Notes under the pieces: model-generated
What the model saw: the letters and a program-made list of their open reading frames with translations, nothing else
The model's database searches: none
What the model was told of the DNA's origin: nothing
Made by a program: the position numbers and the translations under genes
Source: a virus
Strand: one strand, 5' to 3'
DNA length: 25,402 nt
Virus genome (UHGV): UHGV-1747320
Part shown: one piece after another, positions 1 through 25,402 of the stretch
How positions within the stretch are numbered: the stretch's first letter is position 1
Layout: each line of letters opens with the position of its first letter

Positions 1-487
1 ATCCGAAAACATTCATACGCGCGATACCCACGACACGCCATTCCCCAAACAGCGAAGAAACACAGAATCACTGAACCCCCCCAACGAAGCCTGTAACCGC
101 AAGGCTTCTCTCAATCCCAAAAGACACGAAACATAACAATCACGGGAAACGCCATTACCCAATACACGAATAACTACAAAAGCCTTTCACGCACTCCAGA
201 CAAACACAATAACGAAAGGAATCGCCCACCTGCCATTACTCCATACACGGAGAAGAACAATCACCAAAACGACGAGAACACCCCATAGAAGAACCACCGC
301 AAAACGAACGAAACCACATACACCGACAGAGAGAACAACACACCCAATTCACCAACAGAAATAGTCGCCGTATAGAACGTTCTGGAAGGAGTGAGTATTA
401 ACGTCCATAGAGAGGTTGAGACAGATAAAACACGAAGAAAACACAGCATGTATAGCGAAGAAGCCAGGTATGTATAAGTGGGGAGGG
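1..487. other. Non-coding stretch with strong strand compositional asymmetry (plus strand A+C-rich, T and G depleted)
   Basis: No convincing ORF on either strand; track ORFs 261..524(-) and 416..793(+) have low-complexity, Cys/Arg/Trp-rich translations typical of non-coding DNA. Composition judged by eye. Ends at an intrinsic-terminator-like hairpin. Confidence 0.4.
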
Positions 488-511
488 AAGGAGGGGTGTC
501 GCCTCCTTTTT
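488..511 (+). terminator. Rho-independent terminator-like hairpin (stem AAGGAGG/CCTCCTT, loop GGTGTCG, then TTTT)
   Basis: Seen in sequence: 7-bp GC-containing inverted repeat 488-494/502-508 followed by a T-run 507-511. Confidence 0.5.
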
Positions 512-576
512 CGTATTTATTCAACTCCTGATTTTATCCCCCGTAACACCCCTACGGTCAGCCTTCGGTCCATACA

Positions 577-709
577 GGGAAAAGGTTGCATCCCGCTACA
601 GAAACGGCTGGGTTGCCTTCGGGGAACGGCTGGAGGTTTTCAGGGAAACGGTCGAGTTGCCTGTGTGGATTTCGGGAAAAGGCTCGATGCCGGTTCAGGA
701 ACGGTGGCG
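577..709 (+). repeat. Iteron-like array of six direct repeats, consensus (C)GGGAAACGGCTGG
   Basis: Copies begin at about 577, 599, 620, 641, 673 and 696, so spacing is mostly 21-23 bp (about two helical turns). A related cluster lies at 3532-3611. Confidence 0.6.
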
Positions 710-1021
710 TACCGGTATAGCGTGAGGGATAGTTGCGGCTGCCCACCTGTAATGTGCGGGAAGGAGAGAGACGATCACGTGCAGGCGGACTAACTTACCG
801 CTGGATTCCCTCTGAATGCCCAGCTACAGCGTAATTGTGCCAGACAGCCAGCGGGTCACAATCGATTTCAGTAGGTTTTCGGGGAGAGGATTATTCTGCC
901 CACCAGCCACCTTCGGCCACTAAATCAGAATAATGTAAAAAGTGTACTCGGTACTGAACCTGAAAACTCACTGCCAAAACCACATTCACCGGAATAAAAT
1001 CCTTTTTCGCCTGTGCGTTAT

Positions 1022-1056
1022 TGTGATAATAACACCAACAAGAAAACATGTTGTTT
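1022..1056 (+). promoter_or_regulatory. Early promoter module: extended -10 (TGtGATAAT, 1022-1030), conserved CAACAAGAAAACA leader, palindrome AAACA-tgt-TGTTT (1044-1056)
   Basis: The same module (GATAAT, then about 12 nt, then CAACAAGAAAACA and an AACAA-N-TTGTT palindrome) recurs at 2463-2494 and 2947-2978; related copies at 1509-1540 and 13727-13765. Confidence 0.55.
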
Positions 1057-1068
1057 AAGGATTGCTTT

Positions 1069-1398
1069 ATGTTTGCAAATATCGACATCAACCAAATTAA
1101 GAAATTGACTCAAAAAGAGTTTGACCAGTTCTGTGAGCTGGAAGGTTGGTCTTCCACTCTGATCAATTCGCGGTGGGTGCTTGATCTGATGACTCGTGAT
1201 GATGCACCTGCTTTGATGATTTGCGACATGGGTGAAGATGCTGACTTTATGGATATGAGCGAATTTTGTGTGGACACATACAACCGCAGCCAGAAGTACT
1301 ACTTCACATGCGATAGCGAAAATGACGTGATTTCTAAGGTCTATCTTCACCTCGTCCAGCATTGGGACGTTCAGGAGTTTCTTGAGGTATTCGAGTAA
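1069..1398 (+). CDS. Hypothetical small early protein (about 109 aa, acidic, Cys-containing)
   Basis: Track ORF 1048..1398. ATG at 1069 preferred because AAGGA at 1057-1061 lies 7 nt upstream; the 1048 ATG sits inside the promoter palindrome. Hairpin 1408-1424 follows the stop. Confidence 0.55.
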   Translation: MFANIDINQIKKLTQKEFDQFCELEGWSSTLINSRWVLDLMTRDDAPALMICDMGEDADFMDMSEFCVDTYNRSQKYYFTCDSENDVISKVYLHLVQHWDVQEFLEVFE

Positions 1399-1508
1399 AC
1401 CAATCACAGCCAGCATTGCTGGCTTAACTTAATCTGTAGCCGCAGGGAAGAACCTGCGTATCGCTCATGCGCCTGATCAATATGCTTTGTACCTGTTTTC
1501 TCACTGGT

Positions 1509-1540
1509 ATTATTTACGCCATTGAGAAAACAAGTTGTTT
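1509..1540 (+). promoter_or_regulatory. Promoter-like -10 (TATTAT 1509-1514) followed by palindrome AAACAA-g-TTGTTT (1528-1540)
   Basis: Same spacing between the -10 and the AACAAG element as in the other early modules; perfect 6-bp arms. Confidence 0.5.
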
Positions 1541-1551
1541 ACGGAGTTGTG

Positions 1552-1863
1552 ATGAAAAAATCATTGGTTCTTGGTCTGGACAAAGACCAGAAGCGAAAAG
1601 AGAAGCCTGCGCTGGTTGCTCAATTAACTTTGCTGGACATCGTTGCCAATGGAACCTCTATTCGTCTGTTCCGTGAAACAGCGGTGTCTTTCGATAAAAA
1701 CACCTTTACTCGTTATGTAATGAATGTTCGTCGCCAGCGTGGAAAAGGCTGGGTGGCATTTCAAAGAATGTGGCCGGAACATCAGCTCGAACTGGCTTTG
1801 ATGGAAGTTAACCGCGTGGCCCAGCAAGAAATTCAGAGAGCATCAGTGATGGCAATAGCCTGA
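1552..1863 (+). CDS. Hypothetical small basic protein (about 103 aa)
   Basis: Track ORF 1522..1863 begins at a TTG; the in-frame ATG at 1552 has GGAG at 1543-1546. Lys/Arg-rich N-terminus. Confidence 0.55.
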   Translation: MKKSLVLGLDKDQKRKEKPALVAQLTLLDIVANGTSIRLFRETAVSFDKNTFTRYVMNVRRQRGKGWVAFQRMWPEHQLELALMEVNRVAQQEIQRASVMAIA

Positions 1864-1897
1864 TAATGTGCAAGTGGTAATTAGTCGACAGTACGAC

Positions 1898-1926
1898 AGC
1901 CCCGCCATCCTTACGGGGCTTTTTTG
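1898..1926 (+). terminator. Rho-independent terminator (stem AGCCCCG/CGGGGCT then TTTTTT)
   Basis: Inverted repeat 1898-1904/1914-1920 followed by a T-run 1921-1926, directly after the stop of the 1552..1863 gene. Confidence 0.7.
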
Positions 1927-1930
1927 TATT

Positions 1931-1946
1931 GTAAGTACATACTTAC
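1931..1946. promoter_or_regulatory. Perfect palindrome GTAAGTA-ca-TACTTAC upstream of the 1990 gene
   Basis: Member of an AT-rich GTAAGTA/TAGATA palindrome family also seen at 10401-10419, 13655-13669, 15688-15709, 19115-19132 and 22691-22710. Confidence 0.45.
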
Positions 1947-1989
1947 GACTATAAAATAGAAAAATAACCAAGACACTACGGAGAGTGAA

Positions 1990-2385
1990 ATGACCGTTAA
2001 ACGCGAAAAACTGACAGTTGATGTTTACTATGCCTCTGAAACCGCCGAAGGTAAGAATGTGGCAAAAATCACCGTTGTTACGTACAACACCGAAACTGGT
2101 GCCGAAGTACAGGCCAGTACGATCGTGCGTAAAGGTGATGCCTCCGGCGGCGAGTACGCGACTCAATACCAGTCTATTCTCGATGCAACTGACCCGCTGC
2201 TGCTGAAAATCGAGAACTACTTCCGCCAGGTTGATGAAGAGGTGTTTGAAACCATGATGAGTATGGTTAATTCCGTATTCACCTCCAGCCTGAACACCAG
2301 CACCACCTGGATTGGCCAGTATGGTCTGCGCATTACCTCCGGCATTCCTGCTGACACCTTAATCCCTGAAAGCGTATTCGCTTAA
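1990..2385 (+). CDS. Hypothetical protein (131 aa)
   Basis: ATG at 1990 with GGAGAG 6-8 nt upstream; followed by an intrinsic terminator. Confidence 0.7.
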   Translation: MTVKREKLTVDVYYASETAEGKNVAKITVVTYNTETGAEVQASTIVRKGDASGGEYATQYQSILDATDPLLLKIENYFRQVDEEVFETMMSMVNSVFTSSLNTSTTWIGQYGLRITSGIPADTLIPESVFA

Positions 2386-2394
2386 TCCTCTTTG

Positions 2395-2422
2395 AATGGC
2401 GCGTAAACCGCGCCATTTTCTT
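2395..2422 (+). terminator. Rho-independent terminator (stem AATGGCGCG/CGCGCCATT, loop TAAAC, T-rich tail)
   Basis: 9-bp inverted repeat 2395-2403/2409-2417 followed by TTTTCTT. Confidence 0.7.
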
Positions 2423-2462
2423 ATGCCCGATAACAATTTGTTTTCTGCCTTATCTACACTGC

Positions 2463-2494
2463 GATAATTACAACAACAAGAAAACAACATGTTT
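2463..2494 (+). promoter_or_regulatory. Early promoter module copy 2: TGcGATAAT, CAACAAGAAAACA, palindrome AAACA-aca-TGTTT (2482-2494)
   Basis: Near-identical to 1022-1056; a further AACAA-t-TTGTT palindrome lies at 2432-2442. Confidence 0.55.
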
Positions 2495-2513
2495 ACGCAG
2501 TGAGGATATGCTC

Positions 2514-2795
2514 ATGACTGATTTCACCATTACCACCAAAGCACAAAATGTATTCCTCGAATCATGGCTGGACTTGCCGGAAACAGAACAGCAAGAAATG
2601 GATCATGTGGATTATGACGAGCAGGTAAGCACGCGATTCTTCCACTTTGAGGGATGCGTTTACGACATTGCCGACTTCATGCGAGATGACCGCTTCCCTG
2701 AATGGCACGCAAGCTATCCACTAAACGCCTTTGCCATGCTGATGATCCGTGTGGATGATTCAGGGGATACCATCGACATCGGTCTGCTCCACTGA
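2514..2795 (+). CDS. Hypothetical acidic small protein (about 93 aa)
   Basis: Track ORF 2508..2795; second ATG at 2514 chosen because GAGGA at 2502-2506 is 7 nt upstream. A wobble-containing hairpin without a T-run follows at 2801-2824. Confidence 0.55.
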   Translation: MTDFTITTKAQNVFLESWLDLPETEQQEMDHVDYDEQVSTRFFHFEGCVYDIADFMRDDRFPEWHASYPLNAFAMLMIRVDDSGDTIDIGLLH

Positions 2796-2946
2796 ATAAT
2801 AAGGTCACCAATGCTGGTGGCCTTAAATGACCATCCTGTTCCCCGCAGGCTAAAAACACCAACCTCTTACCTCCAGGCAACCGACAAACCCACCTGTTCC
2901 CGTCCGGCTACCGCAACTTTCCACTTTGACGCCTTATTCGTACAAC

Positions 2947-2978
2947 GATAATTAACGCCAACAAGAAAACAATTTGTT
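2947..2978 (+). promoter_or_regulatory. Early promoter module copy 3: GATAAT (2947-2952), CAACAAGAAAACA, palindrome AACAA-t-TTGTT (2968-2978); TTGACG -35 candidate upstream
   Basis: Same module as at 1022 and 2463. Confidence 0.55.
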
Positions 2979-2999
2979 ATTTACGATAAGGAATTAATC

Positions 3000-3482
3000 A
3001 TGAATTTTATCGCTACTGTAAACGCACCCGCACATGGCAATATCGCTGTAACGTTCTCTGACATTGAAAAACGAGTACTTGGTGCCTGGCGTCACAATGA
3101 GACGGTAGAACTGTCAGAACAAGAAAAATGCATTATTGCACGCGACATCATTGGCAATCGTCGTTACTCGCGGGTATTTGAGAAAGTGTATGTGGTAAAT
3201 TCTGGATTCGGAACGTTTGTTTTCCCGGTACGCTCCGGGCGATTCTGCCAGTCCAAGCTGATTGAGTTCGCTACGCAGATTTCGGTCTGGATTAAAACTC
3301 AATCGTCGTTCAAATTTTCCGACGATGAAGCAGTATCGCAGGGGATGCGGATCGCCAACAATGCAATTAAATGCAAAAACATTACGTATACCGCTGGCGT
3401 TGATACATGGAAACTGTTTTGCGCTAACTTTATGTTGAATGTATACGCAAGCAACCGCATCCACATCCTTGATGGCGTGTAA
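3000..3482 (+). CDS. Hypothetical protein (160 aa)
   Basis: ATG at 3000 with AAGGA at 2988-2992; terminator directly downstream. Confidence 0.7.
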   Translation: MNFIATVNAPAHGNIAVTFSDIEKRVLGAWRHNETVELSEQEKCIIARDIIGNRRYSRVFEKVYVVNSGFGTFVFPVRSGRFCQSKLIEFATQISVWIKTQSSFKFSDDEAVSQGMRIANNAIKCKNITYTAGVDTWKLFCANFMLNVYASNRIHILDGV

Positions 3483-3491
3483 CTGAGAAGA

Positions 3492-3512
3492 GGGCCAGAA
3501 ACGGCCCTTTCT
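3492..3512 (+). terminator. Rho-independent terminator (stem GGGCC/GGCCC, loop AGAAAC, then TTT)
   Basis: Inverted repeat 3492-3496/3503-3507 plus T-run; the loop carries the AGAAACGG iteron-like motif. Confidence 0.6.
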
Positions 3513-3531
3513 CTATAGCCACCAGCTGCCG

Positions 3532-3611
3532 CAGGGAAATTTTCAGAAACGGCGAGGAACGTATTCATGAGCCGACGGGAAACGGCCAGGATTTTTTCGG
3601 GAAACGGCTGC
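3532..3611 (+). repeat. Second cluster of GGGAAACGG-type direct repeats (copies near 3532, 3544, 3576, 3598)
   Basis: Sequences CAGGGAAA, CAGAAACGGCGAGG, CGGGAAACGGCCAGG, CGGGAAACGGCTGC; same consensus as the 577-709 array. Confidence 0.55.
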
Positions 3612-3735
3612 ATTCGCCTTTATGTAGAAAAAACATCGGGAAGCTGGTGGAATCCAACCAGCGGTTGTCGGACAGGTGAGCGGGGAAATCATGATGACTT
3701 TCGTCGCCTGAGACATCCAGATTTCTTTCGTAGCG

Positions 3736-3779
3736 TAATCACATACGTGATTAAGTGGTGTGATTATGTGAAAAATCAC
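3736..3779. promoter_or_regulatory. Two adjacent operator-like palindromes sharing a GTGATTA half-site (TAATCAC-atac-GTGATTA at 3736-3753; GTGATT-N8-AATCAC at 3760-3779)
   Basis: Seen in sequence; lies in non-coding DNA between the convergent operons. Confidence 0.4.
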
Positions 3780-3805
3780 GCGCACATAATACGCGAGCGG
3801 ATACG

Positions 3806-3850
3806 GAACAAAACAAAATGCCGATCCGCGCCGACAAATAAACGCGGATC
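3806..3850 (-). terminator. Terminator-like hairpin for leftward transcription (stem GATCCGCG/CGCGGATC with T-rich tract on the minus strand)
   Basis: 8-bp inverted repeat 3823-3830/3843-3850; on the minus strand it is followed by TTTTGTTTTGTT (3806-3820). Confidence 0.45.
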
Positions 3851-4019
3851 ACATAGCAAGACTAAAAGCCAATGATTAACCATACGCTATAGCGCAATAT
3901 AACGCGTTTTAAGCGCGTTAATGTGTTAAGTAATGGGTATGTACTGGTAAGGATATAAAAGCGCGTCTATGGCGTTATTTTGGCGCTTATTTTTATGTTG
4001 TTGGAGTGAGTTAAAGACA

Positions 4020-4047
4020 ATAAAAAACGCGCCATCATTGGCGCGTT
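4020..4047 (-). terminator. Rho-independent terminator for the leftward operon (stem AACGCGCC/GGCGCGTT)
   Basis: 8-bp inverted repeat 4026-4033/4040-4047; the minus strand reads hairpin then TTTTTT. Confidence 0.6.
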
Positions 4048-4065
4048 ATGGTGGGAGTATTGGAA

Positions 4066-4103
4066 ACGAAAAAAGCGCCCATAGTGGGCGCTCGATTTTA
4101 TTT
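4066..4103. terminator. Bidirectional terminator (stem AGCGCCC/GGGCGCT, loop ATAGT) flanked by A-run and T-run
   Basis: Stem 4074-4080/4086-4092; minus strand gives hairpin plus TTTTTT, plus strand gives hairpin plus T-rich tail. The 20-nt core is repeated in inverted orientation at 4571-4590. Confidence 0.65.
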
Positions 4104-4158
4104 GTGTAAACTGATTTTAAATCCCATTTCTACAAACGCTTTTAACATTAAAAATATA

Positions 4159-4329
4159 TCAGCGTCGTTCACGTCTGCTTTTTTTTCGCTCCTGGTCGCT
4201 CAATAAGTCAATTTTGCGCGTCGTTTCATCTATAAGCTCGACTGCGCGCCCAGCGTAACCAGCGATCCCAGCGATGCGATTAACATAATATTCATTATGG
4301 ACGTTAACGCCAGCGATAAGAACAAACAT
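4159..4329 (-). CDS. Possible small ORF (56 aa, hydrophobic N-terminus, basic C-terminus) not in the track (below its length cutoff)
   Basis: ATG at 4329 (minus) with GGAG 7 nt upstream, TGA stop at 4159-4161; lies between the 4351 gene stop and the terminator stack. Confidence 0.3.
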   Translation of the reverse strand: MFVLIAGVNVHNEYYVNRIAGIAGYAGRAVELIDETTRKIDLLSDQERKKSRRERR

Positions 4330-4350
4330 GATTAAGCTCCTTAAAAAAAA

Positions 4351-4554
4351 TTAAATAGAATTTTGAAGTTTTCCGATTAATGCGCTTAAACGTAAATATT
4401 CACGTTTACGCTTACAATCTCGTTTACTGTTAAGCAAATCAGAAAACGTAAAATTTAATTGGTCGCGTTGCGCGATCAAATCATCGATTAATTCCAGTTT
4501 ATAAGCGCGATACTTTGCGCGATATTCCGCGCGGATCTTGTCATAGCTGACCAT
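4351..4554 (-). CDS. Hypothetical small basic protein (about 67 aa)
   Basis: Track ORF 4351..4599; the internal ATG at 4554 is preferred because AAGGAG lies 8 nt upstream and the GCGCCC hairpin (4571-4591) would otherwise fall inside the coding sequence. Confidence 0.5.
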   Translation of the reverse strand: MVSYDKIRAEYRAKYRAYKLELIDDLIAQRDQLNFTFSDLLNSKRDCKRKREYLRLSALIGKLQNSI

Positions 4555-4570
4555 CTTTAAAGCTCCTTTA

Positions 4571-4591
4571 AAGCGCCCACTATGGGCGCTT
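4571..4591 (-). other. Intergenic hairpin AAGCGCCC-loop-GGGCGCTT, inverted copy of the 4072-4092 terminator core
   Basis: Exact 20-nt match to the reverse complement of 4072-4091; sits between two co-directional leftward genes, so it is a candidate attenuator or processing site. Confidence 0.5.
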
Positions 4592-4602
4592 AATTCCATT
4601 AA

Positions 4603-5253
4603 TTACGCTTTGAAAGCATCAGCTAGATAATTGTAGAAATCATTCTTGATAAAGCGATATTGCTGCGTACCAGCTTTGGCGCTTCCCATTCCTTTGACTT
4701 TCTCAACAAGTCCAAGACGTTCGCAAAGATTGATCAACTGGTTGGCTTGAGTATAGCCAGCGTCCAATTTAATCTCACACGCTTTTTTAGCTTCATTCAT
4801 TAAATCGAAAACAGCGCCATTAGTGAACGTGTCGATCTCGTCGTTAATCATATCGATTAAAGCAAATACACGAGATCCTGACATATCAGCGACGGAATAA
4901 GTGCATTTGCCAGATTTAATTGATTTAACCAGATAAACCAGTTTTTCCAGAGAATAACTATTAGTCATTGCATCACGGAAAAATACTTCTGGCGCTTGTT
5001 TGCTTGCTTTAATCGCATAGTAGAAAACAGAGCATAATTTTTCGTCTTCTACAGCGTTTACAACGTTGTTGGTGAAGTAAGCAAGTTTAGTGGTCGCAGC
5101 TTGCATATTTGCTTTGTCTGCTTTGGTGTGCGTACCATTTTTATAATGTTCGTTATATGTTTGAGTTGCCAGATCTGCTTTTTCGCGCAGCTCGTCGGAT
5201 ACAATAGATGCAGCTTCAATGATGGACTTTTTAGAAATGATAATGTTAGCCAT
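4603..5253 (-). CDS. Hypothetical protein (216 aa); C-terminal region may be a helix-turn-helix or winged-helix
   Basis: ATG at 5253 (minus) with AAGGA RBS; sigma70-like promoter upstream; codon usage consistent with the phage core. Confidence 0.7.
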   Translation of the reverse strand: MANIIISKKSIIEAASIVSDELREKADLATQTYNEHYKNGTHTKADKANMQAATTKLAYFTNNVVNAVEDEKLCSVFYYAIKASKQAPEVFFRDAMTNSYSLEKLVYLVKSIKSGKCTYSVADMSGSRVFALIDMINDEIDTFTNGAVFDLMNEAKKACEIKLDAGYTQANQLINLCERLGLVEKVKGMGSAKAGTQQYRFIKNDFYNYLADAFKA

Positions 5254-5311
5254 GATTTCAATCCTTAGTATAAAATTTAATTGTCGTTAGCGATTTCGCT
5301 TTCGATGAGTC

Positions 5312-5350
5312 CAATTATCGATATGAGAAAAAAGATTGCAAGCGTTTTTT
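5312..5350 (-). promoter_or_regulatory. Sigma70-like promoter for the 4603..5253 gene (-35 TTGCAA, 17-bp spacer, -10 ATAATT on the minus strand)
   Basis: Read on the minus strand as TTGCAA-N17-ATAATT about 60 nt upstream of the start; a 13-nt poly-T run lies just beyond (about 5348-5360). Confidence 0.45.
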
Positions 5351-5493
5351 AATTTTTTTTTTTTTTTGCAGGGCGAAAGTCCTAGAAATAAATACGAGAT
5401 CGTCGAAGGTGTTCCCTAAATAAATAATCGATTCCGACTTTAGACCTTATATATTTATACGGGGTAGAATTGAAAGAGTATAAAATGAATGGC

Positions 5494-5527
5494 GTGTAAA
5501 ATAATAACCGGACTTAGCCGGTTATTA
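5494..5527 (-). terminator. Rho-independent terminator for the upstream leftward operon (stem TAATAACCGG/CCGGTTATTA)
   Basis: 10-bp inverted repeat 5502-5511/5518-5527; the minus strand reads hairpin then TTTTAC. Confidence 0.6.
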
Positions 5528-5540
5528 CCCTTATAGGAAT

Positions 5541-5840
5541 TTACATCTTTTTTGCATAGTTCCTGATTTCTTTTATTATATATTCCTGAAAACGCTCCGA
5601 GTTTTCGCATTTGTCTTTTGAAGACTCATCAAGTCCCAACTTGCATCCCGCAACGATCAGTCCATCTTGATATGCAGCGCCTAAAGCCATGCTTAGGTCT
5701 AACATGCACAAATCGTAGTCTTCCGCCTTTGAACACAACTCTGTAGAGACACGTTGCACTCGTTCAATGCTATTTTCTTGAGAAAATGCGGAAGAGCTAA
5801 AAATGAAAGTTAAGAATGTGAATGCTGCTACAGTTTTCAT
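5541..5840 (-). CDS. Small secreted protein with N-terminal signal peptide and four conserved Cys (99 aa); paralog of 5916..6212
   Basis: N-terminus MKTVAAFTFLTFIFSSSAFSQ is signal-peptide-like; AGGAT RBS; shares the pattern C-x8-C-M-x2-L-S-x-A ... C ... C-E with the neighbouring gene. Confidence 0.65.
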   Translation of the reverse strand: MKTVAAFTFLTFIFSSSAFSQENSIERVQRVSTELCSKAEDYDLCMLDLSMALGAAYQDGLIVAGCKLGLDESSKDKCENSERFQEYIIKEIRNYAKKM

Positions 5841-5849
5841 ATCAATATC

Positions 5850-5908
5850 CTAAAACGGTAAAATTCGGTCAACCAAATCGAAGAAAACAAGAATTTTTCT
5901 GCCGTCTT
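5850..5908. repeat. Copy B of an about 58-bp direct repeat; the second copy at 6215-6274 encodes the C-terminus of the 187-aa protein
   Basis: Sequence GGTAAAATTCGGTCAACCAAATCGAAGAAAACAAGAATTTTTCTGCCGTCTT differs by about 2 mismatches from 6223-6274. In copy B the reading frame still spells ...DGRKILVFFDLVDRILPF-stop, a gene 3-prime remnant. Confidence 0.7.
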
Positions 5909-5915
5909 CATACAT

Positions 5916-6212
5916 TTATCGGACTGACTCTACAGCCTTACGATTGGTGTCAAAAAGCGTATCAACGAACAGCAATGAAGAGTTGTTCAATTCACATGGT
6001 TCATAATTTTCCACCTGTTCACATAGTTGAGCGGTCTTACCTATGTTTATCCCTAGTTTTACTGCTGCTGAAAGTTGAAACATGCAAACTGGAATATTCT
6101 GAGACGTTGAGCATACGTCATGCATCAGCGACTTAATAATTGCAATATCATCCTTTGCATTGGCTGAAATTGAGTAAACTAAAAATAATGATGTCAATAG
6201 TATCGATTTCAT
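5916..6212 (-). CDS. Small secreted protein with signal peptide and four conserved Cys (98 aa); paralog of 5541..5840
   Basis: N-terminus MKSILLTSLFLVYSISANA; weak RBS; conserved Cys spacing shared with the paralog. Confidence 0.6.
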   Translation of the reverse strand: MKSILLTSLFLVYSISANAKDDIAIIKSLMHDVCSTSQNIPVCMFQLSAAVKLGINIGKTAQLCEQVENYEPCELNNSSLLFVDTLFDTNRKAVESVR

Positions 6213-6214
6213 AA

Positions 6215-6274
6215 CTCAAAAAGGTAAAATTCGTTCAACCCAATCGAAGAAAACAAGAATTTTTCTGCCGTCTT
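6215..6274. repeat. Copy A of the about 58-bp direct repeat (overlaps the stop and last about 19 codons of 6216..6779)
   Basis: See 5850-5908. Confidence 0.7.
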
Positions 6275-6779
6275 TCAACTTAAGTGTGACTAGGCAGGCA
6301 TCAACGCCATCTGACGTTCCCTCAATTTCGCGGCCGTCTGCCATGTAGACCCTTATAGATTGGCCGTTTTGATAAGCCTTGCGACATATCTTAAAAAAAT
6401 CACGACGTGATGGCTGGTTGTCTACATAGTCAGGGTGTATTGTTAGTCTCCCTTTGAAATCGTAATCAATGCCATCAATTACGCCTGATTCAATTGTGCT
6501 AATGCGCTCAAGTGGGAGCCTTATACGATTTTCTTTGTCAAATGGAGTTGGACAAAGGTCAACTTTGTTACGAGATGACATGAGACCATAAACGTACATG
6601 CAAAACACTTGGCCGTCTTCGAGAGTGACTCTTACAGGAAATTTAGCCCTCCGCCAGAAGAGCAAGGTGCGTTCAGCATGTTCGTAGTCTCGCGGCCATA
6701 CTTCAGCCGGTATGCCGTAGGTGATATCTTTCGTCGTCATATCATTATAAAGTGGTTGGCAATATGTCCATTGTACCAT
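6216..6779 (-). CDS. Hypothetical protein (187 aa; possible alternative start at 6740)
   Basis: Long ORF without recognisable catalytic motifs; the C-terminal stretch SIRVYMADGREIEG...LVTLKLKDGRKILVFFDWVERI looks beta-rich; no clear SD for either start. Confidence 0.55.
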   Translation of the reverse strand: MVQWTYCQPLYNDMTTKDITYGIPAEVWPRDYEHAERTLLFWRRAKFPVRVTLEDGQVFCMYVYGLMSSRNKVDLCPTPFDKENRIRLPLERISTIESGVIDGIDYDFKGRLTIHPDYVDNQPSRRDFFKICRKAYQNGQSIRVYMADGREIEGTSDGVDACLVTLKLKDGRKILVFFDWVERILPF

Positions 6780-7164
6780 CCCAGGTAGTGAAAACCCGAT
6801 ATGTTTTCGAATCGCCCTGCTTTAGCTTTATTTCTCGTTCCATCCTGGAGGGGTTAAATGCGCAAAGACCTGAACTTTCAATTGATGTCCCAACGATCCA
6901 CTCTCCTTCGTTAAGGTAGAAAGTTGCTTTTTCACCAGGTTCTAGCTTTGCAGCCGTTTCTCCATTGATGAAAATGGAAGCGTTACATGCAGAACCAACC
7001 AGCCCTTTGTCTCGAACTATTGTTAGACTAGACTCATGTGGTGTTTGATATTTAAATATTCTGCTTTGAGGTGCATCCTTTGCCTTTGAAATAGATATAG
7101 ACGAAGACGAACACCCAATTAGTGACGTGGTTAGCATTAGAATCATTAAGTTTTTTGCTTTCAT
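6745..7164 (-). CDS. Putative lipoprotein (139 aa) with lipobox L-I-G-C
   Basis: N-terminus MKAKNLMILMLTTSLIGCSSS: hydrophobic signal followed by a lipobox Cys; AT-rich codon usage. Confidence 0.65.
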   Translation of the reverse strand: MKAKNLMILMLTTSLIGCSSSSISISKAKDAPQSRIFKYQTPHESSLTIVRDKGLVGSACNASIFINGETAAKLEPGEKATFYLNEGEWIVGTSIESSGLCAFNPSRMEREIKLKQGDSKTYRVFTTWDGTMDILPTTL

Positions 7165-7191
7165 ATTTGATTGACTATGATTAGTGAGTGG

Positions 7192-7740
7192 TTACATGCT
7201 ATTCTGAGTTCTGTTGTAAATATCTTTTAAGAGGTCATCTCTTTTTATGTTTTTACAGACTTTGTCGAAACTTAATTCACCTGATGATATGCAGTTGTTG
7301 TATTTTTCGATAAAATTTTTTAATGCCAGATGATTTTTGAAAAGAAAAGAAAAACCATAGGGTGACGTGCTATCTCTTATCCATTTCCGAGCACTGGGAT
7401 AAGTGTATAAATTTGAATGCAACTCCAATTTTCCAGGGGCCACGCCATCACAGGAGTCCATAATAGCGAACATTTTTGATATATCAAAAGGATAAAAGAC
7501 TACTCCGCAATTTGTCCTGGTGCCTTCAATATCTTTCACGTATATATAGTGTTCATAACGATCTTTACGTGAAGTCTTTAACCTGTATTGTATTAGTTTG
7601 TGCTCTTCTTTTTGAGAAGAAGTTAGGTGTCTAGGGTTTTCTAAGCAAGATTTCTGTTTATTTTTTTTATGATAAAAATCCACACAGTCCTTTATTTCCT
7701 TTGCACTTAAAAATCTCTTATCAAAAGGTAAGTGACCCAT
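7192..7740 (-). CDS. Hypothetical protein (182 aa), AT-rich, no recognised domain
   Basis: ATG at 7740 (minus) with GGAGG 5 nt upstream; Lys/Asn/Tyr-rich composition. Confidence 0.6.
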   Translation of the reverse strand: MGHLPFDKRFLSAKEIKDCVDFYHKKNKQKSCLENPRHLTSSQKEEHKLIQYRLKTSRKDRYEHYIYVKDIEGTRTNCGVVFYPFDISKMFAIMDSCDGVAPGKLELHSNLYTYPSARKWIRDSTSPYGFSFLFKNHLALKNFIEKYNNCISSGELSFDKVCKNIKRDDLLKDIYNRTQNSM

Positions 7741-7844
7741 TCATGCCTCCGGTTCTAAACATAGGTAAGCCTACAAATATCGTTCAGCCAATCAAGATCT
7801 TTTTTCAGCCGGAGGTATATGTTTCAAAAAACGTGACGAATGTC

Positions 7845-7874
7845 ACATGCAGGTGCTCTCATACACCTGCATGT
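7845..7874 (-). terminator. Perfect 11-bp stem hairpin (ACATGCAGGTG / CACCTGCATGT) just downstream of the 7881..8447 stop; terminator or attenuator candidate
   Basis: Inverted repeat 7845-7855/7864-7874 with an 8-nt loop; on the minus strand a T-run follows about 13 nt later. Confidence 0.45.
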
Positions 7875-7880
7875 AGACTA

Positions 7881-8447
7881 TTAATCATTCAATAATCTAT
7901 ATTTTCTTTTGATTAAATCTTCACCTTTTTTGGTGAACACAAAACCAAATTGCGATTTTTTGTTTAGACGAAGGACTCTATTATCCAACGCATCGGTTGA
8001 TGGAATCAATGTTTGATCATCTATCCAATTAAGTAGCGTAAGAAAGTTCAGCAGCCTCAACGTTGTTGTGCGAAGCTCTTTCGATATATTTTCAATGCTG
8101 GCAATTCGTCTTTCTTTTTTCTCAGGTGGTACAGATAATTGTTCTTGAGATTTCGTGGATAGATAATCAATTTCGTTTGCTGCATCGAATGATATGTGAG
8201 GCGTAATTTTGCTAAAAAAGCCTTTCGCTGACTCACTTGATAATAAACCAGATCTATTCATATCGTTTGTTATTCTGTACAGGAGTGGACTGTGTTTCAT
8301 TTCAGGATAACGTTGATAAAAGTTAAGCAATTCAAAAGCAGCATTAGCACCAACAAGAAAATCAGAAGGATCGCTGACTTTCCAGAACGAATGATTTTTC
8401 TTAGCGCCAGTGGTGTCAACAAATGATAATTCTTTTAACCAACTCAT
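7881..8447 (-). CDS. Hypothetical protein (about 188 aa), AT-rich, no recognised domain
   Basis: Track ORF 7881..8480; ATG at 8447 is preferred because AAGGAG is 6 nt upstream. The start region lies inside an 11-bp-stem hairpin. Confidence 0.6.
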   Translation of the reverse strand: MSWLKELSFVDTTGAKKNHSFWKVSDPSDFLVGANAAFELLNFYQRYPEMKHSPLLYRITNDMNRSGLLSSESAKGFFSKITPHISFDAANEIDYLSTKSQEQLSVPPEKKERRIASIENISKELRTTTLRLLNFLTLLNWIDDQTLIPSTDALDNRVLRLNKKSQFGFVFTKKGEDLIKRKYRLLND

Positions 8448-8480
8448 GATGTGCTCCTTTCTAACAAGTGAGCACATCAT
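8446..8480 (-). promoter_or_regulatory. Hairpin sequestering the RBS and start codon of the 7881..8447 gene (arms ATGATGTGCTC / GAGCACATCAT)
   Basis: Perfect 11-bp inverted repeat 8446-8456/8470-8480 with a 13-nt loop; in the mRNA the AAGGAG SD and the AUG fall in the loop edge and 3-prime arm. Confidence 0.5.
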
Positions 8481-8512
8481 AGAATTAGTATATAGGGGGT
8501 AAATATGAAATG

Positions 8513-8791
8513 TTACGGCAACCTGCTCAGTATTTCCTCTAGATCTTTTTTTGTCATATTGGAGTTTTCATAGATGCGCATGATTTTCTCACGCGTCTTA
8601 GCGGAAACCCCAACGGCAGATGTAACTTTGTCAAATTCAGCCATAGTCATCGTCTCCAGAATGGCATTGATAACTTCAGCCTTAGACATCTTGATTTTTT
8701 TCTCTTTGAGTTTTATTTGAAATTTTCCAAGTTTTTCATTGGCCTTATCAGACAATGCCACTTGGCAATAAGTTGTTTTCTTTTCGCTCAT
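8513..8791 (-). CDS. Small protein (92 aa), possibly ribbon-helix-helix-like DNA-binding; translationally coupled to the helicase
   Basis: ATG at 8791 lies 2 nt after the helicase stop (8794-8796). The fold guess is from a strand-helix-helix-like pattern (TYCQVAL ... SKAEVINAILET) only. Confidence 0.55.
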   Translation of the reverse strand: MSEKKTTYCQVALSDKANEKLGKFQIKLKEKKIKMSKAEVINAILETMTMAEFDKVTSAVGVSAKTREKIMRIYENSNMTKKDLEEILSRLP

Positions 8792-8793
8792 AA

Positions 8794-10353
8794 CTAATCT
8801 CGTTTCAGAACTCCAAAATCGAATGCGCCATCAACAGGCAATACACCTTCTGCAAAGCCAGGTGTGGTGTCGATGATGTGTTTTCGCTCATAAGAGTGAG
8901 ACAACAGGTATTTGTTGCTAATGTCAATGAAATCAGTGATAAAACACACGTTTGCCTGATTCTTCTTGGCTCGTAAGCCACGACCGACACGTTGTCTCAT
9001 TTCAACTTCTGCTTTCCCACCACCAGCAAGAATGACCGCACCAACGCTTGGCACATCAACACCGACATCCAGAATAGTCGAGCCTATTAAAACATCTATT
9101 TCTCCAGACGCTAAACTGTTCAGCTTTGCTTGCCTTGTCGCTTGGTTCGATTCCCCATAGATGAAGTCAACTCTAAGGCCGGACTCCTTCATCATCTCCA
9201 TCAGGATTTGCCCGTGGCGTTTAAGACGAACCAGAGTCATGCAATTGAGAGAATGTTGCTTATAGAGCAATGCTTCGCGCACAATGGCCTCGTTACGTCC
9301 CAAATTATACACGATCCCCAACTGATAAGCCTTTTGGTAGGCAGTGCTCATACCTACTCTAAAATTAAGGTGTTTGTTGGCAAGTTCCGCCTTGATTCTG
9401 ACCTCGTCTGGCTTGTAGGCAACTTTATGATAAAGGAAGTACGGTTTTGCCAGAATGCCTCGATCAATCAGGTACTTTTCCGTGACTTTTATTTCAATTC
9501 GCCCAGCCACTGCCATCAGACGCATGTTGGCTTCCGTAGAATCCTTCATGAACGGCGTTGCCGTAAGCGCCAGACGATAGTCTGCGTTCACACATAATCT
9601 GGCAATGTCATAGAAATTAGAACCTGAAGACTCATGCGCCTCTTCCAGAATAAGCAGAGACACACTTGAAAGGAAGCGTTTCACCAAGTCCCGACGTTTG
9701 AGGTGGTAGCTCTTCTTATCTGGAGTTGCATCGCGTGGTGGTTCTTCAAGGAAACTTGCCAGAGTTTGAACTGTTGCGACGTTGATATGTCGTGATACCT
9801 GGAACTCACCCGAGCCAATGACTCCAACCTTTTGGTCCTTTAACCACGGTTCGCCATTTTCGGCGCGGTAGTCGATGGATCTCTGGAAGTTTTCGGCCAT
9901 TTGAAACATCAGAACAGAGCGGGTTGTTAAAAATAATGTCATTCGACCGATACGTGCAGCTGCTTTGCAGGCAACGTTAGATTTCCCACCACCAGTAGCG
10001 ATCTGGGCAATCATCATTCCCTCGCGAACTAGTGTTTCCACAGCCTGATCCTGATATGCATAATCAGGATTGTATGGGAATGGGTTAACCGCCGGATTTG
10101 GCTTTCCAAGCGCCGGGGCTTTGTCTTTGCGGATATGAACACATTTGATGCCCGCCTTGTTCAAGTTCGCCGCTACAGGCTTGGCAAAGCCAGCAGGGAA
10201 CGAGTTTTTACTCCAGTTGAACATCGTGCTTGTGCCCTTCCAGTCGCCAGTCTCGACTTCGTAGCTCAACATCTGTTGCACCAGTTGCTTTACCTTGTCA
10301 TCTGCGCCAGAAATAAGCGCATTAACTGCGTTAGATACAATCCGAACAGTCAT
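8794..10353 (-). CDS. Superfamily 2 (DEAD/DEAH-type) DNA helicase (519 aa)
   Basis: Motif I ATGGGKS, motif II LILEEAHE, motif III TATP, motif VI QRVGRGLR are present in the canonical order. Confidence 0.85.
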   Translation of the reverse strand: MTVRIVSNAVNALISGADDKVKQLVQQMLSYEVETGDWKGTSTMFNWSKNSFPAGFAKPVAANLNKAGIKCVHIRKDKAPALGKPNPAVNPFPYNPDYAYQDQAVETLVREGMMIAQIATGGGKSNVACKAAARIGRMTLFLTTRSVLMFQMAENFQRSIDYRAENGEPWLKDQKVGVIGSGEFQVSRHINVATVQTLASFLEEPPRDATPDKKSYHLKRRDLVKRFLSSVSLLILEEAHESSGSNFYDIARLCVNADYRLALTATPFMKDSTEANMRLMAVAGRIEIKVTEKYLIDRGILAKPYFLYHKVAYKPDEVRIKAELANKHLNFRVGMSTAYQKAYQLGIVYNLGRNEAIVREALLYKQHSLNCMTLVRLKRHGQILMEMMKESGLRVDFIYGESNQATRQAKLNSLASGEIDVLIGSTILDVGVDVPSVGAVILAGGGKAEVEMRQRVGRGLRAKKNQANVCFITDFIDISNKYLLSHSYERKHIIDTTPGFAEGVLPVDGAFDFGVLKRD

Positions 10354-10400
10354 AAACCTCTTTCCTTAGTGCCTTTTGTATGTTATTTGGCTATTATAAT

Positions 10401-10419
10401 AAGTAAGTGATTACTTAGT
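10401..10419. promoter_or_regulatory. AT-rich imperfect palindrome (TAAGTAAGTGATTACTTAG) in the divergent promoter region between the helicase and ParB-like operons
   Basis: Follows a TATAAT hexamer at 10395-10400; member of the GTAAGTA palindrome family. Confidence 0.4.
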
Positions 10420-10435
10420 GGATTGTAGCAATAAA

Positions 10436-11116
10436 ATGGATGTAAAAATCACGATTTTGCAGGTTGATGTTGCCAACCTTCGCCCGAATACCTGGAACAC
10501 CAATTCGGTTGGTGCGCAGAATTTTGAAAAACTGAAAGGTTCTATCGAAAAATTGGGCTTTTTTAAGCCAATTTTGGCTCGTGAACTTGAAGATGGATTT
10601 TTTGAAATCCTCGGCGGCGAACATCGCTGGCGTGCTGCTATTGAGCAAGGAATTTCAACGGTTCCGGTGCTTTCTGTGGGCAAAATTAGCGATGTCGTAG
10701 CTAAACAGATGTCACTGGTGGACAACGAGCGATACGGTGAAGACGACCAAATCGCATTGCAACGCTTCATTGAAGAAATTCAGTCAGAACTTGACTATCA
10801 ACTGTCTGAAATTGCCCCGTATGACGACGAAATCTCGATGGTTTTAGCAAAAGAGGCGGCAATCGACCTTGAAGCACTGGAGGCGTTGTCTCGTGGTAGT
10901 GATGAGCCTGTCGATACCGACAAACGAGAGAAAACCGAACGTGTGGGTGCGGAACATCAGACCATGCGCTTCAAAGTAACTTTCGATGCGTCAGATCGTG
11001 TTGCAGAAACCATAAAAAACATCATCAAAGAGCAGGCTATTAACACCGGTAATGAAATGGAGAACGCTGGTGAGGCTCTGGTGTGGCTGGTCGACTACTA
11101 CAAGGAGCGTATGTAA
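10436..11116 (+). CDS. ParB/Srx-like N-terminal domain protein (about 226 aa)
   Basis: Signature FEILGGEHRWRAA (ParB GxxRxxA box); acidic C-terminal half. Track ORF begins at a GTG at 10418; ATG at 10436 used here. Confidence 0.75.
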   Translation: MDVKITILQVDVANLRPNTWNTNSVGAQNFEKLKGSIEKLGFFKPILARELEDGFFEILGGEHRWRAAIEQGISTVPVLSVGKISDVVAKQMSLVDNERYGEDDQIALQRFIEEIQSELDYQLSEIAPYDDEISMVLAKEAAIDLEALEALSRGSDEPVDTDKREKTERVGAEHQTMRFKVTFDASDRVAETIKNIIKEQAINTGNEMENAGEALVWLVDYYKERM

Positions 11117-11784
11117 TGACCAAAAAGTTTGAAATCGTATATCGCGACCCGGCAGATCTTATTCCCTATGAGATGAATGCCAAAAAGCATGATGAACAGC
11201 AGATCCGAGATCTGGCCGCAGCCATTAAAAAGCGCGGATTTGACCAGCCAATTACGGTCGATAAGAACGACGTAATTATTACTGGCCACGGCCGCCGTGA
11301 GGCTGCAATTTTTGCTGGACTTGAGCGCGTACCGGTTATTGTTCGCGATGATCTCAGTGATGACGAGGTTCGTGCGAAGCGCCTTGAAGATAACCGACTT
11401 GCCAGCATTGATTACGATGCAATTAAGCTACAGAAAGAACTTGAGTCGCTTGTTCTGGACGATATCGAGGTTTTCGGCTTTGAAGAGCGTGAGTTGAATG
11501 TTCTCGTTGGCAGTATGACAGAAGAAATGGACACCGATTCGCTAGTTATCGATCTTGGCGAAGAAACTAAACGACAGAAGGATGAACACACCGAGATCAG
11601 TCGTGAAGTTGCAGCGGAAGAAGTACGTGTTGTCGACGTATTGGGCTTTAAAACGCTCCCTGCTGGCTCTGCCATTGTTGTTGGTGATTTGCTTGCCCAC
11701 ATGGAAGAAATGACGGGAGAAAGCGGGGTAGACGCATTTGTGGCATATGCGGAGAAGATCTCTTCCGGGGAGATGGCTGCATGA
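11116..11784 (+). CDS. Second ParB/Srx-like domain protein (about 222 aa)
   Basis: Signature ITGHGRREAA; AAGGAG 8 nt upstream of ATG 11116; start overlaps the upstream stop (TAATG). Confidence 0.75.
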   Translation: MTKKFEIVYRDPADLIPYEMNAKKHDEQQIRDLAAAIKKRGFDQPITVDKNDVIITGHGRREAAIFAGLERVPVIVRDDLSDDEVRAKRLEDNRLASIDYDAIKLQKELESLVLDDIEVFGFEERELNVLVGSMTEEMDTDSLVIDLGEETKRQKDEHTEISREVAAEEVRVVDVLGFKTLPAGSAIVVGDLLAHMEEMTGESGVDAFVAYAEKISSGEMAA

Positions 11785-12446
11785 GCAAATACATCATCAA
11801 CGTATCGTTTCAGACACGCGTAAATAAAACCACGCGCACGTTGGAAATCGCTGAGTCGTTCGGGCTTGGTCTGGACGAAAAAGAGTGGACGCTTTACGAC
11901 AATCTGGAGCTGGAAGTGAAGCAGGGCGATGTGGTGTACATCACCGGCCAATCCGGTTCCGGCAAATCCGTTGTGCTGCGCGAGTTGCAACGACAGATGA
12001 AGGATGAAGGGCTGTCTGTAGCCTCCATCGATGATTTTACCTTCGATAATGAGGTTAACGTCATCGATCAGTTGGGCAAAACGACCAGTGATGCGCTTGG
12101 GTTGTTATCTATGGCTGGTCTGAACGATGCATATCTGTTTGTTCGCAAGCCTTCTGAAATGTCAGACGGCCAGAAATATCGTCTCAAGATTGCCAAACTG
12201 ATTGAGTCAGGCGCTAAAGTATGGGCTGCTGACGAGTTCGGCGCTGTTCTCGACCGTGTAACCGCTCAGGTTGTGGCGTCTAACCTCCAGCGTGCCGCTC
12301 GAAAGGTTGGTGCGACGGTAATGGTGGCGACGACTCACGAAGACCTGAAGAACGCGCTGCGCCCGGATATGCAGATCACCAAGCACTACAAAGAACGCGT
12401 GAAGGTGGAATATCACAATGGTAGTCATGATGAGGTCCATTCATGA
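11781..12446 (+). CDS. ABC-type (P-loop) ATPase domain protein (221 aa)
   Basis: Walker A GQSGSGKS, signature-like SDGQKYRL, Walker B VWAADEF, H-loop-like ATTHED; ATGA overlap with the upstream gene. Confidence 0.75.
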   Translation: MSKYIINVSFQTRVNKTTRTLEIAESFGLGLDEKEWTLYDNLELEVKQGDVVYITGQSGSGKSVVLRELQRQMKDEGLSVASIDDFTFDNEVNVIDQLGKTTSDALGLLSMAGLNDAYLFVRKPSEMSDGQKYRLKIAKLIESGAKVWAADEFGAVLDRVTAQVVASNLQRAARKVGATVMVATTHEDLKNALRPDMQITKHYKERVKVEYHNGSHDEVHS

Positions 12447-13333
12447 CGGACATCATCATTAAACGCTACCGCCCTGAAGAGTTTCCGCGTCATCTGGACT
12501 TTCTGGAGCGAATGACTGTTACAAAGGGAACTGTAGAGGACTGGCACGCTCTTAAGTCGCTTCACTACAAAACAGACGGCAAACCTTTCGCGCCAACTTA
12601 CTATCGCTGCGAACTTGATGACCGTCTGGTGGGCGTCGTGGTTATGGCTTACCCGAAACTACTGTTGGCACCTCGCCACCGCATGTTTCCTAAGTTGAAA
12701 CCAACCACTAATACCACCGTGGCTAACCAGTACTGGGGTCGGTACGTGAATAACAACTTTGCGGTGATCAGTCGCTCAGTTGTGGATACTCAGTATCGTG
12801 GCGTAGGCGTCTCTTATCGAATGATTAACCTGGTTAGCAGGATGCATGACCGGCCAATCATTGAGATCCAGTCCTCGATGAGCAAATACAATCCCTTCGC
12901 CATGAAAGCAGGGTTTAAGTTCATCCGCCCTGAGCGACCGAAGAGCTATGAAAGTGCACTGCGTGTATTCCAGCGCCATTTCCGTTCCGACCCGGGTGAT
13001 AACGAGGCGATCGTCAAAGAGTTGTTCGCAATGAGCGAGTCTCGTCGTCGCCGTGCACTGCGTGATCTGGTGGCGGACTACCACAAGAACAGTTCTCTGG
13101 CAAAAGCTGGGCGGAATCGTGGCACGACGATTCAGGACATTGCCGACAGTCTGGTGGACGAGGCCAGCATTGTGAAGCTGCTCAAGGACATTCACAACCT
13201 GAGCTTTACGTCTCCGTTGTATGGTGTGTACCGAAACCCTGACTTTGGCCGTCGACTGCCTGACACGCTGCCACTGCTGGCATTCGACAAACAACCTTTG
13301 GATAAACCGTTAGAAATTGCTTTACCGGCATAA
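12443..13333 (+). CDS. GNAT-like (acyl-CoA N-acyltransferase fold) protein (296 aa), assignment tentative
   Basis: Core resembling the GNAT motif A region (VVMAYP ... QYRGVGVSYRMI ... NPFAMKAGFKF); ATGA overlap with the ATPase gene. Confidence 0.6.
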   Translation: MTDIIIKRYRPEEFPRHLDFLERMTVTKGTVEDWHALKSLHYKTDGKPFAPTYYRCELDDRLVGVVVMAYPKLLLAPRHRMFPKLKPTTNTTVANQYWGRYVNNNFAVISRSVVDTQYRGVGVSYRMINLVSRMHDRPIIEIQSSMSKYNPFAMKAGFKFIRPERPKSYESALRVFQRHFRSDPGDNEAIVKELFAMSESRRRRALRDLVADYHKNSSLAKAGRNRGTTIQDIADSLVDEASIVKLLKDIHNLSFTSPLYGVYRNPDFGRRLPDTLPLLAFDKQPLDKPLEIALPA

Positions 13334-13342
13334 GGATTTGCC

Positions 13343-13609
13343 ATGACGTTAACCGATAAACAAAAGGACATCATCAAAACGCTCAATCTCGGTTATGAGC
13401 GAGGTCATCTACTTGATCTGGACGAATTGCTTGAAGTTTTGCCGTACAAGACAACCAAGCAAAGTATCCAGTTCTCAATTCGCGCTCTGATAAAAAAGGG
13501 GCTGGTGGAGAAAGGGCATACGCGCCAACGCAGTGACAATCGCTATCACCGCCGAACTCTTGGGTTAACCACTTTAGGTCGAGCCAAAGCGAAGTTACTG
13601 GTGATGTAA
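13343..13609 (+). CDS. Small winged-helix-like DNA-binding protein (88 aa)
   Basis: AAGGA RBS; helix-turn-helix-like segment TKQSIQFSIRALIKKGLVEK and basic C-terminus. Confidence 0.6.
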   Translation: MTLTDKQKDIIKTLNLGYERGHLLDLDELLEVLPYKTTKQSIQFSIRALIKKGLVEKGHTRQRSDNRYHRRTLGLTTLGRAKAKLLVM

Positions 13610-13633
13610 TCGGTCTGGGAGCTTATTTAAAGA

Positions 13634-13688
13634 CCTGCTTCTGTATATATAAATAATAAGTAACTTATTAAATATATACGGAAGCAGG
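13634..13688. repeat. About 55-bp near-perfect AT-rich palindrome (CCTGCTTC...AATAAGT-A-ACTTATT...GAAGCAGG)
   Basis: Outer arms CCTGCTTC (13634-13641) and GAAGCAGG (13681-13688) with the perfect core AATAAGTAACTTATT (13655-13669); sits between the ParB module and terS. Confidence 0.65.
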
Positions 13689-13726
13689 CTTAATAAGACA
13701 TGCCCAGACCTAATTAAACAACCCAG

Positions 13727-13786
13727 AAAACAAGTTGGTTAGAAAATGCAGTAAACAAGTTGTTTTAGAGCGCATGGACGCGCTCT
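13727..13786 (+). promoter_or_regulatory. Regulatory region upstream of terS: two AAACAAG-TTG(G/T)TT palindromes (13727-13740, 13753-13765) and hairpin AGAGCGC/GCGCTCT (13767-13786)
   Basis: The same palindrome as in the early promoter modules; the hairpin is flanked by a direct repeat GTTTTAGAG. Confidence 0.5.
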
Positions 13787-13805
13787 GTGTGTTTTAGAGG
13801 GATCT

Positions 13806-14438
13806 ATGACGGTCGAAAAAGACGAGGTAAAAACTCGCCTGACACCAGCGGAGTGGGCCGAAGCTGAAGCCAAATGGACGTCAGGCGAATATACACTCTC
13901 AAAGCTGGAGGAAGAGTACGGCATTCGTCGTGAAACACTCTCCAGACATTTCAAAAAGCGAGGATTAGAGAAAGGCGCGGACTCTGTTGGGAAGATGGTT
14001 CGTGAGTCTCTTAAATCTGACGCAGAGCTTCGCGCTAAAGCCCGTGCGGAAAAGATAGAAGAACGTCGTACACGTTATGACGGCTGGGCGTATGCGTTGG
14101 GGCAGATGGTGATGGTCGAAGTCACTACGGCCAAACGTGAGGGTAAGCCTTTAGGGGCGATTGAGGATTCTCTCAAGAGCTTACAGAGAGCCAGTAATAC
14201 CCTTGCAAAATGCTTTGAAGTTTCGTCCAAAGCATTGGGCATGGATCATGCGGAAAATGACGAGGAAGAAATTCCGAACCTGGTATTTGGTGAGCTTACG
14301 CCTTCCCAGGTGGCGAAATTACGTCAGGAAGACGACGAGCCTGAAATCATCGATGACGAATTGCTTGAGACGTTGGAAGAAGAAGCTCTAAGCGAATTTG
14401 ATGCGACAGATGATGGAAGTGAAGGGGAGGACGAATAA
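13806..14438 (+). CDS. terS: Terminase small subunit (210 aa)
   Basis: Position immediately upstream of and overlapping the large terminase (TAATG); N-terminal HTH-like region and a strongly acidic C-terminal tail. Confidence 0.75.
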   Translation: MTVEKDEVKTRLTPAEWAEAEAKWTSGEYTLSKLEEEYGIRRETLSRHFKKRGLEKGADSVGKMVRESLKSDAELRAKARAEKIEERRTRYDGWAYALGQMVMVEVTTAKREGKPLGAIEDSLKSLQRASNTLAKCFEVSSKALGMDHAENDEEEIPNLVFGELTPSQVAKLRQEDDEPEIIDDELLETLEEEALSEFDATDDGSEGEDE

Positions 14439-15694
14439 TGGCAATCCCGTCCTCGCTCAGTCTTGTGCAACTGCATTCTGGACAGATGAAAGTCTTCCAG
14501 TCTCCGCATCGATTTAAAGTTGTTTGTGCTGGTCGACGCTGGGGAAAATCCCGGTTGTCGATCTCCACTATTATTCGTGCGGCGGCAAAGGAAAAAAAGC
14601 AAAGGGTCTGGTATGTCGCTCCTACTTACCAGATGGCTCGCCAGATTTTGTGGGACGATCTACAGGAAGTTCTGCCTCGTAAGTGGGTTAGGAAAAAGAA
14701 CGACACCACGATGACAATCGTGTTGAAGAACGGTTCGGAGATCGCCCTCAAAGGTGCTGATAAGCCTGACACTCTGCGCGGCGTAGCGTTGCATTTTGTA
14801 GTGCTTGATGAATTTCAGGATATGAAGGCTGACACCTGGTACAAGGTGTTACGACCTACTCTTTCATCGACACGCGGCGGTGCACTGATCATTGGTACGC
14901 CAAAAGGCTTCTCGGAGTTTCACAAACTGTGGACTATAGGCCAGAACGTAGAGCTGCAAAGAAAGGGACAGTGGAAGAGCTGGCAGTTTGTAACTGCCGA
15001 TTCTCCGTTTGTACCTACGGCGGAAATTGAAGCTGCTAAGAACGATATGGACCCCAAATCGTTCGCTCAGGAGTACCTGGCCAGCTTTGAGAACATGTCC
15101 GGGCGCGTTTACTACCCGTTCGATCGTAACGTGCATGTAAAACCGCTTCAGTTCAACCCTCGGTTGCCTATATGGGTAGGGCAGGACTTCAACATTGACC
15201 CGATGTCTTCCGTAATTTTGCAACCTCAGCCAAATGGTGAGCTATGGGCAATTGATGAATTGGTGCTCTTTTCCTCTAACACGGCAGAAGTTTGTGATGA
15301 GCTTGAGAGACGCTTCTGGCGCTGGAAATCACAGGTAACGGTATTTCCAGATCCGGCAGGTGCTTATCGCCAACATGCTCGTGGGGAGTCTGACGTAGAC
15401 ATATTCAAAGAGAAGGGATTCTTACGTGTCGATTATTCGAAAAAGCACCCGCCAATTGCGGATCGTGTTAATGCTGTTAACCGAATGCTGATGACCGCAT
15501 CTGGAGATATCCGGCTGTATATCGATCCGAAGTGCAAGCATTTGATTGATTCACTGGAAAAAGTCATCTACAAGCCTGGAACACGAGATATGGATAAGAC
15601 AGGTGGCATTGAGCATAGTGCAGACGCATTGGGCTATCCAGTACATCGTAGGTATCCAGTCAAAAACCGTGTTATTCTTGGTGGTTCTAGATAG
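14438..15694 (+). CDS. terL: Terminase large subunit (418 aa)
   Basis: Walker A VVCAGRRWGKS, Walker B FVVLDEFQDM, C-terminal nuclease-like acidic residues; GGAGG RBS. Confidence 0.9.
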   Translation: MAIPSSLSLVQLHSGQMKVFQSPHRFKVVCAGRRWGKSRLSISTIIRAAAKEKKQRVWYVAPTYQMARQILWDDLQEVLPRKWVRKKNDTTMTIVLKNGSEIALKGADKPDTLRGVALHFVVLDEFQDMKADTWYKVLRPTLSSTRGGALIIGTPKGFSEFHKLWTIGQNVELQRKGQWKSWQFVTADSPFVPTAEIEAAKNDMDPKSFAQEYLASFENMSGRVYYPFDRNVHVKPLQFNPRLPIWVGQDFNIDPMSSVILQPQPNGELWAIDELVLFSSNTAEVCDELERRFWRWKSQVTVFPDPAGAYRQHARGESDVDIFKEKGFLRVDYSKKHPPIADRVNAVNRMLMTASGDIRLYIDPKCKHLIDSLEKVIYKPGTRDMDKTGGIEHSADALGYPVHRRYPVKNRVILGGSR

Positions 15695-15709
15695 GTAAGT
15701 AGTTATCTA
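15688..15709. promoter_or_regulatory. Palindrome TAGATA-N10-TATCTA containing GGTAAGTAG, between terL and portal
   Basis: Related to 19115-19132 (TAGATAA-gtaa-TTATCTA). Confidence 0.4.
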
Positions 15710-15720
15710 AGGTTATTCAA

Positions 15721-17295
15721 ATGGAATTGAACGACAAACAAATTAAGGATCTGGTGGCGCGACGCCACCCGGAATACGAAAAGAAAAAAGAACATTGGGA
15801 CTTCCTCGCCAGCACCTATGCTGGCGGGCGTGGTTGGTTTACAGACAATATCTTTCGTTACTTTAAAGAGGGCGATCAGGAGTTTAAGGAGCGAGTTGAG
15901 CGTGCTTATCGCTTCAACCACACTCGTGAGGTGGTAAACCTCATCAACAAATATCTCTTTAAAGAAGACATTCATAGAAATATCGAAGAGGCTCCAGAGC
16001 AGATCCGCAATTTCTGGAAACGTGCGACTCGCCAGAATGCCTCTATTGACTCATTTATGGCCGCCATTGATTTGCAATCGTCAATCTACGGCCGTATTTG
16101 GGTTGTTGTTGATAGCACAATGAGTGGTGATGTTGAGTCAGTAGCTGACGAGAAAAAGAAAGATGCTCGTGCCTACGCCTACTGGATTTCACCTCAGCAA
16201 ATGCTGGATGTGGCATGGGACGACGACGGGAATATGTTATGGGCGTTAATTGTGGAAGTCGCTCGCGATGACGCAGATCCTTTTACTTCTACAGGTCAGG
16301 AATACCAACGTTATCGTCTGTGGACACAAAACGAGTGGTATCTGTTCCGTGAGGAAGTGAAGAAGGGGGCTGGTGGAGCAGGTCGTCGTCAGGCAAAAGT
16401 TATTTTAGAGGACAGCGGCGCGCATAATCTCGGCGTAGTTCCTGTGTTTCCTGTTGATTGTATTGGAGAAAGTGAATCACCGTATTTCAGCCCATCGTTG
16501 ATCGATGATATCGCTTATCTTGATCGTGCGGTTGCAAACTATCTGTCAAACCTTGATGCCATTATTCAGGATCAGACATTTAGCCAGTTGGCTATACCGG
16601 TACAGTCGCTTTTACCTGGTGATGAAAACCACACTAAAGTGCTTGAAATGGGCACAAAGCGAGTCTTCACCTACGATTCTGAAGGTGGAAACCAGCCGTT
16701 TTATCTGTCACCAGACCCGAAACAAGCTCAGATGATCATCACTACGATTAAGACGGTGATTAACGAAATCTACCATTCAGTTGGTGTAGCTGGTGAGCGA
16801 ACGAAGCAGGACAACGCACAGGGAATCGATAACTCATCTGGTGCCGCAAAAATGTATGACTTCCAGCGTGTAAATAGCTTGCTTGTCACAAAAGCAGAGC
16901 GTCTGGAAAGGGCTGAACGCCAAATCATGCTACTGGTTGCGAAATGGATGGGGGTAGATCTGGACGAAGACCACTCTTTAATTGCGTATCCAGAAAGTTT
17001 CGATATTCGTGGCCTTACAGATGAATTTTCTGTTGCCGAGAAACTGTCATTACTTCAGGCACCGGACTCTGTACGTCGTCACCAGATGGAAATGCTTATT
17101 GAGAAGATTTTCCCGAACATTACTGAGGCGATGAAAAAGGAATTTGATAAAGATCTCTTGAATTTTCCGCCAAAAAATGATCTAAATACCCTTGAAAATA
17201 AGTCAGTACTTACTTATGATTGTGGTGCAGCCCAAGAAAGCGGGCAAGATCAACCCCGAGGGAATGGGGACTCATCTACTCAAGAGAACGAGTGA
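15721..17295 (+). CDS. Portal protein (524 aa)
   Basis: Size, position after terL and acidic C-terminus typical of portal proteins. Confidence 0.85.
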   Translation: MELNDKQIKDLVARRHPEYEKKKEHWDFLASTYAGGRGWFTDNIFRYFKEGDQEFKERVERAYRFNHTREVVNLINKYLFKEDIHRNIEEAPEQIRNFWKRATRQNASIDSFMAAIDLQSSIYGRIWVVVDSTMSGDVESVADEKKKDARAYAYWISPQQMLDVAWDDDGNMLWALIVEVARDDADPFTSTGQEYQRYRLWTQNEWYLFREEVKKGAGGAGRRQAKVILEDSGAHNLGVVPVFPVDCIGESESPYFSPSLIDDIAYLDRAVANYLSNLDAIIQDQTFSQLAIPVQSLLPGDENHTKVLEMGTKRVFTYDSEGGNQPFYLSPDPKQAQMIITTIKTVINEIYHSVGVAGERTKQDNAQGIDNSSGAAKMYDFQRVNSLLVTKAERLERAERQIMLLVAKWMGVDLDEDHSLIAYPESFDIRGLTDEFSVAEKLSLLQAPDSVRRHQMEMLIEKIFPNITEAMKKEFDKDLLNFPPKNDLNTLENKSVLTYDCGAAQESGQDQPRGNGDSSTQENE

Positions 17296-17316
17296 TAAGT
17301 AACAAAGGGAATTTTT

Positions 17317-18204
17317 ATGAAACTGTGGCAAATGCTTTTGGCCCGTCGTGGTCTGATGGATGTTGCTGAAGCGCATGAGCGTGGAGGCGCTGGCGGTGTA
17401 GCTGCTGATAATGAGCAGAGTACACAAGATCCTGACAAGCAGGGTGAACAAAAAGAGCAGCCGAAGGGTGATGACGAATACGCTGGCATGACTCATGAAG
17501 AGTTACTGGCCGAACTTCGCAAAACCAAGAAAGCTGGTGCTGAACTGCTGAAAGAGAACATGAAGCGCAAAGAGAAAGAGCGCACATTGGCCGATCAGCT
17601 TGCTCAGTACGGTGATATCGATCCGGCTCGTGCTCGCCAGCTTTTAGAAGCTGAACAGGCCGCAGAAAACGCACGTCGTGAGGCGGAGCAAGCTGAACTG
17701 GAGCGTCGTGGTGAGTTCGATGCTGTTAAAAAACAGATGATCGAAGCACACCAGGCAGAGCTGGCACAGCGTGACGAACGTTATGCAGCACTGGAAAGTG
17801 AAAACGCATCACTGAAATCTCAATTAGTCGAGATGACCGTGGGCGCTTCCTTCAGTAACTCTCTCTTCCTACGTGACAAAGTTCTGATGACTCCGGCAAA
17901 AGCCCGCGTGATCTACGGTTCTCATTTTGAAGTGGGTGAAGACGGTAGCGTAGTGGGTTATGACAAACCGGCAGGTCATAAAGAACGAGCTGTTCTGGTT
18001 GACGGTGAAGGTAAGCCGTTGCCGTTTGAATCCGCGATTGAACGCATTGTGCGGGCAGATCCGGAAGCTGACGCATTGATGCGTAGCGAAGCCAAGCAGG
18101 GTGTAGGCTCACATTCCAAATCGACCTACACAATATCCCGACCGAAGAACAAGTCGACTATGGATAAGTTGGCCTCCGGTCTGGGGAAAATTGGACTTAA
18201 GTAA
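17317..18204 (+). CDS. Scaffolding protein (295 aa)
   Basis: Highly charged Ala/Glu/Arg/Gln-rich coiled-coil-like sequence between portal and major capsid genes. Confidence 0.75.
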   Translation: MKLWQMLLARRGLMDVAEAHERGGAGGVAADNEQSTQDPDKQGEQKEQPKGDDEYAGMTHEELLAELRKTKKAGAELLKENMKRKEKERTLADQLAQYGDIDPARARQLLEAEQAAENARREAEQAELERRGEFDAVKKQMIEAHQAELAQRDERYAALESENASLKSQLVEMTVGASFSNSLFLRDKVLMTPAKARVIYGSHFEVGEDGSVVGYDKPAGHKERAVLVDGEGKPLPFESAIERIVRADPEADALMRSEAKQGVGSHSKSTYTISRPKNKSTMDKLASGLGKIGLK

Positions 18205-18229
18205 CATCTAAATCAAAGGGAATTGATAG

Positions 18230-19105
18230 ATGCCATTACTGCGTGATGAAGCTGAAAAGCTGTCTAACAACGAACTTGAGCAGGGTGTGATCGAAACTAT
18301 TATCGATCGCGATGACCTGTTCGCCATCCTGCCTTTTATGAAAATTACTTCAAAGGCATATCTGTACAACCGTGAGGCTACTCTGAGCGAAGCCACATTT
18401 ATTGATGTAAACGACACCATCACTGAAGGTGCAGCAACCTTCACAGAACATGTAGCGAAACTGCGTATTCTGGCTGGTGACGTAGACGTTGATAAATTCC
18501 TGGCAACCACCATGTCAGACACTAATAACCAACTGGCAATTCAGGTTCGCCAGAAAGTTAAAGGTCTGGCTCGTGCGTTCCGTCGCAACCTGATTTTGGG
18601 CGACTCAAGCTCTAACAGCAAAGCGTTCGACGGCATTCCACGCCTGATGCATGAAGATCAGAAGATCGACATCGCAGGTGCATCTATGACTTTCTCCATG
18701 TTCGACGAACTGGTCGATGCGGTGAAAGATCTTGGTGCTGACTGCATCATGATGCGTTCAGAGCACCTGCGTGCTTACCGTGCGCTGCTGCGTACAGTAA
18801 ACGTAGGCCCGTCTGAAATCATGATGGAGAACTTCGGTCGTCCGATGCTGTGTCATAACGGCGTTCCGTTCATCATCAACGACTTCATCCCGACCGATTC
18901 TGGCAAAGCAAGCATCTACTGCCTGCATCTGTCAGAAGAGAACGGCGTTACTGGTCTGTATGGCGGCGATAACGCAGGTATCGTTGTTGAAAACATTGGT
19001 ACTGTACAGAACAAAGACGCAGTACGTACCCGTGTGAAGTGGTACTGCTCTCTGGCGAATAAGCACGATAAGGCTATCGCTGCACTGACCAATGTAAAAA
19101 TTTAA
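18230..19105 (+). CDS. Major capsid protein (291 aa)
   Basis: Position after the scaffold gene, AAGGGA RBS, strong terminator downstream. Confidence 0.85.
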   Translation: MPLLRDEAEKLSNNELEQGVIETIIDRDDLFAILPFMKITSKAYLYNREATLSEATFIDVNDTITEGAATFTEHVAKLRILAGDVDVDKFLATTMSDTNNQLAIQVRQKVKGLARAFRRNLILGDSSSNSKAFDGIPRLMHEDQKIDIAGASMTFSMFDELVDAVKDLGADCIMMRSEHLRAYRALLRTVNVGPSEIMMENFGRPMLCHNGVPFIINDFIPTDSGKASIYCLHLSEENGVTGLYGGDNAGIVVENIGTVQNKDAVRTRVKWYCSLANKHDKAIAALTNVKI

Positions 19106-19114
19106 TCAGTGTGG

Positions 19115-19132
19115 TAGATAAGTAATTATCTA
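19115..19132. promoter_or_regulatory. Perfect palindrome TAGATAA-gtaa-TTATCTA
   Basis: 7-bp arms; directly after the capsid stop and before the terminator. Confidence 0.45.
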
Positions 19133-19137
19133 TGTTT

Positions 19138-19166
19138 AAGGGTGGGCTATACGCCCACCCTTTTTG
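19138..19166 (+). terminator. Strong rho-independent terminator (stem AAGGGTGGGC/GCCCACCCTT, loop TATAC, TTTTT)
   Basis: 10-bp GC-rich inverted repeat 19138-19147/19153-19162 followed by a T-run. Confidence 0.85.
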
Positions 19167-19178
19167 TAGGAGCAAGAA

Positions 19179-20099
19179 ATGCCAGAACAAAAGATGAAGA
19201 TTACGGAAGAGGCATTTTCGGATTTTACGGGGCATATGTGCCGCGCCGGATTTACCAATTCTATCTCCGATGAACCTTTAACCGAGCGGCAACAAAGTCA
19301 GCTATCTGCTTGTTTGCAGGCGGTTCCCCTCTCCCAATCCGTAAACATAACCCCGGCTTCACCGTCAGTTTTGGTTGGGAAAACTGTTCAACTTAGTGCA
19401 GGTATTAGTATGGGTAAGAGTGCCAGTTCATTCACCTGGAAGTCAGCCAATGATCAAATTGCAACCGTTAACGGCACTGGATTAGTAACTGGCGTAGCAC
19501 CAGGCAAAGTAAAAATTACTGCAACTGATCAGGAAACCCAGCTTTCCGCTTCAGTGGAAGTCACCGTAAATCCGGTAGCCGTTCAATCCGTAACGGTAAC
19601 GCCAGACTCAACCTCTGTTGAGAAAGGGAAATCAGTCAGTCTGAAAGCGAATGTTCAGCCGTCAAATGCGACGAATAAGGCTGTTACCTGGTCTTCCAAA
19701 AATGAAGATAAGGCAACGGTAGACCAGAGCGGGAACGTTACTGGTGTAGAAGTTGGCACTGCGACGATTGAGATCGTTTCCCAAGATGGCAGCAAAAAGG
19801 CAACTGCAACGGTGGAAGTAACTGCGCCTGTTGTGGCTGTTACCGGCGTCGAAATCGACCCAAATAGCACAACCGTTGAGGCAAACAAAACTGTTCAGCT
19901 GACCGCAAATGTCGAGCCGGCAGGAGCAACAAATAAAACCGTTACTTGGGAATCCAAAAATACCGAGTTTGCAACGGTGGATAGCGAAACCGGTGTTGTA
20001 ACTGGCGTTGCGGCTGGTACTGCCACAATCGAGGTTACTACCCAAGATGGTAGCCACAAAGCGACAGCGACCGTAGAAGTCACTGCTGCACAGGAATAA
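19179..20099 (+). CDS. Ig-like (Big_2-type) repeat protein, probable capsid decoration or accessory protein (306 aa)
   Basis: Three tandem repeats with the bacterial Ig-like group 2 pattern (V.V.P...v..G.t.qL.A.v.P..AtNk.VtW.S.n...ATVd..G.vTgv..GtAtI). Confidence 0.75.
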   Translation: MPEQKMKITEEAFSDFTGHMCRAGFTNSISDEPLTERQQSQLSACLQAVPLSQSVNITPASPSVLVGKTVQLSAGISMGKSASSFTWKSANDQIATVNGTGLVTGVAPGKVKITATDQETQLSASVEVTVNPVAVQSVTVTPDSTSVEKGKSVSLKANVQPSNATNKAVTWSSKNEDKATVDQSGNVTGVEVGTATIEIVSQDGSKKATATVEVTAPVVAVTGVEIDPNSTTVEANKTVQLTANVEPAGATNKTVTWESKNTEFATVDSETGVVTGVAAGTATIEVTTQDGSHKATATVEVTAAQE

Positions 20100-20107
20100 T
20101 CAATATT

Positions 20108-20125
20108 GGGCGGCGAAAGCCGCCC
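20108..20125 (+). other. GNRA-tetraloop hairpin (GGGCGGC-GAAA-GCCGCCC) without a U-tract
   Basis: Perfect 7-bp GC stem; likely an mRNA stability or processing element. Confidence 0.4.
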
Positions 20126-20143
20126 ATGTAGAGAGAATGCGTT

Positions 20144-20578
20144 ATGAAACCAGCAAAAATTGTTTTATTAGAACCGCAATTTTCCGGTTATTCGGGAATG
20201 CTTTGCGGCGTTCAGTTCGAGAACGGGGTGTCCGTAGCGGAGTTGCCTTTTATCGATCAGCAGAGAATTTGTGCATCAATGCGAGCGTCAACAGTAGAGG
20301 GAAAAAATGTTTCCCCATCTGCCGCATACAGTGATCGTGGCGAATTGGCCGCAGACCTGATTACAGAGCCAGTAGCGCCTGACATTGTGCCAATGAAACG
20401 AGGGACGCCAGATGAACCGATCAAACAGATCCAGACTTTCACACGAGAAGAGTTGGAGTCAATTGCAGACAATGAAGGCATTGCCGGTCTACGTGTGATT
20501 GGCAATCAGGTTGGTGTCAAAGCGAAAGGAATTGTCGAGATGATTGAAGGCATCCTGAAAGCACAAGGCGGTGAGTAA
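20144..20578 (+). CDS. Hypothetical structural protein (144 aa)
   Basis: ATG at 20144; position in the head-to-tail connector region. Confidence 0.6.
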   Translation: MKPAKIVLLEPQFSGYSGMLCGVQFENGVSVAELPFIDQQRICASMRASTVEGKNVSPSAAYSDRGELAADLITEPVAPDIVPMKRGTPDEPIKQIQTFTREELESIADNEGIAGLRVIGNQVGVKAKGIVEMIEGILKAQGGE

Positions 20579-21411
20579 TGGCGCAGATCGACTCGTATCG
20601 TAGCGGTGAAGCTGTTTCTCTTTCATTTGCCTTCAACGTGCTGGATATCGAATCTGCTACCTACACAGTAAAGGACAGCTCCGGGGCTATTCTCGTTGAT
20701 GGCGAGCAGCTAGAAATTACCAGCGGGCAAATGTCGATTCCGGTTGTCGTGTCGGCTGAATATAACCAGCTCTCTGAGAAAGAACGCGATCTGCGGTACG
20801 TCATTGTGAAGGCTGTTGCATCGGGTCTGACGCATGAAGAGCGGCAAATGTATGTTCTGCTGAATAGTTTTGAACTGTCGATACCAGAACAGTCGTTTGC
20901 AACTGTCGCTGATGCTCAAATGCAGGCGATCGATATGCTGAATGGGGACACTTTGCTGTCGGATGGTGAAGGCTTAATGCGCAAGCGTCTCATTGAGGCT
21001 ACCAGACGAATTAAAACTTTACCGTTCTCAATCCGCAAAATTCTACGTATCGACTTTGACCGATACGATCGCCCTCAAAATATGCTGAATGTGTATGACA
21101 TTCCGTGGGGAGCAGATGGAGCGTACCGGCATGATTTAGTCGATTGGGAAAAGATGACGCAAGAGAAGTTTGAAGAGTTCCCTGACTACTTCAAAGAAGC
21201 GTTGATGCTTGCCGTTGTCAACGAAGCGTGTGAGATCGCAAATGGCAATGATGTTGCCGCAGCACGAGAGGATGGCATTTTGTCAGAGTCAATCGGTGAA
21301 ACAACCAACATGTACCGTACCGGTAAAGCTGCAAACGTGCATGTGGCTCGCAGTACCTGGCGCTTGCTGGTCAGTTACATCAACAACCGTATGATTGTTC
21401 GCCGTGCGTAA
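20578..21411 (+). CDS. Hypothetical structural protein, possible head-tail connector or adaptor (277 aa)
   Basis: TAATG overlap with the upstream gene; function from position only. Confidence 0.6.
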   Translation: MAQIDSYRSGEAVSLSFAFNVLDIESATYTVKDSSGAILVDGEQLEITSGQMSIPVVVSAEYNQLSEKERDLRYVIVKAVASGLTHEERQMYVLLNSFELSIPEQSFATVADAQMQAIDMLNGDTLLSDGEGLMRKRLIEATRRIKTLPFSIRKILRIDFDRYDRPQNMLNVYDIPWGADGAYRHDLVDWEKMTQEKFEEFPDYFKEALMLAVVNEACEIANGNDVAAAREDGILSESIGETTNMYRTGKAANVHVARSTWRLLVSYINNRMIVRRA

Positions 21412-21490
21412 CGCCAGTCGCATTATTTACTTTTGGTCGAAAGGGTTTTTGGCCAGTAATGAGAGCGACCGACAACAACAGAGAGAGAGC

Positions 21491-21835
21491 ATGAATATTT
21501 CGTGGCAAACAGAAATTGCGATCTACCGCTTTGGCGCAAAGAACGTTTACGGCGAGGCGCAATTACAATTCGTCAGGAAGACGAATGTCGGCGTGGTTAA
21601 GTTCGAACAGAGTAATGAGAAATCGTCAGTTCGTGCTGATAGCTCTGGTAGTCGTGGTAAGGCGAGTCTGGAGCTGTTTGATGCTGTGTTAGTTGTCCCT
21701 TTGGAAGCGGCTGTACAACTTGATGATGTACTGATCCTTGAAGGTCAAAAATTAAAGGTGTCCAGTGTTCATCGCCGCTGGGGGCTACGAGGAAGACCTG
21801 GGCATCTTGAAGTAGGGGCGAATATATGGGTCTGA
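21491..21835 (+). CDS. Putative head-tail joining protein (about 114 aa)
   Basis: Track ORF 21395..21835 begins at a TTG; ATG 21491 has a GAGAGAG RBS. Confidence 0.5.
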   Translation: MNISWQTEIAIYRFGAKNVYGEAQLQFVRKTNVGVVKFEQSNEKSSVRADSSGSRGKASLELFDAVLVVPLEAAVQLDDVLILEGQKLKVSSVHRRWGLRGRPGHLEVGANIWV

Positions 21836-22299
21836 AATACGATGCGCATCAGTTCAAACGTGCGGGGAATCGACTCAACAACAGCCAGAAAGCATTTAAG
21901 CGATATCTTATCCGGGACATGGAAAAGCTGGCGCGTTTGGTTGAGCGCCTCAGCCGTGCAATGGCCCCGCTGGAAACCGGATCTCTGGAGACAGCCATCT
22001 TTGCTAGGGTGATTAAAGAAGGTTATTCAGGGCTGCGCATTGAGCTTTCTGTGTCTGGAGCAAAACCACGTCAGGGGCATCCGGGGGTAGAAGTAGGTGA
22101 CTATGCTAAGTACATGGAGCTGGGTAAATATCGACTCGGTTATCTTTCTCGAATGAAGAACGTGACAAACCCACCAATTGTCGGTGTTAAACCTCGTGTT
22201 GGGCCACACTTTCTGGAAAGAGCGGTGGAAATTAGCGAGAAGCAGTTCTCAGAAGCGATTCTTGAGGCTGCCAGAAAAGCCGGTTTTACGAGAGGTTAA
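21826..22299 (+). CDS. Putative neck or tail-completion protein, HK97 gp10-like by pattern (157 aa)
   Basis: Overlaps the upstream gene by 10 nt; family resemblance is tentative. Confidence 0.55.
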   Translation: MGLKYDAHQFKRAGNRLNNSQKAFKRYLIRDMEKLARLVERLSRAMAPLETGSLETAIFARVIKEGYSGLRIELSVSGAKPRQGHPGVEVGDYAKYMELGKYRLGYLSRMKNVTNPPIVGVKPRVGPHFLERAVEISEKQFSEAILEAARKAGFTRG

Positions 22300-22300
22300 T

Positions 22301-22684
22301 GTGTTTATTGAAGCGTTTGCAAGTTTGATGCAGAAGGCAAAGATTGGCACGGTCGGGACTGACATTTTCTGTCACTACTTGCCTGCCAATGTGAAATCTG
22401 GCGTCCTGCTTATTAACCCAAATACCGGCATCAGCATCGATCATGAGCTACAGGGCTTTTACCACGAATCATTCACAATCATTGTGCGTGGTTCGTCAAT
22501 CACTACGACGGTTGAGAAAGCCAATAAAATCATTGAGATGTTTCCAGTAGAGGAAACGGAATCTGGTGGTGTTTATTTTCGACTTGTACGACCGATGGCG
22601 ATGCCAATCATTTATCCCAAAAATGATGGGGCATTAATAGAAGCAGGCATTCCTGTTGAATTTGCTGGCTATTTATTGAATTAA
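22301..22684 (+). CDS. Putative tail completion or terminator protein (about 127 aa, GTG start)
   Basis: Track ORF 22178..22684 overlaps the upstream gene in another frame; the in-frame GTG at 22301 is 2 nt after the upstream stop with GAGAGG upstream. Confidence 0.5.
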   Translation: MFIEAFASLMQKAKIGTVGTDIFCHYLPANVKSGVLLINPNTGISIDHELQGFYHESFTIIVRGSSITTTVEKANKIIEMFPVEETESGGVYFRLVRPMAMPIIYPKNDGALIEAGIPVEFAGYLLN

Positions 22685-22690
22685 GTTAAT

Positions 22691-22710
22691 TGGTAAGTAT
22701 ATACTTACCA
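22691..22710. promoter_or_regulatory. Perfect 20-bp palindrome TGGTAAGTAT-ATACTTACCA upstream of the major tail gene
   Basis: 10-bp arms with no spacer; GTAAGTA family. Confidence 0.5.
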
Positions 22711-22758
22711 TTGACGCAATAAATGCGTAGAATTAACGGAAAAAGGAGTTTTCCATCA

Positions 22759-23505
22759 ATGTCTAATACCCATGTAAAAAACATCAAACTTGGTGCCTGT
22801 AAGGTGTCGTTTGGTGGTGTGGATTTGGGTTACACCAAAGGTGGTGTTCAGGTTGAAGTAGCCACTGAAACGCAGAAAATCACCGTTGACCAGAGAGGTC
22901 AAACCGTAGTCTCAGAAGTAGTTATGGGGCGTAACATTACCATTACCGCACCTCTGGCCGAATCTGTGCTCCGAAACATGGTTGACCTGATGCCCGGTTC
23001 TACTCTGAGCGAAGATGACAACTCTGTCACGATCACATCTGCTCAGGGCGTAAACCTGATGGATGTAGCGAAGGAGCTGGTTCTGACTCCGCAGGACACA
23101 ACCGACTATGTGTTGACCATCCCGAAAGCGGCAACTGCGGGCAACTTCACTATGACCTACCAGTCTGATGATGTTCGTGTGTTCTCTGTTCAGTTCAGCG
23201 CATACCCGGATGATGAAGGCGTTTTGGGCAAAATGAGCGGTCCAAAACCGGTAAAAACTGTGTCGATCACACCGGAATCTCCAACCGTAAAAGCTGGAGA
23301 GACAGTGCAACTGACAGCAGAAATCACTCCAGCTGATGCCGCAGATAAAACCGGTGTTTGGGAATCCGAAGACCAGGAAAAGGCCACGGTAGATCAAACG
23401 GGTCTTGTGCGTGGTGTGGCGCAGGGTACTGCAAATATCTCCTTCACCAGCAATAGCGGTGCTAAGAAGGCAACTAAGTCAGTAACGATTAACTCCGCAG
23501 ATTAA
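22759..23505 (+). CDS. Major tail protein with C-terminal Ig-like (Big_2) domain (about 248 aa)
   Basis: AAGGAG RBS before ATG 22759; C-terminal 80 aa match the Big_2 pattern; strong terminator downstream; position before chaperone and tape measure genes. Confidence 0.8.
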   Translation: MSNTHVKNIKLGACKVSFGGVDLGYTKGGVQVEVATETQKITVDQRGQTVVSEVVMGRNITITAPLAESVLRNMVDLMPGSTLSEDDNSVTITSAQGVNLMDVAKELVLTPQDTTDYVLTIPKAATAGNFTMTYQSDDVRVFSVQFSAYPDDEGVLGKMSGPKPVKTVSITPESPTVKAGETVQLTAEITPADAADKTGVWESEDQEKATVDQTGLVRGVAQGTANISFTSNSGAKKATKSVTINSAD

Positions 23506-23519
23506 TCAGTAATTAAGCA

Positions 23520-23546
23520 GAGGCTCAGGATGAGCCTCTCTTTTAA
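23520..23546 (+). terminator. Rho-independent terminator (stem AGAGGCTC/GAGCCTCT, loop AGGAT, T-run)
   Basis: 8-bp inverted repeat 23520-23527/23533-23540 then CTTTT. Confidence 0.75.
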
Positions 23547-23560
23547 AAGGATTTTAACCA

Positions 23561-23878
23561 ATGACCAAATTACTCGATCTCGATTCCATTCTGCCTCCGA
23601 AGAAAAGCATCAAATTTGGCGGTCAGGAATATCCCATCGTTGAAATGACGGTAGGTCTGTTCGTTTCCATCAAACAGATGGAAGGCAAAGATCTCATGAA
23701 CATGTCTCCTGTTGAGCAAGTGACAGCTTATGCAGATCTGGTTCGTAAGGTTATCCCTTCAGTACCTGACGAAGTTCTTGAAAAACTGACTGTTCCGCAA
23801 CTCCAGCAGATCTTCACCTTCGCTATGGAAGTGATTGATGAAGAAAACGAAAAAGCGGCTGGCGAAGGGGCAAAGTAA
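23561..23878 (+). CDS. Tail assembly chaperone (gpG-like, 105 aa)
   Basis: Position between major tail and tape measure genes; acidic C-terminus; the -1 frame is open across its 3-prime end. Confidence 0.7.
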   Translation: MTKLLDLDSILPPKKSIKFGGQEYPIVEMTVGLFVSIKQMEGKDLMNMSPVEQVTAYADLVRKVIPSVPDEVLEKLTVPQLQQIFTFAMEVIDEENEKAAGEGAK

Positions 23879-24228
23879 TTTCCCGCGATGAATCCGGGAC
23901 AAGGACCGTTTCAATAGATCTCGGATTCTATTTCAGTCGTGTAGTTGCTCACTACGCTGTGTCGCCATTAGAGCTATTGAACATCCCTCTCACGATGTTC
24001 TGGATGCTCAGTCGCAATATAGACCGTCTGCGTGCGGAAGAGGATGTCCGCAACTTACAAGTCGCTCGTGCGTCCCAGGCGGATGGCGAGGCTGTGAAGG
24101 CGTTCATGGAGGGTTTGCAACTCAGGATTGGAAGACCAGTCGTAACAGATAAAGTCTACGATCCAAGCCAGGATAAGGCAGACCCTGACGCCAAAGAGCA
24201 ACTGATGCAAATATTTGGCAGAGGATGA
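23842..24228 (+). CDS. Probable -1 frameshift extension of the tail assembly chaperone (gpGT-like)
   Basis: The -1 frame relative to 23561..23878 is open from 23842 to 24228 with no ATG until far downstream; an A-run GAAAAAG (23849-23855) lies in the 34-nt overlap. Confidence 0.45.
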   Translation, partial: RKRKSGWRRGKVISRDESGTRTVSIDLGFYFSRVVAHYAVSPLELLNIPLTMFWMLSRNIDRLRAEEDVRNLQVARASQADGEAVKAFMEGLQLRIGRPVVTDKVYDPSQDKADPDAKEQLMQIFGRG

Positions 24229-24235
24229 CAAGGGA

Positions 24236-25402
24236 ATGTCACAAAACGTAGAGTTTATCCTGTCGCTGGAAGACAAACAGTTTACAGCGTCAATCGATCG
24301 TGCGGGGAAACTGCTTACTCGATTTGGTGAGCAGGTAACAAAGCCTGCTCAAAAAATCCAAACCTTTGAACGCTCTTTGGGTTCGGTCGCCCGTATCATT
24401 GGCGTTCTGGAAAGCAAGCTCGATTCTACGGCAGATAAACTACAGGATGTAGCTGCCGGTTTTGAGCTTGCTTCAGATGCTACGCGTAAAATGCGTGGTA
24501 ACATCACCAGCCTCAATTCTGGTCTTAAAGCCCTGATTGAGCGCGTCGATACGACAACTTCTTCAGTAGATAAACTCACCGCGTCATTACGTAAAGTGCA
24601 ATCAGAGCTAAATGATTTCTCTGATTGGGCGACCTATGCAAGCAAAAGCGCAAGCCGCTTTGGTACGGAGGTCAAAGAAGCCTCTGCGTCCGTGAGTGGC
24701 ATGAATACGCGCCTTAATACCACGACGAAGCGACTCAGTAATTGGGGTGTCACAACGACTCAGGCTGCCGAGGGACTGAAAAAGGTTCGTGAGCAGATGG
24801 ACGAAGTTATCGGGCGTCAGCAACTGATTAGCAAGCCGGTACGTGTTCGTACATCTGGAAGTGGTGATGGTGGTAGCGGTAGCAGGCAGCGTAGCGGCGC
24901 TTCTGGCCACAGCGGTAAAAATAACGAAGGAGGTATATTCTCTGGCCTTCGTGGCAACATTTTCCTGCTTGGCGAGATCGGAGATGCAGCCAGAACGGTT
25001 ACTGACATCATGTTTGGGTGGCAGAAGCCTATTGTTGAAGCTGCGGCCGAAATGGAACGTATGCGGGTGATGCTTCGAGGGTTGAATAAGGAGAAGTCCA
25101 ACCCTGGCCAGGCTGCCGCTGATGATATGAAGTACATCGTAGACATGGCTCAAAATGCGCCGTTCGCGATGCAGGCGTTAACAGACTCCTTCGTGAAGTT
25201 TCGTTCTGCTGGCTTAGATCCAACCGATGGTTCTCTGAAGGCGCTGGTGGACTCCGTTGCTCGTTTTGGTGGTGATAGTGAGCTGTTGAAACGTGCGGCT
25301 GTGGCCGTTCAGCAGATGTCCGGTAAGGGCGTTGTGTCAATGGAAGAGCTACGTCAGCAATTAGGTGAAGCCGTTCCTAACGCGATGCAGGCAATGGCAG
25401 AC
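24236..25402 (+). CDS. Tail tape measure protein, N-terminal part (3-prime truncated by the window end)
   Basis: Open frame from ATG 24236 to the last base of the window (389 codons, not in the track because it has no stop); Ala/Gln/Ser-rich helical sequence; position after the chaperone genes. Confidence 0.8.
   Translation, partial: MSQNVEFILSLEDKQFTASIDRAGKLLTRFGEQVTKPAQKIQTFERSLGSVARIIGVLESKLDSTADKLQDVAAGFELASDATRKMRGNITSLNSGLKALIERVDTTTSSVDKLTASLRKVQSELNDFSDWATYASKSASRFGTEVKEASASVSGMNTRLNTTTKRLSNWGVTTTQAAEGLKKVREQMDEVIGRQQLISKPVRVRTSGSGDGGSGSRQRSGASGHSGKNNEGGIFSGLRGNIFLLGEIGDAARTVTDIMFGWQKPIVEAAAEMERMRVMLRGLNKEKSNPGQAAADDMKYIVDMAQNAPFAMQALTDSFVKFRSAGLDPTDGSLKALVDSVARFGGDSELLKRAAVAVQQMSGKGVVSMEELRQQLGEAVPNAMQAMAD

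Follow-up and report, generated by a model that had tools for sequence, protein, structure and literature searches.

Hairpins and palindromes placed between genes are known from several phages and plasmids. Early and late mRNAs of T7 carry RNase III processing hairpins between genes, while the boxB and put hairpins of lambdoid phages (15-70 nt) lie downstream of known promoters. Dispersed palindromic operators or centromeres are represented by the four scattered SopB sites of N15, the omega sites of pSM19035 and the KorB operators of RK2, and P1 has dispersed C1 operators. The lambda-type cos is unique in each genome and defines mapped ends, the telRL sites of N15, phiKO2 and PY54 are protelomerase targets, and oriS and oriL of HSV are palindromic origins in which an A+T core lies between inverted initiator-binding arms. 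In T4-like phages, PeSLs are conserved composite terminator/promoter cassettes, repeated in the genome (PMC2839356, PMC4122927).

The window analyzed here, a stretch of 25,402 nucleotides from virus genome UHGV-1747320, is that of an SSU5-like phage-plasmid. An earlier note had drawn a near-perfect 55-bp palindrome at 13634-13688, and its letters match exactly, as does its location in the 196 bp that separate the stop of an 88-aa ORF (13609) from the ATG of terS (13806). The symmetry was real and its extent was drawn too short, as the arms reach 13612-13650 and 13672-13710, so that the 55 bp form the core of an imperfect palindrome of about 99 bp, detected by repeat search at 13612-13710. The two AAAT blocks, which had been drawn as inverted, are direct repeats (13651-13654 and 13670-13673). 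The features of the locus are the following.

13343..13609, plus strand: 88-aa gene (phrog_900), predicted winged helix (ORF list, PHROGs, AF2 model)
13612..13710, no strand: whole imperfect palindrome of ~99 bp, site A copy (inverted-repeat search, nhmmer, folds)
13612..13621, no strand: left outer arm GGTCTGGGAG (sequence, inverted-repeat search)
13634..13649, no strand: left inner arm CCTGCTTCTGTATATA (sequence, family comparison)
13634-13641: CCTGCTTC
13642: T
13643-13650: GTATATAT
13648-13655: polar octamer TATAAATA within the core
13650..13672, plus strand: A+T-rich core, with 2 G/C only in the site A copy
13651-13654: first AAAT
13655-13669: core sub-palindrome AATAAGT-A-ACTTATT
13655-13661: AATAAGT
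13662: central A
13663-13669: ACTTATT
13670-13673: second AAAT
13673..13688, no strand: right inner arm TATATACGGAAGCAGG (sequence, family comparison)
13674-13679: ATATAC
13680: G
13681-13688: GAAGCAGG
13703..13710, no strand: right outer arm CCCAGACC (sequence, inverted-repeat search, fold)
13714..13765, plus strand: two 25-nt direct repeats, each closing with the box AAACAAGTTG(G/T)TT (repeat search)
13728-13740 and 13753-13765: the two AAACAAGTTG(G/T)TT boxes
13766..13797, plus strand: GC-rich hairpin and T-run, terminator-like (terminator scan)
13806..14438, plus strand: terS, probable small terminase / DNA-binding protein (phrog_867; PHROGs, Cyrano annotation)
14438..15694, plus strand: terL, large terminase (Pfam Terminase_6N / Terminase_3 / Terminase_6C)

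The element begins 3 nt past the stop codon of the co-directional 88-aa gene, which closes a block composed of ParB_N, ParB_N, ABC ATPase, 296-aa and 88-aa genes and whose product was modeled by AF2 as H-H-H-beta-beta (pLDDT 72.5). On its other side, the counterpart of terS in Cyrano, which can be induced with ciprofloxacin, is annotated as Terminase small subunit. The box that closes the two direct repeats belongs to another dispersed motif, which precedes many start codons (15 matches vs 1.46 expected) and preserved at the terS site in all lineages, and the hairpin at 13766-13797, directly 5' of the terS ribosome-binding site, is conserved in SSU5 and in both Klebsiella lineages. GC skew tracks gene direction and nothing else.

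The palindrome is completed by additional stems, namely the outer arms GGTCTGGG/CCCAGACC and a middle stem CTTATT/AATAAG. Folded as DNA, the segment 13608-13714 reached -27.4 kcal/mol, against -6.6 +/- 2.3 for shuffled sequences (z = -9.1, 0/200 as good); folded as RNA, it reached -50.6 kcal/mol (z = -10.9), with an inner helix of 17+7 bp lengthened by outer helices. This stability is far beyond chance. A scan of the window revealed a single copy of the element, and the profile of the element family matched 13600-13717 (nhmmer, E = 6e-30). No Rfam family reached the gathering threshold in the window, sub-threshold matches on 13596-13726 being generic miRNA-precursor hairpins only. Our literature search on SSU5 and on the arm sequences returned no published description of the element.

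Other copies were nevertheless abundant outside this window. SSU5 itself carries three of them, site A before terS (at the record junction), site B before the replication operon (33.46 kb) and site C after dam (78.3 kb), which split the circle into late and lysis, DNA-metabolism and early arcs, with genes almost all on one strand. Two copies were found in NZ_CP081792.1, the 94.8-kb plasmid that best matches the region, and the element is present in more than 120 viral contigs, with at least two copies in many IMG/VR contigs. Overall, each genome has 2-3 copies, at orthologous positions across Escherichia, Salmonella, Klebsiella, Yersinia and Enterobacter, and 834 PLSDB plasmids match the region around the palindrome. 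The copies (about 130) are intergenic without exception: the distance from the stop codon of the upstream co-directional gene to the element is 2-24 nt at A and C and 10-53 nt in many B variants, and the next gene starts 83-116 nt downstream. At site B, one conserved flank is joined to at least 15 unrelated flanks, and 30 copies lie between divergent genes; the other side is constant, since the element stands directly upstream of the operon encoding phrog_2500, a DnaB-like helicase, a DnaG-like primase and a ligase in 57/57 copies. No recognizable fold was found for the phrog_2500 protein. The element is also retained, along with the site B replication module, in reduced plasmids. An E. albertii plasmid harbors an A-type core in a new context, and in an IncF plasmid a fragment of the element adjoins IS elements.

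Within this family, the inverted arms CCTGCTTCYGTATATA are invariant across copies and enclose a variable, A+T-only core. SSU5 and NZ_CP081792.1 each have the same left inner arm CCTGCTTCTGTATATA at their paralogous sites, while cores and linkers have diverged; core sequence varies from site to site at constant composition and length, and the core center is not palindromic in the paralogous copies. Cores evolve by descent at each site, which indicates that whole-element gene conversion is infrequent. The core is polar, as the octamer TATAAATA points, in E. albertii as in contexts A, B and C, to the operon downstream. The outer motifs GGTCTGGGAG/CTCCCAGACC are common to copies of the element and were found in nearly all flanks as YCCAGAMC / GKTCTGGR, 12-20 nt outside the inner arm, whatever the flanking DNA. 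Left-right symmetry of the outer flanks was 7.2 within elements and 7.0 between elements; covariation of an outer stem was accordingly rejected, the outer arms being a shared sequence motif and not a covarying helix.

Site B, sampled through its neighboring protein and hence without bias toward arm sequence, showed that in distant lineages both arms have changed together, and this at every site of a genome. Site B arms are CCTGCTTTCTATATA/TATTAGAAAGCAGG in lineage L146, CCTAGCTCCCATAG/CTTATGGGAGCTAGG in L152 and CCTGCTYCCCAT/ATGGGAAGCAGG in L150, and L147 has the arm variant CCTAGCTCTGTATA. Strong folding was found for each tested copy (z between -4.6 and -10.9), lineages with different arms included. 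Non-Watson-Crick arm pairs on the sense strand comprised 60 G.U and 9 C.A, a suggestive bias that stems from few independent events and that mutation bias could explain. The site A palindrome is conserved in E. coli, Salmonella and Klebsiella lineage-1 types. In Klebsiella lineage 2 it has decayed, with terS and terL, the AAACAAnTTG box and the terminator hairpin kept, and sites B and C retain one arm only, which indicates that the hairpin is not indispensable.

Among described systems, PeSLs provide a precedent for such repeated cassettes: they share with the element a short, conserved, intergenic stem-loop motif that is repeated in the intergenic regions of one phage genome, is lineage-specific in sequence and sits at junctions with differing neighbor genes (at least 15 alternative flanks at site B). 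PeSLs are however numerous in each genome, with short stems and a clear sigma-70-type early promoter, whereas the element is present in 2-3 copies with a duplex of 24-40 bp, an A+T-only top and no sigma-70-like polarity found. The T7 hairpins are likewise related long hairpins with internal loops between co-directional genes, and the predicted fold at site A includes an RNA duplex of at least about 20 bp between cistrons; exceeding 20 bp, this duplex would be long enough for RNase III, as in T7. T7 sites are nonetheless asymmetric RNA structures that are not known to lie between divergent genes, in contrast with a DNA palindrome alike on both strands. Finally, nut (boxB) and put sites resemble the element in being few, polar, identical within a genome and located at heads of transcription units, upstream of terminators, and they differ between relatives in step with their trans-acting partner, which we also count as a likeness. 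The difference is that neither an N- or Q-like antiterminator nor a promoter was identified here.

In line with a role at transcript ends, a T-run follows most copies, with tails TCTTTT or CTGTTTTG at sites B and C and in distant lineages, and the T content after the gene-proximal arm was 5.4/8 at B and 4.6/8 at C, compared with 3.1-3.8 on the distal side. At site A, the stem base CCTGCTTC/GAAGCAGG is present and followed by the tail CTTAATAAG, with no T-run, and the terminator scan did not call the palindrome as an intrinsic terminator. A separate canonical terminator is present where hairpin or T-run is absent, at site A, at Klebsiella lineage 2 site B and, as judged by eye, at site C; at lineage-1 sites B and C, no separate terminator was found before the next gene start. 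Promoter scans were negative for sigma-70-like sites at A and B; at site C they called two sites only, both borderline (9/12) and on the opposite strand. The best sigma-70 hexamer pairs scored about 8/12 toward the gene and 8.5-8.7/12 in the mirror orientation, and the degenerate Klebsiella lineage-2 copy alone reached 10/12. A sigma-70 promoter inside the element was therefore rejected, being uncalled and its hexamer scores showing no polarity. By eye, none of the sigma-54, T4 MotA-box, T4 late, T7-like and LexA-box consensus sequences matched the element with the right spacing. The octamer TATAAATA is present as an exact match; no gp55-like factor is known in these phage-plasmids.

Taken together, the most likely role of the site A palindrome is that of a regulatory element or transcription boundary, as opposed to a DNA-packaging cut site. 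More precisely, we place at roughly 40% the probability that it is a boundary hairpin with a function in transcript insulation or processing, possibly read by a lineage-specific factor; action at the RNA level, termination or processing, and factor binding are what we infer from the features above. In such a model, hairpin or cruciform cassettes of about 100 bp would mark the borders of three co-directional gene blocks (late/packaging with lysis; DNA replication with nucleotide metabolism; early small genes) and would act in cis on transcription. As RNA polymerase leaves the block that runs from ParB_N to the 88-aa gene, its transcript would fold into a duplex of 24-40 bp. At sites B and C, the duplex followed by a T-run would terminate transcription. 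At site A, where the T-run is missing, the main role of the duplex would be to make polymerase pause, to protect a 3' end or to serve as an RNase III-type processing structure; the separate hairpin and T-run at 13766-13797 would then complete termination, and the late operon would thereby stay insulated until activation. The arms would be read, sequence-specifically, by a putative lineage-specific factor. The previous suggestion of a transcript-separating hairpin agrees with the border of co-directional blocks, the position 3 nt past a stop codon and the 24-40-bp duplex, cleavage by RNase III being a candidate only. The boundary hairpin is weakened by the site A copy, which has no T-run and was not called by the terminator scan, and by the 30 site B copies between divergent genes, where a terminator is unneeded. 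Moreover, a pure hairpin role leaves unexplained why arms are identical at three paralogous sites with diverged cores and linkers, and why, in other lineages, arm changes extend to all sites of the genome.

It is precisely these two observations that an alternative accounts for, in which the element is a DNA site for a sequence-specific, lineage-specific dimeric or oligomeric protein (operator, or dispersed centromere/operator), palindromy reflecting protein symmetry and the hairpin being incidental. A cruciform-forming or protein-bound regulatory site, as also proposed in the earlier note, is indeed a candidate that the concerted evolution of the arms favors. Conservation of the outer motif as sequence and not as a covarying helix, the gene that leaves each copy at 83-116 nt with the core polar toward it, the copies between divergent genes and the persistence of the element in reduced plasmids are all consistent with a protein site, as are its positions in L150, 10 nt past the small ParB-like gene of a ParA/ParB-like pair, and in L151, where an equivalent one-armed motif lies about 45 nt past a small ParB-like gene. 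The N15, pSM19035 and RK2 sites are similarly palindromic, scattered, lineage-specific in sequence and before operons in some cases, and in some lineages one copy of the element lies just downstream of a ParA/ParB-like pair. They are however 13-16-bp palindromes or heptad arrays, compared with units of 55-100 bp with an A+T spacer of 23-27 bp, and no copy of the element lies upstream of parA. Our search found no arm or half-site near repressor-like genes or upstream of parA, the half-site spacing of 39 bp is unusual for a simple repressor, sigma-70-like scores toward the gene do not exceed those in the mirror direction, and in most genomes the par genes and site B are 1-3 genes apart (1.3-2.2 kb outside L150 and L151). 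The candidate binder, the 88-aa winged-helix protein, was rejected, as its recognition helix is unchanged in a lineage with changed arms. We consider a protein site possible, though on balance unlikely. We would put no higher the idea that the palindromes serve in cis a lineage-specific recognition system not described before, in which a phage-plasmid protein would read the 14-16-bp arms, as duplex DNA, cruciform or RNA hairpin, where the late, replication and early blocks begin.

The remaining explanations appear less convincing. A palindromic repeat that is selfish or neutral, serves as a hot spot for recombination and has no dedicated function would agree with the conserved site B flank joined to unrelated ones, the A-type core in its new context in an E. 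albertii plasmid, the fragment beside IS elements, the element breaking assemblies and the SbcCD-like nucleases encoded in these genomes. This is improbable considering the low copy number, the orthologous positions across five genera, the site-by-site descent of cores with infrequent whole-element conversion, and arms conserved while neighboring linkers are randomized. Target-site duplications were not seen by eye at copies of the element, on which ground a MITE or transposon was rejected as well. In this improbable reading, hairpin template switching and gene conversion would maintain the repeat, and recombination would make it a mark of module junctions. A phage-type (lytic) replication origin, with a melting A+T-only core, inverted initiator-binding arms and several origins per 100-kb genome, would fit the almost purely A+T core of constant composition and length between conserved inverted arms, the site B position directly upstream of the helicase-primase-ligase operon and the survival of the element with the replication module in reduced plasmids. 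Of sites A, B and C, site B alone adjoins replication genes, and we regard an origin as distinctly improbable. As for the pac or cos site initially envisaged, it found no support, since SSU5 has three copies of the element and relatives two or three, at sites unrelated to packaging. It would imply that terminase cuts within or beside the palindrome, with site A specificity coming from neighboring sequences. The palindrome does lie 117 nt upstream of terS, and the linear GenBank record of virion-derived SSU5 opens at the equivalent of 13670|13671, 8-9 nt from the center, where a staggered symmetric cut would leave overhangs of about 17-19 nt. However, arms are identical at the three SSU5 copies (two copies in NZ_CP081792.1), which departs from a single site per genome, and the SSU5 junction, compared with circular relatives, shows neither duplicated bases (filled-in 5' overhangs) nor missing ones (removed 3' overhangs). 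The matching start of Cyrano was rejected as independent evidence of an end because this record is a re-oriented re-annotation of pLF82, with virion ends not mapped and virion reads indistinguishable from plasmid contamination (PMC9928086). Starts of other SSU5-like phage records lie elsewhere, an independent Logan short-read contig begins inside a site B palindrome, away from terS, 15/128 copies from contexts A, B and C have a locus end no more than 260 nt away, and in Klebsiella lineage 2 the site A palindrome has decayed despite retained terminase genes. The packaging type is not inferable from TerL, which is only about 25% identical to those of Jersey-like and T5-like phages, closer matches (41% and 33%) being uncharacterized phages, and the literature searched on SSU5 packaging gives no account of how its ends were determined. 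Like lambda cos, the element adjoins the small terminase gene and has partial two-fold symmetry; unlike it, it is present in 2-3 copies, and genome ends at this place are not supported. A cos or pac site is thus very improbable. Similarly, telRL is a near-perfect palindrome of about 55 bp in enterobacterial phage-plasmids, but a protelomerase target does not agree with circular plasmid records, three copies per genome and paralogous copies whose center is not palindromic; no protelomerase gene is annotated in the plasmid and phage records examined.

SSU5/pHCM2/pMT1-type phage-plasmids are common in clinical Escherichia, Klebsiella, Salmonella and Enterobacter and in Yersinia pestis, and to our knowledge hardly any work has addressed their regulation, lytic origin or packaging mode. 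Where their functional blocks meet, the element provides three conserved and exactly delimited cis sites. From a practical point of view, the start of a GenBank record should not be read as a mapped genome end, and a conserved module that is joined to many neighbors and breaks short-read assemblies is relevant to recombination, to the reliability of assemblies and to typing. If a dedicated recognition system does exist, plasmid maintenance or lysogeny would be coupled to the switching of all three blocks through a nut-like or dispersed centromere/operator-like network, its specificity co-evolving with the arms, and arm specificity could define immunity or incompatibility groups among these elements. 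More generally, the lineage-specific arm variants may mark groups of immunity, incompatibility or antitermination specificity.

The palindrome placed by the earlier note at 13634-13688 was present letter for letter in the window, and the 196-bp gap reported around it was confirmed, extending from the stop codon of an 88-aa ORF (13607-13609) to the ATG at 13806 of a probable small terminase gene (terS). An inverted-repeat search indicated a larger, imperfect inverted repeat at 13612-13710, which occurs once in the window, lacks a T-run, and comprises the following parts.

Parts of the inverted repeat at 13612-13710
Outer arms, GGTCTGGG/CCCAGACC
Middle stem, CTTATT/AATAAG
Inner arms, CCTGCTTCTGTATATA/TATATACGGAAGCAGG
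Centre, A+T-rich

The segment 13608-13714 folded at -50.6 kcal/mol as RNA (z = -10.9 versus shuffles) and at -27.4 kcal/mol as single-stranded DNA (shuffles -6.6 +/- 2.3, z = -9.1), and no shuffle equalled the native sequence. The region shared 98-99.4% identity with the E. coli phage-plasmid records CMS-2020a, PhiR41_1 and Cyrano and about 80% with Klebsiella relatives and Salmonella phage SSU5, and it matched 834 PLSDB plasmids (Klebsiella, Escherichia, Enterobacter, Yersinia pestis, Salmonella, Citrobacter, Cronobacter). Its genes are arranged as follows.

Genes neighbouring the palindrome
10418-11116 and 11083-11784, two tandem ParB_N-domain genes in overlapping ORFs, upstream
11781-12446, ABC-type ATPase, upstream
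296-aa protein (phrog_886), upstream
88-aa protein, predicted winged helix, last gene before the palindrome
Small and large terminase, portal and head genes, downstream

The ParB_N pair, ATPase and phrog_886 gene form a conserved block (10418-13333) with the palindrome at its end. The tandem ParB_N genes were rejected as a classical partition ParB and are nuclease/Srx-like instead.

The palindrome belongs to a family of dispersed copies. It was the sole match between the window and three plasmid regions that are otherwise unrelated, and an arm-based pattern recovered eight loci among species-representative genomes and more than 120 among the IMG/VR matches listed, many of these contigs bearing at least two copies. 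The 55 distinct versions among the matches listed have common inverted arms, CCTGCTTC-Y-GTATA / TATAC-R-GAAGCAGG, around 23-27 nt of almost purely A+T, variable and often non-palindromic sequence. Since the motif GKTCTGGR / YCCAGAMC stands on nearly every flank, 12-20 nt outside the inner arm, the unit is about 100 bp long. A profile search found two copies in NZ_CP081792.1, the 94.8-kb plasmid that matches the region best (99.8% across a 658-bp query), and three in SSU5.

Copies of the palindrome in SSU5
Site A, at the record junction, before terS
Site B, 33.46 kb, before a 242-246-aa phrog_2500 protein, then DnaB-like helicase, DnaG-like primase and ligase
Site C, 78.3 kb, between a dam methylase and the small genes after it

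Elsewhere in these genomes arms were essentially absent, bar two near-matches with two mismatches and one isolated SSU5 arm. The latter (CCTGTTTCTGTATA, 43715, minus strand, inside SSU5_049, locus L148) lacks its partner and is either chance or a remnant. Copies were also seen on two Bacillota bacterium MAG contigs (L010 and L011, JAEWTL010000044.1 / 041.1); these probably reflect mis-binning or contamination, since the flanks of the L010 copy, of SSU5 site-A type, are nearly identical to those of enterobacterial phage-plasmids.

Flank clustering of the approximately 130 listed copies resolved three contexts, namely A (36 copies), C (30 copies) and B, in which one flank, the replication operon, is conserved and the other is of at least 15 unrelated kinds. 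A few singletons fell outside them, for example an A-type core found in an E. albertii plasmid at a different location. All copies examined were intergenic, and from each at least one gene leads away, with 83-116 nt separating the inner arm and the gene start. A co-directional gene ends 2-53 nt ahead of the element at A, at C and in many B variants; 30 B copies lie between divergent genes. The core is itself polar: the octamer TATAAATA, adjoining one arm, points to the downstream operon in contexts A, B and C and in the E. albertii plasmid, and only two of about 100 copies depart from this. SSU5 genes lie almost all on one strand, and the three copies split its circle into arcs of late and lysis genes (33 kb), replication and nucleotide metabolism (45 kb) and early small genes (25 kb).

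The arms differ between lineages. In Klebsiella lineage 1 (77% identity) site A is intact save one arm mismatch. In lineage 2 (70%), sites A, B and C all bear a different, mostly one-armed motif, TTTTAAAGACTTTAAAAGnTATTAAATAnATATAGGAGCCAGG, followed by a hairpin terminator at B (canonical, called by scan) and at C (seen by eye). A degenerate copy of the old palindrome is also retained at lineage 2 site B; it scored 10/12 as a sigma-70 promoter. More distant site B copies were retrieved through homologues of the neighbouring phrog_2500 protein, without selection on the arms.

Arm variants (lineage 2 motif; site B by phrog_2500 identity)
L141 20470-20520 (-), L142 20600-20650 (-), L138 1775-1825 (NZ_CP032196.1): lineage 2 motif
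L145, 64%: canonical arms
L150, 60%: CCTGCTYCCCAT / ATGGGAAGCAGG
L147, 54%: CCTAGCTCTGTATA, two copies
L152, 46%: CCTAGCTCCCATAG ... CTTATGGGAGCTAGG, spacer 83 nt
L146, 45%: CCTGCTTTCTATATA / TATTAGAAAGCAGG
L143 (Morganella), 48%: palindrome absent, replaced by a different GC hairpin

The arm variants at site B gave strong folds throughout, and the persistence of inverted symmetry while both arms change argues that a hairpin, cruciform or dimer site is functional here. Within one genome, paralogous sites have identical arms despite diverged cores and linkers, and between lineages these arms change together. A hairpin alone would not predict such concerted evolution, which suggests either a partner that recognises the arm sequence or gene conversion confined to the arms.

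From a mechanistic point of view, the palindrome may be a boundary hairpin that would act in transcription at the borders of gene blocks, possibly read by a factor; we tentatively give this reading a probability of about 0.4. A role at the RNA or hairpin level is indeed favoured because copies stand at block borders directly after stop codons, and because the gene-proximal arm precedes a T-run, with 5.4 of 8 nt being T at B and 4.6 at C (3.1-3.8 on the other side), as it also does in distant lineages. It is further favoured because a separate terminator substitutes where the T-run or one arm is lost (13766-13797 in the window, sites B and C of lineage 2), while none was found before the next gene's start at lineage-1 sites B and C. 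Non-Watson-Crick arm pairs on the sense strand, 60 G.U versus 9 C.A from few independent events, argue in the same direction. The window copy is less suited to termination because it lacks the T-run; a structure for pausing, 3'-end protection or RNase III-type processing would agree better with its long, near-perfect duplex. A purely RNA role is nevertheless weakened by the 30 B copies between divergent genes, by the concerted evolution of the arms, by outer arms that behave as a shared motif rather than a covarying helix, and by the one-armed copies of lineage 2. A protein-bound DNA site, either an operator or a dispersed centromere/operator, to which the architecture is similar, is possible, albeit unlikely. 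The architecture likewise resembles palindromic A+T-rich origins; a lytic replication origin is hardly probable, and a selfish repeat or recombination hot spot is improbable.

No arm-binding partner emerged. The 88-aa winged-helix protein was rejected, its recognition helix being unchanged in a lineage with changed arms. The phrog_2500 protein is all-alpha, and sequence and fold comparisons gave no significant match. A ParA-like and a small ParB-like gene lie just upstream of site B (10 nt away in L150, about 45 nt in L151, 1.3-2.2 kb elsewhere), and no arms were found upstream of parA.

ParA-like (MipZ/ParA) gene with 120-130-aa partner
L136 45156-46195, with 48361-48414
L150 229-1330
L151 145-1250

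This pair was upstream of site B in all lineages inspected, directly adjoining it in Raoultella-type and K2-type elements; elsewhere one to three variable genes or an IS intervene.

A second dispersed motif also occurs before terS. The 13-bp palindromic box AAACAAnTTGTTT gave 15 strand-hits in the window (both strands, at most two mismatches) versus 1.46 expected, with 13-nt copies at 1044, 1528, 2431, 2482, 2967, 8766, 13728 and 13753, the last two between palindrome and terS. Genomes carry 15-22 copies. In most cases GATAAT.A..ACCA.CAAGA stands ahead of the box, and within 10-30 nt behind it come a Shine-Dalgarno sequence and the ATG of parA, the DnaB-like helicase, many small ORFs or terS. 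The box resembles a common leader, promoter or translational-operator motif and, unlike the palindrome, persists before terS in all lineages examined. As a signal specific to late-operon expression or terminase recognition it is a better candidate than the palindrome. A GC-rich hairpin with T-run (13766-13787, tail to about 13797), bracketed by the direct repeat TGTTTTAGAG (13761-13770, 13790-13799), directly precedes the terS ribosome-binding site and is kept in SSU5 and both Klebsiella lineages, which suggests that transcription of the late operon has to pass a terminator, by antitermination, or begins downstream of it.

Among known systems, the element would work most like PeSLs, T7 RNase III sites and nut- or put-type sites, as a conserved boundary stem-loop cassette, and conserved composite terminator/promoter cassettes are repeated in the genomes of T4-like phages (PMC4122927). 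It differs from PeSLs in its promoter test, no sigma-70-type promoter being called at site A or B and only two borderline sites, both on the opposite strand, at site C, with no polarity in hexamer scores; the window copy differs from a canonical intrinsic terminator in lacking a T-run, and the element also lacks defining features of a protelomerase site. No Rfam family matched, and no mention was found in the searchable literature. As a candidate regulatory hairpin the element is ordinary; unusual are its size, the low number of copies, placed at block borders, and arms that are lineage-specific and evolve in concert.

The packaging site (cos or pac), one of the options offered in the earlier note, was not borne out and is very improbable. 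In its favour, the linear SSU5 record opens within the right half of the palindrome, at the equivalent of 13671, as does Cyrano at 13672. Filled-in 5' overhangs would duplicate bases at the junction, and removed 3' overhangs would lose them; the joined SSU5 and Cyrano ends nevertheless match circular relatives base for base, with neither duplicated nor missing bases and hence no overhang signature. The Cyrano start is not independent evidence, since this record is plasmid pLF82 re-annotated and compared with SSU5, without mapping of ends, and its virion reads were indistinguishable from plasmid contamination (PMC9928086). Moreover, a cos site is unique, whereas SSU5 carries three copies, and copies away from terS also break assemblies: the independent short-read contig L147 (Logan ERR14928287_2083, 1-30) begins inside such a copy, and for 15 of the 128 listed copies, across all three contexts, a locus end is no more than 260 nt away. 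Contigs of L070, L071, L049, L015, L094 and L047 were likewise seen to start or stop inside copies, or within tens of bases of them, in contexts A, B and C. Breakage at long A+T-rich multicopy palindromes fits these contig ends. Short-read assemblies are apparently broken by the element itself, and the SSU5 record start and others like it should be interpreted with this in mind.

Follow-up and report, generated by a model that had tools for sequence, protein, structure and literature searches.

The closest described system is the gpG/gpGT frameshift of phage lambda (Levin 1993; Xu, Hendrix & Duda 2004; PMC5009743), in which a small ORF and an ORF in its -1 frame lie between the genes for the major tail protein and the tape measure protein, the second ORF lacks its own start, and ribosomes slip close to the 3' end of G, where tRNA-Lys reads an AAG codon. 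Sequence similarity has been lost, but the frame relation persists. A slippery heptamer is typical of the tail chaperone frameshift family, though not obligatory, and -2 and +1 cases are known.

Two further classes of recoding site are relevant. No tetramer is more shift-prone in E. coli than A_AAG (PMC4066793), which gives about 5.6% frameshifting when combined with a strong pseudoknot; in E. coli reporters lacking a stimulator, Z_ZZ.N tetramers including A_AAG barely exceed background (mean 0.15% versus 0.11%) (PMC4066793). The related NNA_AAG sites work best with a 5' codon read by a tRNA of high wobble propensity, are used by IS1222 and are present in cdd (PMC5009743). At IS1222 G_CGA_AAG, B. 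subtilis cdd A_CGA_AAG and the IS3-family tetramers (PMC4066793, PMC5009743), only tRNA-Lys re-pairs, from AAG to AAA, and the 5' codon, which ends in A, takes no part in the re-pairing; these sites need a pseudoknot at ~6 nt or an upstream Shine-Dalgarno (SD) element. In these accounts (PMC4066793, PMC5009743) no such site is described as abutting a stop, and none of this type is reported from a tail chaperone gene. In 'shifty stop' or 'hungry' P-site slippage (Weiss 1987; prfB; dnaX, HIV, PMC6771820), the slip codon lies immediately 5' of a slow A-site codon, an adjacency that is conserved, and under slow A-site decoding one-tRNA slippage does not need a downstream structure (PMC6771820). 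The prfB shift is +1, with a defined SD at 3 nt, and the one-tRNA route of dnaX operates only under starvation. The literature examined contained no description of a phage structural gene in which a stop codon serves constitutively as the pause for a programmed -1 shift.

The locus studied here lies in a 25,402-nt stretch of viral DNA (the window) and resembles lambda in the features listed above, with a predicted shift on AAG. It differs in that lambda carries the canonical G_GGA_AAG, whereas the P-site codon here (GCA or GUA in the clade) cannot re-pair and a stop directly follows AAG. Its G and T have no detectable sequence similarity to lambda G and T, and the match to chaperones is weak and comes via a predicted fold. 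As at the A_AAG and NNA_AAG sites, only tRNA-Lys would re-pair and the 5' codon ends in A, but the window has no clear equivalent of their pseudoknot or SD. It shares with 'shifty stop' slippage the conserved adjacency of the candidate slip codon to a slow A-site codon.

Our preferred model, to which we assign a probability of about three in four, is that tRNA-Lys slips on A_AAG next to the G stop to produce a G-T fusion. Most ribosomes would translate G from 23561 to 23875 and terminate at UAA 23876-78, and a minority, having reached the last sense codon, would shift by -1. E. coli has a single tRNA-Lys (anticodon mnm5s2UUU); from AAG 23873-75 it would re-pair with AAA 23872-74, the next codon would be GUA 23875-77, and -1 reading would extend to 24225, giving a 222-aa fusion with the junction ...AAGEGAK-VISRDESG... 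We infer both the efficiency of the shift and the function of the G and GT products; if lambda is a guide, the tape measure protein would be coated by G and by the G portion of GT, with the T portion recruiting the major tail protein.

Gene order and the two reading frames

The window represents an SSU5-like phage-plasmid of E. coli, with 99% identity to Escherichia phage Cyrano and 91% to SSU5. The Cyrano junction is the same as that of the window over the aligned 231 nt, and Cyrano virions have a 259-nm tail (PMC9928086), indicating that the tail module is functional. The element was present in 232 of 5426 complete E. coli genomes. The gene order is tail terminator, Ig-domain major tail protein, G, T and tape measure (Table 1). 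The major tail protein gene matched Pfam Big_2 (E = 9e-26) and PHROG major-tail families, and the tape measure gene matched Pfam TMP_3 (E = 3e-18) and phrog_1292 (E = 4e-235). G and T occupy the same position between these genes in SSU5, Cyrano, a Klebsiella phage and remoter contigs. Both ORFs are designated 'hypothetical protein' in every record examined (RefSeq SSU5, Cyrano, PhiR41_1, the Klebsiella phage and PGAP-annotated E. coli plasmids), and neither the fusion nor the shift signal is annotated in any of these database records. The Cyrano paper (PMC9928086) does not mention a chaperone or frameshifting, and a literature search found no paper combining SSU5 with frameshifting.

Table 1 Features of the G-T locus and its surroundings in the window.
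Feature	Position	Strand	Description
Major tail protein gene	22759..23505	+	C-terminal Big_2 Ig-like domain; start per Cyrano annotation; upstream synteny anchor
G-like tail assembly chaperone gene (candidate)	23561..23878	+	105 aa + TAA; ORF, phrog_893, SD
TGA in -1 frame	23839..23841	+	Bounds the window's open -1 frame on its upstream side
GAAAAAG, earlier candidate slip site	23849..23855	+	Not conserved; mostly separated from T by a -1-frame TGA
Proposed recoding signal GCA_AAG_UAA	23870..23878	+	Slip tetramer A_AAG 23872-75; zero-frame stop 23876-78
T-like extension (predicted)	23875..24228	+	-1 frame, 117 codons + TGA; phrog_1131, protein conservation, synonymous bias
'Linker'	23878..23958	+	Annotated intergenic in records; coding in -1 frame; carries conserved SIDLGFYFSRVVAHY motif
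Small hairpin	23881..23899	+	UCCCG (23881-85)/CGGGA (23895-99); 5 nt after AAG; -5.9 kcal/mol
Conserved stem-loop	23890..23928	+	23890-99 pairing with 23919-28; 14 nt after AAG; -12.6 kcal/mol
GTG	23959..23961	+	Start in Cyrano, PhiR41_1 and PGAP-type annotations; not conserved as start
Tape measure protein gene (start)	24236..25402	+	Continues beyond the window end; downstream synteny anchor

The start of G is preceded by an SD with a pairing energy of -5.4 kcal/mol. G matched phrog_893 (E = 4.5e-49) and T matched phrog_1131 (E = 4e-40), both marked 'unknown function', and neither protein matched a family in Pfam or NCBIfam; one member of the G family gave a weak match to Phage_TAC_7 (E = 0.085). 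Searching BFVD with an AlphaFold model of G (pLDDT 72) returned top matches enriched in annotated tail assembly chaperones, the best with E = 2.8e-4 and TM 0.64, and a Foldseek search of the PDB gave no match below E = 0.4. The model of T was poor (pLDDT 64), and in BFVD it matched one uncharacterised fragment only, with no informative fold. G is read as a chaperone from the synteny and from its closest structural matches, which carry the annotation tail assembly chaperone, and the two ORFs most probably correspond to gpG and gpT in a siphovirus phage-plasmid of the SSU5 type.

As the first-pass annotation had reported, the open -1 frame spans 23842 to 24228, with 128 sense codons (23842-24225) followed by TGA 24226-28; the overlap of 34 nt that it gave for the chaperone gene holds for the sense codons and becomes 37 nt with the stop. 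With stops making up 3/64 of codons, the chance of a 128-codon open run is ~0.002, and this value together with purifying selection on the frame indicates that the open frame is beyond chance. Conservation of the T protein begins at the first predicted post-slip codon, and its synonymous bias is confined to the -1 frame. In the linker, variable sites at codon positions 1, 2 and 3 numbered 16, 12 and 26 of 28, and pairwise differences were distributed 454:267:861, resembling the remainder of T. Half (50%) of the differing linker codons are synonymous in the T frame, which contains 0 stops, compared with 11-12% in the other two frames, which contain 13 and 7 stops. Only in the -1 frame does this segment, 23878-23958, evolve as coding sequence. 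T lies in the -1 frame relative to G in 39 of 39 distinct junctions of the SSU5 clade and in 11 of 11 distant relatives.

The absence of a plausible start with a ribosome-binding site ahead of GTG 23959, noted earlier, was confirmed, and this GTG is the first ATG, GTG or TTG in the -1 frame. It has no SD (+0.9 kcal/mol), and no anti-SD pairing was found at it or in the region of ATG 23995/24004 (0 to +0.9 kcal/mol), compared with -5 to -8 kcal/mol for neighbouring real genes. In relatives the corresponding codon is GTA, TTG, GTC, GTT, ATT, GAA or CTT. Between the G stop and the conserved SIDxGFYF motif, no T-frame ATG, GTG or TTG occurs in the window, SSU5, the Klebsiella phage, or the Photorhabdus, Morganella and Xenorhabdus relatives.

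These data bear on the alternative that no frameshift takes place and T is made alone, by internal initiation (GTG 23959 or ATG 23995) or by reinitiation after termination at the G stop, with AUU 23878 as one possible start. All database records annotate T as a separate ORF; the window has an SD-like AAGGGG (-7.1 kcal/mol) 7 nt upstream of AUU 23878, a suitable spacing; an ATG or GTG overlaps the G stop (ATGA or GTGA) in the distant relatives L255-L257; and in L005, L008 and L011 a GTG or ATG lies a few codons ahead of SIDxGF. However, GTG 23959 is neither conserved nor SD-bearing, and starting there or at 23995 would leave out SIDLGFYFSRVVAHY, a conserved segment subject to purifying selection. 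The AUU is likewise not conserved, the second T codon being GAA, GTA or GTT in several lineages; nor is the SD-like element, and where L256 and L257 have M, L173, L260 and L255 have I, A or V. Separate synthesis would also leave unexplained the canonical heptamers and hairpins of the distant relatives and the invariant A before AAG, and we consider it very unlikely.

Because the linker is coding only in the -1 frame, GTG 23959 is unconserved and without an SD, and the frame relation is kept, the comparative evidence strongly supports a programmed -1 frameshift producing a predicted G-T fusion, in line with the gpG/gpGT-type event originally proposed. Among the best 150 of 359 T-family clusters from a profile search of 1.8 billion representatives, no natural in-frame G-T fusion of fusion length was found. 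Three longer proteins considered as natural fusions (P0123, P0111 and P0169) were rejected, as they appear to be frame-error or run-on artefacts.

Position of the proposed slip site

In the window the zero frame of G ends ...GAA GGG GCA AAG TAA. Among the fetched loci, 246 have GYA AAG TAR; they amount to 39 distinct junction sequences, all those of the enterobacterial clade, with a stop (TAA or TAG) directly 3' of AAG in 39 of 39; the loci are phylogenetically related, and these counts overstate their independence. In most lineages, SSU5, L008, L011, L019, L020 and L103 among them, just the last 10-13 nt up to the end of the G stop are open in the -1 frame, leaving only (GAR) GYA AAG as slip site; in these lineages AAG to AAA is the sole cognate re-pairing available. 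Neighbouring codons vary synonymously, Gly being encoded by GGC, GGT, GGG or GGA. The overlapping -1-frame Val codon GTA has an invariant third base, whereas 26 of 28 other third positions vary. Codon usage in the window is only 30% GCA for Ala, 26% GTA for Val and 39% AAG for Lys. The stop adjoins the slip codon in every lineage with a non-canonical site, although conservation of its position could be a simple effect of selection on the length of G.

The first-pass annotation had tentatively placed the slip on the AAA of an upstream A-run. It correctly reported GAAAAAG at 23849-55, read GAA AAA G in the zero frame, and the lack of a canonical X_XXY_YYZ heptamer in the overlap of the window; slippage at this run was not supported as a conserved event. 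The run is missing in L005, L011, L017, L103 and others, where GAA GCC GCC or GAA GCT GCA replaces it. In SSU5 and most other lineages, a synonymous GGC to GGT change creates a -1-frame TGA (GGT GAA) downstream of the run, so that ribosomes shifting at the run would meet a stop immediately. Among close E. coli variants GGC and GGT occur interchangeably, and an open -1 frame across the A-run is therefore not under selection.

P-site tRNA-Lys slippage on GAA_AAA_G could nevertheless make a fusion in the window and its closest relatives, where the -1 frame is open from 23842 and the product would read ...NEK-SGWRRGKVISR; A_AAA is weakly shift-prone, but far weaker than A_AAG (PMC4066793). Given its lack of conservation and the TGA that follows it in SSU5 and most lineages, we regard the A-run as a highly improbable source of the fusion, although it may make a minor contribution in the window itself.

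The same run bears on transcriptional slippage, in which RNA polymerase would delete or insert an A and the fusion would not depend on ribosomal slippage. The overlap contains an A5 run (23850-54), and the database protein P0123 reads as if one A were missing. However, A5 is shorter than the runs known to give productive transcriptional slippage, it is not conserved, and a -1 stop follows it in most relatives; P0123 comes from a single metagenome contig, has a second frame error and appears to be an assembly artefact; and the conserved site holds only three A's. This explanation is barely credible. The comparison thus points to A-AAG 23872-75, abutting the stop, rather than the A-run, as the predicted conserved slip site, being the only site both available and conserved.

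Possible modes of slippage and downstream RNA

With A_AAG as the predicted site, the P-site and two-tRNA routes give the same protein. We lean towards a slip of one P-site tRNA-Lys while the slowly decoded stop occupies the A site, in preference to a two-tRNA slip. In the latter, which we consider possible but doubtful, tRNA-Ala or tRNA-Val on GYA in the P site and tRNA-Lys on AAG in the A site would slip together during translocation, stimulated by downstream RNA structure, and the adjacent stop would be incidental. In E. coli, GCA and GUA are read by cmo5U34 tRNAs. NNA_AAG hexanucleotides are established sites (cdd A_CGA_AAG, IS1222 G_CGA_AAG) that work better when the tRNA of the 5' codon wobbles freely (PMC5009743); the argument from cmo5U34 is based on this review and on background knowledge. 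In a Photobacterium relative, codon-level alignment places the AAG of G_GGA_AAG opposite the window's AAG; in that relative, this codon would be in the A site.

The first-pass annotation had suggested folding as a way to find a downstream stimulatory structure. Folding gave a weak hairpin at 5 nt and a stem at 14 nt, and no convincing stimulator at the usual 5-9 nt. The small hairpin, whose position 5 nt past AAG would suit a two-tRNA slip, is conserved only in its inner CCG/CGG pairs (3 bp), and it is mutually exclusive with the larger stem at 23890-23928. The larger stem, which also favours stimulation by structure, is the minimum free energy hairpin in most of 15 clade representatives (mean z -1.5), with 92.7% of cells paired versus 87.0+-1.8 in shuffles and one covarying pair (23893:23925, as UA/GC/AU). 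In distant relatives, the sequence at its 3' arm folds into strong hairpins immediately past the canonical heptamers. An H-type pseudoknot (23881-85/23895-99 plus 23890-94/23924-28) is compatible with the pair counts and is speculation. RNAalifold gave a weak consensus only (-2 kcal/mol), and an Rfam scan of 23500-24300 gave chance-level matches only. We rejected an SD-like element as a general stimulator, AAGGGG just upstream being present in GAA GGG lineages only.

Folded as single sequences, the segments 23840-23960 and 23876-23935 of the window were no more stable than shuffles (z -0.2 and -0.5), and the downstream segment is thus not unusually stable.

Against a two-tRNA slip, the rightly spaced hairpin is weak, with 3 bp conserved, and the conserved stem is 14 nt off (17 nt for one sub-lineage); tetramers that lack a strong stimulator remain near background (PMC4066793). 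A two-tRNA slip would also leave unexplained the unmoved stop in the 39 distinct junctions and the invariant third base of GTA. The near-background activity of unstimulated tetramers and the want of a convincing stimulator at the usual spacing count against the preferred model as well.

Distant relatives and implications

The G/T family also includes 11 distant relatives, from Photobacterium ganghwense (L022), an Oxalobacter MAG (L023) and metagenome contigs (L173, L174 and L255-L261). Like the window, they have homologous G and T proteins in the same gene order, with T always in the -1 frame, and the RNA at the I-D-F-G-F codons forms a hairpin 3' arm. Nine of the 11 contain a canonical in-frame heptamer in the overlap (G GGA AAG, A AAA AAG, A AAC CCT, G GGA AAC or A AAA AAA), and L255 and L261 have a C_CCT tetramer only. 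In 6 of the 9 heptamer relatives, a strong hairpin (z -2.7 to -5.1) begins 3-9 nt after the heptamer. The stop lies 1 to 8 codons past the heptamer in the nine heptamer lineages. The SSU5 clade differs from these in having lost the heptamer, and from the short-linker relatives (L173, L255-L257 and L260) in having ~11 more codons from the shift site to SIDxGF.

A tentative reading, which we hold at less than even odds, is that in the SSU5-like enterobacterial clade an ancestral heptamer and hairpin were replaced by A_AAG and G's own stop as an obligatory pause, that is, a programmed -1 'shifty stop'.

The G/GT biology itself is expected; the shift signal is unusual and unannotated, and the finding is moderately surprising. 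Re-annotation is possible for both ORFs, the first as a tail assembly chaperone and the second as the frameshift extension that joins it at 23875. The family forms a natural series, from G_GGA_AAG, A_AAA_AAG and A_AAC_CCU or G_GGA_AAC, mostly with a strong hairpin, to one large clade with A_AAG and a stop only. This series is a test bed for whether a stop can replace P-site re-pairing and a structured stimulator in -1 frameshifting, and for how gene finders and frameshift predictors that expect a heptamer perform at such sites. If the 'shifty stop' reading is true, the G:GT ratio, and hence tail assembly, would be set by termination efficiency (release factor activity and stop-codon context) and not by RNA structure.

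Gene neighbourhood and frame geometry of G and T

The 801 bases surrounding the proposed frameshift share 99% identity with Escherichia phages Cyrano and CMS-2020a, 91% with Salmonella phage SSU5 and 87% with several Klebsiella phage-plasmids; by its sequence, the window is an SSU5-like phage-plasmid. Plasmids of 232 of 5426 complete E. coli genomes carry the same DNA. The SSU5-like contigs L012 (JAEWTL010000011.1) and L015 (DALYYK010000001.1), whose T parts show 93% and 82% protein identity to that of the window, sit in MAGs named 'Bacillota bacterium' and 'Candidatus Fimivivens sp.', a placement most likely due to binning contamination by an enterobacterial phage-plasmid.

The putative gpG-like tail assembly chaperone gene (G) is preceded by a major tail protein gene with a Big_2 domain, ahead of which relatives have a Phage_tail_terminator_6 gene, and the -1-frame extension (T) is followed by the tape measure protein gene. 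Both small ORFs (SSU5_013/SSU5_014 in RefSeq NC_018843; CYRAN_13/CYRAN_14) are labelled 'hypothetical protein' in all records examined, RefSeq SSU5 included, and belong to phrog_893 and phrog_1131, each marked 'unknown function'. No record examined carries a frameshift annotation, and the annotated start of the second ORF differs among records, being the equivalent of GTG 23959 or a later ATG, at non-conserved codons. Pfam and NCBIfam scans of both ORFs returned no family. A PDB search with the AlphaFold model of G (pLDDT 72) gave no match, and its top matches among predicted viral structures were enriched in annotated tail assembly chaperones (best E=2.8e-4, TM 0.64); the predicted fold weakly suggests homology to known chaperones.

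The gap that separates the major tail protein gene from G holds a stable hairpin with a 9-bp GC-rich stem (AGAGGCUCA/UGAGCCUCU) and CUUUU directly 3' (z, folding stability against shuffles, -2.9; none of the shuffles folds as well). It resembles a leaky terminator or an RNA-stabilising element, in which case G, T and the tape measure protein would be expressed at a lower level than the tail tube protein. A simple terminator scan overlooked it because it has only 4 T's.

The window sequence agrees with the geometry described in the first-pass annotation, in which G is overlapped by an open -1 frame, the overlap lacks an X_XXY_YYZ heptamer and no plausible start with a ribosome-binding site lies ahead of GTG 23959. 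The zero-frame end of G reads ...GAT GAA GAA AAC GAA AAA GCG GCT GGC GAA GGG GCA AAG TAA. GTG 23959 is the earliest ATG/GTG/TTG in the open -1 frame, and candidate internal starts pair with the anti-Shine-Dalgarno (anti-SD) at 0 to +0.9 kcal/mol, versus -5 to -8 kcal/mol for neighbouring genes.

Features around the G/T junction of the window
Feature	Position	Description
Intergenic hairpin	23515-23546	-17.8 kcal/mol
G ORF	23561-23875	ATG start, 105 codons; stop TAA 23876-78
-1 frame	TGA 23839-41 to TGA 24226-28	128 sense codons open
A-run	23849-55	GAAAAAG
Polymorphic Gly codon and next codon	23861-23866	GGC GAA
SD-like element	23864-23870	GAAGGGG, -7.1 kcal/mol to anti-SD
AAG slip codon	23873-75	last sense codon of G
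Small hairpin	23881-85/23895-99	-5.9 kcal/mol, starts 5 nt past AAG
Larger stem	23890-99/23919-28	-12.6 kcal/mol

Coding in the -1 frame beyond the G stop

A total of 261 related loci, many of them duplicates, were gathered from annotated phages, genomes, viral contigs and metagenomes. The -1-frame protein is kept from the first codon past the G stop (V-I/V/E-S/T-R-D/N-E-...-SIDxGFYFSRV...), and this conservation extends to relatives of 42-54% protein identity. Within 23878-23958, annotated as intergenic, the variable sites at -1-frame codon positions 1, 2 and 3 number 16, 12 and 26 of 28 among 12 representatives, and pairwise differences by codon position (454:267:861) are distributed as in the remainder of the ORF (2022:1328:3378). 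Read in the -1 frame, half of the codons that differ do so synonymously and there are 0 stops; in the remaining two frames 11-12% are synonymous and there are 13 and 7 stops.

Independent initiation of T fails to account for these data, as the start is not conserved, an SD is missing and the upstream segment is under selection. The codon at GTG 23959 is GTA in the Klebsiella phage and TTG, GTC, GTT, ATT, GAA or CTT in further lineages, and no ATG, GTG or TTG occurs in the -1 frame from the G stop to SIDxGFYF in the window, SSU5, Klebsiella phage, Photorhabdus, Morganella, Xenorhabdus and L103 lineages. The T family is broad, and across the 359 clusters (50% identity) from a profile search for it, gene callers place T starts at many different profile positions, as expected where no real start exists. 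Termination-reinitiation on AUU 23878 also fails: the window has an SD-like AAGGGG, but neither this element nor the AUU is conserved. Transcriptional slippage is implausible with runs of only A5 or A3, and the single database protein that reads as a deletion in the A-run (P0123, A5) looks like an assembly artefact. Together with P0111, P0086 and P0169, P0123 belongs to a set of G-T or T-tape measure protein fusions through single-base frame errors, which resemble homopolymer or assembly errors and may misdirect searches for natural fusions.

The -1-frame-only coding of 23878-23958 and the lack of a conserved start strongly support the G-T fusion (GT) proposed at first pass. These patterns indicate that the -1 ORF is translated from the G stop codon onwards and not from GTG 23959, and that entry from G is the sole route to translating the conserved segment across all lineages.

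Probable slip site and downstream RNA structure

The A-run, earlier proposed as the slip site, proved not to be a conserved one. Its counterpart in relatives is GAA GCC GCC, GAA GCT GCA or CAA CAT, and in SSU5 and most other lineages a synonymous Gly codon GGT (GGT GAA) gives a -1-frame TGA 3' of it, cutting it off. The GGC and GGT states both occur in E. coli and Salmonella elements that are closely related, and differ in their G/T overlap, which GGT cuts from 37 to 13 nt. GGT lineages keep just 10-13 nt of open -1 frame, counted to the end of the G stop, so that only (GAR) GYA AAG codons are left for the shift; L011 has GCA AAG alone. Among the available codons, only AAG allows cognate -1 re-pairing (to AAA). 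Every junction of the enterobacterial SSU5-like clade (39 distinct 95-nt junctions) contains GYA AAG TAR, as GCA AAG TAA, GTA AAG TAA, GCA AAG TAG or GTA AAG TAG. The codons just 5' vary freely, with all four Gly codons occurring. In window genes, GCA makes up 30% of Ala, GTA 26% of Val and AAG 39% of Lys codons.

The SD-like element lies 2 nt 5' of the AAG and resembles the prfB arrangement, in which AGGGGG is followed after 3 nt by CUU UGA. It is probably incidental because it is confined to GAA GGG lineages (window, SSU5, Klebsiella); elsewhere GAA GAA, GAC GAA or GAT GAG is found.

In all 11 distant relatives with readable DNA, T lies in the -1 frame of the G homologue, and 9 have a canonical in-frame heptamer within the overlap: G GGA AAG in Photobacterium ganghwense, A AAA AAG in an Oxalobacter MAG, A AAC CCT in L173, L256, L257 and L260, G GGA AAC in L174, L256 and L259, and A AAA AAA in L258. 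The sequences of L255 and L261 have a C_CCT tetramer only. Aligned by codon, the window AAG matches the AAG of the Photobacterium heptamer (K followed by V-ISRDESG against K followed by G-ITRNESG). Heptamer lineages have their zero-frame stop 1 to 8 codons 3' of the heptamer, and 6 of the 9 (L173, L174, L256, L258, L259, L260) have a strong hairpin 3-9 nt past it (-18 to -32 kcal/mol, z -2.7 to -5.1), several with the core palindrome GAAGUCGAUCGACUUC, coding K-S-I-D-F. These heptamers and hairpins indicate that the family has the classical frameshift cassette, of which the SSU5 clade is a derived form.

At the G/T junctions of L255 (996-1004), L256 and L257 a start codon overlaps the G stop as ATGA or GTGA, in some alongside a canonical heptamer, and T might be made there by both frameshifting and translational coupling. 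Sister lineages have I, A or V in place of the 'M'.

Folding of the downstream RNA, suggested at first pass as a search for a stimulatory structure, yielded a small and a larger hairpin, but not the usual spacing and strong conservation together. Just 3 bp of the small hairpin are conserved. For most of 15 clade representatives, MFE folding predicts the larger stem (mean z -1.5); 92.7% of its cells are paired versus 87.0+-1.8 in shuffles, and one pair covaries (23893:23925, UA/GC/AU). It begins 14 nt past AAG (17 nt in one sub-lineage), beyond the usual spacer, and both arms encode conserved residues. Across the family, the T-frame codons for I-D-F/L-G-F form the 3' arm of a hairpin, the SSU5-clade stem being weaker. 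The larger stem, a candidate stimulator, looks like a displaced relative of the one in distant members. No Rfam family matched the G/T junction region.

Proposed mechanism and significance

Sequence comparison defines the site and the predicted product; we infer the timing of the slip. The single tRNA-Lys of E. coli pairs weakly with AAG through its mnm5s2U34, and GCA and GUA are decoded by cmo5U34 tRNAs. A_AAG is the most shift-prone tetramer of E. coli; a strong pseudoknot raises its shifting to 5.6% from a near-background level (PMC4066793). IS1222 uses an NNA_AAG hexanucleotide site and B. subtilis cdd contains one; such sites are more efficient if the tRNA of the 5' codon has high wobble propensity (PMC5009743). 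Slow A-site decoding allows -1 slippage by one P-site tRNA, with downstream structure not required (PMC6771820). In the favoured route, one P-site tRNA would slip -1 on AAG while the slowly decoded stop codon fills the A site. Two observations speak for it: the stop adjoins AAG in every non-canonical-site lineage, unlike in heptamer lineages, and the overlapping -1 codon GTA shows no variation at its third base, a synonymous position. Slippage of two tRNAs on GCA_AAG is a serious alternative, and either route would give an identical 222-aa protein.

By sequence criteria the G/T pair would be the functional equivalent of the lambda G/GT device, which it matches in position, frame and conservation but not in having a heptamer. 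The slip site fits the known A_AAG tetramer/hexamer class; its fixed stop-codon adjacency, within a tail chaperone gene, is unusual. We found no paper linking SSU5-like elements with frameshifting, and the proposed G/T frameshift is unannotated in the records examined. The Cyrano junction is identical to that of the window in the aligned stretch, and Cyrano virions have a 259-nm tail (PMC9928086). Both phrog_893 and phrog_1131, with the reference entries, could be re-annotated as tail assembly chaperone and frameshift extension. The function of the G/T pair would be ordinary, and the pair offers a natural test of stop-assisted -1 frameshifting.
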